Translations under genes and position numbers: made by a program
Shown: positions 1 through 64,000 of the stretch, one piece after another
How the letters are laid out: each line of letters starts with the position of its first letter
Numbering within the stretch: position 1 is the stretch's first letter
The notes under the pieces: model-generated
The model's input: the letters and a program-made list of their open reading frames with translations, nothing else
Databases searched by the model: none
Told to the model about the DNA's origin: nothing
IMG/VR virus record: IMGVR_UViG_3300010354_000061
Span: 1 to 64,000 of that record
DNA length: 64,000 nucleotides
Direction: 5' to 3' (one strand)
From: a virus

Positions 1-1031
1 CCACCGCCGCCCCCAAATTTGCGTCCCTCCCCCCCACCCGCCACCACTAGATAATCCACACTCACCGCAGCCGGAGGCGCTACCCACTCCTGCGTGGATT
101 TGAAGGTGAAGACGGAAGAATAGGGAACAATACATTTTAAAATAACAATGCCAGAGCCACCAGTACCTCCGGCACCTTCAAAACCCGGACTATTTCTATA
201 TCCCCCTCCACCACCTCCACCACCGGTATTTGTTGTGCCGGCCGTACCATCCTCAGCCCCCGTGCCACCAGCCCCCCCACCGCCTGTACCACCAGCACCG
301 GCAGTTCCCCCACTAGGATTTCGGGCGCCACCGCCGCCACCACCAGCATAAGTTACTGATGCACCAGAAATGTTTGAAGACGAGCCATTACCACCAGCGG
401 TTGGACTGCCACTAGTAGCGTTTGCTGCAGCAGCACTAGCACCTCCACCACCAGCACCAGAGTTTGTGTTGCTTCCAGAAGTTCCGCCAGCATTTTCTCC
501 AGATCCTGCTGCTACTCCTGCTCCACCACCAGCAGCTTGACCACCGCCTGATCCACCACCAGTGCCTGTGGCTGCTACATTATAACCACCACCGCCACCG
601 CCTCCAGAAGATGTTACAGTTGTAATGCCTGGACCAGATAATGAAGAACTTGAACCAGAAACACCTCCTGGATATACGTTATTTTGACCATCATAGCCGC
701 CTGCGCCTCCTGCACCAACGGTTACAGTATAATCACTGCTAGCAGAGACAGATAATGTTCCTGTTTTAAACTGTCCTCCTCCTCCACCACCGCCAATTGT
801 TTCCCCTCCTCCTCCGCCACCTCCTACTACAAGATAATCTGCAGACGTGACTCCCTCAGGACTAGTCCACGTTCCAGAAGCAGTAAATGTAGCAACAATT
901 GAGACGACCGACGCCGGCCAGTTTCCCCCCCGCTTTGCCAACAGCGCAGCCGTCAGCGACCATATTCCTTTTGCTGAGGATGTACTTGCACTGTTGACGG
1001 GACCAATTATGCCACCATTTAGACGAGCCAT
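1..1031 (-). CDS. Gly-rich virion/adhesin-like protein, 3' end outside window (not in ORF track)
   Basis: ATG at 1031, open to the left edge: MARLNGGIIGPVN...ADYLVVGGGGGGG...TYAGGGGGG...GGSGIVILK...VDYLVVAGGG; paralogous to 2478..3317. Confidence 0.85.
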   Translation of the reverse strand, partial: MARLNGGIIGPVNSASTSSAKGIWSLTAALLAKRGGNWPASVVSIVATFTASGTWTSPEGVTSADYLVVGGGGGGGETIGGGGGGGQFKTGTLSVSASSDYTVTVGAGGAGGYDGQNNVYPGGVSGSSSSLSGPGITTVTSSGGGGGGGYNVAATGTGGGSGGGQAAGGGAGVAAGSGENAGGTSGSNTNSGAGGGGASAAAANATSGSPTAGGNGSSSNISGASVTYAGGGGGGARNPSGGTAGAGGTGGGGAGGTGAEDGTAGTTNTGGGGGGGGYRNSPGFEGAGGTGGSGIVILKCIVPYSSVFTFKSTQEWVAPPAAVSVDYLVVAGGGEGRKFGGGG

Positions 1032-1039
1032 TTTATTCT

Positions 1040-1405
1040 CTATGACAGTTCTTCATAACTAACAACTGCTTCTAAATCACTATTAGCAGATGCTAGACCA
1101 ATTAACTTGTCGCCTTCTTCAAGATAAACTTGAGAAGCCTTCTCGATAACAACCAAAGAGGCATCAGCCGGTACTGTAACAGTTTTTGCAATGTTGTATG
1201 TGACGTTAGCAGAATAATCATACAACGTTACAGTAACATCAGCATTGTTTGTACCATCAACGTTGCTAATATACAAGCTGTTCACTTTGAATACTTTGCT
1301 GCTAGTATTGCCATTTGCAACAATGTCTGTGTTTGATGTTGTCAAAGCAACACCAGATGTTTTTCCCGTTATTGTTGTTACGTTAACAATATTTGGAGCA
1401 GCCAT
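1040..1405 (-). CDS. small beta-rich virion protein
   Basis: MAAPNIVNVTTITGKT...LEEGDKL..ASANSDLEAVVSYEELS, a type common in phage fibre clusters; GAGG SD upstream. Confidence 0.75.
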   Translation of the reverse strand: MAAPNIVNVTTITGKTSGVALTTSNTDIVANGNTSSKVFKVNSLYISNVDGTNNADVTVTLYDYSANVTYNIAKTVTVPADASLVVIEKASQVYLEEGDKLIGLASANSDLEAVVSYEELS

Positions 1406-1434
1406 TTTGACCTCTTTTAGTTTTTAATATTTAT

Positions 1435-1653
1435 TTAACCGCCAAACACAATTGCCATTGCTATTATCTTACCAGTTGTAGCAGCACCACTATATCCACT
1501 TATGCCACTAAATCCTGAGTATCCAGAAATACCACTAAAGCCAGAGTAGCCAGAAGTACCCATACCCGAGAAACCAGACGTACCACTAAAACCTGAGAAG
1601 CCTGACAGTCCTTCGTATCCCTGCGATGTTGTGTTACTAAGATAAATTGGCAT
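1435..1653 (-). CDS. short Ser-Gly-Xaa repeat virion protein
   Basis: SGFSGISGYSG repeats like 3310..10416; C-terminal TTGKIIAMAIVFGG. Confidence 0.75.
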   Translation of the reverse strand: MPIYLSNTTSQGYEGLSGFSGFSGTSGFSGMGTSGYSGFSGISGYSGFSGISGYSGAATTGKIIAMAIVFGG

Positions 1654-1688
1654 TTTTTACTCTTTACTTAGTTGTTATGTTTAACTTT

Positions 1689-2465
1689 TTAATTTCTCCA
1701 AAATTCAGAATTGATCACACGACTTAAAATTTCAGAGGGTACGAACGTTTCTTGTTTTTTCAATTCTACCTTACCCTCAATGTTATGTAATCCTTGAATT
1801 TGAACATCATCATCATACTCTTTAAAACTAAATTTAACATTATTAAAATCATGCTTGAAATGGGGCTCATTAATAAAATCATATATCTTCGTCAATATTT
1901 TTTTCGGATTGCTTGCTAGGTCCTTATATTCCACTAATAAATATTTGCTTTCATTAGCTGGCACCAAGGCCTGCTTTAATCCGTTATATGCATATCCAAG
2001 TATTCCATCATGTCGCATCAATGCTTCACAACGCGTAAAAACATTTTTATTATCATCCCTAGACAACTTGCTATTTTCAAAACAATTTCTTTGATAAAGC
2101 TGCTCAAAAGAATTTAATATTTCTGTTAAATCTCGTACACATATAATTACTTTACTTTCAGGAAATAAATTTTGTATCATAGGCAAATCATAGGTCCATC
2201 CTCTACTTGTATCAAAAACAATTTGTCTATCAGTAATATCTTCATAAAACGTATCAAACACATTTTGAATTATTTTTTTTCGTGTTTGTACAGAACAAAG
2301 ATATTTCATTCCAGGCTCAGCAGTCGCTTCCGTTACAATCGATCTGGCCATTCTATTCAAAGGTCCAGCAATTGATGCATAAATTTTTGGATTTTGTAAT
2401 AATAACGAAGATAGTAAAGTTGTGCCCGACCTAGGCAATCCTGAAATAAAATGATACTTTTTCAT
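1689..2465 (-). CDS. PAPS-dependent sulfotransferase family protein
   Basis: 5'-PSB loop FISGLPRSGTTLL; KVIICVRD..EILNSF (3'-PB); VEYKDL..NP. Confidence 0.85.
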   Translation of the reverse strand: MKKYHFISGLPRSGTTLLSSLLLQNPKIYASIAGPLNRMARSIVTEATAEPGMKYLCSVQTRKKIIQNVFDTFYEDITDRQIVFDTSRGWTYDLPMIQNLFPESKVIICVRDLTEILNSFEQLYQRNCFENSKLSRDDNKNVFTRCEALMRHDGILGYAYNGLKQALVPANESKYLLVEYKDLASNPKKILTKIYDFINEPHFKHDFNNVKFSFKEYDDDVQIQGLHNIEGKVELKKQETFVPSEILSRVINSEFWRN

Positions 2466-2477
2466 AATATATTTTCC

Positions 2478-3317
2478 TTAAAAAGTAATTGACCCACTCC
2501 CAGTAAATTTATATATCCTTTTTCCTCCAGATTCTGAATATGTGGGACTACCAGTGGTTGAGCTTGCTGCAGTGTTCTCTAGAGGATAGCTAATTATTAC
2601 GACTCCAGAACCACCAGATCCACCATAAGTCAAATAATATCTACCCCCTCCACCGCCTCCACCCAAATTTACACTACCATTTGAACCAGCTCCACTATTA
2701 GATCCGTTGCCACCGCCACCAGACCCCCCAGTACCTGCCGGATCATTTAAAGACCCGCCGCCTCCGCCTCCACCATAAGTAACGCTTGTACCAGTAATTG
2801 AGCTGGAAAGTCCGGTTCCGCCGTTACCACCAGCAGCCCCAACAACGTTACCTCCTGCCGTTGTTGCCCCACCACCCCCTCCACCACCATAGCCTGTACT
2901 TGCATCTCCTCCTTTATTTCCTTCTCCAGATGTGCCTGATCCTCCTACTGGCAATCCGTGTCTAGCTCCGGCACCGCCACCAGAACCTCCACTATTTCCA
3001 TTTTGTCCTTCCCAACCACCATATCCACCACCTAAACATGAAACAGTAGAAAAAGAAGAGTTTGATCCGTTGGTTGCTTGCACTTCATACCCCCAACCAC
3101 CATATCCATATCCTGCGCTGCCACCGCCACCCACCGTGATGGTGTACTGGGTTCCTTTAGAAACAGAAAGAGAAGAGCCCGCTCTAACACCCCCTGCACC
3201 ACCAGCACCATAAGAAGAACCACCACCTCCTCCTGCTACCACTAAGTATTCAACAGACGTTGGTGGTCCAGGAGCGGCAGATATACCAAATCCAACTAAA
3301 TGATTTATTTTAAGCAT
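2478..3317 (-). CDS. Gly-rich virion/adhesin-like protein
   Basis: VEYLVVAGGGGG...YTITVGGGG...GGSGVVIISY...IYKFTGSGSITF polyglycine domain. Confidence 0.85.
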   Translation of the reverse strand: MLKINHLVGFGISAAPGPPTSVEYLVVAGGGGGSSYGAGGAGGVRAGSSLSVSKGTQYTITVGGGGSAGYGYGGWGYEVQATNGSNSSFSTVSCLGGGYGGWEGQNGNSGGSGGGAGARHGLPVGGSGTSGEGNKGGDASTGYGGGGGGGATTAGGNVVGAAGGNGGTGLSSSITGTSVTYGGGGGGGSLNDPAGTGGSGGGGNGSNSGAGSNGSVNLGGGGGGGRYYLTYGGSGGSGVVIISYPLENTAASSTTGSPTYSESGGKRIYKFTGSGSITF

Positions 3318-6300
3318 CTGTGCTTGCGTCTGTAGTAAAGTATAACGTTACACCATGCAATCGAGCATCAATAGCCATTGTGTCGCTGGCGTTTGCTGGT
3401 GCTCTTTTTACTCTAAACATTACATAATCTTCTGCTTGTGGTGTGCCTCCAATTGTAATTGCTGAAGACTCAGGACCAACATATAAATCGTTTGTTGTTC
3501 CTCCTGTGTCTGCTGACGTTTGTTCTGTACCAAATGCTACATCTAATCCATCATCATTGGATACGGCTACAGCATCCAATGCCCACACAACACCAAAGTT
3601 TGTAGAAGTTGAAGCATGACTCCACGATGGTGTAAATGTAACAGTACCCTCATCCCACGATTTAGGCATACGAATATCAAATTGAGCAAACTCTTGGGTT
3701 GTTGCATCGAAATCCAAAGTTTTGATCATGTTCTTATTTGTGGTTGTTTCTACAGTTCCTGAAGCAGCACCGTTTGTTGTTCTAGCTGTCATGGCACCAG
3801 CAGGTATCCATATTGTTTGCTTACCTGCTGTTGATGCACCACTAAATCCTGAATAACCACTCGTGCCTGTACCACTAAATCCTGAGTAGCCACTAATACC
3901 AGAACCAGAATAACCACTAAAGCCTGAATATCCACTAATGCCACTAAAGCCTGAGTATCCACTAATGCCGCTGAACCCACTAGACCCAGATAATCCAGAA
4001 ACACCACGTGGTCCAAGTGTAGATATTAGTTGCCATGTAGTACCATCGTAAATCAAATATATTATATTACTCTTTGCATCACAAATAAGATCATCAGCAA
4101 CACCTTCTATCGTGGAGCCGTTCCTTGCTACCGTTAAGTTATTAACAGACCAGTCTCCACCATCACCAACAACAACTATTGCTCCTGTTGACGGTGTAGC
4201 AGGCAGTGTTACCGTGAACACTCCGCCTGTCGTATCAGCAAGATATTGTCCACCCGACACAACGTTTGTATTGGAAGTTATTTTCTGCCACGTCAACAAC
4301 ACACCAGAATATCCACTGGTGCCACTGAAGCCAGAGTAACCGGAAATACCAGATCCACTAAAGCCAGAATATCCACTAGTACCAGGAGCACCAGGAGCAC
4401 CACTCATCCCCGATACACCAACAGTACTAACAACCTGCCACGTTGAACTATCATATGTTATGTGTACTAATACATCAGCAACATCAAGCAACAAATCGTT
4501 GGATTGACCTTCAATTGTGCTACCATTACGTAGAACAGTTACATTATTGTTTGACCAATTGAAAGATGTATTACCACCATCTTGGAGAAGGACTGTGTCA
4601 CCAGTGCTTGGTGTAGCTGGTAGCGTAACGTTAAACGATCCACCAGAAGAATCGAGTATATATTGACCTCTATTGATGAGGTTGGTGTTGGCTGTGAGTT
4701 TTGTCCAACTTGGTGCAATACCGGAATAACCCGATGTACCACTGAATCCTGAGTAACCAGATACACCAGCTCCACTAAAGCCAGAATAGCCTGATTCTCC
4801 GCTAAAGCCTGAAAACCCGCTCGCTCCGTTGCTACCTATGACACCATCTTGACCAGAATAACCACTTATACCACTAAAACCAGAGTAACCTGATACACCA
4901 GACCAGCCACTGAAGCCGGACTCGCCCGACCACCCCGAGAATCCACTAATGCCAGACCATCCACTGAATCCAGATACTCCACTAAATCCTGAATAACCGC
5001 TTATACCAGACCATCCACTAAATCCGCTAACACCACTAAATCCCGAATAACCGCTTGCGCCGGCAGTTACTAAATCGGTACCGACTGTGTTGCCCCCCGC
5101 GGTAATATCTATGTAATATCCGCGATTTGAACCACCATTTTCAAAGAATCTTAATTTATTTTGATAGACATCAATTGTCACACCGTTGGTAATAGAAGTG
5201 TTTGTGACTGGTTTGTTGAGGTATATTTCCCCTCCCTCGTCTCCATTCTGATAAAGAGATTCTAAATTACCATTAACTTTTAAACTTGTTCCATCATAGA
5301 CTAGTCCGGCACTACCTGTTACGACACCGCTGCTGTCTTTATAAATGACTTGGTTGTTAGATCCTCCTATAACTGCACTGTACCCGGAGAAACCACTTAT
5401 ACCCGACCAACCACTAAATCCACTAATACCACTGAATCCAGAGTAACCGGAAATACCACTAAATCCAGAATAACCACTTATGCCCGACCACCCCGAGAAA
5501 CCAGAAATACCACTGAAACCCGAATATCCTGAAATGCCAGACCATCCACTGAATCCAGAAATACCACTAAAGCCCGAGTAACCTGATTCTCCTGACCATC
5601 CCGAGAAACCGCTTACACCCGACCACCCTGAATAACCGCTTGTACCCTGATCTCCCTTGTCTCCTGTAACAGCGAACGTAACAGTAATTTGAGTTGCATT
5701 TGTAAACGGAGTTGTACCACCAGACAACCAAGAAACAGGTACATTAAAATGGTTGTTAGCATCTTCAGTATGCGATCCAACAATTGCAAAGAAAGTAAAG
5801 TTAAGTGTATTGGCTTCTTCTGTTAACTTGACATGACCTTTTATTGACGATGTGGAGTCATCAATTGTTTGCAAGAATGAGTAGATCGATGTATTATTTC
5901 GATCCTGGTAGTCAACATACATTATGTTGGCCGTTGCAAGGTTGGCGCTGTTGAAGCTAATGTCGCCATCTGCTGACGGATTTGGATCTGCAGTACTTGT
6001 TAGGAAGTTATACTCGAACGAAGCCCCTGCAAATTGTCCGTCCCGTCCACTGAAACCTGACGTGCCAGACCAACCGCTAAATCCACTTATGCCACTAAAT
6101 CCAGAATAACCACTTATGCCAGACCAACCACTGAAACCACTTATGCCAGACCAACCCGAGTAACCAGACTCACCAGACCAACCCGAATAGCCACTAATGC
6201 CACTGAAACCAGAGTAGCCAGAAACACCACTAAAGCCTGAATAGCCAGACTCTCCTGACCAACCACTGAAGCCTGAATAGCCACTAATACCACTAAAACC

Positions 6301-9300
6301 AGAATATCCCGACTCTCCTGACCATCCTGAGTAACCAGAAATACCACTGAAGCCTGAATAACCACTTATACCTGAGCCAGAGTAGCCCGACTCTCCACTA
6401 AAACCAGAGTAGCCAGAAATACCACTAAAGCCTGAGTAGCCAGAATCACCACTAAAGCCTGAGTAGCCACTGATGCCACTAAAGCCAGAATAGCCAGAAT
6501 CACCTGACCATCCGGAATAGCCAGATATGCCACTGAAACCTGAGTAGCCAGATTCTCCACTAAATCCTGAGTAGCCAGACTCCCCAGACCAACCAGAGAA
6601 ACCACTCACACCAGACCAGCCGGAATATCCTGACTCCCCTGACCATCCTGAGTAACCAGATATTCCAGACCAACCGCTGAAACCACTTATACCGCTAAAT
6701 CCTGAGTAGCCAGATTCACCACTAAATCCTGAATATCCAGAGATACCACTACCAGAGTATCCACTTATACCTGAACCAGAGTATCCACTGATGCCACTAA
6801 AGCCCGAGTATCCAGAGATACCAGACACACCAACCGTGCTAACAACCTGCCACGTCGTATTATCGTACGTTATGTGAACAAGAACATCAGCAACGTCAAG
6901 AATTAAATCATTAGATTGGCCTTCAATTGTACTGCCATTACGCAAGACTGTTACATTATTAACGAACCAGTTTATTGATGTGTTGCCGCCGTCTTGAAGA
7001 ACAACTGTATCGCCAAGACTTGGAGTTCCTGGTAAAGTAACATTGAACGATCCGCCCGACGAATCGAGAATGTATTGACCTCTGTTAACAAGATTGGTGT
7101 TAGCAGTAAGCCTTGTCCAACTTGGTGCAATACCAGAGTAGCCACTAATACCACTAAAGCCAGAGTAGCCAGATTCTCCACTGAAGCCAGAGTATCCAGA
7201 CTCGCCACTAAATCCTGAATAACCACTAATACCTGAACCAGAATAACCACTTGTACCACTGAATCCAGAGTAACCAGACTCTCCGGACCAACCAGAGTAG
7301 CCTGAAATACCACTAAAGCCAGAGTAGCCAGATTCTCCACTAAATCCTGAGTACCCACTAATGCCACTAAATCCTGAGTATCCACTAATGCCACTAAATC
7401 CTGAGTAGCCGGATTCCCCAGACCACCCCGAGTAACCAGAAATACCGCTAAAGCCAGAGTAGCCACTTATACCACTGAAACCAGAATATCCGGATTCACC
7501 ACTGAACCCTGAATAACCAGACTCTCCAGACCATCCTGAATAACCTGAAATGCCGCTAAAACCTGAGTACCCACTTACACCACTAAATCCCGAGTATCCA
7601 GAAATACCACTAAATCCAGAGTAGCCAGACTCGCCCGACCAGCCACTAAAACCACTTACCCCAGACCAGCCAGAGTAACCGCTTGTACCTTGATCGCCCT
7701 TATCGCCAGTAACTGCAAACGTGACCGTTATCTGTGTAGCATTAGCAAAAGGAGATTGTGTTCCCGATAACCACGATACAGGCACATTGAAGTGGTTGTT
7801 AGCGTCTTCGGTGTGTGTACCAACAATTGCAAAGAATGCAAAGTTAAGAGTGTTGGCCTCTTCTGTTAATTTTACATGACCTTTAATCGACGATGTTGAA
7901 TCGTCAATTGTCTGCAAGAAAGAGTAAATCGATGTATTGTTTCGATCCTGGTAGTCAACATACATTATATTAGCGGAAGCAAGATTGGCGCTATTGAAGT
8001 TAATATCACCATCAGCTGATGGGTTAGGGTCTGCTGTGCTTGTTAAGAAGTTGTATTCAAACGAAGCACCTGCAAATTGACCATCACGTCCACTAAAACC
8101 TGATGTACCAGACCAACCACTGAATCCTGAGTAACCGGAAATACCGCTGAAACCCGAAAAACCAGAATATCCACTGATACCACTGAAGCCCGAATAACCT
8201 GACTCCCCTGACCAACCACTATACCCCGATTCTCCACTAAATCCTGAATATCCGCTAATGCCACTAAATCCCGAGTAGCCACTTATACCGCTAAATCCAG
8301 AATATCCAGAAATACCACTAAATCCAGAATATCCTGACTCGCCCGACCACCCTGAGTAACCAGAGATACCGCTGAAGCCTGAATAACCTGATTCGCCACT
8401 AAATCCTGAATAACCAGATTCCCCGGACCATCCTGAGTATCCACTGATACCACTGAAGCCTGAGTAGCCAGATATGCCACTGAATCCTGAATAACCTGAT
8501 TCACCACTAAATCCTGAATATCCAGATTCTCCAGACCAACCTGAGTATCCGCTGATACCACTGAAGCCTGAGTAGCCAGATATGCCACTGAATCCTGAGT
8601 AACCAGATTCACCTGACCAGCCAGAGTAGCCTGATTCCCCTGACCAGCCAGAATAGCCACTAATACCTGAGCCAGAATAACCACTTATACCACTAAATCC
8701 TGAATAACCTGACTCACCAGACCATCCTGAATATCCTGACTCACCACTAAAGCCTGAGTAGCCAGATATGCCACTGAATCCAGAATATCCTGACTCGCCA
8801 CTGAATCCTGAGTAACCGCTAATACCTGAGCCAGAATAACCACTTGCGCCACTGAATCCTGAATAACCAGACTCTCCAGACCATCCTGAATACCCTGATT
8901 CTCCCGACCAACCACTAAATCCGCTTATCCCGCTAAAGCCTGAGTATCCACTTATGCCACTAAAACCAGAGTATCCCGACTCGCCACTGAATCCTGAATA
9001 ACCACTTATACCTGAGCCAGAGTAACCCGACTCTCCACTGAAACCAGAGTAGCCAGAAATACCACTAAATCCAGAATAACCAGATTCTCCTGACCAACCA
9101 CTAAATCCGCTTATTCCTGACCAGCCACTAAAGCCACTTATCCCAGACCAACCTGAATAGCCACTTATACCGCTTGTGCCACTAAAGCCTGAGTAACCAC
9201 TAATACCTGATCCACTATAACCTGAAATACCACTACCTGAATAACCAGATTCTCCCGACCATCCACTAAATCCGCTTATTCCTGACCAGCCACTAAAGCC

Positions 9301-10416
9301 ACTTATCCCAGACCAACCTGAATAGCCACTTATACCCTGATCACCTTTGTCACCAGTAACAGCAAACGTGACAGTTATTTGTGTCCCGTTAGCAAAAGGA
9401 GATTGAGAGCCAGAAAGCCAAGAAACTGGAACATGAAAATGGTTATTAGAATCTTCTGTATGTGTACCAACAATCGCAAAGAATGTATAGTTGAGTGTGT
9501 TTGCTTCTTCTGATAGTTTGACGTGACCTTTTATTGAGGAAGAAGAGTCGTCAATTGTTTGAAGGAACGAATAGATTAAGGTGTTGTTGCGATCCTCATA
9601 GTCAATGTACATAACATTGGCTGTTGCGAGGTTTGCGCTATTGAAATTTATTTCACCATTTGCAGATGGATTTGGATCAGATGTACTAACAATAAAATTA
9701 TATTCAAACGAAGCACCAGCAAATTGTCCGTCACGACCACTAAAGCCTGATGTTCCAGACCAACCACTGAATCCGCTAATGCCACTGAAGCCAGAATAGC
9801 CACTAATGCCAGACCAACCTGAAAAACCACTTATGCCAGACCAACCTGAGTAACCCGACTCACCCGACCAACCTGAATATCCACTAACACCACTGAATCC
9901 AGAATAACCTGATTCTCCACTAAATCCAGAATAACCCGATTCTCCGCTAAATCCTGAGTAACCAGAAATACCACTAAATCCAGAATATCCTGAGATGCCG
10001 CTAAATCCCGAGTAACCAGAAATACCACTGCCTGAATAACCACTTATTCCAGAACCAGAAAAGCCTGAAAACCCCGATCTACCACTGAATCCTGAATAGC
10101 CTGATATTCCGCTAAATCCTGAGTAACCAGAAATACCACTAAATCCAGAATATCCTGAGATGCCGCTAAATCCTGAGTAACCAGAAATACCACTACCCGA
10201 ATAACCACTTATTCCAGAACCAGAGAATCCGCTGTAGCCTGATATTCCAGAATAACCACTTGCACCATTAACACCTATAATACCATCTTGACCAGAATAG
10301 CCAGAATAACCAGAAATACCAGACGGACCAGGAACAGCAACGCTAATGTTGGTTGGAACAGCAGAAACAGGCTGTAGAACACCGCCTAGTGGGGTTACTT
10401 TGATGTTAACTGTCAT
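3310..10416 (-). CDS. 2368-aa collagen-like (Ser-Gly-Xaa) fibre with repeated globular domains
   Basis: long SG[YFWIEV] triplet tracts; three copies of a GRDGQFAGASFEYNF...VTGDKGDQG domain; three copies of a W..LTANT..GQY..D..GG.F.VTLP..P..GD domain. Confidence 0.85.
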   Translation of the reverse strand: MTVNIKVTPLGGVLQPVSAVPTNISVAVPGPSGISGYSGYSGQDGIIGVNGASGYSGISGYSGFSGSGISGYSGSGISGYSGFSGISGYSGFSGISGYSGFSGISGYSGFSGRSGFSGFSGSGISGYSGSGISGYSGFSGISGYSGFSGISGYSGFSGESGYSGFSGESGYSGFSGVSGYSGWSGESGYSGWSGISGFSGWSGISGYSGFSGISGFSGWSGTSGFSGRDGQFAGASFEYNFIVSTSDPNPSANGEINFNSANLATANVMYIDYEDRNNTLIYSFLQTIDDSSSSIKGHVKLSEEANTLNYTFFAIVGTHTEDSNNHFHVPVSWLSGSQSPFANGTQITVTFAVTGDKGDQGISGYSGWSGISGFSGWSGISGFSGWSGESGYSGSGISGYSGSGISGYSGFSGTSGISGYSGWSGISGFSGWSGISGFSGWSGESGYSGFSGISGYSGFSGESGYSGSGISGYSGFSGESGYSGFSGISGYSGFSGISGFSGWSGESGYSGWSGESGYSGFSGASGYSGSGISGYSGFSGESGYSGFSGISGYSGFSGESGYSGWSGESGYSGFSGISGYSGSGISGYSGWSGESGYSGWSGESGYSGFSGISGYSGFSGISGYSGWSGESGYSGFSGESGYSGFSGISGYSGFSGISGYSGWSGESGYSGFSGESGYSGFSGISGYSGWSGESGYSGFSGISGYSGFSGISGYSGFSGISGYSGFSGESGYSGWSGESGYSGFSGISGYSGFSGFSGISGYSGFSGWSGTSGFSGRDGQFAGASFEYNFLTSTADPNPSADGDINFNSANLASANIMYVDYQDRNNTSIYSFLQTIDDSTSSIKGHVKLTEEANTLNFAFFAIVGTHTEDANNHFNVPVSWLSGTQSPFANATQITVTFAVTGDKGDQGTSGYSGWSGVSGFSGWSGESGYSGFSGISGYSGFSGVSGYSGFSGISGYSGWSGESGYSGFSGESGYSGFSGISGYSGFSGISGYSGWSGESGYSGFSGISGYSGFSGISGYSGFSGESGYSGFSGISGYSGWSGESGYSGFSGTSGYSGSGISGYSGFSGESGYSGFSGESGYSGFSGISGYSGIAPSWTRLTANTNLVNRGQYILDSSGGSFNVTLPGTPSLGDTVVLQDGGNTSINWFVNNVTVLRNGSTIEGQSNDLILDVADVLVHITYDNTTWQVVSTVGVSGISGYSGFSGISGYSGSGISGYSGSGISGYSGFSGESGYSGFSGISGFSGWSGISGYSGWSGESGYSGWSGVSGFSGWSGESGYSGFSGESGYSGFSGISGYSGWSGDSGYSGFSGISGYSGFSGDSGYSGFSGISGYSGFSGESGYSGSGISGYSGFSGISGYSGWSGESGYSGFSGISGYSGFSGWSGESGYSGFSGVSGYSGFSGISGYSGWSGESGYSGWSGISGFSGWSGISGYSGFSGISGFSGWSGTSGFSGRDGQFAGASFEYNFLTSTADPNPSADGDISFNSANLATANIMYVDYQDRNNTSIYSFLQTIDDSTSSIKGHVKLTEEANTLNFTFFAIVGSHTEDANNHFNVPVSWLSGGTTPFTNATQITVTFAVTGDKGDQGTSGYSGWSGVSGFSGWSGESGYSGFSGISGFSGWSGISGYSGFSGISGFSGWSGISGYSGFSGISGYSGFSGISGFSGWSGISGFSGYSAVIGGSNNQVIYKDSSGVVTGSAGLVYDGTSLKVNGNLESLYQNGDEGGEIYLNKPVTNTSITNGVTIDVYQNKLRFFENGGSNRGYYIDITAGGNTVGTDLVTAGASGYSGFSGVSGFSGWSGISGYSGFSGVSGFSGWSGISGFSGWSGESGFSGWSGVSGYSGFSGISGYSGQDGVIGSNGASGFSGFSGESGYSGFSGAGVSGYSGFSGTSGYSGIAPSWTKLTANTNLINRGQYILDSSGGSFNVTLPATPSTGDTVLLQDGGNTSFNWSNNNVTVLRNGSTIEGQSNDLLLDVADVLVHITYDSSTWQVVSTVGVSGMSGAPGAPGTSGYSGFSGSGISGYSGFSGTSGYSGVLLTWQKITSNTNVVSGGQYLADTTGGVFTVTLPATPSTGAIVVVGDGGDWSVNNLTVARNGSTIEGVADDLICDAKSNIIYLIYDGTTWQLISTLGPRGVSGLSGSSGFSGISGYSGFSGISGYSGFSGYSGSGISGYSGFSGTGTSGYSGFSGASTAGKQTIWIPAGAMTARTTNGAASGTVETTTNKNMIKTLDFDATTQEFAQFDIRMPKSWDEGTVTFTPSWSHASTSTNFGVVWALDAVAVSNDDGLDVAFGTEQTSADTGGTTNDLYVGPESSAITIGGTPQAEDYVMFRVKRAPANASDTMAIDARLHGVTLYFTTDASTDA

Positions 10417-10748
10417 CTCGTCACTTCCGGATTAATTGTGGCGATTCCCTCAACAACTCTCGATACCGAACCAGTGGCTGAGTCTGTTAGCTCAATGTCA
10501 TAAACGTAACGGCCAGCGGTCATTGCTTTCGTGGTGTTTGCAGTCAGGGAAGCTGTTAAAATGCCTGTACTTGTGTTTACAGTACATACAAAGCTGGTGG
10601 AATTCGATGAGGAATAGTGCTTTCTTATTTGTCCGGCAGCCGAATATGTAGTGAGATCAAGGATTTCTCCAGTATCATCGTTTGTCAAACTAAATGTAGT
10701 GGCAAACGTAGTGCCTTGATCTATAGAAAGATTTACCTTGACTGCCAT
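10413..10748 (-). CDS. small virion adaptor-type protein
   Basis: NLSIDQGTTF...AGQIRKHY...GRYVYDIEL...RVVEG.ATINPEVTR, typical upstream of phage fibres. Confidence 0.75.
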   Translation of the reverse strand: MAVKVNLSIDQGTTFATTFSLTNDDTGEILDLTTYSAAGQIRKHYSSSNSTSFVCTVNTSTGILTASLTANTTKAMTAGRYVYDIELTDSATGSVSRVVEGIATINPEVTR

Positions 10749-10774
10749 GCGAAGCCCCCTGAACGTTATTCAGG

Positions 10775-10782
10775 TATTTATA
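10775..10782 (-). promoter_or_regulatory. T4-type late promoter TATAAATA
   Basis: exact TATAAATA on minus strand in the intergenic gap upstream of 10748. Confidence 0.75.
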
Positions 10783-10795
10783 TGATTGAAATCTA

Positions 10796-12271
10796 TTATT
10801 TTTCCAGCTTGCGCTCGAGAGTTTCAACTTTGTCACTAAGCTCTTTTATTGCTTCAATCAATAATGGAACTAGTCGTCCATAATCAAGGGTCATGTATTG
10901 TGGATCAATTGGTGCTGGCTGGACAATTTCTGGCAGCACGTTCTCCACGTCTTGAGCTGAAACACCAACCTCTGTTTTCGTGGTGTTATAACCAAGCTTC
11001 CCAGCTGTCTCGTTTCCTGTATAGTAAAAACCACTCAGCTGCTTCAATTTGGCAAGCGGGTCAACAATTGGTCCGACAAATTTTTTCAATCTCATATCGG
11101 AGTAATAAGCTGTAATATTACCTGTTGCTCTAATTTCACCAGATGTACCTGAAGCATCTGTAGCAACACCCAACGAATTAACTCTATAATTGTTTGTTGT
11201 AGTTAAAGCACCAGCTGTGCTTGCAAATGTTGCATTATCAACATAGGTTGCACCGATTGCGCTAACAATTTGAGCACCTGTTGCAGCAGTAAATGCTCCA
11301 GTACCATTACCACGAACAATGCCTGTTATTGATGTAGTTCCTGTACCACCACGAGCAACCTCGACGGTGGTAAACCCAGATCCCAAACTTCCGCTTGTCA
11401 GCGTTCCAACAGTAACAACGCTCGATGTTCCAGTGTAAGCGTTCAGCGCCGAAGTAATAGACGATGTCGTTGCATAGTCCGCAGCCAATGTACCACCAAG
11501 TCGTAAAGCGTTGTTTGCTGTGCCTGAAAAACTTGTGGAATTAACCACGGCTGATCCAATTGTAAGATTGGAAGCCGAGATTATAACATTAGAGGAAGAA
11601 TTGGAAATACGCAGAATTGTCGAATTGGCAAACGTATTTACGGTCGTATTACCAATATTAACATTGCCTCTGTAAACAAGAACATTGTTTGCATGCAGTG
11701 TGTTCCATATTGACGTAGTATTTCCAATGGAATAGGTGTTGTCATTTGGTACTAAATCACCCACAGCAATTTGATCCCCAATAAAAGTAGGAGGACCAGC
11801 AGTGAATGTTACGTTGCCATTGAACGTAACATTACTTGTAAATGTTCCAATGCCAGTAAATGTCATGTTACTTGAAACGTTTAACATGGCTCCACCCACA
11901 GCAACATTACCAGCAAGGTTAGCCGCCCCTGTTACAGTAAGACCCGATGCTGCAAGCGTTCCATCAATTGTTGTATTACTAGCAATGTTTAGTGTAGAAC
12001 CCCCTACAACAACATTACCAGAGAGATTAGCTGTTCCTCCTCCCAATACTAATGAGGAAGCAATCAACGTTCCAGTTATGGTTGTATTGCTGGAAACATT
12101 TAATGTGGCTCCACTAACAACAACATTACCAGCAAGGTTAGCTGTTCCTAGTACACTAACGTTTGCTGATGCAATGAGAACACCATCAACCGTTGTGTTG
12201 TTTATTGTAGAGTTAGATGCGTTGTTTGGTACTAGAATTCCACCTTCCGCTACGAATCTTGAGCCAGCCAT
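10796..12271 (-). CDS. tail fibre with C-terminal intramolecular chaperone (peptidase S74-like)
   Basis: beta-repeat shaft, then ITAYYSDMRLKK...GVSAQDVE.VLPE...DYGRLVPLLIEAIKEL coiled coil. Confidence 0.85.
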   Translation of the reverse strand: MAGSRFVAEGGILVPNNASNSTINNTTVDGVLIASANVSVLGTANLAGNVVVSGATLNVSSNTTITGTLIASSLVLGGGTANLSGNVVVGGSTLNIASNTTIDGTLAASGLTVTGAANLAGNVAVGGAMLNVSSNMTFTGIGTFTSNVTFNGNVTFTAGPPTFIGDQIAVGDLVPNDNTYSIGNTTSIWNTLHANNVLVYRGNVNIGNTTVNTFANSTILRISNSSSNVIISASNLTIGSAVVNSTSFSGTANNALRLGGTLAADYATTSSITSALNAYTGTSSVVTVGTLTSGSLGSGFTTVEVARGGTGTTSITGIVRGNGTGAFTAATGAQIVSAIGATYVDNATFASTAGALTTTNNYRVNSLGVATDASGTSGEIRATGNITAYYSDMRLKKFVGPIVDPLAKLKQLSGFYYTGNETAGKLGYNTTKTEVGVSAQDVENVLPEIVQPAPIDPQYMTLDYGRLVPLLIEAIKELSDKVETLERKLEK

Positions 12272-12280
12272 TTGCTATCC

Positions 12281-13030
12281 CTAATATGTGAACAACGTTG
12301 CTAAAATTTTAAGACTGGAGCTTGTTGCAGACTGCGTAAAGCTCACAGTAATAGTATTTCCCGATTGTGTTGCAGACAGCTCACCAATGTTTGCTGTAGC
12401 TGGAGACACAATTGTACCATAAACAGTCAGAAACACGTTAGCTCCAGAGTTTGTTCCAGAGCTTGCAGCATTCGATGCTAGCACAACTTCTGATATTTCT
12501 GTGTTAGAGCCATTTTTTGCTTGAATCGTTAATTTAGCTGTCGGTGTTGCCACAGCATTGATTGTGAATATATCTTGTGCAACAGTAGTGTTGGATCCTA
12601 AATCTGTGTTGCTAATAACAAGAAGTTGTGACACATCCGACATAAACAAGTTGGCAACTGTTACGGCGCCGCTAACAACAGTGTTTGTCGTAATTGTTAG
12701 ATTAGCAACACCATATGTTGCATTCATTCCTCCAAGCCCAGTCATAACACCGAACGTGTTAGCCGTGATTGTATTATTGGAATGCATTGCAGAAATTACA
12801 AACAAGTTAGCAGAAGATGCTACTGTACCTCCACGCAATGTGTTTGCGGAGAAATTTGTTACACTTAACGCACCATTAACAAAACCATTACCTGTAACAC
12901 CAGCACCCCCTGATGTAGTGTCAACAGTAACGGCATTTTCTGTCATGGCGAACAGCACTTCATTGGTTTGGTTCAACCATTGATCAAAAGTGTCTGTCGT
13001 TGCTTCAACGTTTGCGATTGCTTTAGCCAT
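12281..13030 (-). CDS. virion fibre/baseplate-associated protein
   Basis: N-terminal TDTFDQWLNQTNE motif; Asn/Thr/Ser-rich; context. Confidence 0.65.
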   Translation of the reverse strand: MAKAIANVEATTDTFDQWLNQTNEVLFAMTENAVTVDTTSGGAGVTGNGFVNGALSVTNFSANTLRGGTVASSANLFVISAMHSNNTITANTFGVMTGLGGMNATYGVANLTITTNTVVSGAVTVANLFMSDVSQLLVISNTDLGSNTTVAQDIFTINAVATPTAKLTIQAKNGSNTEISEVVLASNAASSGTNSGANVFLTVYGTIVSPATANIGELSATQSGNTITVSFTQSATSSSLKILATLFTY

Positions 13031-13229
13031 TTTGTTCCAACTTTACTATTTTTTCGTTAAGTGAATGTATTAAAGCTTCCATTGCATCAATTTTTTTCTG
13101 CATTGCCTTGAACTGCTTGTCTATAAGACGGGCCTGCTTATATTGCTTAAAAGCCTCAACATCAGTATTTATAAGAACGTTTGTAATGGGATCCCGAATA
13201 AAAGTTTTATCTTGAGAGCCTGTAATCAT
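13023..13229 (-). CDS. small coiled-coil virion protein
   Basis: FIRDP.TN.LINTD followed by heptad pattern; overlaps neighbours. Confidence 0.65.
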   Translation of the reverse strand: MITGSQDKTFIRDPITNVLINTDVEAFKQYKQARLIDKQFKAMQKKIDAMEALIHSLNEKIVKLEQNG

Positions 13230-16030
13230 ACCGATGTAGCAATTGCTCTTATATCGTTAATATATGGAACAACGCCCAACCTGTCTCTTGTCATAACAAC
13301 TTTGATAGCAAATTGTTGATAACCATCGTACCCAGCTTTATTACTGTCATAATATCTAACAATACTGTCATTACCGTAGTACTTAAATGCTTCAGTTGGA
13401 TACGATAGCTTCTCTACCGTTAGCCCTGTAGTAGTTGTAGTAAACACGCCTTGATCTGACAACACACTCTTTAACGATAATCTCGTGTTGTTTGCAACAC
13501 TATCAACAATACCTATATCATAAACTTGAGCATTTGATGGATCAATAATTGCAATAACATCATTAGCAGCAAGATTTCGTGATCTGTCTGTTAAAGTATG
13601 GCCTACTTCACTAGATCCTGCTGTCAAATCAATGTTTGCTCCACTAGCAGTGTTAGCAAGAGCTAGCGCTGTACTGTTTGCATAAACAACGTAGTAGCTT
13701 TCAGTGTTCGTCAGTCCTGTAATTGCAGTATTACCTGCACTGACTGTATATGTAACAATGTCACCATTAACAAACGGGTTACTTGCAATAGCAATATAAT
13801 CCCCAGTGTTGCTTACGGCTGTTAATGCATTAAATGTTGTTGGCGACCACGTTGTACCAATACCATCAAGGTTAGCTGTGGCGTTTGTGTATGATGCTGC
13901 CCCAGCAACAACAACTGTTTGGGGCTTCTTGCGGAACGTGTATCTATATTCTTTATAGTCAGCCAAGTCACTCGAAGAGCTATAAACATCAGCATTTGTA
14001 TCAATTATTAGTTCTGACCAGTCAATGTCATCCATTTTTCTGGTGTCTTCTCTTCCCCTAATTTTAACGTATACTTTAACATCTGTACCAGAAGGTCTAT
14101 AAGCTGTTACATATAGAAAGATATCTTCAGCATCGAGTTCTGGGTTGAGAGAAGAAGCTTTTGAAATATATTTTGCAGAAGCAGCACCAGCATTGTTAGC
14201 CCAATTTTCGTTAGTTGTATTGCTATTAATAAATGCTGAAGATACAAATAAACTTGAAGGATGGAAGGTAACCTTTGGAGACGAAAGATTAGATTCGGAG
14301 TTTAGATTAATCTTCAAGGCAAGCGATTCCATCGATGGACTGAGGGATTTGCTTTTCAACACAGCATCGTATGTTACAACTTGTGTATCATTAAGATTGA
14401 ATTTTTTGATTGTTGTATTGTTGCCAGTAGAAGAATAATTTGTTATTACAAAACTATCAATAGTTGTACCGAGCGGTGCAAAATTTTTGACTTTTGAACT
14501 AACTCTATCAATTGCTATTTGATCAATGCTAGTAACGTTAGCATAAGCAGTAGAAAAAGAAGTCGTGTTAGTGTAACTAGTACTTAGCAATGTGCCTAGA
14601 TATGTAGAATTAGACTCGCGAAACTTTATTGTAGTATTTGCAGTGCTGCCCTCAATACGCATTTTATTCGTTATACTGTTTATACCATCTATGCGTCCAA
14701 CGGGAGCCACTTGATAGGCATAAGCAATGTTAGCAGAACCAGCCGTAAACAAAGCACCGTTTGAAGCAGTAACAAACTCTCTTGGAATTGGATCTTTTAA
14801 CTGTATCAACGTATTATTGCCAGAATAAACAGTTGTTACAAACGTTTTAACATTATTAGCAACCCAAAACGCTGTGTTGGTTACAGCTGACGAAGATACT
14901 GGAGCGTCAATGGTAAATTCACTACTATTAGCTACAGCAACAACTTGACGAATACATCCAAAATGTTGACCGTTGGGACCGACTGAGAATAGCGTGTTGC
15001 TATAATCTGTGTTGCTTACGTTGGGTATAACAACAAAATCTCCCACTTGCAGAGCAGCAGTATTAGTACTTGTAATTGTTGTGCTATCTCCAGGTATTGA
15101 CGGAATATTTGTATAACCACTACTCCCTGGTGAAGCCTTAACCATATCAGGCTCAATGCGCAAAATAATAATACCACTACCACTATTAAAGTTTGTAAAG
15201 TTGGCTGATCCAGCAGTGTTGCTAATTTGAAAAGAGCCCACATCAATTGTACTGTCAACAAGTGGTCTATTTAAACTAATTATAGGACCAGTCAACAACG
15301 CACCACTATTAGCCGAAAAATAGCCAGCACCGTATGAATTTGTTAGCTGGCCCACCATTGTATCACGAACAAACGCAAATTTTTTATTTGCAAACGTGTT
15401 GTAAGAAATAAACTCATAGTCGTTAGGTACCAGCGTAATATCCCCAAACGTCTGATCAAATTTTAAAACTTGCACGTCGTATACAAGGTCCTCAGTTTGT
15501 ATTGGCGTCCATGTTGTTTGGTTTGTTGATAAAAACAAAACTCCCGGTGTCACATTATCTTGTGTCGAATATTGTATATTAGTTGCAAATACTGTTTCCC
15601 CCACTCTACCAATCCAAGCAAGGTAGTCGGTGGTGTTACCATCTGCGTAAGCAACGATTGCATATTCTGCATCATTTTGCAAAAATGCCGGTTCCAGGAA
15701 AACAAACGTCGTATAATCTGCAGCAGTTAAACCTGTAGCACTTGTACTAAGAGTGTTGATGTTATCAGCAATTTGATAAGTTCTCGCTAATACATTGTCC
15801 GGACCCATAGGGTAGCCATTAAACGTCCTTCTTATCTCGACTGTTACACCCGAATAAGGCAATAAAGAAGTAGCAATTGCAGGGTCCGATTTTGTTGCAA
15901 AAAGTAACTTGACAGCATAAACCCATTTACCACCGGCTTTTGTATCGACTGTTGTACGAAACGTTTGGGCCAGTGGACTAACGCTGTAAGATCGAATTGC
16001 TGGATCAGACGTAAGAGTTGTTGTACTCAT
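13226..16030 (-). CDS. VrlC-like virion protein, C-terminal half
   Basis: SPLAQTF near N-terminus; AKYISK...AEDI.LYVTAYRPSGTDVKVYVK; FAIKVVM...PYINDIRAIA terminus. Confidence 0.7.
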   Translation of the reverse strand: MSTTTLTSDPAIRSYSVSPLAQTFRTTVDTKAGGKWVYAVKLLFATKSDPAIATSLLPYSGVTVEIRRTFNGYPMGPDNVLARTYQIADNINTLSTSATGLTAADYTTFVFLEPAFLQNDAEYAIVAYADGNTTDYLAWIGRVGETVFATNIQYSTQDNVTPGVLFLSTNQTTWTPIQTEDLVYDVQVLKFDQTFGDITLVPNDYEFISYNTFANKKFAFVRDTMVGQLTNSYGAGYFSANSGALLTGPIISLNRPLVDSTIDVGSFQISNTAGSANFTNFNSGSGIIILRIEPDMVKASPGSSGYTNIPSIPGDSTTITSTNTAALQVGDFVVIPNVSNTDYSNTLFSVGPNGQHFGCIRQVVAVANSSEFTIDAPVSSSAVTNTAFWVANNVKTFVTTVYSGNNTLIQLKDPIPREFVTASNGALFTAGSANIAYAYQVAPVGRIDGINSITNKMRIEGSTANTTIKFRESNSTYLGTLLSTSYTNTTSFSTAYANVTSIDQIAIDRVSSKVKNFAPLGTTIDSFVITNYSSTGNNTTIKKFNLNDTQVVTYDAVLKSKSLSPSMESLALKINLNSESNLSSPKVTFHPSSLFVSSAFINSNTTNENWANNAGAASAKYISKASSLNPELDAEDIFLYVTAYRPSGTDVKVYVKIRGREDTRKMDDIDWSELIIDTNADVYSSSSDLADYKEYRYTFRKKPQTVVVAGAASYTNATANLDGIGTTWSPTTFNALTAVSNTGDYIAIASNPFVNGDIVTYTVSAGNTAITGLTNTESYYVVYANSTALALANTASGANIDLTAGSSEVGHTLTDRSRNLAANDVIAIIDPSNAQVYDIGIVDSVANNTRLSLKSVLSDQGVFTTTTTGLTVEKLSYPTEAFKYYGNDSIVRYYDSNKAGYDGYQQFAIKVVMTRDRLGVVPYINDIRAIATSV

Positions 16031-16061
16031 TATTTTACCTTGTATATTTTATTCTAATAAA

Positions 16062-19000
16062 TTAAAAAGAATTAAACCGAGTGTAATCATCTGTTAATAC
16101 ATCGAATCCTCCACCTCCTCGGTTATCAATATCTAATCCCAAATCAATGGTCGAGGTATTTGGAGGTGGTCTATAGACGTGTACGTTCGCAGTATTTGCA
16201 GGCGGAGGTACAACGACCGTGTTACTAGAAGCAGTGTTGCTAGTATTCCCACTAGGAGGCGGAGGCGGCGGTGGCGGTGGTGGTAGAGTTGTTGTTACAT
16301 CACGATTATCAATGACATCAACAGTATCATCATCGACACGATCTGGGTTTGGATCATCATCGTTAATGCCGCCACTTCTAAGTTGATCTTGTATTTGGAG
16401 CCAGAATTCTTGATCTCCTACCCAACGTGCTGTACACGAATCCAAATTCTCCATTGCCCACAAAGCGACATCCATGCCATAGGTTGAGCTGATCCATGCA
16501 AACGTTTCTGTCGAGAGAGGGTGACAAAGGATACCGCCTCCGCCACCACCGCCACCGCCACCACCGCCACCGCCACCACCGCCGCCACCGCCGCCGGGGG
16601 GAGGTGGAGGAGGTGGAGGAGGGGGAGGAGGGGGAGGAATAATAACTGGAGGACGTTGTGGTACAATGGTGGAACTAAACCCTCTGAAGCTACCTTTAGC
16701 AATAGAAACCGCAGCAGGCTCAAAACCTATCGCTTCTACATCCATTACAATAATTTCTTTCCGTCCAAATGTATAATATCGAGCAGGTATGTTGTATTGT
16801 ATTGACAGCTTACCATCTATTGAAGAAACAAGACTTCCAGCAGACCCTACCTGTGTAGAAGTTGGTTGCCAACCTGAATCGAACCCTCCGCTTGCGTAGA
16901 TACCATCGCTACCGCTTCCCTCACGCACACGAGAGTACATTTCTGTTCCTGTCAAGCTACTAGTCGTGTATGTCCACCTACTCATTGGTAATTCGCTTGT
17001 GTCACTTGCTGGCACAACAGCAGTTGTAACACTTGATGTAATATTTAATCCATCGAAAAACACATAATGTTTTCTGTTTGGTTGTAATCCTGTTACGTAT
17101 ATTGTAATTGTCTGGGGTTTGATATACTCATCGAGGCCTCCCGATCCTGCAGAGGTTGAGACATCATAAGGAGGATTAACATATATGGTACCGTTGTATT
17201 TTACAAACCCGTTAACAATATTACGCTGGGATGTTGGTTTGTCAAATTTTGCTTCCGACTTTAAGCTCGAAGATTCAAGAAACGCATGGCTTGCGTCTGA
17301 AACAACGCTATCAAGAATTGTTATGTTATTTGTATTAGCAACTTTCAACTTAAGAGGTATTTCAGCAAACACAGGTGTAGCAATTTCGTTAACAGTATCA
17401 ATTACAAAAGTTTGACTTTCTGTCGATTCAGAAAAACTTTTATCCTTCATTGGATCAACAAAAAAGCCATGCTTAAATCTTTCGAACTGTGTGTTAGACT
17501 CACTTGTAATCTTTAAAGATTTTGTTTGAGCTTCCATAAGACTAAATGATGCATAATATTCGAGTCTTTGGACTCTGTCGTTAATTTTTTGAATATCACG
17601 CATCGTATATCTTGTTTGTTGATTAGTGCTTGTTAAAACAGCGTAATCAACTCTACCAAGTTGCAAGGCAGCAGAATAAGCAAGGCTTGGATAAGGAGGG
17701 ACATGCAATTCACCCAGAACAAACGTGCCTGAAGGTGTTAGAGGAACATCTGGCTTAAGAGAAGGTAACCCCAGCACAACTCTAACGTTACCATGCTTGT
17801 CCATAACTACTTTATCACGTCGTGGAATATAATATGACATATCAGCTTCATAGAGACCGGACGGAGAAGGATATTTTCTTGATAAAGAAGAAACTGACTC
17901 TACGATAACGTTGGAATATGCAATATGGGTTGCGTTTGTTGTAGAGCTGTCGTATATCAAGGCTCCGCTTGCAGTATTGCTATAAGGAACGGTATTAGAA
18001 ACGAACGGTCTAAAATCAACAGCATCCCTCAAAGAAATTATTTTACCAGCATTAGTTTTATATACTGGTATATAAAGTAAGGAGGAAGGGGTGCCATTTG
18101 CATAAACATAGGATTCTAACGTAATATAATCGCCAACAACATCTCTCCTAAAAGCTAGAACTTGTACGAGTAAATTTTTTGTTGACGTCAATGTGAAAGA
18201 AGATTGGTTTTTCAGTTTTACATAAGAAAGACCATAAATTGAATCTTTTTGACCTGTCACAAGCTCAAAATTATTTACAATATTTGGGTCTGTATTTGCG
18301 TCAGCAAACGTGTCGCCTGAGCCTGCCCACACACCAAGAAGCTTGACTGCATTTGGTATACCGAGACACCACGGTCCATTTGGTAACGTAGCAGCAATAG
18401 TATTACTAATTTTAACATAATGTGTATCGAGGACAAGGTTGGCTGACGTCGGCGTCGCAATAGATGTACAAATTACTGATACGTTACCGATTGTAGATGA
18501 TGTTGCAACGTTACTCCATGGATTGAGAGTAAATGTTAGTGAGCCAGTTGCAGCATTAACCGTAAACAGCTTGGAGTTAACAATAGTGTTGTTCGGGCAG
18601 CTATACGCAACATTTGCATCATTAATAACAATGTTTGCTGTTGATGGGATTTGTGCAGAGGTACTGTTTGTTACAGCAACAATTGGATAATAATAACTTG
18701 TTGTATTGTTAGCAATCTTTATATGCAAACCATAGTTTTTATAAGCGTCAAACGTAGTAAGAAGGTTGGGAGTTCCTGAGCTAAGAACGAGCCCGTTAGA
18801 GTATACGTTTACAGAACCAGCAAGATTTGCAGAAACAATATTATCTCTCGAAACTACAACAAAATCAGTTTTTTGTAATTCTGACACTGGATCCGTTGTG
18901 TATAAAAACTGTTCGCCAGATGCTGCAGATAGCGAAAAAACACCGTTATTACTTACCTGACGGTCATCGGTTTGTTTTCTATAATAAAAGCTGTCATCAC

Positions 19001-20828
19001 TTATACTTGCAAGGGCTTTTACACCTAAAGGAAAAATTGTTGTTTCATACTGTGTACCAATCAACGCCACATTGTTGCTTGAGGATACTTCAGCAACAAA
19101 CTTGCTATTGGAACCAATCGCTTGTATGTCAGAAGGATTGAAACCTGAGTTTATTTGTACATCATAAACATATACATTATATTTGTTGTCCGATATTGAC
19201 CCACCAAAACCGTCGTATGATATTGAACGTACCTTTGCTGTACCAATAACTTTTGTAGTACCCAACGACGAGTTGAGGTTAGAAGGAACAGCTCCACCAG
19301 GCTGTACAATGCCCGAGTTACCTGTTGTAACTGTGTTGGCAAAAAGTGTGATTGTTTCGCCATATTGAATGTTTGCTATACCAAACCACTTGTTCTGTGG
19401 TACAGACAGGTAATTCTCATACGAAGTAGAAACTACTTGATTGTTGGTTGAAAGAGTCGTGTTTGCTTTAGGTATAGGTAATCTTATGTTGTTTGAAAGT
19501 TCATTTCTATGACCTTGAATATAAGCCACACCCTTTCCAACTATTACGTTAATAAAATTACTGTAATTTTCTCCATAAACAAGGCCAGCTTCTTCTGTAG
19601 TTATATTGATTGGTTTTAAAACATAGTTACCGCTTTCTTCACTTGTTCGTCTTGCAAGTTCAGTGTTGATGGCGTTAAACTGTGTTGATGTTTTATCTCT
19701 AGTAACATAACCGTTTTGAAATTCGACTAAAGAAAAGAAATTTTGCACTGATGGAACACCATCAATAACATCAGATAAATCGTTTGCCGATTTTACAACC
19801 AAAGTTGGTGTAAGTTTTAGCCTGTCTGCACCAGGAGCTTGATAATTTGTATATCCCTGGGCATTATCTAAAAGAGTTGTGTCGACGGAACTGTTAACAA
19901 TCGATTCCTCTGTCATAAATCCTACAGAGACGTTGTTTGGGTAGCCGCTATTAGTTGTCAGATATTTGGAAACAACAATTTCTTGAGGCTCAACGCGTAC
20001 AAAAAAGCCTTTTTGGAAAATAATACCATCAGAAACTTTCAATCCATATCCAACCCCTGTTCCATTGGATGCAACAATAGGCTGAGCAACATAGTTAATG
20101 ACACCAACGTTAGCGTTGTTGGGTGATGTTACAGCAGCTCCGTTAGCATAAACAATTCTAGTAGACAGCAAGTCTGGATCTTTTACGTAACCCTCACCTT
20201 TACTAATAACAACAACATCTGTGATCGAGCCAGCGCTGTTTGTAACAAGGCGACCATACGCATTTATTGTTGGTGCTGGAGACGTCTGAACAGCATATAC
20301 AAACATTGTATTTGTATAACCACTACCAGCAGCTGTGATTGGAAAATCTTCAACAGTTCCTGCTGTTCTTTGAGCAAAAAGTGTAGCTCCGTCAGCAAAC
20401 GTGTTCTGTGTAGTGTTTGATCCTAATGAAAGATACTTTACATAAAGAGTTTTTAAATCATTGTTTGCACTTGACTCCAAGCCATCTATTACATTAACAA
20501 CAAGAGCCTTTGCCCCCGTTGATTGATCAATAACGTAACACCCTTGAAGATCGTTAATATTGACATCATAATTGTCAGCGTCTAGGTCTTTTATTCGTAC
20601 AAAATTATAAAACGGATCGAGAGAAACACTGCAACCACTAATTATAGTACCGGTTTTATAGATGTTTTGCCCAAAACGCTCAATTTGACTCTGAAGAACC
20701 GATTGAAGCTGTGTTAGCTCCCTTGCCTGAATTGGAAAAGAAGGCTTAAAAAGAATTCGATGATAGTTTTTAGTATCATCATAATCATCGAAATACGGCG
20801 TGATATTGAGGTTCGTTTCTTGGGACAT
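16062..20828 (-). CDS. VrlC/DUF4815-like large virion protein, N-terminal half
   Basis: NITPYFDDYD..KNYHRILFKP..PIQARELTQLQS; APGADRLKL; RYTMRDI..INDRVQRLEYYASFSL; RFKHGFFVD. Confidence 0.8.
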   Translation of the reverse strand: MSQETNLNITPYFDDYDDTKNYHRILFKPSFPIQARELTQLQSVLQSQIERFGQNIYKTGTIISGCSVSLDPFYNFVRIKDLDADNYDVNINDLQGCYVIDQSTGAKALVVNVIDGLESSANNDLKTLYVKYLSLGSNTTQNTFADGATLFAQRTAGTVEDFPITAAGSGYTNTMFVYAVQTSPAPTINAYGRLVTNSAGSITDVVVISKGEGYVKDPDLLSTRIVYANGAAVTSPNNANVGVINYVAQPIVASNGTGVGYGLKVSDGIIFQKGFFVRVEPQEIVVSKYLTTNSGYPNNVSVGFMTEESIVNSSVDTTLLDNAQGYTNYQAPGADRLKLTPTLVVKSANDLSDVIDGVPSVQNFFSLVEFQNGYVTRDKTSTQFNAINTELARRTSEESGNYVLKPINITTEEAGLVYGENYSNFINVIVGKGVAYIQGHRNELSNNIRLPIPKANTTLSTNNQVVSTSYENYLSVPQNKWFGIANIQYGETITLFANTVTTGNSGIVQPGGAVPSNLNSSLGTTKVIGTAKVRSISYDGFGGSISDNKYNVYVYDVQINSGFNPSDIQAIGSNSKFVAEVSSSNNVALIGTQYETTIFPLGVKALASISDDSFYYRKQTDDRQVSNNGVFSLSAASGEQFLYTTDPVSELQKTDFVVVSRDNIVSANLAGSVNVYSNGLVLSSGTPNLLTTFDAYKNYGLHIKIANNTTSYYYPIVAVTNSTSAQIPSTANIVINDANVAYSCPNNTIVNSKLFTVNAATGSLTFTLNPWSNVATSSTIGNVSVICTSIATPTSANLVLDTHYVKISNTIAATLPNGPWCLGIPNAVKLLGVWAGSGDTFADANTDPNIVNNFELVTGQKDSIYGLSYVKLKNQSSFTLTSTKNLLVQVLAFRRDVVGDYITLESYVYANGTPSSLLYIPVYKTNAGKIISLRDAVDFRPFVSNTVPYSNTASGALIYDSSTTNATHIAYSNVIVESVSSLSRKYPSPSGLYEADMSYYIPRRDKVVMDKHGNVRVVLGLPSLKPDVPLTPSGTFVLGELHVPPYPSLAYSAALQLGRVDYAVLTSTNQQTRYTMRDIQKINDRVQRLEYYASFSLMEAQTKSLKITSESNTQFERFKHGFFVDPMKDKSFSESTESQTFVIDTVNEIATPVFAEIPLKLKVANTNNITILDSVVSDASHAFLESSSLKSEAKFDKPTSQRNIVNGFVKYNGTIYVNPPYDVSTSAGSGGLDEYIKPQTITIYVTGLQPNRKHYVFFDGLNITSSVTTAVVPASDTSELPMSRWTYTTSSLTGTEMYSRVREGSGSDGIYASGGFDSGWQPTSTQVGSAGSLVSSIDGKLSIQYNIPARYYTFGRKEIIVMDVEAIGFEPAAVSIAKGSFRGFSSTIVPQRPPVIIPPPPPPPPPPPPPPGGGGGGGGGGGGGGGGGGGGGILCHPLSTETFAWISSTYGMDVALWAMENLDSCTARWVGDQEFWLQIQDQLRSGGINDDDPNPDRVDDDTVDVIDNRDVTTTLPPPPPPPPPPSGNTSNTASSNTVVVPPPANTANVHVYRPPPNTSTIDLGLDIDNRGGGGFDVLTDDYTRFNSF

Positions 20829-20836
20829 ATTTTCTC

Positions 20837-23407
20837 TCAGAATTCAAAAATGAACTTAAACGTCTCTGTTTGGTTGCTATTTTTGGTTATTGGAGGTACA
20901 CTTTCTATGTATATTACCTCCCCAGAACCATAGACCAAATCAGGCAACGTCTGACTTTGTATGTTGGCTTCAGGTCGTGTTCCTTCTGGAGCATCTGTTC
21001 CTCTAATTAAATACTCATCGTTGTCCCCAGAGGAATTAAACGTCCCTCTCGTATGCGTCAAGCGCACTGTCACGTTTGTTGCACCGTTTGCTGAATTGTT
21101 AGAAGCATAAAATAAACCGTTTGCAGCATCAACACCACTACGACCTGGCTGTATTATTGTTTCATCATCAACAAAATAAACGCTGTTATTCTTGTTTGTT
21201 ACCACTAAGCGCAACGTTTGATCAAAGTATGTATCTTGGCCAGAAACCGCATTTGCCACAACAGAAACTGTGTTGCCAGCATTTCGAATAACATTTACGC
21301 TTTCGGATGTGATTACTGCAATTGCGGTGGCCGTCTCACCAATCAGATTGTGTCCTGTCTGAGTTGTATTTCCAACAGCAAGTATTACAGGATAACCTGT
21401 TGAATTACTTAGCTTTATTGCTGTCGTATTAGAAAATCTAACGTAGTAGTATCCTCCAGACGTCATATTACCGACAGCCGTGTTTCCTGTGTTAGCAACA
21501 TAAAGTAACTTATCTCCAACTTGGAACTTGTTACTTGATACCGTAATATAATCATCGTTACGAGATTTGTTTGTTAAAGTATGACCTTCTTCACTAGACC
21601 CTGCTGTTAAATCGACGTTTGCTCCCCCGGCAGTAGTAGCAAGAGCCAACGTCGTGCTGTTTGCATAAACAACATAGTAGTTTTCAGTGTTAGTTAATCC
21701 AGTAACAGTAGTATTACCAGCACTAACCGTATAGGTAACAATGTCCCCAATAACAAAAGGATTACTTGCAATAGCAATATAGTTGCCTGTATTGCTCACA
21801 CCTGTTAGTGCATTAAATGTTTTTACAGTAACAGGATTTACGTCCGTGTTAGCGTTAAAGGTGAATGTTGGGGCAGCAATCGTAACGTCTGGCACCGTGA
21901 GGTATCCACTTCCACTCGCTGTAATGTGGAGGTTAGAAATTTTACCTGTAGCATTTGCTTGTGCGTTTGCTGTAGCACCGCTTCCTGTATTTCCTGCTAT
22001 TGTTACAGTCGTGTTAGCGAAGTAACCAGATCCTGGGTAAGTTATAACCAACTGACCAACAGCACCTGAGGAACCAACTTCAAACAATCCTCCAACGTCC
22101 GTAAGCGTGATAGTATTATTTGAAGTATCAATGTCTGTTATTGTTCCTGTTGCGTTTGTGTTAGACTGTGTCACTTCTTGACCTACAGAAAAATCTCCAA
22201 CACTATGCTCAGGGGCAATTGTTAATGTTACACTTCTGTATTGTGGATTCTTCAATAATCCTAGAATTCTAAAATCATTCTTATCAACAATCTTTCCACC
22301 AGAACTACTACTGGAAAGAGTTGAAGAAATACCCACCCAATGAGCCCCAAGCTCTTCAGCTTGATTTTTTCCGTGACCCCCAGAAGGAGGAAGAATTGCT
22401 CGTAACACAGGAGCAGCCGGCGTATTAGACGAAACTACACCTTGAACTTCTACGGTAGCATAGTCGTAACCAGCGCCACGGCTTGTCACAAGAACACTTT
22501 GAAGAGTTTTTGTTGAAGAATTAACAACTGCGCGTGCCTGAGCTCCTAGTCCGTTACCAACAATTAGTACGTTAGGAACAACATTATATGTTGTGCTTGT
22601 ATTAGAAGAATTCAAAAAAGCAGAATCAAGTAAAACCCTCTTCGTTACACCATCGTAATCAATAATTTTTCTTTGATTGCCGCCATTGGCCCCATCAACA
22701 ATATAAAGAACTCCTCCAGTGTAGATATCATTAGTTGCACTTGCGTTAGCTGAAAGAGTATAAATTAAGGTATTACCACCAACAGCTACATCCTGGAACG
22801 TTCCCTCATGGGTTCCAATGTAGCGACGCTCGCCTGGTGTAACGACGTCAATTATTTCGACTGCACCAGAAACAGCATTACTTACAACACTTGCATTTTC
22901 AACAAACGGAAAATATTCCTGTGTGGCAAATTTTGTTACTGTTGCTGCTGTTGCTGAATACATATATTTCCACTGGTAGCCATCAGCTGTAATGTATGAC
23001 TCATCAGTAGGATCTTCAATAACAGGCTCAACAGTTGAATTAGCCCCTTTATTGTTATTCAAGCATTTAAAAACAGCATTATTGCTGTTAATAACAAAAT
23101 ACTGTTTTTGCGACAACAAATTATCCTCATCATCATAACGAGCGTAGACTGTGTTGCCGGTCCATTCATATCGCCTAACCATCAAACAAACATCGCTTGT
23201 TGATAATCTTTTTCCAAACAACATGTTATCATAAACATCATAAACAATGTCGCGACTATTGTCATATAGTGTTGGGACGTTATTATCGTTTGCAAATGGC
23301 TGACTTCTGCCAGCAAATACGTAGTAGGTCGAACTATTAGATTCTGAAACAGAATCGACAAAATGTTTTGCTGAAGAATGTCTGAAGTTGTTTGTAACTA
23401 GTTTCAT
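20837..23407 (-). CDS. gp8: baseplate wedge gp8-like, with inserted domains
   Basis: VRRYEW..NTVY..YDD; VFKCLNN.KGA.STVEP; DGYQWKYMY; GGHG.N..EELGA; GEVIYIE...ETFKFIFEF. Confidence 0.8.
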   Translation of the reverse strand: MKLVTNNFRHSSAKHFVDSVSESNSSTYYVFAGRSQPFANDNNVPTLYDNSRDIVYDVYDNMLFGKRLSTSDVCLMVRRYEWTGNTVYARYDDEDNLLSQKQYFVINSNNAVFKCLNNNKGANSTVEPVIEDPTDESYITADGYQWKYMYSATAATVTKFATQEYFPFVENASVVSNAVSGAVEIIDVVTPGERRYIGTHEGTFQDVAVGGNTLIYTLSANASATNDIYTGGVLYIVDGANGGNQRKIIDYDGVTKRVLLDSAFLNSSNTSTTYNVVPNVLIVGNGLGAQARAVVNSSTKTLQSVLVTSRGAGYDYATVEVQGVVSSNTPAAPVLRAILPPSGGHGKNQAEELGAHWVGISSTLSSSSSGGKIVDKNDFRILGLLKNPQYRSVTLTIAPEHSVGDFSVGQEVTQSNTNATGTITDIDTSNNTITLTDVGGLFEVGSSGAVGQLVITYPGSGYFANTTVTIAGNTGSGATANAQANATGKISNLHITASGSGYLTVPDVTIAAPTFTFNANTDVNPVTVKTFNALTGVSNTGNYIAIASNPFVIGDIVTYTVSAGNTTVTGLTNTENYYVVYANSTTLALATTAGGANVDLTAGSSEEGHTLTNKSRNDDYITVSSNKFQVGDKLLYVANTGNTAVGNMTSGGYYYVRFSNTTAIKLSNSTGYPVILAVGNTTQTGHNLIGETATAIAVITSESVNVIRNAGNTVSVVANAVSGQDTYFDQTLRLVVTNKNNSVYFVDDETIIQPGRSGVDAANGLFYASNNSANGATNVTVRLTHTRGTFNSSGDNDEYLIRGTDAPEGTRPEANIQSQTLPDLVYGSGEVIYIESVPPITKNSNQTETFKFIFEF

Positions 23408-26400
23408 TACTCGAACCTTATAATTGAATGTCCCGTTTCGTTTCCACTTACCGACAAGTCGACGTTACTTGTTGAATTTGCCAACTTGACTCCGCTTGTA
23501 TTTGCTAAAACGACCGTATAAACATAATTGTTTACTAGTCCAATATCTGCTGTATTTCCTGCTTCTCTTACATACACGCACGAGTCGTTATTTGCAAATA
23601 TTAACGAGCTATTCGCGTGCTGATTATTACCTAAATTAATAAAATCAAGCGCTGCATCAACACTTGTAGAATTTGAATAAAAATACCTCTTCAAGGCAAT
23701 TGCCGATTGAGATACGTTCGATTGCTCTTTTATATCAGCTATAACCTTGATAACATTACCAAAATACTTAGTTCCTGCAACGTGCAGCACTTCCTTCAAA
23801 ACACGGGCATACTTATCAAGTGATATTCCCGTTCTTACTTCGTAAGAAAATTCCTGATAGTAGTTATTATCATGAATATATTTATCCGAGTTCAAAAACC
23901 CTTGGTTGTTTTTGAAAAAACCAGTTCCCGTTCCTTGTCTCTCTACGTTTACACGTCCTACACCTACAAATCTATTTTCGCCTTCAGGTTGTATTGTTAC
24001 GAGCTCGTCTTGTTGGTAACCCAGACCAGAATCAATAACGTTAATTCCAACTATTGTTCCATTAGCAACAGTTGTATTTGCAGTAATTGAAGCATTTAAT
24101 CCTATAGGTTGTGTGTTTGTTGCAGTTGTAAAGGAATTAACAACCGCTGCTGCCTCAGTAGTAAATCCCACAATAGGTGTGCCGTTAGCAACCGGAAGAT
24201 TAAACTTCAACCTCTTCATATTCATTGTACCGATGCCTGTATCAGAATCATAACTAAATGCCCGTACTTCACCAACTATGCTCGTATTGGTTGTTCGTGT
24301 AATTGTACCAAACGTTGCCGGACTTGAGCCAAGCGAGGATTCAATTGTTGCATTGACGTCAGACGTATAACCAAACCCACCAGAAACAACGTTAACAGCC
24401 GAAATGGTTCCGTTTGCGTGTGTTATTACTTTTGCATAAGCACCTACGCCTGGTGAGTTAGTAAAAGTGACTGGATCGTTATTAGTAAATCCAGATCCAC
24501 CATCCGTGATAGCTACGTTGGTTATTGATCCAGAACTTATTGTTAATTTTTCTCCAACACTAAATGGCTTGCTGATTGACTCAAGATTAAGTAGTAGATC
24601 TTTCTTCCCATATCCAGCAGTTCTTGGTTCATATACAAGAACAAACGGATCTATGTTGTAATCTTCACCACGGTTAGTCTCAGAAAGGACGGCAATTGAT
24701 CCGACGTTGACTGTTGTGCCTGCCAGGCACACATCTATAATTGTAGCTGAGTTTCCAGCAGGAAACTTTGGGAAGCTGTATTGACCTGCAGGAGAAATAT
24801 TTGATGCATCAATTCGCATTGATAAGTATGGCACATTTGCAGCATTGTTGCCACCAATCATGTCTGTACGGATAAACACCCTATCAATTGTTTGTACCTC
24901 ACCAATAGCAAAATTGGCATCGCTTCCGAAAAATTTTCTTCCTAACTGTGTAACAGTATTTGATGTCAGCCCCACAACAAAGTTGTTTGGCGTTCCAGTA
25001 TTTGCAGCATAATATACAAAATTTCCATTTCCTGTTATTGAATGAAAACCAATATATGCTGTATTAACACCAGTAAGAAAACCATAAACTGTTAAATTGA
25101 CGTTAGCTGACCACGGCGTATTTGCGAATGTGTTGCCTCCAGACGAATTGGATGCTCTGAGACTGACGACACTTGCATTATTGTTGAATGCATTACTGTC
25201 TGAAATTAATATGAGATTGTTGCTTGTTGTAGATACAATATAGCCGTTAGCAATATCGTGAGTTGCATTACCACCAATTACAAGCGACCCATTTGCTGGA
25301 GTACCGCTTCCCCACAATGTTCCAATCGATTGATAATAGTTGGTTTTGTATTGAGCTACTTGTTCTCTTATTTTAAACTGACCAAGATTTCTATTTTGGG
25401 GACCAACAAGATAATGAGTTTCACTACTACTCGAGGATGTTAAATCAAGAGCTGAGCCGTTTGCGGTGTTGGCAAGCTTAAATCCTGTTGTGTTTGCATT
25501 AACAACGTAATATACGGTATTATTAGAAAGACCAGATATTGCCGTATTAGATCGTGTCGTAAAATATAATACTGTGTCCCCATTAATAAATTCTGTATTG
25601 GCGTACGTGCGCGTCAGCGTGTGGCCACTTTCATTTAAACCAGCCGTTAAGTTAATGTTTGCTCCATTGGGTCCGTGGGCAAGAGCAAGAGCAGAGCTGT
25701 TTGCATAAACAACGTAGTAGTCACCTTTTTGAGCTAAATTTGTAAGTACCGTGCTTCCTGTATCGACAGTATAAACAACAACATCACCATTAACAAACGG
25801 ATTATTGGAAATGGCAATGGTATCGGCAGTATTACTTACATCGTTCAATGCGTTAAATGATTTAATTGTAAGTGGGTTTGGTATGGTGATAAAGTCGGCG
25901 GTGTTAGCAACATCAACACTTGCATCAAACGTCTTTGTAACACGATTAGTCGTGTTGGATATAGCAAACATATTGTTGGCAATATATACGGTAGAACCAG
26001 CTTCGAGAATTGTACCAGATCCATCTCTTACTCTTTTAACATAACCAAAACCGCCGTCATCAATTGTAAAAACTATTTGTCCTGTAGCAAATCCAATTTC
26101 GGTGATTCGTGCTTTACCATGCCGGCCACGGAGATCGGAAATGATTTTTACTTCCTCACCAACAACAAAATCACTACTTTCGTTTACAATTTCCAGCGAA
26201 GTTAATGACCCAAGAACAACGGGGTTCCCTTCTACGGTTCCGTTAGCTGTTACTATTTCACCGGGGGAAAAGTTTCCCCTGACGTTCGACAAAAATACCT
26301 GGTCAATTGGGAATCCATCATAATAACGACGTGCGACTTGATCGACAAATGCTTTAGCACCAGACGACACACCAACAATTTCTAACCCTCTAAACGTAAA

Positions 26401-26841
26401 CGAACGATCGTTGGCTGCTAACTCCAAATAACGCGGAACAACATATTTGCCGTCTGATGGCTTTATTACATCATCTCCTGGATGATATATTGTAGCTTCT
26501 TCTCCATACAGCAATCGCATAACAAGCTTGACTGCCGCTTCTGATCCCTTGGATCTGTAAATGTCTAACGATTTTTTAACAATCGATTTTGTGTTAGCAA
26601 ACGACGTTAGAGGAAAGTCAACAAGATATTTGTTTTTGAAGTGGATTAGAAAATCATCAATGGTTTTGTCGATATCGCGATAATCAATTAGTTTTCTAGA
26701 AATATAATTAACGTTGTCGGATTGCTCTAACCACTCATAATAAGCTTTTACAAATGCAATAAATCTCTCACCCTCGTCGTTGTAAAACGCAGGAAATTGT
26801 GTTTCAATTAATGAGGAAACTTTATCTGGCAAATTGCTCAT
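23407..26841 (-). CDS. gp7: baseplate wedge initiator gp7-like
   Basis: IETQFPAFY...FVKAYYEWLE; YRSKGSE; IHDNNYYQEFSYEV...LHVAGTKYFG. Confidence 0.75.
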   Translation of the reverse strand: MSNLPDKVSSLIETQFPAFYNDEGERFIAFVKAYYEWLEQSDNVNYISRKLIDYRDIDKTIDDFLIHFKNKYLVDFPLTSFANTKSIVKKSLDIYRSKGSEAAVKLVMRLLYGEEATIYHPGDDVIKPSDGKYVVPRYLELAANDRSFTFRGLEIVGVSSGAKAFVDQVARRYYDGFPIDQVFLSNVRGNFSPGEIVTANGTVEGNPVVLGSLTSLEIVNESSDFVVGEEVKIISDLRGRHGKARITEIGFATGQIVFTIDDGGFGYVKRVRDGSGTILEAGSTVYIANNMFAISNTTNRVTKTFDASVDVANTADFITIPNPLTIKSFNALNDVSNTADTIAISNNPFVNGDVVVYTVDTGSTVLTNLAQKGDYYVVYANSSALALAHGPNGANINLTAGLNESGHTLTRTYANTEFINGDTVLYFTTRSNTAISGLSNNTVYYVVNANTTGFKLANTANGSALDLTSSSSSETHYLVGPQNRNLGQFKIREQVAQYKTNYYQSIGTLWGSGTPANGSLVIGGNATHDIANGYIVSTTSNNLILISDSNAFNNNASVVSLRASNSSGGNTFANTPWSANVNLTVYGFLTGVNTAYIGFHSITGNGNFVYYAANTGTPNNFVVGLTSNTVTQLGRKFFGSDANFAIGEVQTIDRVFIRTDMIGGNNAANVPYLSMRIDASNISPAGQYSFPKFPAGNSATIIDVCLAGTTVNVGSIAVLSETNRGEDYNIDPFVLVYEPRTAGYGKKDLLLNLESISKPFSVGEKLTISSGSITNVAITDGGSGFTNNDPVTFTNSPGVGAYAKVITHANGTISAVNVVSGGFGYTSDVNATIESSLGSSPATFGTITRTTNTSIVGEVRAFSYDSDTGIGTMNMKRLKFNLPVANGTPIVGFTTEAAAVVNSFTTATNTQPIGLNASITANTTVANGTIVGINVIDSGLGYQQDELVTIQPEGENRFVGVGRVNVERQGTGTGFFKNNQGFLNSDKYIHDNNYYQEFSYEVRTGISLDKYARVLKEVLHVAGTKYFGNVIKVIADIKEQSNVSQSAIALKRYFYSNSTSVDAALDFINLGNNQHANSSLIFANNDSCVYVREAGNTADIGLVNNYVYTVVLANTSGVKLANSTSNVDLSVSGNETGHSIIRFE

Positions 26842-28634
26842 TATGCGTAAATACCTCTTACAGAGACATGGATATCGGATTCACGTGTTTGAAGTATTTC
26901 ATTTAGTGTTACAGTAATATCTTTATTTTTAGGGGTGGCATTAAATGCAACTCCTTCGCCACTATAACTTGCAATTCTCAAATTATCAATTGTAACAATC
27001 CCGGTGTTATAATTTACGGAACCAACAGGGAACGTCTTATCACCTAAAACAGCATTTAGTATACCAGCTTCATCATCTTGCAAATACACATTTCTGTAGA
27101 GACTGTTTTGATAAAATAGAGTGAAGCTATCGCTAACTACGCTCGTAATTGGATTTGCAAACGAAATTGTTGTATTGAGGTTTTCGCGTGTTGCTGTTTG
27201 TTCAGGTGTTGGAACAAGATATCTAATCAGCTTAATTGACGTGTCGTTACTAATAATTCCGTCGTACGTATCATCAATAGCTGTCGTCAGCTTTGAGTAA
27301 CGCAGTGTAACGTCAAAGTCATTAATATTCGTGTTACAAAATGTTTGAATAGTTGTCTTAACAGCTGCTTTAATATCTCCTTCAGCAGCTGTTGATGTAT
27401 TAATATTATACACAATATTTGAAGAAACATCACAATACAGGAAGGATGGGTTAATAAAGATAGGGTCAATTGTTAGCGGCATTTTTTCTTTAAGGAACTT
27501 ACGGTATTTTTCAGCTAAAGTCGGGGGTATACCGTCTGCATTAAACACATCAATTGCTACCATTACTTTACCAAACTGAGGAGGGTCATTCTCCTCACCA
27601 CCATATGCATGAACAGAATCAATCTCTGGAAAGTTTGTTCTCAGCAATGTTTCATAGTCACTTGTTGTAATTGCACGCTCTTGTGTCTGGAAATAGCGAG
27701 GAGCATTAAAGCGCACAGATTCGATTGTTTCTGCAGGAGCTCCTGACTGAGCAGCTTCGAGAACTGCAATCGCTACTTGACCTCCCGAGTAAGAACCAGC
27801 TGTTCCGGCAATTGAATCATCAAGTCGAAAACTGTCTGCACCGTTTGGAGCACTTCCATTGGTAACTCTATACTCACAGGAAATTACAGCACCGTTTTTA
27901 GGTTTTTTACCTGTTACGTTGTTACCAAACACAATCTCGTATTGTTCGTTTTCTGCTCCTTGGACAAAGAACACCTTATCAGTAGCAGTTACATTAAAAA
28001 AGGAGGACGACAAAACATATGATTGAAGCTGTGTATTTCCATCTTCAATTACTGAAACCTTGATGCTAGATGTGTCAAGATTTGGATTCGATAATACAAA
28101 CCGCTGAGTTGGATTGCTGTCATCAACGACAAACGTGTCAGCAGCCGTAAATCCTTCATAGATCAAAACTGCATTGCTAAAAAACTGATTAAGTTGCGTA
28201 TTTGCTGGGTTTAACCGTCTATCCATTACAATAGTTTGATCAGTTGTAAACACATAAGTGTTTGATCCAACAGTTGTTGTAAATGAAGTTCCTCTTCGAA
28301 TTGTTAATGAATCTTCATAAACCGTTGGAGTAACAACAAGCCCCAATGTAGCAACGGAGCTGATTGCTGAACGAGGAGTATAATTTAATTCCTTTGCATG
28401 ACTTACAATACTATCACGCAACAACGCTGTATCCATAAACATTTCGTTGCCAATCATGTTCAGGTAAAACCCATTATGATATGTATTATAGGCAAGAATG
28501 TCTAAGAGAACGTTAATATTGGACGCTTCAAAATCAATATCTTGAAATAATGCATTATTTCTAAGGTATTCTTTTAGGTTGTTTTTATACGTCGAAAAAT
28601 CTAACGTAACTAAGTTTGTTGAAGTATTCGCCAT
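26841..28634 (-). CDS. gp6: baseplate wedge gp6
   Basis: LDF...KNNLKEYLR; LLDILAYNTY; RDSIVSHAKELNYTPRS; TQERAITTSDY; GGEENDPPQFGKV. Confidence 0.9.
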   Translation of the reverse strand: MANTSTNLVTLDFSTYKNNLKEYLRNNALFQDIDFEASNINVLLDILAYNTYHNGFYLNMIGNEMFMDTALLRDSIVSHAKELNYTPRSAISSVATLGLVVTPTVYEDSLTIRRGTSFTTTVGSNTYVFTTDQTIVMDRRLNPANTQLNQFFSNAVLIYEGFTAADTFVVDDSNPTQRFVLSNPNLDTSSIKVSVIEDGNTQLQSYVLSSSFFNVTATDKVFFVQGAENEQYEIVFGNNVTGKKPKNGAVISCEYRVTNGSAPNGADSFRLDDSIAGTAGSYSGGQVAIAVLEAAQSGAPAETIESVRFNAPRYFQTQERAITTSDYETLLRTNFPEIDSVHAYGGEENDPPQFGKVMVAIDVFNADGIPPTLAEKYRKFLKEKMPLTIDPIFINPSFLYCDVSSNIVYNINTSTAAEGDIKAAVKTTIQTFCNTNINDFDVTLRYSKLTTAIDDTYDGIISNDTSIKLIRYLVPTPEQTATRENLNTTISFANPITSVVSDSFTLFYQNSLYRNVYLQDDEAGILNAVLGDKTFPVGSVNYNTGIVTIDNLRIASYSGEGVAFNATPKNKDITVTLNEILQTRESDIHVSVRGIYA

Positions 28635-28635
28635 T

Positions 28636-29124
28636 TTATCTTATTCTTTCAATAACGGTCGAAAAAACAATGCGTTTTTGAAGCGTTCCCAAAGTGTAAA
28701 TTATTGTTACACTTACTGTGTTATCTTCGGACGTAGAACTAAACAATGCAGTTCGTTCGTCGGCTGGGAACACGGTCGTTTGAGCTCCAGCATCAACTTG
28801 AACGCTTTCAACAGAAACTCTAGGCTCAAATGATATAATAGCGTCACGTATCATCGTATTTAGCTGGTCCATTATAATAGGACTCATTGGTTCAAATAAT
28901 AGCCGACGAACGTCTGTTCCAAAAGTTGGGTTGAAGAATCGTTCACCTTTTCCTGTAAGAAATAGATTTTTCAATGCTTCATTTACAGCATACTCATTGA
29001 CGTGTCTTGCTAAATCATGTTTTTCAGGATGAACGTTAAAATTCTTAAAAAAGTCGGAATAAAGAACTTTTTCAGCTCGACGTTTAGCTTCTGTATTTCT
29101 ATCGTATTGTTTAACTAACGCCAA
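28636..29124 (-). CDS. gp25: baseplate wedge gp25
   Basis: LKNLFLTGKGERFFNPTFG...LLFEP...FEPRV. Confidence 0.9.
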   Translation of the reverse strand: MALVKQYDRNTEAKRRAEKVLYSDFFKNFNVHPEKHDLARHVNEYAVNEALKNLFLTGKGERFFNPTFGTDVRRLLFEPMSPIIMDQLNTMIRDAIISFEPRVSVESVQVDAGAQTTVFPADERTALFSSTSEDNTVSVTIIYTLGTLQKRIVFSTVIERIR

Positions 29125-29125
29125 C

Positions 29126-29389
29126 TTATCCTCCTATAAACACATTGGATGATCCTGTGGCTTGATGGCCGCAAGATGCCTTGTGTCCTTTTCTGCAAAC
29201 AGGTTTTCCGTTGCAGAATACGTTGCTTGACCCTTGAATCATCCTCGAATTGCTGTGATTAGCTCGACCATGGGACTGAACACGGTCTCCTTTTCGAACT
29301 AAACTTTTGCCATTAACAAAAACGTTACTCGATCCTTCAATGAGTTTTCCACCAGCACTATCTATCTGTTTTCTCGTAGCTCCTGACAT
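29126..29389 (-). CDS. PAAR spike tip protein (gp5.4-like)
   Basis: three GSSNVF repeats, His/Cys metal ligands (SH..NH, CGH). Confidence 0.85.
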   Translation of the reverse strand: MSGATRKQIDSAGGKLIEGSSNVFVNGKSLVRKGDRVQSHGRANHSNSRMIQGSSNVFCNGKPVCRKGHKASCGHQATGSSNVFIGG

Positions 29390-30939
29390 TATGCGTCCAC
29401 CCAGGTACCGGTTGTAGGACTTGTTTGCACAAATGTTTTTGTCTTGCCTGTAGTAGAATCACGCCACAAATCTCCAAACTTAGGATTTAATGGTGGGGTT
29501 GGAGAAGTTGTAGTAGTTGGAACATACTGTGATGCAGCTCTTACATCTGCTGCTTCTGCGGCTGCATTTTCAGCTTCCACAGTTGGATCAACATATCCAC
29601 CATAATCTGGCCAATCGCAAGGACAACCATCATTAAACCATTCGTTAATTGCTGTGACGTGTTCTGATACTTCCTTTACAAATTCGATAAATGGCTCTCG
29701 TTCTCCAAAAACCGCAAGATTTGTAAGAGGACCTTTTGCTGGTCTGTACACGTTGCCATCCCAAATGTCAGGCCATTCAAGAAAAGGCACTGCTTCAGGA
29801 TATCCCAGATCCTCTACTATTTGACCGCTTGGTAACTGAATTTTGATTGTAGAAGGTTCATTTCCTTGAACATACGCTGCGCCATACCGGAAGGATTCAA
29901 TACCTGCATAAGGATTACCCAGAGCACATATATCTACTCCATAACTAAATAAATCCCACGAAATTCTTACTGCGTTGTGAAGTGACCTTTTATCTGTAAG
30001 ATTTGGTGAACTAAATCCTCTATAATATGTAGGTACTTGAATACATTCGGGCAGGCCCCACCCGTGGGTTACCTCATCTTGCGTATACCACGTTCCCGTT
30101 ACAGGATCTATCATTTGTTGATTGTAGGGTTCTCTGCCCTCTGCCCATATGCCTCTCATGTGGTTATAATTAAATCCTGAGTATATGCCAGGGTATGCGT
30201 TTCTCATCATCCAATCAATATAAAAATTATGAGAAAAACTATATTGTCCAAACGGTATACCAACATTTATTGGATAATCGGCAAGTTCTGGAAACTCCCC
30301 AAAGTTTGTTCGGCCGCTTAGTATACCAAGCCAGCGAGCTCCGTAAACTGGAAATCCCATCAAACTAGTCAATATAAAAGACCTGTCTCCCCCGTAAGCA
30401 TTAAACAGCGTTAATAGTCTATTGACGGTAGGAGCTGTTTCAAATTTTAAAAGGGACGGATGAACATAGGTGTTTGATATTGTATATGGTTTAAACGTTT
30501 CCCCATCAACAATTTTTATGGACCCGTTGGCAACTCCTTCGTTAATATTTTGATTAAACGCATTCCTTCGACGCTCCTCCCACCACGTTCTCCGTCCTGA
30601 GCCTCCACCACCACGATATTTTTCATCGGGTACAGTACTTGGATCCCAGAACTGCCATTTCCACAAATCACCAGGAATATTTAAGTCTTGGGGAGGATTA
30701 ATTTCTCCAGATGTTATAAAATCGTTGTAGGGTACTGGACCTGCCCCCGCAGTAACTTCTAGTCCACCAAAAGGATTAAAAAATTCTTTACCGTTTTCTA
30801 ATTCATTAATAGCAGATTGAGTTAGACCTATACTTTTCAGTGTTTCGTGATCACCAACAGCCAGATAATCATTAATAATTTGGCCTATTAAATAAGGTTC
30901 TGCTGTATTAAAATTAAGATGTTTCCAGCCGTATGACAT
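29389..30939 (-). CDS. hypothetical 516-aa protein between gp5 and PAAR
   Basis: long ORF overlapping the PAAR start; C-terminal P.NPKFGDLWRDS...W motif. Confidence 0.7.
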   Translation of the reverse strand: MSYGWKHLNFNTAEPYLIGQIINDYLAVGDHETLKSIGLTQSAINELENGKEFFNPFGGLEVTAGAGPVPYNDFITSGEINPPQDLNIPGDLWKWQFWDPSTVPDEKYRGGGGSGRRTWWEERRRNAFNQNINEGVANGSIKIVDGETFKPYTISNTYVHPSLLKFETAPTVNRLLTLFNAYGGDRSFILTSLMGFPVYGARWLGILSGRTNFGEFPELADYPINVGIPFGQYSFSHNFYIDWMMRNAYPGIYSGFNYNHMRGIWAEGREPYNQQMIDPVTGTWYTQDEVTHGWGLPECIQVPTYYRGFSSPNLTDKRSLHNAVRISWDLFSYGVDICALGNPYAGIESFRYGAAYVQGNEPSTIKIQLPSGQIVEDLGYPEAVPFLEWPDIWDGNVYRPAKGPLTNLAVFGEREPFIEFVKEVSEHVTAINEWFNDGCPCDWPDYGGYVDPTVEAENAAAEAADVRAASQYVPTTTTSPTPPLNPKFGDLWRDSTTGKTKTFVQTSPTTGTWVDA

Positions 30940-30945
30940 TATTAA

Positions 30946-40166: not shown

Positions 40167-42083
40167 ATGTCTCTCGAACAGTTAAATCGACAATCAATGA
40201 TCTTAAGAGACATAACGAGCGAGTTACGTCGCGCGGGATCGTTTGTTGCTGTAACGAACAATCAAATAGGAAAGAGAGCGACACGAGGTGTTGGAAAGCC
40301 TTCTTCTTTTTCTAATGTAAGAAAAGCGATGTCTGCTGTTGCGAAAAGATTGGTTGCTCAACCTGCAAAACAATTACAAAAAGGCATGACTGCAAGAGCA
40401 CGATTAGCTTCTCCGTTATCTCCCGAATATCAGATGGGAGGTACGGAACAACCGGCCAGTCAACAGCAACAACAACCAAGTCCGCAAGATATTTTAAAGT
40501 CTGCATCTTTATTAGCTGGTGCAGTTGCATTATCTAAAACAGATTTTAGCTCCTTAGTTTCAGGAATGCTATCAAGAATTATTACAAAAGATATTGCTGA
40601 TAAAATTGAAGAGAGAGCTGAGAGTATATCAAATGATTTGGATGGAGCGAAAGAAGATGTTGGTATTTTAGAAAAAATACTAGGTATTGCAAAACCTAAA
40701 GAAACAGAACCACCTAAAGAACCACCCACGCCTACACCTAAAGAACAACCACCCACGCCTACACCTAAAGAACAACCACCTACGCCTACACCTAAAGAGC
40801 CACTCAAAGAGCCACCTGAGCCGCCCAAAGAACCTCTACCCAAAGAGCCGCCAACTAAACCACCTAAAGAACAACCATCTAAAAAGCCGGCTAAGCCTGT
40901 CACTGAAGTTGCTCCGCCTACCATTGAACCACCTCCAAAAACTCAAGAACCACCCAAGCTGGAAGAACCTCCAAAAATTGAGCCTATTCCATCTAAACCT
41001 ATAACCCAAGTTGCTCCGCCTACCATTGAACCACCTCCAAAAACTCAAGAACCACCCAAGCTGGAAGAACCTCCAAAAATTGAACTTCCTCCGCCTAAAC
41101 CTATAACCCAAGTTAATCCACCTACAATTGAACCACCTCCAAAAACTCAAGAACCACCCAAGCTGGAGGAGCCCCCAAAAATTGAACCTGTTCCACCAAA
41201 AAAACCCGCAGAGCAAGCAAAGCCTGTGGGCAAACCTCCTTTTGTACAAAAGCCATCATCAGCTGCAGTCCCTGAAGCTTCGGTTGCCGTAAATTTTATC
41301 AAAGCAAAGGAAAGATTTAGCGGCAAAGCATATTGGGACGTAAAGGGTTACAGTGTTGGCTATGGACATTTCATACAACCAAAAGAGGCTGAGCAAAAAT
41401 TTATTGATCTTGGCGGTGGTGAAAAAGTTGTGGTGGTGGGGGACAAAGGTAAAGATACTACAATAACTAGAGAACAAGCTGACAAACTGTTTGCTAAAGA
41501 TTTAAAATACTTTGAAAAGGGGGTAGCTAGTTCTTTAGGAGAGTCGTGGGACAAACTTAACGAAAATCAAAAAGCAGCATTAGTTTCTTATGCTTATAAT
41601 ACTGGTATGGGGGGATTTAGAGACAGCCTCATTAAAAAAGGATTGAAAGACGCTATTAATGCTGGAGATACGGAAAAGGCTGCAAAGCTAATAGAAACTG
41701 GTATTGCAACAACACAGCGTGGATATTCCCAAGGTCTAGCTGCACGTAGAAAAGAAGAAGCGGATTTGTTTAGGAAAAAAACAGTTGTTTCGTCACTTGA
41801 TCAAGATAAGGCCCCACAAACTCCTGATGGTGAGAGGCAAGAACCTCCACAAGTGGCAGATACTTCTCCTTCTGCAACAAGGCAAGCGGCACTTGAACCA
41901 CCAGCTGAGCAAGGCCGTTCTCTCGACTCTCGCTCAGCCTTGGTTGCCTATGAACAACAGAAACAAAGTGAGGAAGCACCTCCCGTGATTAACGTTGTCG
42001 ATAACAGCACAATCGTCAATCAACGCAGGCAGGCGCCCCCTCAGACAAGCAGTCCTAGTACAATATACTCTTCGCTTACCTAA
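40167..42083 (+). CDS. virion-associated lysozyme (GH24-like) with Pro/Lys/Glu-rich repeat linker
   Basis: FIKAKERF..KAYWDVKGYSVGYGH; ITREQA..LF..DL; LNENQKAALVSYAYNTG; GL..RR.EEA.LF. Confidence 0.8.
   Translation: MSLEQLNRQSMILRDITSELRRAGSFVAVTNNQIGKRATRGVGKPSSFSNVRKAMSAVAKRLVAQPAKQLQKGMTARARLASPLSPEYQMGGTEQPASQQQQQPSPQDILKSASLLAGAVALSKTDFSSLVSGMLSRIITKDIADKIEERAESISNDLDGAKEDVGILEKILGIAKPKETEPPKEPPTPTPKEQPPTPTPKEQPPTPTPKEPLKEPPEPPKEPLPKEPPTKPPKEQPSKKPAKPVTEVAPPTIEPPPKTQEPPKLEEPPKIEPIPSKPITQVAPPTIEPPPKTQEPPKLEEPPKIELPPPKPITQVNPPTIEPPPKTQEPPKLEEPPKIEPVPPKKPAEQAKPVGKPPFVQKPSSAAVPEASVAVNFIKAKERFSGKAYWDVKGYSVGYGHFIQPKEAEQKFIDLGGGEKVVVVGDKGKDTTITREQADKLFAKDLKYFEKGVASSLGESWDKLNENQKAALVSYAYNTGMGGFRDSLIKKGLKDAINAGDTEKAAKLIETGIATTQRGYSQGLAARRKEEADLFRKKTVVSSLDQDKAPQTPDGERQEPPQVADTSPSATRQAALEPPAEQGRSLDSRSALVAYEQQKQSEEAPPVINVVDNSTIVNQRRQAPPQTSSPSTIYSSLT
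40700..41200 (+). repeat. intragenic tandem repeats (27-bp PKEQPPTPT units and three ~100-bp units)
   Basis: cctaaagaa(caa)ccacccacgcctaca x3; ccattgaaccacctccaaaaactcaagaaccacccaagctgga-like x3. Confidence 0.9.
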
Positions 42084-42989
42084 TTACTCCTCTTCAGCAA
42101 GCTTCTTAAAGAAATCCATGTTGTCTTCATCTTCATCAAACGCCTGACTGAGTTCCTTTGCAGGTTTTGTTGGACGTGAAGGAGCAGACATTGTTTCTTC
42201 CTCAAGATCGGCAGCACGGCTGGTAGGCTTGGGTGCCGATCCATCAAGACAAAGAACCTTGTGAAGCTTTGCTTTGAGTTCGTCGTAGGACTTGAAATTC
42301 TTTGCATCAACAAACTCACCAAGCTTGTGCTGCTTGTTCCACAGATCTTCAAGCTCCTTATCGTTTTCCGAAATCGGGGCAGGAGAATCAAACTCTGACT
42401 TGTCGTAGTTACGATATCCCTCAACATTACGAATCTTGATCTTGAAATTAGCACCCTCCCACATATCAAACGGGTTGAGCGGCTTCTCATCTTCGAACTC
42501 AGGATTCATTGCAGCATTGAGCTTATCAAAGATCTTCTTACCGAACTTAAAAAGAAACACCTTACCTTCGTTAGCAGGATTAGCAGGATCCTTAACAACA
42601 AGGATGTTTGAAAAGAAATTCAAACGACGCTTCTGCTTACGAACTTGCTGCTTGTTGGATTCGATACCAGAATTCCATAACTGGGAATTGTACTCAGAAA
42701 CGGGATCCTTCTGACCAAGAGTAGTCAAAGACTTCTCGATGTACCATCCACCAGGACCCTGGAATCCATGATCCCACACACGGACGAACGGAACGTCTTC
42801 ACCGGACGGTGCAGGCAAGAAACGAATGACAGCATAGCCGTTACCAGACTTGTCGACTTCTGGATACCAGAAACGATTGTCTTCTTGCTGACCCTGTTGC
42901 TGTTTGGAATCGAGTTTGGAGACTTCTGAGACGAGCTTATCGAAATTCGACTGACGAGACTTCTTGAGCTGAGCAAAACTTGTAGACAT
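42084..42989 (-). CDS. gp32: single-stranded DNA binding protein gp32
   Basis: DNRFW.P..DKSGNGYAVIRFLPAP; HGFQGPGGWYIE; FGKKIFDK; NPFD.WEGANFK.KIR; acidic tail. Confidence 0.95.
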   Translation of the reverse strand: MSTSFAQLKKSRQSNFDKLVSEVSKLDSKQQQGQQEDNRFWYPEVDKSGNGYAVIRFLPAPSGEDVPFVRVWDHGFQGPGGWYIEKSLTTLGQKDPVSEYNSQLWNSGIESNKQQVRKQKRRLNFFSNILVVKDPANPANEGKVFLFKFGKKIFDKLNAAMNPEFEDEKPLNPFDMWEGANFKIKIRNVEGYRNYDKSEFDSPAPISENDKELEDLWNKQHKLGEFVDAKNFKSYDELKAKLHKVLCLDGSAPKPTSRAADLEEETMSAPSRPTKPAKELSQAFDEDEDNMDFFKKLAEEE

Positions 42990-43074
42990 ATAATTACCTC
43001 GTATAAAAGTATGTTAGTATAACTTCTTATCCACTTAACCATAACAACACAACTACTTTACAACAAAAAGATAT

Positions 43075-43425
43075 TTACTTCAACTTCTTTTTTGGATTTC
43101 TGTTTATTTTTTCCGCCTTAATTGTTCTATACATGAACATTGCGGCTATGAATGCAATAAATGCATTCAGAAGAGTTTCACCTACAAATCCAAATCTAAA
43201 ATATGAAAATGGAAACTCATCACCAAAATATAACCCGAGAACAATTGTAAACCACGTAAATAAACTTGCAAGACCAGCCCACCATAAAGGAGTGACATGC
43301 CATCTTGGCATGTTTTTGTTATGAAATATTAAGTAAAAAGCCCCAGAAAACGTAACAAGATGAGCAACAAAATTGACTGGCTGAGCAAAAAAGTTTAAGA
43401 AGCTTACGAGATCAGGAGCGGTCAT
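43075..43425 (-). CDS. 3-TM membrane protein (possible lysis component)
   Basis: three hydrophobic segments, basic C-terminus; overlaps upstream membrane gene. Confidence 0.6.
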   Translation of the reverse strand: MTAPDLVSFLNFFAQPVNFVAHLVTFSGAFYLIFHNKNMPRWHVTPLWWAGLASLFTWFTIVLGLYFGDEFPFSYFRFGFVGETLLNAFIAFIAAMFMYRTIKAEKINRNPKKKLK

Positions 43426-43790
43426 TTTCTTCTCCCCCTTCTTACCTTAGTGGGTCTGTTGGGCGTTGTTCCTCTTACTTTATTTGCAAGATCAACAATG
43501 TCGTCGTCCCTGTTCTTGGCAAAGAAATTAGCCACTGCTCCCAAAATAGAATATGCAACAAAACCAACAGTGCCACCAGCCATCAACTGCATTTCCCAGT
43601 TTGTTGGAAGAGAAAATGTTACGAGAAGAGGAGTTGCAAAGATGATTGCAGCACCTGTTGAAATGCCACCTCTTGCAAATGCTTCACCAATTGTTCTTGG
43701 CTTAACAAATGACATCATACTCATACCACCAAACAACCCACCAATTGCAGACGCTATTTTTGCTGTGACGTAAGTACTGGGATCTCCCAT
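43422..43790 (-). CDS. putative holin-like membrane protein
   Basis: Gly-rich TM segments, basic tail; CATAAATA late-promoter-like box at 43822-43829. Confidence 0.5.
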   Translation of the reverse strand: MGDPSTYVTAKIASAIGGLFGGMSMMSFVKPRTIGEAFARGGISTGAAIIFATPLLVTFSLPTNWEMQLMAGGTVGFVAYSILGAVANFFAKNRDDDIVDLANKVRGTTPNRPTKVRRGRRK

Positions 43791-43813
43791 TGCCTCGCCC
43801 TTTATTATTGTTA

Positions 43814-44416
43814 TTATTTGTTATTTATGAAGCGGTCAATAGTGAGTTGGCGACACTTTTCATTGTTAAATCGCACGAATGGCTTATATTTATCAATTTT
43901 ACTTCTCACCTCTGGCCAAACAACACGATCATCAATATTTTTGCTCCAGTATTTAATGAATGGTGTAATACTGTCAAGTATAATAACTGTTTCAATACAC
44001 ACATCTTTTTGAAGATATAGTCTCAACAAAGTCGGATGTTGGCCGTCAATAACTTCGAAATTCTTGTTGTAGTTATCATCAAGCTTTGTAAGCTCATTTT
44101 GGTATTGGTAAGAGAGAGATTCTTGACGCTTGAGCCACTTCGCATACGTATTGTGTACCTTCATGTTTTCCATGAGATCACCAATCCACTGAGAAGGACC
44201 CAAGTCTACAAAGCTTGCAACAAGATATTGCTCTAGATTTTTTTGCTTGGAAAGCTTATAGAAAAAATACTTGTCTTTCCTGGTTTCAAAAGTAGCTGGC
44301 GTTACCTTTACGTGACCCTGATACTTAAAATAGTCGTATTTTGGGTTTGTAAAATGACTCTTTAACGCCAGATACTTTTTATATGCTTCAAAAGCTTCAG
44401 CCATTTCAGGCGACAT
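43814..44416 (-). CDS. gp59: helicase loader gp59
   Basis: FEAYKKYLALKSHFT..KYDYFKY.G; F..RKDKYFFYKLSK; GQHP.LL; KYKPF (start may be 44404). Confidence 0.9.
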   Translation of the reverse strand: MSPEMAEAFEAYKKYLALKSHFTNPKYDYFKYQGHVKVTPATFETRKDKYFFYKLSKQKNLEQYLVASFVDLGPSQWIGDLMENMKVHNTYAKWLKRQESLSYQYQNELTKLDDNYNKNFEVIDGQHPTLLRLYLQKDVCIETVIILDSITPFIKYWSKNIDDRVVWPEVRSKIDKYKPFVRFNNEKCRQLTIDRFINNK

Positions 44417-45038
44417 TGAGGTTACGGAAGATTAACCCTTGTTGACGAATATAACGCTGAGCCATCGTGGAAGCCTTACGCATTTCATTTGTTTCGTTAA
44501 TTAACAGTTCAAACCCACTTGCTTCCATAGCACCAATCCAATATTCAGGAGGCATGCAGTTTACGTGGTGATGGCCACCTTGACCTGGAAATGCGTGTGT
44601 CATTGTGACAATCTTACACGTCTTAAATGTCTCAAAGAAGTTTTGCATGTACTTCTTTTCCACATGCTCAACAAACTCAACACACCACGCTAAATCGCGA
44701 ACAGGATTACACTTGAACGGTCCCACAGTATAGTCATGAATAATCGTCACTTTGTTTACTGTATCTTCACGAGGACACAAATGATCACCATCAACTCCAA
44801 TCACGTCGATGCCACGCTGGATGAATTGCTTAACAACACCTCCAGGGCCACACCCAATATCAATAACAGACTTGATATTAAATGTTTTAATTAGGTAATC
44901 AATTGCTCCATCGTCAGTGTGAGTTTCAAAACCATGTCCTCCTAAATGGTCAGCAAGACCTGGTGTGGAATGGTCGGACGGTGGAACAAAATTGTATTCA
45001 ACTGGGGCCTTCTCGGGGCCAGCGGCACGTTCTGTCAT
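44406..45038 (-). CDS. class I SAM-dependent methyltransferase
   Basis: SVIDIGCGPG motif I; GVDG; DLAWCVEFVEH; PGQGG.HHVNC..PEYW. Confidence 0.8.
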   Translation of the reverse strand: MTERAAGPEKAPVEYNFVPPSDHSTPGLADHLGGHGFETHTDDGAIDYLIKTFNIKSVIDIGCGPGGVVKQFIQRGIDVIGVDGDHLCPREDTVNKVTIIHDYTVGPFKCNPVRDLAWCVEFVEHVEKKYMQNFFETFKTCKIVTMTHAFPGQGGHHHVNCMPPEYWIGAMEASGFELLINETNEMRKASTMAQRYIRQQGLIFRNLNVA

Positions 45039-45316
45039 AATGGTAACTTCCCTGTTTTTGGTAAATAATGAAGATCCTCAGCTTCTTCTTGAATTAATGC
45101 TTTCAGCTTAGGATTGTTTTTAATTAATGTTCCTGCAACCTCAACTTCTAAACCAGTTATTTCACAATAGTATACGACTGCCTCAATATAAGTCAACCGC
45201 TTATCTACAACCACCTTTTCAATTTCTGTTAAGATATTTTTGGAGGTGTGTATCTGAGCAATCTCTTTTTCTTGCTCAGGTGTGACGTGATAGTCATCAA
45301 ACAAAACTGTAATCAT
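45035..45316 (-). CDS. gp33: late transcription co-activator gp33
   Basis: IE..V......YIEAVV.YCE...LEVE...LI...LK..I..EAE.LHYLPKT.KLPL; ATG at 45316. Confidence 0.85.
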   Translation of the reverse strand: MITVLFDDYHVTPEQEKEIAQIHTSKNILTEIEKVVVDKRLTYIEAVVYYCEITGLEVEVAGTLIKNNPKLKALIQEEAEDLHYLPKTGKLPL

Positions 45317-45630
45317 TTGAATAACAGTAGAGCAAGTAGCACAGCTTGTACAATGAAACCAACACCGATTCCGGCCGACATGATGGTATCTTTTTGCATT
45401 AGAGCTCGACAGAACCATACAGCAAGGCCTGCCCAGATGAATAGAACGATGTCTATTGATGGAAGCTTATCGATTGTTCCGTTTTGAGCTGCAATGAGTG
45501 TTGGAATTGTAGCAAGATGGATGAACACCATTCCAATAATATCCAGAGATCTAATCGTACCGGTGACTAGATCATTCCATAGCTGCTTCAATGACTGCGA
45601 TGAGAACGACATCCCAGTTACTTTATTCAT
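45313..45630 (-). CDS. small 3-TM membrane protein (PQ-loop/SemiSWEET-like topology, tentative)
   Basis: three hydrophobic helices, IG..F...ATIP. Confidence 0.5.
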   Translation of the reverse strand: MNKVTGMSFSSQSLKQLWNDLVTGTIRSLDIIGMVFIHLATIPTLIAAQNGTIDKLPSIDIVLFIWAGLAVWFCRALMQKDTIMSAGIGVGFIVQAVLLALLLFK

Positions 45631-46156
45631 AAAATATGTGCCTTCCTATTTTTCCAATTCGCTTTTTCTTCCAACCAGGGTTAACATAGTCAGCATGGTA
45701 GTATAATGCATCCTGTAAAAGTTCTAAACGGAAGTCCTCCAAAAGAACTTTCTTTGCTGCTATGTATGATTCCTCGTACGATTTTGTATTCGTAGGAGCT
45801 AAACTTGAAGGATGAAGACAGTGCCAGGAAAATTGGCAGACAGTCTTCGACATTAGCGTATCTTTCTGATAGACAACCTTGCAGATATCTTTAGGAAAGT
45901 GTGGGGAGTTCGACCTATTGATTGTAACTTGAGCTACAGCTACTTTACCCTCAAAAGATTCCACACCAGCCTCATGATAAACGTTTAGAGCTAAACACTT
46001 AAGTTGTCTTTCCCTCTCTGCTGCTGTTATAAACTCCTTACCTTGATACTTATTGGTGAAACGTGATATAGCAGAATTTGTGGCAACAAATCCAACAAAT
46101 AGTCCAATTGCCACACACGCGATCGTAGCGATCGCGCTGACGGTTCTTTGAGACAT
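45623..46156 (-). CDS. cell wall hydrolase, SleB/Hydrolase_2 family, N-terminal TM
   Basis: CLALNVYHEA..E..EGKVAVAQVTINR; FP..IC.VVYQ; CQFSW; ALYYHADYVNP.W; IGRHIFY. Confidence 0.9.
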   Translation of the reverse strand: MSQRTVSAIATIACVAIGLFVGFVATNSAISRFTNKYQGKEFITAAERERQLKCLALNVYHEAGVESFEGKVAVAQVTINRSNSPHFPKDICKVVYQKDTLMSKTVCQFSWHCLHPSSLAPTNTKSYEESYIAAKKVLLEDFRLELLQDALYYHADYVNPGWKKKRIGKIGRHIFYE

Positions 46157-46179
46157 TTTTGTTCCTCTGTTGTTAAAAA

Positions 46180-46476
46180 GAAAGAGGTGTTTCTGTTTCC
46201 AGGTACACCTCCGAAACCCAGATAGCCGATATTAGGCGGCCATCAGATAAGTGTCTTCATTGGCACTTATGATTTTGCGCTTTTACGGTAGTCGCCTTCC
46301 GGGTTGCCATATAGCCATACTCCCTGCCCGTCGAAACCAATTCAGGCCCATCAGAAGCATACTATTCTTGATTTAATCAAGTGCCTTCGTTAGGGTCTGC
46401 AATAGTGTGCTTTTGGTGGACCTGCCCGGAATTGAACCGGGGTCCGAACAGCTTTCTTTCTACACAGTTTACAACC
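46180..46476 (-). ncRNA. ssrA: circularly permuted (two-piece) tmRNA, tag ANEDTYLMAA
   Basis: acceptor piece ..GGACCCCGGTTCAATTCCGGGCAGGTCCACCA (ends 46414) precedes coding piece GGGCCTGAATTGGTTTCGAC (starts 46349); acceptor stem with G3-U; tag ORF 46264-46232. Confidence 0.92.
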
Positions 46477-46627
46477 ATTCACCTACAGTGAGGCCCTTTT
46501 CCGTGGCCCACTTGTTAGCCTCTTCCATATGTTCAAAGACAGGGCTTGCTAAAGTGTCTTCCTCATTAACCCAAAACCATATGTCAGCGTGGCTCATACC
46601 ATCGTTGTACTTTATAAGTTTCAACAT
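46469..46627 (-). CDS. small hypothetical protein (52 aa)
   Basis: MLKLIKYNDG...GLTVGEWL*, fills gap; stop overlaps tmRNA 5' end. Confidence 0.5.
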   Translation of the reverse strand: MLKLIKYNDGMSHADIWFWVNEEDTLASPVFEHMEEANKWATEKGLTVGEWL

Positions 46628-46662
46628 ATTATTTCAACAACAAAATTATTTTGGTATATTAC

Positions 46663-47193
46663 TTATCTTAAAAACGTCGGTACAGGCCGTTTAGACCATT
46701 TTGCTAAGTGTTCCTTACCGTACTTGTAGTAGTTACGATAAGAGACGATTGAACTGCCTTTAACTTTGTAGTCATTAGGCATTGCCGGTGTTGGTTCTGT
46801 AAAATGGCTGTTAGGAATATTGGTTGGCAAGTTTGCTAAAGGACCAAGCAGTGCGGATGATTTGTGTTGCCTACCGTAACGAAACGTGTATTCATCCAAT
46901 AAGCACTCAAACAACCGATACAGCCACTGATAATTGCTGCTAGCCGAACGCACCCACAAAGCAGAAGGATGTTTCATATGAGCAGCTTCATAGATTGTTG
47001 AGTCTCGCTCGTCGTTTAACTTCCACCTAACAACAGTTTTCTTTCCTGTCTTGGTGGTGTACGGCTTGCCATCCAACACACGATGAGCTGTAGAAAGCAA
47101 TTGTGCGTACTCAACAATCATCTTCACACAATGCTTGTCATTATGCATTTCTGCACAACGACGTTGATCGTGGTCGAGATAGAAGATGTTCAC
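46663..47193 (-). CDS. pyrimidine-dimer DNA glycosylase (DenV/Pyr_excise-like)
   Basis: MNIFYLD....CA.MH.DKH.VKMIVEYAQLLSTAH; H..HPS..WVR.AS.NY.WL; EYT.RYGR.H; PAMP..YK. Confidence 0.8.
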   Translation of the reverse strand: MNIFYLDHDQRRCAEMHNDKHCVKMIVEYAQLLSTAHRVLDGKPYTTKTGKKTVVRWKLNDERDSTIYEAAHMKHPSALWVRSASSNYQWLYRLFECLLDEYTFRYGRQHKSSALLGPLANLPTNIPNSHFTEPTPAMPNDYKVKGSSIVSYRNYYKYGKEHLAKWSKRPVPTFLR

Positions 47194-47381
47194 GCTGTCA
47201 TTTCTAGCTGGAACTTATCCCGTTCAGACCCGCTAGTATACGTACCATCGACAAACGAGTTCCAAAACAGTCGCGCCCTGGCAAGCTCTTTGAAGTACAT
47301 GTTCTCGTTCCAACGACGAAGCTGATACGTCTTGAAATCTTCATCTGGATAACGAGCTGGATTAAAAGGATGAGTTGTCAT
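47190..47381 (-). CDS. hypothetical protein
   Basis: GGAG SD, sigma70 promoter upstream, overlap with next gene. Confidence 0.6.
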   Translation of the reverse strand: MTTHPFNPARYPDEDFKTYQLRRWNENMYFKELARARLFWNSFVDGTYTSGSERDKFQLEMTA

Positions 47382-47443
47382 TGTGGCTCCTATTGTTTTC
47401 CCTGGACAGGGGAATCATAACGAGTAAAAAATAAAAAGTCAAC

Positions 47444-47475
47444 AAAAAAAGCCACGCGCCTTTCGACGCGTGGCC
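47444..47475 (-). terminator. intrinsic terminator
   Basis: GCCACGCGTC-GAAA-GGCGCGTGGC followed by T7. Confidence 0.85.
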
Positions 47476-47487
47476 AACTTGCTGTGA

Positions 47488-48447
47488 TTAAGCCGCGTTG
47501 GCGTACTCAACAGCAGTTTCAAGGGCTTTGATCTTGAGGTTGCGGTTCTGACCAAACCAAGCAGACTTGAGACGCGTATCGTTCGAACGACCAATCTCAT
47601 GATCAGTGAGGAAGGTAACAGCATTGAACGCATTCCACCAAGTACCACGAGCAAACTCAGCACCAGGCTGGGCTTCAACAATCTCGACAGCTCGTGCTGC
47701 AGACTTCGACAGCTCTTTCTTGCTTTGTTCTTTCTGCGTGATTACAGGGAACACTGAAGACATATACTCTTTGAGCTTTTGTTCCGTGTACTTCTTGACA
47801 CCGAGGAACTCGGCCATCTCCTTATACTTCGCCAGCTTGTTGCTAGCGATACCAAGCGTTTCCTTAGCAGTGTTAGCATCAAACACACGACGATGCGATT
47901 GCTTAAACACTTGTTCAGAGCGAGAGTTAATAGCGAGAGTCAAGGTGTTATTACACACTACACGGATCGGTGTAAACCGAATGTCGATCCCCTGACCAAA
48001 CTTGTGGGGATTGGTAAACAGTAGATAGGATTCAACCGTGTCCTTCTTGAACACAGTAAAGCCATCGTTTACCTTAGCAAGCGCCCACACAATACGACCA
48101 CCATCGAGCGAGCCAGCAGTGTGCATTTGCATGTCACCAGCTTCGACAAACTCACTAAAGAAATCAAACGCGTCTTGGTTCTGCACAGGGTTCCAGTCGT
48201 TCGACACAACACCAAGAACCTTGTGGTCAGTCATCCGAGTAAGAGCAGACCAGCCGACAGAAACCTTCTTACCGTCGATAGTTGAATATGCAGGAATTTT
48301 TTGAACTTCCCAATCAAGCTCGGCAGCTTTGAGCATTTGGTCGGTCGAGAGATCAGCAGGAACTTCTTTACCAAGCCCATGCCACGGCACCTCGCCAGCA
48401 TAGGCCATTTTTGCAACACCATTCACAATTTCAAGTTTGTGTGCCAT
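47488..48447 (-). CDS. DUF932 family protein
   Basis: PWHGLG; A.LDWEV; PVQN..AF.FF; TAGSL.GGR.VWALA; TPIRVVCNNTL; GT.W.AFNAVT...DH. Confidence 0.85.
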   Translation of the reverse strand: MAHKLEIVNGVAKMAYAGEVPWHGLGKEVPADLSTDQMLKAAELDWEVQKIPAYSTIDGKKVSVGWSALTRMTDHKVLGVVSNDWNPVQNQDAFDFFSEFVEAGDMQMHTAGSLDGGRIVWALAKVNDGFTVFKKDTVESYLLFTNPHKFGQGIDIRFTPIRVVCNNTLTLAINSRSEQVFKQSHRRVFDANTAKETLGIASNKLAKYKEMAEFLGVKKYTEQKLKEYMSSVFPVITQKEQSKKELSKSAARAVEIVEAQPGAEFARGTWWNAFNAVTFLTDHEIGRSNDTRLKSAWFGQNRNLKIKALETAVEYANAA

Positions 48448-48517
48448 AATATAATCTCCTAAGTGTTTATCAATTAACTACAATGACCATTCTAGACTTT
48501 TTGTGAAAAAAAGTCAA

Positions 48518-49273
48518 CTATATTGAGTAAGATCCACTTATTTGTGCGTAATGAATAGTAAGTGGTGAACTATTACCACCATAGTAACTGAGAGTAACGT
48601 TCATGCCAATACTAATAAAATGGTCTGTTCGTGATAATTTGCCGGTGTTCCATTGACCTGTGGTTCCTATACTCCACCCACCTACTGACCCAAATGATAC
48701 AGGATTGCTTAGTGAGTAACTTAATGTGACTGTGCCAGTTTTAATTCTAGATCCACTAAATGCACCGGAAAGTGATGTCAAACCATTTTGGTTACCATAA
48801 TCAGTAACAGAAGCAAAAGGGTAGCCAACAGGCTTAATTGCAGGAACTATAGCAAAATTAGTGCTCGAATCAACCACAACAAACGAATCATATGTTACTC
48901 CGATAGTAACTGTCATGTTTTGTGTTTGAACAGTGGCATTAGCATAAGCTGTTGTATCATAAACATCAACATCAAGAGCTCCCACACTAAATTGTGTACC
49001 TTGTGTATATGCAGGAACATAATAGGAGCCACCTGAAGCAACAAAATTTGTAGTATAAAAAGAATCGGTTCTTGTTCGAGAAGGAGCAACCTGTCCACTA
49101 TCATATGTTCTTGTTCTGTTTTTGTTTTGAAGATCACTATATGATATAGTACCAGACGTTCGGTTAGCTAAACGTCTCACCCTTTCTCCGTTGAGCACCA
49201 CTATGTTTGTTGGTGATCTATCCAATTCTATATTAATATCACTTGCTGCTATTTGACCGGATGGAGTAGTCAT
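48518..49273 (-). CDS. fibre-tip/adhesin-like virion protein
   Basis: MTTPSGQIAASDINIEL...VRRLA..TSGTISYSDL.NK attachment motif, then beta-rich domain; late promoter box 49299-49306. Confidence 0.65.
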   Translation of the reverse strand: MTTPSGQIAASDINIELDRSPTNIVVLNGERVRRLANRTSGTISYSDLQNKNRTRTYDSGQVAPSRTRTDSFYTTNFVASGGSYYVPAYTQGTQFSVGALDVDVYDTTAYANATVQTQNMTVTIGVTYDSFVVVDSSTNFAIVPAIKPVGYPFASVTDYGNQNGLTSLSGAFSGSRIKTGTVTLSYSLSNPVSFGSVGGWSIGTTGQWNTGKLSRTDHFISIGMNVTLSYYGGNSSPLTIHYAQISGSYSI

Positions 49274-49317
49274 AAATCCTCCTAGTTTTGTTACAAACTA
49301 TTTATGAGGATTTGACC

Positions 49318-49605
49318 TTAGGGATACACCTTTTCAAGAAGAAGGCCAAGAACTTTGCGAGTGTCTTTATCGTTGGCGCCATAAATGCTAAATTGCTCCA
49401 TCAGCTGATCCATGAACGTTTTTAGCTGTTCTTTCGACATACCTTTGTTATAACCTTGATTGAAACGGCCATTCAAAAAAGAAGCGACCTTTTCAATCGT
49501 GTGACGAGGAAACGATTCAGTATACAAGTCCCACTGACTTGCTGATAGATTAACATTAACAAGCGTAGACATGCGTATGTTCTTTTCAATGCTGAAAATA
49601 TTCAT
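49318..49605 (-). CDS. hypothetical protein
   Basis: ORF in early operon. Confidence 0.55.
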   Translation of the reverse strand: MNIFSIEKNIRMSTLVNVNLSASQWDLYTESFPRHTIEKVASFLNGRFNQGYNKGMSKEQLKTFMDQLMEQFSIYGANDKDTRKVLGLLLEKVYP

Positions 49606-49608
49606 TAT

Positions 49609-49806
49609 TTAACCTTTTTTATTCCAAAGACGCAAAAATGCAACACCAGCATAAACAGCTCCAGCCGCAAAAGTAATCAAATCATACCAATAATGATACC
49701 ATTCATAAAATATCACATCAATAGCAACTTGGCAAAACGAATGTGTAAACACAGCAACTGCAAACCAATGTAACCACAACCACATAATTCTTTTATCCAT
49801 CAACAA
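49609..49806 (-). CDS. small 2-TM membrane protein
   Basis: hydrophobic Trp-rich ORF behind sigma70 promoter 49835-49863. Confidence 0.55.
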   Translation of the reverse strand: MLMDKRIMWLWLHWFAVAVFTHSFCQVAIDVIFYEWYHYWYDLITFAAGAVYAGVAFLRLWNKKG

Positions 49807-49867
49807 ATCTCCATAATTTTATCACAACATTTACATTGTACTAAATTAGAAGAAAAATGTCAACAAT

Positions 49868-49894
49868 AAAAAAAGGCCCCGAAGGGCCTTTTTT
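49868..49894. terminator. bidirectional intrinsic terminator
   Basis: A-tract-GGCCC-CGAA-GGGCC-T-tract. Confidence 0.85.
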
Positions 49895-49895
49895 G

Positions 49896-50096
49896 TTACT
49901 TCTTGGGTTCTTCTTTCTTTGGCTCTTTCTTAGGTTCCTCTTTTTTAGCAGGTTCCTTTTTTGGGGCATCTTTGGGAGCAGGAGCTTCTTTCTTTGGTTC
50001 AGCCTTTGGGGGCTCTACTTTCTTTGGTTCCTGGCCAAAAACTGGAGCGGTAAGACCCAAAGCTACAATACCAGCAACTAGCATATTCGACTTCAT
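49896..50096 (-). CDS. secreted low-complexity K/E/P peptide
   Basis: signal peptide MKSNMLVAGIVALGLTAPVFG then PKK-E repeats; AAGGAGA SD. Confidence 0.75.
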   Translation of the reverse strand: MKSNMLVAGIVALGLTAPVFGQEPKKVEPPKAEPKKEAPAPKDAPKKEPAKKEEPKKEPKKEEPKK

Positions 50097-50107
50097 ATTT
50101 TTCTCCT

Positions 50108-51094
50108 TTAACAGTTAGCTACAACTTCACTACCTTTGTCGTAAAATTGGAAATCATATATTTTACACTCAGTACCTTCTGTCACAGCACTCATAACGTC
50201 ACTACGCTTATCTTTCTTAACGTAAAAGATAAAAAACCCGCCACCACCGGCACCCAACAACTTACCACCCAAAGCACCGGCCTCGATAGCCTTGTTGTAA
50301 ACATTATCGAAGTAGTCGTTACTGATAGACTCCACGATTGTTTTCTTAGTTTGCCATCCCTCGTGAAACAAATGACCAATGTCATCAAACTGACCGTTCA
50401 AAATACTGTTGTAAGCTTGATATGCCTTATCTCTGTTGGCTCTTACTTTATCGAACTTACTCTTATCAATAAGTGAGTCGCGCTGCTTCTGAAGAATGCT
50501 GTTTGCTGATCTTCCTCGACCGCTATACACAAGAAGGAGATTTTGATTGAATTCAAACATCCGTTGGTCGTTGATATTAACAGCAGTGTTGGTTACTGAT
50601 CCGTCAGTATGAAACTCAAATAAATTCATACCACCAAAGGCAGCTGCATACTGATCCTGCTTGCCTATTGGATACCCACATCGATCTATTTCAATCTCAC
50701 AGGCAACATCAGCTAGATATTGTTTCGTAATGTGACCCCACCGAAGAGTTGCGAGAGCGTTTACAAGACCTACAGTAAACGTTGATGAAGAACCAAGACC
50801 TGACCCTTTAGAAAGAATGTCTGATATAGAGGCAACAGTAATTTCTTTCTTGTAGTTAAAGTATGTGAACGCTTCTTTAGAAATTTCATGCTGCATTGTT
50901 TCAACATCGGGTGTTTCCTCAATCTTGTCATACATTGCTTTGATGCCAAGATGGGGAGTTCGGTGAACACAAACATAAACAAACTTATCAATTGTAACAG
51001 ACAACGCTGCTCCCTTCTCTTTCTCATAGAAAGAGCTCATATCGCTGCCTCCACTAAAGAGGCTCATACGGAGAGGAGTTTTAGTGACTATCAT
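50108..51094 (-). CDS. hddA: D-glycero-alpha-D-manno-heptose 7-phosphate kinase (GHMP, HddA-like)
   Basis: KTPLRMS..SGGSD; GSGLGSSS; IGKQDQYAAAFGG; GALGGKLLGAGGGGF. Confidence 0.85.
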   Translation of the reverse strand: MIVTKTPLRMSLFSGGSDMSSFYEKEKGAALSVTIDKFVYVCVHRTPHLGIKAMYDKIEETPDVETMQHEISKEAFTYFNYKKEITVASISDILSKGSGLGSSSTFTVGLVNALATLRWGHITKQYLADVACEIEIDRCGYPIGKQDQYAAAFGGMNLFEFHTDGSVTNTAVNINDQRMFEFNQNLLLVYSGRGRSANSILQKQRDSLIDKSKFDKVRANRDKAYQAYNSILNGQFDDIGHLFHEGWQTKKTIVESISNDYFDNVYNKAIEAGALGGKLLGAGGGGFFIFYVKKDKRSDVMSAVTEGTECKIYDFQFYDKGSEVVANC

Positions 51095-51828
51095 AGTTTA
51101 ATGTTGAAACCCGACTTAACAGCATCATCATAGAACATCTTTACCGTTTCGTAGGAAAACTGAGTAAGATCTTTACCAAACGTGTTAAGTTTCTTGATTA
51201 GTTGGGGGGTCATTGTAATGATATCGCAGCCGCACAGTTCAGCTTGGATAAAGTTGAATGGTTCACGAGGGGAAGCCCACAATGTTTGAATGTTACCATT
51301 CACGAAGCTGACATGACCAAGAACAGCAACGGCGTGTCTTACAATACCAACAGGATCGACACCGGCATCGGCAATCCGTCCAGCAAAAATAGAAATGATT
51401 CCTTTTACGTTCGGATCAAGAGCTGCCGCAACGTTCTCAATTTGTTCTTTTGTAAAGACAGCTGTGACGTTACAATTTACACCAAGACGAGAAAGATCTT
51501 GAACCAAATCGTAAGTAGCAACTCGTTGTGTGTTCATTACAGGAATCTTAACATATACACGATACTTCTTCATTGCGCCCCACGACTGAATTTTTATTGC
51601 TTGCTGATGCATAACATCTAAGTCATCATCAAACACTTCAAGGCTTAAGCATGTTTCAGGTCGTGTGCTGGCTAGGTAGTCAATGCACTCATTAGCAAAC
51701 ACTTCATAATCAGTTACGCCAGCTTGGCGCATTAGAGTTGGATTAGTGGTGAAGCCAACGATTCGCGGATCATTTGCCGCTTGCTTGATCCCTTCCATGT
51801 CTGCACCATCTGCAAATAATTTAATCAT
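51091..51828 (-). CDS. transaldolase (short form)
   Basis: LFADGAD; GFTTNPTLM; SLEV; VYVKIP; CNVTAVF; SIFAGRIADAG; LWAS.RE. Confidence 0.85.
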   Translation of the reverse strand: MIKLFADGADMEGIKQAANDPRIVGFTTNPTLMRQAGVTDYEVFANECIDYLASTRPETCLSLEVFDDDLDVMHQQAIKIQSWGAMKKYRVYVKIPVMNTQRVATYDLVQDLSRLGVNCNVTAVFTKEQIENVAAALDPNVKGIISIFAGRIADAGVDPVGIVRHAVAVLGHVSFVNGNIQTLWASPREPFNFIQAELCGCDIITMTPQLIKKLNTFGKDLTQFSYETVKMFYDDAVKSGFNIKL

Positions 51829-52363
51829 AACTACACTCCTTTTGATTTATTATATAGCATGCCTCAAGTACATTGGCAACAACAAAATTAGGTTTTATTG
51901 ATTCAAACTCTTCTGGAGGTGTATATGGACCGTTGCTTACATAGAATGTTGTTAGCCCACTCCTATGACCGCACACTATATCTCGCCAGCTATCTCCAAT
52001 TAGAAAGCTCTCATTACGATTGATGTTATATTGCCTACACAGCTTGTCAACCATCCCCGTGTTTGGTTTATAGCAATCCGCTCCACGTTCCTTGCAATAC
52101 GTAATAGAATCAACACCCAACCGCTCATCGAGAATCTCATGCATTGTATCTAACGCTCGTTGAGTCATTAGATTATCATTAATGTCAGGCTGGTTTGTTA
52201 TGACGTGAGCTTGGAAACCCATTGCCTTGCAAAGCTTCACGGCTGCTCTTGCCTCTGAAATAATTTCAAACTCTTCAACAAGCCAAGCAGCCGTATAACG
52301 ATCGCCGTGCTTGACCATCTTTGCAAGCACACCATCACGATCAAAAAATATAGCTTTTACCAC
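51821..52363 (-). CDS. gmhB: heptose 1,7-bisphosphate phosphatase (HAD, GmhB-like)
   Basis: AIFFDRDGVL; ITNQPD; C..KP.TGM; SFLIGDSWRD. Confidence 0.85.
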   Translation of the reverse strand: MVKAIFFDRDGVLAKMVKHGDRYTAAWLVEEFEIISEARAAVKLCKAMGFQAHVITNQPDINDNLMTQRALDTMHEILDERLGVDSITYCKERGADCYKPNTGMVDKLCRQYNINRNESFLIGDSWRDIVCGHRSGLTTFYVSNGPYTPPEEFESIKPNFVVANVLEACYIINQKECSYD

Positions 52364-52941
52364 GTCGTCTTTTTAACTTGCAGCTTGGGATGGGAAACGA
52401 TACAGTGCCAAACAACTGCTTGGAATGCTTCGCTGTGAGGAGTAACTCGTTCTGGGAATAATTCAGGCACTACTACAACATTGTCGCCGTTCAGTGCAGT
52501 GTAACCAGATCCTTTTCCAACAACCCCACAGACAGTAGCATGGCACTGCTTTGCATATTTAATTGCGTTGATAAGGTTCATAGAGATCTTGCGCTCTTCA
52601 GAACCTCCACCTACAGAAAAGATAAGCAGGCAATCGCTGGCAGTGAGATTACTTGTACGAAGATATGCTTCGAAGATAGTTTCAAAGCCATCATCGTTTG
52701 TACGTGCTGTAAGTTCAGAAACGTTGTCCGTAGGAGCATATGCCTCTATACCACAGAGCTTACGAAAGTCATTAACAGCATGGGAGGCATTACCAGCTGA
52801 TCCTCCAACACCCAGAACGAACAGTCGTCCCTTTCGCGTGCGGACAAGGGCCAACGCATCGACAATACTTTCTATTTTTTCTTTGGAGATTGTTTTTGCA
52901 ATTTGTTCAACTTCAGTAAAAAATTGTTCGCTAAAGCTCAT
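52357..52941 (-). CDS. gmhA: phosphoheptose isomerase (SIS, GmhA-like)
   Basis: LGVGGSAGNASHAVNDF; ELTARTNDDG; FSVGGGS; TPHSEAFQAVVWH. Confidence 0.85.
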   Translation of the reverse strand: MSFSEQFFTEVEQIAKTISKEKIESIVDALALVRTRKGRLFVLGVGGSAGNASHAVNDFRKLCGIEAYAPTDNVSELTARTNDDGFETIFEAYLRTSNLTASDCLLIFSVGGGSEERKISMNLINAIKYAKQCHATVCGVVGKGSGYTALNGDNVVVVPELFPERVTPHSEAFQAVVWHCIVSHPKLQVKKTTW

Positions 52942-53015
52942 AATGACCTCACCATTTCATAAAGGAATGAGGGAGTCTATCTCACGACAGTCTCCCTCTG
53001 ACATGCGTGTGCGTG

Positions 53016-53023
53016 TATTTATA
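53016..53023 (-). promoter_or_regulatory. T4-type late promoter TATAAATA upstream of heptose operon
   Basis: exact TATAAATA in intergenic gap about 75 nt before gmhA ATG. Confidence 0.65.
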
Positions 53024-53072
53024 AAGCTGTCGCACCCCAGCTTACGTTGGAGCTTATTGCTCCAACTCATTC

Positions 53073-53840
53073 TTACTTAGTAAGACCAGCATCCCTACGA
53101 GCAAGATATACGTACGTGTAAGCATACGACTTACTAATTTTAAGGTCTTGCATCACAAGGGCGACGATATCGCTAGTCTTCTTATCCTTGTTGGCTTCAA
53201 AGATTGCATTAACACGCGAACGATTAGTCACACTCTTTTCCTTAGGAGCCTTAACACCAGTAATATTAACAACGTTAGTTTGATTCTGAACAGCAGCTTC
53301 CATTTTGACACCTCCATTAATAAAGTTTACTCGAAGATCGCGGTACACTTCCTTCCACAGCGCACCGTGCCCGCGATCGTCATCATCACCGTGCGCATAT
53401 TTTATACTAGAAAAAACTTTCGTAATTAACGACCACTGAACGCAGTGAGCCAATTCGTGAGCAACAAGAGCCCAAATACACTGCTCTCTTGGAGCACCGG
53501 CCGGTAAGTTACCAATTTCTCGATCATCTGCAAATTCACTATATTCACGAAAACAATCACTATTGTTCTCCAAAAAATAAATTCCTGCAAGCGACATCCA
53601 GGGTTTATATTCCCTGTCCTTCTTATAATACTTTACACCCCCATACGAACGGCGACGACGCTCGCTAAACGACATCGAAATATTGGGTGTCCAAGTATTG
53701 TCACCAATTTTCTGACGAATTGCTGGAACCATAGCATTACAAGCAGCCTGCACAGTCGACCGAACGATTTGTTTTTCGTTCTGAAGCCTGTTGAACGTCC
53801 TTGGCTTATATGCCTTCAACCACTTGTCAAGTAAATTCAT
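53073..53840 (-). CDS. SprT-like zinc metalloprotease with C-terminal HTH-like segment
   Basis: HELAH then HG..WK; C-terminal DIVALVMQDLKISKSYAYTY. Confidence 0.55.
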   Translation of the reverse strand: MNLLDKWLKAYKPRTFNRLQNEKQIVRSTVQAACNAMVPAIRQKIGDNTWTPNISMSFSERRRRSYGGVKYYKKDREYKPWMSLAGIYFLENNSDCFREYSEFADDREIGNLPAGAPREQCIWALVAHELAHCVQWSLITKVFSSIKYAHGDDDDRGHGALWKEVYRDLRVNFINGGVKMEAAVQNQTNVVNITGVKAPKEKSVTNRSRVNAIFEANKDKKTSDIVALVMQDLKISKSYAYTYVYLARRDAGLTK

Positions 53841-53883
53841 GATTCCTATTGTATATAAAGTCTCAAATTATGTCAACACATCC

Positions 53884-53967
53884 TGGTACCCGAGGCGGGA
53901 CTCGAACCCACAAGGCCAAAGCCGGCAGATTTTAAGTCTGCTGTGTATACCATTCCACCACTCGGGC
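53884..53967 (-). tRNA. tRNA-Leu (UAA)
   Basis: GCCCGAG..GGAATGGTATACAC-AGCAGA-CTTAAAA-TCTGC, long variable arm, GGTTCGAGTCC, CTCGGGT-ACCA. Confidence 0.95.
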
Positions 53968-54016
53968 ATTAGAAACATCTTACATCATTGACAAAAACAT
54001 GTCAACGAAAAGAAAG

Positions 54017-54024
54017 TATAAATA
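54017..54024 (+). promoter_or_regulatory. T4-type late promoter TATAAATA
   Basis: exact match ahead of the plus-strand pair 54056/54459. Confidence 0.75.
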
Positions 54025-54055
54025 ATCAGTCAATTTCCAAATTATAAGGCTACAA

Positions 54056-54475
54056 ATGTCGGATAAAATTAACAAATATGTTCAGTTTATTCAAAACGAG
54101 CAAAAAAGACTCAGTTATTCGACAATAACATCTCCTAAAGCCCTAAAAGAAGCAGTACCTGCGGCCGTGCCTCTTGCCTTGGGAGCTCTTGCTGGTGCGG
54201 CAACTTCTATACCTGCATACATTGCAGCTAAAAAAGTTGGAGCAGAGCTTGATAAAGCAAGAAAAGATGTTGAGATGGAAATGGAAAGACGAAAAAAATC
54301 TCAAAAACAAGATACAAGAGTGATGGGCAAACATGAAACAGAGAAATTGAAAGCAATGCTTGGTTATGAAAAGGATAAGCCTCCCTCCTACGATTATAAT
54401 TATGAACTTGCAGTGAAAAAAGCCGTTGAAAGTTCCAAAAAGCCCAAAGAGGATACAAATGACAAAGAAGATTGA
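54056..54475 (+). CDS. putative internal head/ejected protein A
   Basis: late promoter; N-terminus KI.KY..FIQNEQKRL..ST...LKE-A shared with next gene; hydrophobic segment. Confidence 0.6.
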   Translation: MSDKINKYVQFIQNEQKRLSYSTITSPKALKEAVPAAVPLALGALAGAATSIPAYIAAKKVGAELDKARKDVEMEMERRKKSQKQDTRVMGKHETEKLKAMLGYEKDKPPSYDYNYELAVKKAVESSKKPKEDTNDKED

Positions 54476-55394
54476 TCTTTACGCCAAATTTATTCAAAAC
54501 GAGCAAAAAAGGCTAAAAAATTCAACGGTCGTTGCTTCTCGGTATTTGAGCGAAGCTCAAACTACACCTGGAGCGGGAGCTCCAGGACCCACCTCAGGGG
54601 GCGGAGCTCGAAGTGGTATGGGAGGATTACCTCTCAAACCTCGCTATACTATTCGAGATGGGAAAATTGTTCCAAAAGAACCAACTGTATCTCCTTCTGC
54701 CTCTCCTACAAAACCTAAACCCGAATTGAAAATGGAACCGTTACAGGTTGGAAAAGCAGTAGTAGGAGCAGCCGGCTTGGTAGGCGGAGGGGCAGCAATT
54801 CTCAGTGGAACAGAAAAAAGAAAAGAAGCAGAAGCAGAGAGAGCCCCAAAGCAAGAAACACCAGTAGCAGAGCCGCCAAAAAAAGAACCTCCAAAAGCTG
54901 AAGTATCTCCAGAGCCTTCGAAGCCAGAAGCTGCAGCAGAAGCTCCAAAATCTAGCGAAGAAGATGAAGAAGCAGAAAAGTATGTTGCTCCTGTTGAGAG
55001 AAGATATCGCTCCATCAAGAAAGAATCTCTTGAACGTTTCATCAACGTGCAAAAGCCACGTGTTCCAAACAGCTCCAAGTTTCCAGATGTTTTTACAGAA
55101 CAAGAAGCTGTTAAGGCCCAACCTATTAAAGCAAAGCCTGTCTCTGATGAGGTAAAGGCAGAACCAGTTAAGTCTGGAACTGAACTTGATTCAGAGCTTG
55201 AAGATATGCCAGGAACTGATCCAAAGGAGCAAGGAGCTAAGTTTCAGCCCGTAACAAGAAGTCCCGAGTACATGGATTACTTAAGACAGAACCAGGAAAA
55301 AATTATAGCAGCCAAGCGTGCACGTGAAGAGGCTGGAGCATTCAAGTCCAAAATCCAAGCTTCAAGCACTTCAGCTGACGTAGATTCTCTTTAG
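54459..55394 (+). CDS. putative internal head/ejected protein B
   Basis: ATG at 54459 with AGAGGA SD; paralogous N-terminus ending LSE-A. Confidence 0.6.
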   Translation: MTKKIDLYAKFIQNEQKRLKNSTVVASRYLSEAQTTPGAGAPGPTSGGGARSGMGGLPLKPRYTIRDGKIVPKEPTVSPSASPTKPKPELKMEPLQVGKAVVGAAGLVGGGAAILSGTEKRKEAEAERAPKQETPVAEPPKKEPPKAEVSPEPSKPEAAAEAPKSSEEDEEAEKYVAPVERRYRSIKKESLERFINVQKPRVPNSSKFPDVFTEQEAVKAQPIKAKPVSDEVKAEPVKSGTELDSELEDMPGTDPKEQGAKFQPVTRSPEYMDYLRQNQEKIIAAKRAREEAGAFKSKIQASSTSADVDSL

Positions 55395-55547
55395 GATTTT
55401 ACAAACATTATCGGCAAGCCAAACGCGGGCACATACCCTTAACAAATCGTTTGGCTCGTTGTCTACAATGTGCAGCAACTTCTTGATCAAATCTGTATCA
55501 CAATTTTCATAACGAAGTTCAGAAATGAATTCTGGTGTTATTTCCAT
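55371..55547 (-). CDS. small hypothetical protein (58 aa) downstream of hammerhead
   Basis: AAGGAGAG SD, MEITPEFISELRYENC... Confidence 0.55.
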   Translation of the reverse strand: MEITPEFISELRYENCDTDLIKKLLHIVDNEPNDLLRVCARVWLADNVCKILKRIYVS

Positions 55548-55684
55548 TCTGCTCTCCTTAATAGGTGCCGGTTACGCACTTCCGGCGAACTCTAGGAATG
55601 CTACGCGCATTCACACCGACAGAGGTTTTGGTCACATACAGGGTTCGCTTCCGGAACTCCCCCAGTATGCCAAATCATGTTGTT

Positions 55685-55778
55685 CCGCGTTGACTAACCG
55701 CTTAGCCGGCCACTTAGTAGCAACCCAAAGCGCGGCGGTTAGTTTCGACCCCTTCCCGGGTCATCGTCAGAACGCTGG
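55685..55778 (-). ncRNA. type I hammerhead ribozyme
   Basis: GCGTT-CTGACGA-T-GACCC/GGGTC-GAAA-CTAACCGC...GCGGTTAG-TC-AACGC; GUC cleavage after 55692. Confidence 0.88.
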
Positions 55779-56201
55779 TTATTCGGCCTTTGTAAAAAAG
55801 GCTCTCATTAACTGCTCATCGGTCCAGCTTGAAATATAATCATTATCTTCCCTACAAATTTGAAGCGCTTCTTCTTTTGTAACAACACGGTGACTGAGGA
55901 TTGTTTCACCAAGATCTTTTTGACTAAACTCTTTCGCTTCTTGGTATGTTACATCATCAAGCGCCCATTCAGCTTTTCCTTTGGGAACTTCAACACAGTA
56001 CCGCATGCGATAGGTTTGAACACACTCAACAAGAACAAGTTCGGTTTCTTGTTCCTCTACCTTCGACAGTGAGTAAGAACCGTCGCCGTTGTCTTTCCAA
56101 CGAAGAGTGTCACCCGGTGACCATCCTACAGCTTGCATCTCTTCGTTGGAAAATTCAATAAACTGCTCGCCGTTTGGTAAGGCTTGAATTCGCTTCATCA
56201 T
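55779..56201 (-). CDS. hypothetical protein (AbrB-like N-terminus, tentative)
   Basis: GWSPGDTLRW.DNGDGSYSL motif; AAGGAG SD. Confidence 0.6.
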   Translation of the reverse strand: MMKRIQALPNGEQFIEFSNEEMQAVGWSPGDTLRWKDNGDGSYSLSKVEEQETELVLVECVQTYRMRYCVEVPKGKAEWALDDVTYQEAKEFSQKDLGETILSHRVVTKEEALQICREDNDYISSWTDEQLMRAFFTKAE

Positions 56202-56216
56202 AATATAAAGTACTCC

Positions 56217-56363
56217 TTATCGCTTGTCGGTCTGATCCAGTTCGTCTTTGACACCTGGACTAATCATATTAGGATCGGAAGGATTACGCTTCTTCGAATT
56301 CCACAGCTTGTATCCAACATAAACAAACAGTAGAATTCCTACGAAAATAAGAAGATTTTCCAT
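56217..56363 (-). CDS. small single-TM protein
   Basis: MENLLIFVGILLFVYVGYKLWNSKKR... Confidence 0.55.
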   Translation of the reverse strand: MENLLIFVGILLFVYVGYKLWNSKKRNPSDPNMISPGVKDELDQTDKR

Positions 56364-56413
56364 TATAGCCCTTTCTTGATAAGAGGGAACATCCCTCTAG
56401 CCAAGTATATAGG

Positions 56414-56677
56414 CTATACGCCGAGCCCCATTCCTGCCATAATAAAGTCCTGAGTTTTTTTCAAAACAACAGCTTTATTGTCCGTTGCGTGGATAGCAGC
56501 AATGATCTCATCCTTGCGTTTCTGTTTGCCACCACCTTGCTGAATCACGTCTTGGCAAATTCCACGAAATTCATTAATACCAGCTTTATCATACTGCTCG
56601 TACAGCATGGAGAGCGTGTTGTTGCCAAGCGTATCATTCTTAAGCCGCGGCTTGCTAGATTTCTGAGTTGCGAACAT
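56414..56677 (-). CDS. hypothetical protein
   Basis: ORF downstream of promoter 56722-56750. Confidence 0.55.
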   Translation of the reverse strand: MFATQKSSKPRLKNDTLGNNTLSMLYEQYDKAGINEFRGICQDVIQQGGGKQKRKDEIIAAIHATDNKAVVLKKTQDFIMAGMGLGV

Positions 56678-56833
56678 TAGTGCACCGTTTCCCGTTTGTC
56701 ATTATAAAGAAAGTTAATTGCATCATATACGAGATTGACGTCACAGTCAAGCGACAGTGCAATCTGTTCAGAATCCATTCCAGATTCAAACATTTCGGTG
56801 ATTTCCATCACAAGTTGTTTCATGTAGCTCATT

Positions 56834-57022
56834 TTAGTCCGTATAAACAGTCACTTCAACGGTACCGTCTGTATTGCGACGGACCCGGCCTCCGAATGGA
56901 GCCTTTCCCCAACCATCACATTCACGAATCAGATCATAGTCAGACTTGTTTGCATCGCTTTCTTCAAGCTTGATAGTGTATACATCCCTGTTGTATTGTG
57001 TTGAACTCTTAATAATTTTCAT
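56834..57022 (-). CDS. hypothetical protein
   Basis: ORF just downstream of promoter 57029-57057. Confidence 0.55.
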   Translation of the reverse strand: MKIIKSSTQYNRDVYTIKLEESDANKSDYDLIRECDGWGKAPFGGRVRRNTDGTVEVTVYTD

Positions 57023-57221
57023 AACGCAATTATCCTTCGTTTTGACATTAATGTCAACTATTTACTGATTACCCCCAGAACAGGTATTTGGCCGCAACAG
57101 CAATGAACATCAGATAGGCAACGATCTTAATCAAGCCCCAGATGCCATCCCATACAATTGACCACTCGTTGGTTGTCATAATGTCTCCACGATGTATGTG
57201 AGAGCCACAATCAGCAAGAAG

Positions 57222-57401
57222 TCAGCTGGCGTCATTTGCATGCCTTTCACTAAAAGTTTTCATCCATTCAACGACAAGCTCACGTGCTTCCATTTTTTTC
57301 ACGCCAAACGCTTCTTGAACATACGGCGTAGCACCAAACATGTTGACAATCCCAGATTCACGCAGATCGTCAAGAAACTGAAACACTTCTTCCTTATTCA
57401 T
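57222..57401 (-). CDS. small conserved phage protein
   Basis: FLDDLRESGIVNMFGA motif; GAGGAG SD. Confidence 0.6.
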   Translation of the reverse strand: MNKEEVFQFLDDLRESGIVNMFGATPYVQEAFGVKKMEARELVVEWMKTFSERHANDAS

Positions 57402-57750
57402 GATTGCTCCTCAAAGAACCTGCACCATTATCACCAGCCATTCCTACAGACCCACCAACACCACCGACACCTCCAACACCGATAGAAACAGATCCAATCG
57501 GACTGATATCCAACCACTCACCACATGGAGCTTCCGGATTGAAGTCGTTTCTCACCTTGTTAATACCATATTCCTCTACAACAAACGAATCCCAAGGCTG
57601 AATAACATAGTCCGGCTCACGCTGCGTCTGCCGAGCGCGGATAGTTTTTTCGGCGCGTAGCGCCGCTTCGCGCGTGGAAAAACACCCAATGATGTACTTT
57701 TGCATCGCTAACCTGTTCACTACACCATGCAGCACGTAAACTTTCTCCAT
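57394..57750 (-). CDS. hypothetical protein
   Basis: MEKVYVL...IGCFSTREAA..A motif typical of small early phage proteins. Confidence 0.6.
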   Translation of the reverse strand: MEKVYVLHGVVNRLAMQKYIIGCFSTREAALRAEKTIRARQTQREPDYVIQPWDSFVVEEYGINKVRNDFNPEAPCGEWLDISPIGSVSIGVGGVGGVGGSVGMAGDNGAGSLRSNHE

Positions 57751-57819
57751 CTCACACCCCCAAAAATCACCAAATGACGGTTATACAATACCAAAGAAAA
57801 GAAAAAATGACAACATCAA

Positions 57820-64000: not shown

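Follow-up and report, generated by a model that had tools for sequence, protein, structure and literature searches.

A putative supply operon for nucleotide-activated heptose, split from its glycosyltransferase, in a T4-like phage

The window analysed here, a stretch of 64,000 nt from a 78.8-kb contig that is 47% complete, probably carries the precursor-supply half of a split phage system that makes and transfers nucleotide-activated heptose. Four overlapping genes are predicted to encode the first steps, and genes for a nucleotidyltransferase, an epimerase and a GT4 glycosyltransferase are found beside rnh on the same contig, at a distance of 17-19 kb. These last genes lie beyond the window end, in a locus (L010, contig 63001-78847) that is numbered as in the window. 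Comparison with related loci shows that what thousands of environmental T4-like phages conserve as a core is the predicted glycosyltransferase rather than the sugar pathway.

Four ORFs on the minus strand make up the supply genes (52941-52357, 52363-51821, 51828-51091 and 51094-50108), with overlaps of 7, 8 and 4 nt. The preliminary description had reported them as overlapping gmhA, gmhB, transaldolase and hddA genes with an exact TATAAATA in front and a terminator behind, and we saw all three features again, the terminator being a strong one. The TATAAATA sequence, a T4-type late promoter motif, is on the minus strand at 53016..53023, 74 nt before the gmhA ATG, and is present at the same spacing in a close relative (L003). 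The 74-nt leader (52942..53015, minus strand) contains a stable hairpin, GAGGGAG...CTCCCTC (-24.2 kcal/mol, z -2.4), which has one compensatory change in L003; the leader matched no Rfam family. The first reading needs one correction, as a fifth minus-strand ORF (50096-49896, 66 aa) lies between hddA and the terminator. This final gene encodes a signal peptide followed by Lys/Pro/Glu repeats and is ~70% identical in L003 and L004. An intrinsic terminator with an 11-bp stem and a U-tract (49869..49894, minus strand) closes the operon.

The upstream neighbour of the operon is an ORF of 255 aa (53073..53840, minus strand), SprT-like as judged by eye and 84% identical to its L003 counterpart. It has a HELAH (HExxH) zinc-peptidase motif, gave no match in Pfam, NCBIfam or PHROG and is not a sugar enzyme. 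Between this ORF and the late promoter there is a conserved hairpin lacking a U-tract (53046..53066, minus strand), with two compensatory stem changes relative to L003 as read from the sequences, which could serve either as a weak terminator or as an RNA-end structure.

Domain matches support the earlier proposal that these four enzymes carry out the opening steps of a nucleotide-heptose pathway. The first (52357..52941) is a GmhA-like SIS sugar-phosphate isomerase, predicted to convert sedoheptulose-7-P to heptose-7-P; phosphoheptose isomerases lead its NCBIfam matches (45 bits, against cut-offs of 209-320) and 10/10 of its PDB matches are GmhA. The second (51821..52363) is a HAD-IIIA phosphatase with a DRDG nucleophile motif (DxDG) that matches GmhB best (84.7 bits) and would remove the distal phosphate of a sugar bisphosphate. 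The third (51091..51828) is a transaldolase of the TIGR02134 type (261 bits); assignment to the cyanophage talC type was rejected. Its role may be either to supply sedoheptulose-7-P or to build octulose-8-P. The fourth (50108..51094) is an HddA-like GHMP anomeric sugar kinase, which has the motifs GSGLGSS and GAGGGG and matches the HddA equivalog best (162.7 bits, against a cut-off of 600) and phrog_34407 at 1e-68. The catalytic motifs of the supply enzymes also include the VKIP Lys motif. Because all scores are far below the equivalog cut-offs, these enzymes are divergent relatives of the named families.

The preliminary description had proposed a search of the rest of the genome for an HddC-like nucleotidyltransferase and for glycosyltransferases. 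Both kinds of enzyme are present on the minus strand outside the window, but the nucleotidyltransferase is not HddC-like. An HddC-type guanylyltransferase (PF00483) is absent from this contig, from the near-complete relatives G001 and G002, and from the phages Cr30 and phiM12, and this identity was rejected. The enzyme found (contig 71580-72041) has instead the HldC/TagD fold (PF01467) with an HxGH motif, and its best match is rfaE domain II (TIGR02199, 75.4 bits against a cut-off of 181.5). Its C-terminal motif reads KHSFSSTE and not the canonical (F/L)xxGxSTT that is described for heptose nucleotidyltransferases in PMC11461863. The adjacent SDR epimerase (contig 70642-71583) scores higher with GalE (261.9 bits) than with the heptose epimerase model (109.7, cut-off 274.6), so that an HldD 6-epimerase was rejected.

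The glycosyltransferase (contig 69650-70639) matches Pfam PF00534 and PF13692. Its structure model (pLDDT 91.5) has a GT-B fold with a Glycos_transf_1 C-domain, and the closest folds, TarM, BshA, SenB, HepE, PimA, SdgB and GtfA, are all retaining GT4 enzymes, which points to a retaining mechanism. The EX7E motif (E213, E221) is invariant. A GHMP kinase is expected to lead to an alpha-linked donor, and a retaining GT4 suits such a donor. As the epimerase is GalE-like, however, the real donor could be a UDP-hexose. The contig also has a phosphomannomutase gene (contig 74455-75204, minus strand), which suggests that mannose could feed the glycosyltransferase too.

Taken together, the gene content suggests the following route. 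The transaldolase would raise sedoheptulose-7-P, from which the GmhA-like isomerase would form D-glycero-D-manno-heptose-7-P. The HddA-like kinase would phosphorylate C1, probably giving the alpha anomer, and the GmhB-like phosphatase would take off the 7-phosphate. The HxGH enzyme would then produce NDP-heptose, which the GalE-like epimerase may re-shape before the GT4 enzyme passes the sugar on to an acceptor, presumably in the retained configuration. The substrates of all six enzymes are predictions, because all score well below curated equivalog cut-offs. The kinase is a GHMP enzyme and not a PfkB-type heptose-7-P kinase (HldA or HldE domain I), and its pairing with an HxGH nucleotidyltransferase occurs in neither of the two characterised heptose routes.

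The link between the supply genes and the glycosyltransferase rests on relatives, because 17 kb separate them in this phage. We compared about 40 loci (37 IMG/VR loci plus Cr30, phiM12 and DLP6), all of which have the arrangement WYL2-[variable module]-GT-[kinase]-rnh-DUF6433. The glycosyltransferase is at one fixed place in it, while the sugar-supply genes around it vary. In three of the loci (L007, L009 and L032) the same genes form a single packed operon, NT-gmhA-gmhB-tal-GT-hddA, and the genes beside rnh in this contig are orthologues of its nucleotidyltransferase (55-60% identity) and glycosyltransferase (55-57% identity). The transaldolase gene is present in relatives only where gmhA and gmhB are both present. 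In metagenomes we found 3589 homologues of the glycosyltransferase, and its acceptor-side N-domain is nearly as conserved as the donor-side domain among phages of Caulobacter, Stenotrophomonas and unidentified hosts, a hint that the clade shares an acceptor. The GT4 enzyme would thus be the constant element of a large T4-like clade, with supply genes that can be exchanged around it; the gmhA-gmhB-tal-hddA block would, in this sub-lineage, have shifted away from it and gained a late promoter.

As to what receives the sugar, a virion protein and a host envelope glycoconjugate (e.g. the LPS core) are each possible at well under an even chance, DNA is improbable, and other acceptors take up the remainder. 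In the first case the GT4 enzyme would place phage-made heptose on proteins of the fibres, baseplate or head as virions assemble late in infection, a possibility that we rate as short of an even chance. Several observations are consistent with it. The glycosyltransferase is soluble and no export genes were seen; its GT4 relatives SdgB and GtfA glycosylate Ser-rich proteins; a phage-encoded acceptor would account for an N-domain that is conserved between phages of different hosts; and there is a mycobacteriophage precedent (reportedly Freeman et al. 2023). The sulfotransferase (1689..2465), a call that was confirmed, is inside a late fibre operon. The earlier suggestion that this enzyme and the methyltransferase at 44406-45038 act as tailoring enzymes fared poorly, as G001 keeps the glycosyltransferase yet has no sulfotransferase homologue and only a 25% identical, barely recognisable methyltransferase. 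The methyltransferase call itself scores below the Pfam cut-offs.

The preliminary description had also argued that late timing favours decoration of the virion. The supply operon does have TATAAATA upstream, as structural genes of this same phage do and as is usual for a T4-type late transcription unit, and this is kept in L003. The motif occurs 5 times in the window against 3.3 expected, which is not above chance, yet the way it is placed exceeds chance: four copies fall in non-coding DNA, which makes up ~5% of the window, the remaining one is inside a 68-aa ORF, and all five point at a downstream gene, at least three of these being fibre or baseplate genes. However, the glycosyltransferase cluster has no TATAAATA here or in G001 and is among early/replication genes, within a replication/nucleotide-metabolism block in every relative. 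Nor is there TATAAATA in front of the unsplit operon in relatives, the motif in L009 being directly followed by a terminator. Judged from these loci, the supply operon has its late promoter in this sub-lineage only. Additionally, there is a sigma-70-like promoter, TTGACA-17-TACAAT (11/12 matches; 53848..53876, minus strand), upstream of the SprT-like ORF, with hexamers identical to those of a promoter at 49863-49835, and transcription from this early-type promoter could continue into the supply operon. Timing therefore gives no pointer to the virion, and the argument from it is weak. Sugar modification of phage DNA is itself described as a late event in PMC13326640.

Alternatively, the GT4 enzyme may add sugar to lipid A-core or another glycolipid on the cytoplasmic face, which the host would export, so that receptors are masked against superinfection or progeny are freed from debris. 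We regard this, too, as possible but short of an even chance. Heptose is typical of LPS cores, capsules and S-layer glycans, the GT4 family includes peripheral-membrane lipid transferases such as PimA, and similar clusters of T4-like cyanophages are among capsule/LPS-type genes. The early/middle position of the glycosyltransferase gene suits exclusion functions, and export genes would be unnecessary if the host flips the product. Against this, LPS cores vary greatly between Caulobacter, Sinorhizobium and Stenotrophomonas, whereas conservation of the acceptor-side domain is high, and source names of the 'LPS glucosyltransferase' type are automatic annotation.

A further alternative bears on which sugar is made and not on the acceptor. 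The transaldolase could move a C3 unit to ribose-5-P to give octulose-8-P, which the isomerase, kinase, phosphatase and nucleotidyltransferase would then process along the lines of the lincosamide GDP-octose route; we count this as a real contender but an unlikely one. Neither of the two characterised heptose routes includes a transaldolase of its own, and the gene here is embedded with overlapping codons, is always accompanied by gmhA and gmhB and is not of the common cyanophage talC type. At the level of enzyme lists, the set is exactly that of the lmb cluster, given in PMC12945683 as transaldolase LmbR, isomerase LmbN, kinase LmbP, phosphatase LmbK and nucleotidyltransferase LmbO. A transaldolase that merely tops up sedoheptulose-7-P during infection would explain the same data, and no Lmb-type downstream genes are present.

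Finally, transfer to a hydroxylated base in DNA, as in T4 glucosyl-hmC or the arabinosyl-5hoC of RB69 and DLP3, is improbable, and we regard T4/RB69-type DNA glycosylation as unlikely. The arabinose route of RB69, DLP3 and HY126 does run on the same plan (SIS isomerase, kinase, GmhB-like HAD phosphatase, nucleotidyltransferase and GT4-like transferases), the glycosyltransferase neighbours rnh and other replication genes rather than structural genes, and Cr30 gp129 is a TET/JBP-domain protein, but the ThyA family (PF00303) is absent from this contig (G000, 47% complete), G001 (93%), G002 (91%) and DLP6, the ThyA of Cr30 and phiM12 is canonical in its Asp169/Asn177 signature, ThyX is the enzyme of this phage, no TGT gene was found, the near-complete G001 and G002 included, Tet_JBP was found in Cr30 alone, and T4 AGT and BGT are not among the fold matches listed for the glycosyltransferase model.

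To our knowledge, nobody has shown what use phages make of heptose, although heptose genes are already annotated in phages such as Cr30 and cyanophages. A soluble GT4 enzyme, at a fixed locus throughout a very abundant clade of T4-like phages that infect Proteobacteria, might transfer phage-made alpha-heptose (or octose) to a phage-intrinsic acceptor, e.g. a virion protein, by way of a hybrid route of transaldolase, GmhA, GHMP kinase, GmhB and HxGH nucleotidyltransferase. We put this whole reading forward as a rather doubtful one. If true, it would be, as far as we know, the first virion glycosylation system in phages with Gram-negative hosts and a third, uncharacterised nucleotide-heptose route. 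A GHMP kinase combined with an HxGH nucleotidyltransferase and its own transaldolase fits neither textbook route. The identity of the acceptor would tell whether aquatic myoviruses widely coat their virions with sugar, mask receptors or modify DNA in a new way, and Cr30, a cultured and genetically tractable Caulobacter relative, offers a direct test bed.

The closest known system is in Cr30 (NC_025422), a T4-like Caulobacter phage of the same clade, whose genes gp006-gp010 at the same locus are annotated as phosphoheptose isomerase, D,D-heptose 7-phosphate kinase, glycosyltransferase and nucleotide-sugar epimerase. The glycosyltransferase is 50.6% identical and the kinase 37-40%, while at about 30% the isomerase and GalE-like epimerase can still be recognised, and an HxGH nucleotidyltransferase is nearby, across the record ends. 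Transaldolase and GmhB-like queries gave no match in the 12.5-kb Cr30 locus, and Cr30 was not among the matches of a transaldolase tblastn search against all phage records. The Cr30 genes are unsplit and have no TATAAATA, and Cr30, unlike this phage, also has a TET/JBP protein. We found no functional study of gp006-gp010, which are known from annotation.

The GDP-D-glycero-alpha-D-manno-heptose pathway of S-layers and capsules (GmhA, HddA, GmhB and HddC) shares the SIS isomerase, GHMP anomeric kinase and HAD-IIIA phosphatase, but here an HxGH enzyme is in the place of HddC and there is a dedicated transaldolase. The ADP-heptose pathway (GmhA/HldE/GmhB/HldD) resembles this one in having enzymes of the GmhA and GmhB kinds, an HldC-fold nucleotidyltransferase and an SDR epimerase. 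In contrast with it, this phage has a GHMP enzyme and not a PfkB one as its pathway kinase, a GalE-like enzyme and not HldD, a probable retaining GT4 and not an inverting GT9, and no canonical STT motif in the nucleotidyltransferase. Lincosamide GDP-octose biosynthesis (LmbR, LmbN, LmbP, LmbK and LmbO) belongs to an actinomycete antibiotic cluster whose later tailoring genes are absent here. Of the characterised pathways known to us, no other combines a transaldolase of its own with an isomerase, a GHMP kinase, a HAD phosphatase and a nucleotidyltransferase, and the Lmb nucleotidyltransferase probably has another fold than the phage HxGH enzyme.

Virus-encoded heptose enzymes were reported in 2024 to be active in vitro (commentaries PMC11461863 and PMC11573728), and according to the commentary the heptose-pathway phosphatase was missing from viruses; this phage, in contrast, has a GmhB-like one. 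The arabinosyl-5-hydroxycytosine route (RB69, DLP3 and HY126 AfhE/AfhF) is also from T4-like phages and, as outlined in PMC13326640, uses isomerase-kinase-phosphatase-nucleotidyltransferase logic to feed GT4-like transferases, but with an arabinose-5-P-type isomerase, a fused kinase-NT and a required ThyA-homologue 5hodCMP synthase. No ThyA-family gene is present here or in the near-complete relatives. In mycobacteriophages, soluble glycosyltransferases were reportedly proposed or shown by Freeman et al. in 2023 (Cell Host Microbe) to decorate the phage's own virion. That system is said to involve Gram-positive-type hosts, different glycosyltransferase families and no sugar-supply genes, with glycans that were measured, whereas the phage system described here is known from its genes.

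The overlapping gmhA-, gmhB-, transaldolase- and hddA-like genes of the preliminary description are borne out by best family matches and intact catalytic motifs. All lie on the minus strand. The first (52941-52357) encodes a GmhA-like SIS-domain protein whose best NCBIfam matches are phosphoheptose isomerases, as are its PDB sequence matches (10/10). It is followed by a HAD-IIIA phosphatase with GmhB as best match (52363-51821), a transaldolase of the TIGR02134 type (51828-51091; 261 bits against a cut-off of 282) and a GHMP kinase (51094-50108), which has the HddA equivalog as best match and matches phrog_34407 over its full length at 1e-68. Successive ORFs share 7, 8 and 4 nt. All four proteins are divergent, because their scores fall far below the equivalog cut-offs, and the putative functions throughout the heptose system are assigned by homology. 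The operon had no megablast match among 50,697 phage records, and at E 1e-10 the transaldolase matched only two of these records, both of Staphylococcus phages; it is not of the cyanophage talC type. The last gene of the operon encodes a secreted-looking protein of 66 aa (49896-50096, minus strand), in which a signal peptide precedes Lys/Pro/Glu repeats, and is followed by a terminator with an 11-bp stem and a U-tract. The repeats resemble a TonB spacer and contain no Ser, Thr or Asn, and the ORF is kept in the related loci L003 and L004.

The contig is linear, 78,847 bp long and 47% complete according to CheckV, and the window covers bases 1-64000. T4-type baseplate and fibre proteins are encoded in the left 35 kb of the window. 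Genes for replication and small genes of early type make up its right part: gp59, DUF932, a cell-wall hydrolase gene, and genes for a permuted tmRNA and a tRNA-Leu. The permuted tmRNA is in two pieces (46141-46541, minus strand; Rfam tmRNA_permuted 141 bits, beta_tmRNA 124 bits), with the tag ANEDTYLMAA according to ARAGORN, and hints at a host with a permuted tmRNA, perhaps a betaproteobacterium.

There is a TATAAATA motif at 53023-53016, 74 nt ahead of the first ATG of the operon. The window contains five copies where 3.3 are expected, a count that is not above chance. Four of the five, however, fall in non-coding DNA, which makes up ~5% of the window; the chance of this is about 1e-4 to 1e-5 by arithmetic from the coding fraction. 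The fifth is within a 68-aa ORF that immediately precedes a fibre gene. Each copy is oriented towards a gene downstream of it, and at least three of these are fibre or baseplate genes. The close relative L003 retains the motif, the spacing and the leader hairpin, and one change in this hairpin is compensatory; no Rfam family was found in the leader. At gathering score, the Rfam scan of the whole window also gave no hammerhead ribozyme at 55560-55778 (minus strand). The placement of the motif and its conservation in L003 argue that the late-promoter assignment is sound, and the exact T4 late promoter recognized in the preliminary description stands.

The operon is separated from an upstream 255-aa ORF (53073-53840, minus strand) solely by a hairpin without a U-tract, which differs from that of L003 by two compensatory changes and may stop some early transcripts. 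In front of this ORF there is an early-type promoter, TTGACA-17-TACAAT (53876-53848, minus strand), from which early read-through into the operon is possible. A tRNA-Leu (anticodon TAA) is located just upstream of this promoter (53884-53967, minus strand). The 255-aa ORF is 84% identical in L003. It has no match in Pfam, NCBIfam or PHROGs and carries an HELAH (HExxH) zinc-peptidase motif, and on these grounds we ruled it out as a hidden sugar enzyme.

Relatives were collected with the operon kinase as query and their proteins were then run by tblastn against the whole contig. Three of the relatives' loci (L007, L009 and L032) have a single packed operon of an HxGH nucleotidyltransferase, gmhA, gmhB, tal, a GT4 glycosyltransferase and hddA, and some operons of this type add a TylF-like O-methyltransferase or a redoxin. 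Outside the window, the contig encodes a nucleotidyltransferase with 55-60% identity (71580-72041, minus strand) and a glycosyltransferase with 55-57% identity (69650-70639, minus strand) to those of the packed operons. Between them is an SDR that scores 261.9 on the GalE model (cut-off 262.3) and 109.7 on the ADP-heptose 6-epimerase model. The nucleotidyltransferase has rfaE domain II as best match (75 bits) and possesses the HxGH motif; it is without the STT motif given as canonical for heptose nucleotidyltransferases in commentaries on Tang et al. (PMC11461863). The suggested search has thus yielded a predicted nucleotidyltransferase and a predicted glycosyltransferase on the same contig, but the nucleotidyltransferase is not of the HddC type. 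As the HddC-type family PF00483 is absent from the contig, from Caulobacter phage Cr30, from phage phiM12 and from two relatives more than 90% complete, HddC is not simply beyond the window but is not used by this clade. Outside the window, the contig also encodes ThyX, PhoH and RNase H, together with a eukaryotic-type phosphomannomutase (74455-75204, minus strand) and, between nrdA and nrdB, an FkbM-family methyltransferase (77588-78265, minus strand), neither of which has a homologue in the near-complete relative G001. An 89-aa ORF directly upstream of rnh (69365-69634, minus strand) has no family match; from the T4 map, we take it to match dsbA in position and size.

With the glycosyltransferase as query, 3589 metagenome homologues and 37 IMG/VR loci were obtained. 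In the tblastn survey there is a constant frame of WYL2, a variable sugar module, the glycosyltransferase, an optional kinase, rnh and DUF6433. The annotated phages Cr30, phiM12 and DLP6 have the glycosyltransferase at the corresponding place, with not every flank kept. The module occurs as a full de novo set (NT-gmhA-gmhB-tal-GT-hddA), as NT-GalE-GT with a more distant kinase (~40% identity), as gmhB-GT, or as the glycosyltransferase alone (phiM12). The second form includes the IMG/VR records G001 and G002, which are 163.5 and 156.6 kb long and 93% and 91% complete, respectively; gmhA, gmhB and tal are absent from the whole of the G001 sequence. Among the surveyed loci, tal is found only where gmhA and gmhB are present. 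In the studied phage and in L003, L004 and L015, which are closely related to it, NT-GalE-GT occupies the conserved site and the gmhA-gmhB-tal-hddA block is found elsewhere; the hddA of this block shares 58-66% identity with full-module kinases but only 38-44% with the other kinases. The constant frame with its variable modules argues that the glycosyltransferase is the core of the system and that the supply genes are exchangeable. The window, judged by sequence, holds a relocated supply block.

The confident AlphaFold model of the glycosyltransferase (pLDDT 91.5) was placed by Foldseek among retaining GT4 enzymes of the GT-B fold with very different acceptors: teichoic acid (TarM), malate (BshA), selenophosphate (SenB), lipid (PimA) and Ser-rich proteins (SdgB and GtfA). 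Such matches of a predicted structure are generic to GT4 and do not discriminate the acceptor; a PDB sequence search with the protein gave no match. The EX7E motif is invariant. Retaining glycosyltransferases use an alpha-linked donor, of the kind to be expected from a GHMP anomeric kinase; by family chemistry, the pieces would be coherent as an NDP-alpha-heptose system. In GT-B enzymes the acceptor is bound by the N-terminal domain. This domain is 43% identical to those of Cr30 and DLP6, in comparison with 49-55% for the donor domain. The acceptor side is thus conserved to nearly the same degree as the donor domain, a hint that phages of different host classes share an acceptor.

We rate the virion and the host envelope about equal as acceptor class. 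A virion protein is a tentative candidate: the supply block has a late promoter, the glycosyltransferase is soluble, the acceptor-side domain is conserved and there is a sulfotransferase within the late fibre operon. However, the glycosyltransferase is in the replication block everywhere, there is no late promoter at its gene in the studied contig or G001, and the proposed tailoring enzymes are lineage-specific. The sulfotransferase (PF13469/PF00685; 1689-2465, minus strand) has a Gly_rich_2 fibre-like protein on either side and lies downstream of a collagen-like fibre of 2368 aa; a fibre or a fibre glycan may be its substrate. It has homologues in Synechococcus phages S-SKS1, S-SRM01 and S-SCSM1 and none in G001, and in relatives no homologue of the sulfotransferase, the FkbM methyltransferase or the phosphomannomutase co-occurs with the glycosyltransferase. 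The methyltransferase at 44406 recurs in L003, L004 and L016 and is only marginal in G001, so neither tailoring enzyme is upheld as a part of the system. Cytoplasmic-face addition of the sugar to the LPS core of the host is equally possible and equally doubtful. It would not need phage export genes and fits an early or middle gene, but the acceptor domain is conserved across hosts with different cores.

By analogy with the lincosamide GDP-octose route, the product could be an octose, although we consider this unlikely. A dedicated transaldolase is absent from both textbook heptose routes, and an octose is therefore conceivable for an operon that has its own. In the lmb cluster, transaldolase R, isomerase N, kinase P, phosphatase K and nucleotidyltransferase O lead to GDP-octose (PMC12945683), a likeness of enzyme set by description.

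Transfer of the sugar to DNA is improbable, with higher odds for Cr30 itself: T4-like phages are the classic case of DNA sugar modification, and the RB69/DLP3 arabinosyl-5hoC route shares the pairing of isomerase-kinase-phosphatase-nucleotidyltransferase logic with GT4-like transferases, but there is no visible source of a hydroxylated base. The earlier argument that late timing speaks against DNA fails, because phage DNA sugar modification has been described as a late event (PMC13326640). No ThyA-family gene was found in the contig (47% complete), G001, G002 or DLP6; the ThyA of Cr30 and phiM12 has the canonical signature, and the studied phage has ThyX. A search for TGT (deazaguanine route) found none, and Tet_JBP was found only in gp129 of Cr30. 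This protein (NC_025422 59353-60681, minus strand), annotated as an SNF2 repair protein, carries the Tet_JBP dioxygenase domain at 77 bits. A base-J-like DNA modification is conceivable in Cr30, which combines Tet_JBP, the glycosyltransferase and heptose genes.

Apparently undescribed are the hybrid set of enzymes, a glycosyltransferase that is fixed across the clade while its supply modules are interchangeable, and, in this lineage, the splitting of the genes into two sites with a late promoter. Heptose genes as such are annotated in Cr30 and in cyanophage SynMITS9220M01, and a homologue of the kinase in Bellamy bears just the annotation "kinase". Additionally, viral NDP-heptose enzymes are reported to be active in two commentaries (PMC11461863, PMC11573728).

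What the first reader, a model, noticed from the sequence alone, without database searches (positions are those of the whole stretch)
55560..55778. Hammerhead ribozyme directly after a stop codon, releasing a structured downstream RNA
Seen (minus strand): stem I GCGTT/AACGC (+CC/GG), core CTGACGA plus one extra T, stem II GACCC/GGGTC, GAAA, 8-bp stem III CTAACCGC/GCGGTTAG with a large loop, GUC site at 55694-55692. It begins right after the TAA of 55779..56201. The 3' product carries further stems (CATAC/GTATG inside TTTGG/CCAAA; GAATGC/GCATTC; GCCGG/CCGGC), then an SD and a 58-aa ORF. Known: hammerhead cleavage leaves a 5'-OH end. Inference: self-processing of a polycistronic early transcript to create a stable sRNA or leader.
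Basis: partly seen in the sequence, partly recalled or inferred. Interest (0 to 1): 0.75.

Follow-up and report, generated by a model that had tools for sequence, protein, structure and literature searches.

The report
Phage hammerhead ribozyme before pseudoknot leader
A complete self-cutting hammerhead RNA sits directly after a gene's stop codon in an uncultured myovirus-type phage, which is a known arrangement; the RNA it would release carries a small pseudoknot motif that recurs in over a hundred phages and that I found in no catalogue.

Summary
Minus strand 55684-55778 folds, as its minimum-energy structure, into a three-way junction with every conserved hammerhead nucleotide. It has one extra U between A9 and G10.1, and the cut site is C55692|A55691. 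A generic descriptor finds only this site in the window and in the whole 78.8-kb record, against 0.013 hits per shuffled window. Rfam's hammerhead models miss it, but they also miss every one of 12 sampled loci from the 90 phage loci that share its core, extra U and stem II. A model built from 19 of those elements scores it 37.8 bits.

It is a new member of a known kind: phage hammerheads flush with stop codons (Perreault 2011). This scan has already logged hundreds of them on other DNA. No homologous copy could be fetched, so this copy has no covariation evidence, and cleavage is untested.

The "structured 3' RNA" is no more stable than shuffled sequence. Its last hairpin, however, belongs to a widespread phage pseudoknot motif: over 118 viral contigs, several cultured phages, and a second copy at 63311-63356. 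The tertiary pair of that motif covaries through all four Watson-Crick pairs. Earlier scan notes probably describe the same motif on other DNA. Hammerheads and this motif do not travel together elsewhere.

The parts
55684..55778 (-). Hammerhead ribozyme with open stem I (type I topology), 95 nt including the 2-bp stem I extension
   Evidence: Minimum-energy fold is the hammerhead junction. It is the only descriptor hit in the window and in the genome. It scores 37.8 bits, E 5.6e-8, with the phage hammerhead model R1.
55763..55770 (-). Catalytic core strand C3-A9 (CUGACGA) plus one inserted U before stem II
   Evidence: Read. The same inserted U occurs in most of the phage elements sharing this core. 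[quoted passage not shown]
55747..55762 (-). Stem II (5 bp) with a 6-nt loop
   Evidence: Pair probability is 0.99 in the 231-nt context.
55693..55746 (-). GAAA core strand and stem III (9 bp including A15.1-U16.1) with a 33-nt insert that forms its own hairpin
   Evidence: Pair probabilities are 0.85-0.99. With this insert the element is the longest of the 52 compared (89 nt against 53-84).
55691..55692 (-). Predicted cleavage site: 3' of C17 (55692), leaving a 5'-OH on A55691
   Evidence: The position follows from the hammerhead numbering. The chemistry comes from established knowledge. Not tested.
55779..56201 (-). Upstream 140-aa ORF whose TAA abuts the ribozyme. It belongs to a widespread family of unknown function (phrog_661 N-terminus; some relatives carry PF04014).
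55601..55678 (-). 25-codon Cys-rich ORF inside the 3' leader, starting 13 nt after the cut, with only a weak GGA as ribosome-binding site. Status unknown.
   Evidence: Read. No homologue search was possible at this length.
55564..55687 (-). Pseudoknot-motif copy 1. The invariant hairpin is 55586-55582 with 55571-55567, with a loop ending xGUAA and an A-led tail. The 5' pseudoknot strand and helix H1 are either C55687-G55686 plus 55685-55682 with 55590-55587 (preferred), or 55619-55617 plus a weak H1 at 55616-55587.
   Evidence: Exact match to the 18 specified bases of the pattern. The fold constrained to the long H1 lies 1.7 kcal/mol above the optimum, against 8.5 for the short H1.
55371..55559 (-). 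Shine-Dalgarno AAGGAG (55559-55554) and the 58-aa ORF (ATG at 55547), the last gene of the minus-strand string. It has no relatives in viral contigs.
63311..63356 (-). Pseudoknot-motif copy 2, canonical: ACG, a 5-bp H1 with a 12-nt loop, the invariant hairpin, tail AUU. It lies between two minus-strand ORFs, 34 nt before an AGGAGG-led ATG.

Best explanation
This is a genuine hammerhead self-cleaving ribozyme of the open-stem-I kind that is common in phages. It lies in the gap between the 140-aa gene and the last small gene of a minus-strand gene string. As RNA polymerase passes, stems II and III form and the stem I 3' strand closes the junction. The RNA then cuts itself after C55692. The upstream message keeps the compact ribozyme at its 3' end with a 2',3'-cyclic phosphate. 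The downstream RNA starts with a 5'-OH, 144 nt before the 58-aa ORF. The expected result is that the two halves of the transcript get separate fates (stability, translation). Shown here: the sequence and fold, their rarity by chance, and kinship to a covarying phage hammerhead group. Inferred: cleavage itself, co-transcriptional timing, and the effect on the messages.
For: The complete core and all three stems are present, and the hammerhead junction is the minimum-energy fold. It is the only hit in the window and the only hit of any topology in the 78.8-kb record, against 0.013 hits per shuffled window. Ninety viral contigs match a 20-base pattern taken from its core, extra U and stem II, where about one match is expected by chance. 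These matches show stems I and III in the right register, and 14 of 15 pairs show changes on both sides. Model R1, built without the candidate, gives it a full-length match at 37.8 bits; the next best in the window is 10.6. Its stems I and III differ in sequence from the model consensus yet pair fully. The context is typical: of the 51 other unique open-stem-I phage hammerheads compared, 20 have the stop codon 0-3 nt before stem I. It lies on the coding strand between same-strand ORFs. Sigma70-like promoters lie upstream at 57057 and 56750, and no terminator-like site lies between them and the ribozyme apart from one weak 5-bp hairpin inside the 140-aa ORF.
Against: Rfam Hammerhead_1 and the other Rfam hammerhead models give no match, even at E up to 10. 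No homologous copy exists in the 87 loci that encode relatives of the upstream gene at 29-69% identity, so this copy has no covariation evidence. I found no stem I - loop II tertiary contact of the kind the nearest relatives have (loop UGGC pairing with a GCCA tail). Most of the R1 score comes from the core and stem II, which were also used to collect the model's sequences; type III elements forced into R1 reach 24-37 bits. At equilibrium in the 231-nt context, stem I has a pair probability of only 0.02-0.04, so cutting would depend on a co-transcriptional window. It is the only hammerhead in the record, whereas phage hammerheads often cluster.
Confidence: 0.75

Rival explanations
1. The hammerhead cut serves specifically to free the 5' strand of the downstream pseudoknot motif. 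The stem I 3' strand (55691-55685) contains the C-G that the motif's tertiary pair needs, and it adjoins the GAAC that can close the whole leader as helix H1. Ribozyme folding and pseudoknot folding would therefore exclude each other, and cleavage would switch the leader into its pseudoknot form just before the ribosome-binding site.
For: The 3' product constrained to this fold lies only 1.7 kcal/mol above its optimum, before any pseudoknot bonus. The C-G-then-H1 register matches the family consensus, with C at -2 in 83 of 93 copies and the -1 nucleotide paired in 81 of 93. An earlier scan note reports a hammerhead inserted in a loop of a phage pseudoknot RNA on other DNA (unverified lead).
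Against: A C-G plus a 4-bp closing helix within 100 nt is expected by chance about one time in ten (my estimate). The two elements are not linked elsewhere: the motif is absent from the 90 hammerhead loci, and the 119 motif loci hold only two hammerhead hits, one weak and both distant. Copy 2 in this same phage has no ribozyme beside it.
Confidence: 0.12
2. The element is a chance look-alike or a decayed, inactive hammerhead, and the gap is ordinary untranslated spacer.
For: There is no Rfam match, no conserved copy in related loci, no recognisable tertiary contact, an unusually long stem III insert, and low equilibrium probability of stem I. With about 250,000 windows scanned, a few chance hits with these stem lengths are expected (my extrapolation).
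Against: A chance hit would not also share the inserted U and the exact 5-bp stem II with 90 phage elements. Nor would it be expected to sit on the coding strand in a gap that starts at a stop codon. All invariant core positions are intact.
Confidence: 0.1
3. The stretch is protein-coding on the plus strand (104-aa ORF 55525-55839), and the RNA fold is incidental.
For: An open frame of 104 codons spans it.
Against: The ORF overlaps both flanking minus-strand ORFs. It matches no PHROG family (it was not run against Pfam), and its sequence is low in complexity.
Confidence: 0.02

Closest known systems
Hammerhead ribozymes flanking genes in phages and prophages (Perreault et al. 2011, PMC3088659)
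   Same: Full consensus core, intergenic position on the coding strand, variable neighbouring genes, and the proposed role of cutting long phage transcripts into gene-length pieces.
   Different: This one is solitary instead of clustered, and it has a much longer stem III (9 bp plus a 33-nt insert). Cleavage is untested.
Open-stem-I phage hammerheads with an inserted U and a loop II - 3' tail pseudoknot (loci L011-L100, model R1)
   Same: Identical core strand, inserted U, stem II sequence, GAAAC, closed stem III and a stop codon just upstream.
   Different: It lacks the UGGC loop and GCCA tail pairing that marks most of that group. Its stem I sequence is unrelated. The next start codon is 144 nt away, where the typical distance is about 30-45 nt. 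It scores below the main group (37.8 bits against 45-75).
Natural hammerheads with an extra nucleotide between A9 and G10.1 (CChMVd plus-strand hammerhead, De la Pena and Flores 2001; Penelope-like element hammerheads, PMC4209133)
   Same: One nucleotide inserted at the same core position.
   Different: Those are viroid or retroelement ribozymes of eukaryotes. That the insertion is tolerated here is inferred, not tested.
Undescribed phage pseudoknot RNA noted earlier in this scan (e1-2861132, e1-5781944); HK022 put RNA was the comparison offered there
   Same: A small, near-invariant folded element absent from Rfam, found in late-gene leaders and tRNA clusters of many phages.
   Different: I could not compare sequences with those notes, so identity is unverified. 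The put RNAs are about 70 nt, form two long stem-loops with no pseudoknot reported, and are known from only ten sequences. The motif is therefore not a put RNA by those features.

Membership tests
Hammerhead ribozyme (criteria of Perreault 2011) | Core C3 U4 G5 A6 N7 G8 A9, G12 A13 A14, A15.1-U16.1, H17 | tested here: met
   All are present at 55770-55764, 55746-55743, 55693 and 55692. The criteria are quoted from the paper.
Hammerhead ribozyme (criteria of Perreault 2011) | Three helices meeting at the core, with no mispair next to the core (1.1-2.1, 10.1-11.1, 15.1-16.1) | tested here: met
   The pairs are A-U, G-C and A-U. The stems are 5 (+2), 5 and 9 bp, and this is the minimum-energy fold. 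One U is inserted between A9 and G10.1, a known natural variation shared with most of the matching phage elements.
Hammerhead ribozyme (criteria of Perreault 2011) | [quoted passage not shown] | tested here: inconclusive
   No complementarity was found between the loop II hexamer and either flank of stem I. A bulged A in stem I and a GNRA-like loop II core are possible partners (reading).
Hammerhead ribozyme (criteria of Perreault 2011) | Site-specific self-cleavage giving a 2',3'-cyclic phosphate and a 5'-OH | not testable with these tools
   Needs transcription and cleavage assays.
Rfam RF00163 Hammerhead_1 | Covariance-model score at or above the gathering score of 34 bits | tested here: not met
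   No match at E up to 10. Calibration: twelve phage loci with elements of this kind also give no hammerhead match at the gathering score, and one of them none at E up to 10. The model does not cover this subgroup.
   37.8 bits, E 5.6e-8, model positions 1-62. Caveat: the seed sequences were collected with a pattern taken from the candidate's own core and stem II.
   Loop II is GGGAAG and the tail is GGAAC. A few members, such as L076, also lack this pairing.
Unnamed phage pseudoknot motif | Invariant 5-bp hairpin GCCGG/CCGGC, loop starting with A and ending xGUAA, and an A after the hairpin | tested here: met
   Copy 1 is at 55586-55566 and copy 2 at 63331-63313.
Unnamed phage pseudoknot motif | Helix H1 abutting the hairpin, preceded by C then a base that pairs with x | tested here: inconclusive
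   Copy 2 meets it exactly: ACG, a 5-bp H1, x = C. Copy 1 meets it only through a long-range 4-bp H1 (55685-55682 with 55590-55587), or through a weak local one.

The most novel reading that the evidence does not exclude
The leader released by the hammerhead is one folded domain of an undescribed, phage-wide pseudoknot RNA family. It has an invariant hairpin, a variable helix, and a covarying tertiary pair. Hammerhead stem I and the pseudoknot's 5' strand are mutually exclusive, so self-cleavage switches the leader into its pseudoknot form just before the ribosome-binding site. This would be a ribozyme-triggered RNA switch.
Probability: 0.1. Interest if true: 0.75.

Novelty: new member of a known kind. 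Interest (0 to 1): 0.35.

Why it matters
The hammerhead itself adds one more example to a well-documented class. It also shows that Rfam's models miss an abundant phage subgroup, the one with an inserted U and a long stem III, so annotation pipelines under-count these ribozymes. The more useful outcome is the downstream motif. It is a roughly 45-nt pseudoknot with an invariant hairpin, present in more than a hundred viral contigs and in cultured E. coli, Salmonella, Enterobacter, Burkholderia and Bordetella phages. It sits in front of unrelated genes and tRNAs. Its function is unknown, but it can be tested directly in laboratory phages. It occupies the same intercistronic niche as phage ribozymes.

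Tried and rejected
- **Rfam.** I scanned the window at gathering scores and 55400-55900 at E up to 10, and searched RF00163 in the whole record. There was no hammerhead match. I rejected this as evidence against the call after seeing the same blank on other phage hammerheads.
- **Homologous copies for covariation.** Blastn and tblastn against cultured phages found nothing. Seven viral and 80 metagenome loci encode relatives of the 140-aa protein, and none carries a hammerhead after the gene. The 58-aa ORF has no relatives in viral contigs.
- **A stable structured 3' sRNA.** Rejected on fold statistics.
- **Plus-strand 104-aa ORF.** Rejected.
- **T4-type late promoter enrichment.** TATAAATA occurs 5 times against 3.3 expected, which is not significant.
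- **Pseudoknot motif as an RNase P or tRNA-end mimic (hairpin plus ACC).** Weakened: the three copies not selected by my pattern have tails AUU, AUG and AAG.
- **Pseudoknot motif as a riboswitch.** Unlikely, because the downstream genes are unrelated: endolysin, Hsp20, HNH endonuclease, RecT, baseplate protein.
- **Pseudoknot motif as HK022 put RNA.** The features do not match.
- **Pseudoknot motif as HDV-like, twister or pistol.** Threading by hand did not fit, and there was no Rfam match.
- **Literature string search for the motif.** It returned only unrelated primer matches.
- **Bacterial-genome pattern scan.** About 120 chance matches are expected there, and only 28 of 118 hits pass the structural filter.

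Full report
**What is there.** The window is the first 64 kb of a 78.8-kb IMG/VR virus record, about 47% complete. It encodes T4-type baseplate wedge, tail fibre and tail proteins, a permuted tmRNA and a tRNA-Leu. On the minus strand the 140-aa ORF 56201-55779 ends in TAA. RNAfold returns exactly that three-way junction as the minimum-energy and centroid structure (-38.4 kcal/mol, z = -2.17).

**Is it more than chance?** I wrote a generic descriptor: CUGANGA, zero or one inserted nucleotide, stem II, GAAA, stem III opening with A-U, H17, stem I, and all stems at least 4 bp.
- It finds one site on both strands of the window, this one, with stems of 5, 5 and 9 bp.
- Three hundred dinucleotide shuffles gave 0.013 hits per window, and none with all stems of 5 bp or more.
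- Extended to all three topologies and the whole record, it is still the only hit.
- My extrapolation to the observed stem lengths gives about 1e-5 per window. A scan of 250,000 windows could therefore yield a few such hits by chance, and the descriptor alone does not settle the matter.

**Kinship.** A 20-base pattern taken from the candidate's core, inserted U, stem II and GAAA matches 90 viral contigs, where about one is expected by chance.
- The flanks of these matches show proper hammerheads in two topologies. Many have open stem I, a closed stem III of variable length and a stop codon just upstream.
- The same loci hold further hammerheads with different stem II sequences.
- A model built from 19 open-stem-I members, without the candidate, gives it a full-length match of 37.8 bits (E 5.6e-8); the next best in the window is 10.6 bits.
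- On the 103 matches across loci, 14 of 15 pairs show changes on both sides and 94.7% of cells pair, which no shuffle reached.
- Caveat: the seeds were collected with the candidate's own core and stem II, and type III elements forced into the model reach 24-37 bits. The independent information is that the candidate's stems I and III, unrelated in sequence to the consensus, pair fully in register.

**Rfam.** No hammerhead family matches, at the gathering score, at E up to 10 on 501 nt, or for RF00163 over the record. Twelve loci with relatives of this kind are equally blank at the gathering score, and one is blank at E up to 10. Membership by Rfam's model is therefore not met, but the model demonstrably does not cover this subgroup. 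[quoted passage not shown] The core criteria of Perreault et al. are otherwise all satisfied.

**Context.**
- Among the 51 other unique open-stem-I phage hammerheads compared, the stop codon lies 0-3 nt before stem I in 20. In 16 more, the UGA inside the core closes an open frame of at least 50 codons that reads into the ribozyme. The next Shine-Dalgarno-led start is typically 30-45 nt after the cut.
- Here the stop is 3 nt before the 5-bp stem I, and 0 nt if the extension is counted. The next such start is 144 nt away, and the element is the longest of the set.
- Sigma70-like promoters lie upstream at 57057 and 56750. No terminator-like site intervenes apart from one weak 5-bp hairpin inside the 140-aa ORF.
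- The 58-aa ORF is the last minus-strand gene before convergent plus-strand genes.
- Perreault et al. proposed that such ribozymes cut long phage transcripts into gene-length messages.
- Earlier notes of this scan record hundreds of phage hammerheads flush with stop codons, so the arrangement is not new.

**Weak points.**
- None of the 87 loci encoding relatives of the 140-aa protein (29-69% identity) has a hammerhead after the gene.
- I found no stem I - stem II tertiary contact.
- In the 231-nt context, stem I has an equilibrium pair probability of only 0.02-0.04, while stems II and III stay at 0.85-0.99. Cutting would have to happen co-transcriptionally, before downstream competitors are made.

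**The 3' product.**
- As a whole it is no more stable than shuffles (z = -0.72). Its first long hairpin is marginal (z = -1.53).
- Most of it can be read as a 25-codon Cys-rich ORF.
- Its last hairpin is exact for a pattern of 18 specified bases that matches more than 118 viral contigs, where about ten are expected.

**The pseudoknot motif in those viral copies.**
- A variable helix H1 (3-9 bp, with loops from 3 to over 60 nt) abuts the invariant hairpin.
- The base just 5' of H1 pairs with the loop base before GUAA in 81 of 93 unique copies, through all four Watson-Crick combinations (62 G-C, 8 C-G, 6 A-U, 5 U-A). In 10,000 shuffles the maximum was 64.
- The base before it is C in 83 of 93 copies, opposite an invariant G.
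- The architecture is thus an H-type pseudoknot with a hairpin in its first loop.
- Ninety-eight of 118 viral matches satisfy these extra criteria. In bacterial genome contigs, where about 120 chance matches are expected, only 28 of 118 do.
- No copy with other hairpin arms appeared in 2.4 Mb.
- Three copies not selected by the full pattern keep only the A after the hairpin.
- One of those three is a canonical second copy in this window, at 63356-63311, between two minus-strand ORFs.

**Where else the motif occurs.**
- It fills the gap between the virion-morphogenesis and baseplate-spike genes of Salmonella phage SEN5, and of a prophage in 28 complete E. coli genomes. No RNA is annotated there.
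- It stands just before tRNAs in some contigs.
- It precedes unrelated genes.
- It occurs in cultured phages including Bas82, Arya, Sashavirus, phi644-2 and PHB04.
- In Bas82 and Arya it heads a 200-300 nt gene-free stretch. The two stretches share a box complementary to the 3' end of 16S rRNA (my reading), and in Arya the stretch ends in a terminator.
- Rfam has nothing for it.
- Two earlier scan notes describe an undescribed phage pseudoknot RNA in late-gene leaders and tRNA clusters, probably this one. I could not verify identity.

**Are the two elements linked?** There is no general link. The 90 hammerhead loci hold no copy of the motif, and the 119 motif loci hold only two hammerhead hits, one weak and both distant.

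In this copy, however, the C-G that the tertiary pair needs can be C55687-G55686, inside the stem I 3' strand. It is followed by a 4-bp helix (55685-55682 with 55590-55587) that closes the whole leader. The fold constrained this way lies 1.7 kcal/mol above the optimum, against 8.5 for the local alternative. Cleavage would then free the strand that the pseudoknot needs. Such a fit is expected by chance about one time in ten, so I keep it as a low-probability rival.

**Verdict.** This is a real-looking hammerhead, a new member of a known kind, and ordinary in placement. Its cleavage and its conservation remain untested. The side observation, the pseudoknot motif, deserves its own follow-up.

Noticed in passing
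window 63311-63356 (minus strand): A second, canonical copy of the pseudoknot motif (ACG, 5-bp helix, invariant GCCGG/CCGGC hairpin, tail AUU). It lies between ORF 63776-63417 and the 70-aa ORF starting at 63276, 34 nt before an AGGAGG ribosome-binding site.
   Followed up: partly
loci L184-L301 (viral contigs); L302 (Salmonella phage SEN5); L424 (E. coli phage Bas82); L425 (Enterobacter phage Arya): A widespread phage pseudoknot motif absent from Rfam. It has an invariant hairpin, a freely covarying adjacent helix, and a tertiary pair that covaries through all four Watson-Crick combinations. It stands before unrelated genes and before tRNAs. It is probably the element in earlier scan notes e1-2861132 and e1-5781944.
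   Followed up: partly
L424:700-1000 and L425:690-915: In Bas82 and Arya the motif opens a 200-300 nt gene-free stretch. The two stretches share a box complementary to the last 13-14 bases of 16S rRNA plus a few other islands. Arya's stretch ends in an intrinsic terminator, so it may be a longer non-coding RNA.
   Followed up: partly
loci L011-L100: Rfam 15 hammerhead models give no match on twelve sampled loci from an abundant group of phage hammerheads with a U inserted after A9. Annotation pipelines that rely on Rfam would therefore miss these elements.
   Followed up: partly
window 55601-55678 (minus strand): A 25-codon Cys-rich ORF (four Cys in its last ten residues) starts 13 nt after the predicted cut and has only a weak GGA upstream. 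It could be a real micro-protein or an accident of the leader.
   Followed up: no
window 46160-46541 and 53884-53967 (minus strand): The phage encodes a permuted (two-piece type) tmRNA with tag ANEDTYLMAA and a tRNA-Leu(UAA).
   Followed up: no
window 55779-56201 (minus strand): The 140-aa protein has 475 relatives in the protein search. A few carry the AbrB/MazE-type domain PF04014, and its N-terminus matches phrog_661. Function unknown.
   Followed up: partly
L011:298-362 (minus strand): A pemK RNA (RF02913, 55.4 bits) lies in a contig that also carries a hammerhead.
   Followed up: no
window, whole: The T4 late-promoter octamer TATAAATA occurs 5 times against 3.3 expected in shuffles. Its presence alone does not show T4-type late promoters here.
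   Followed up: yes
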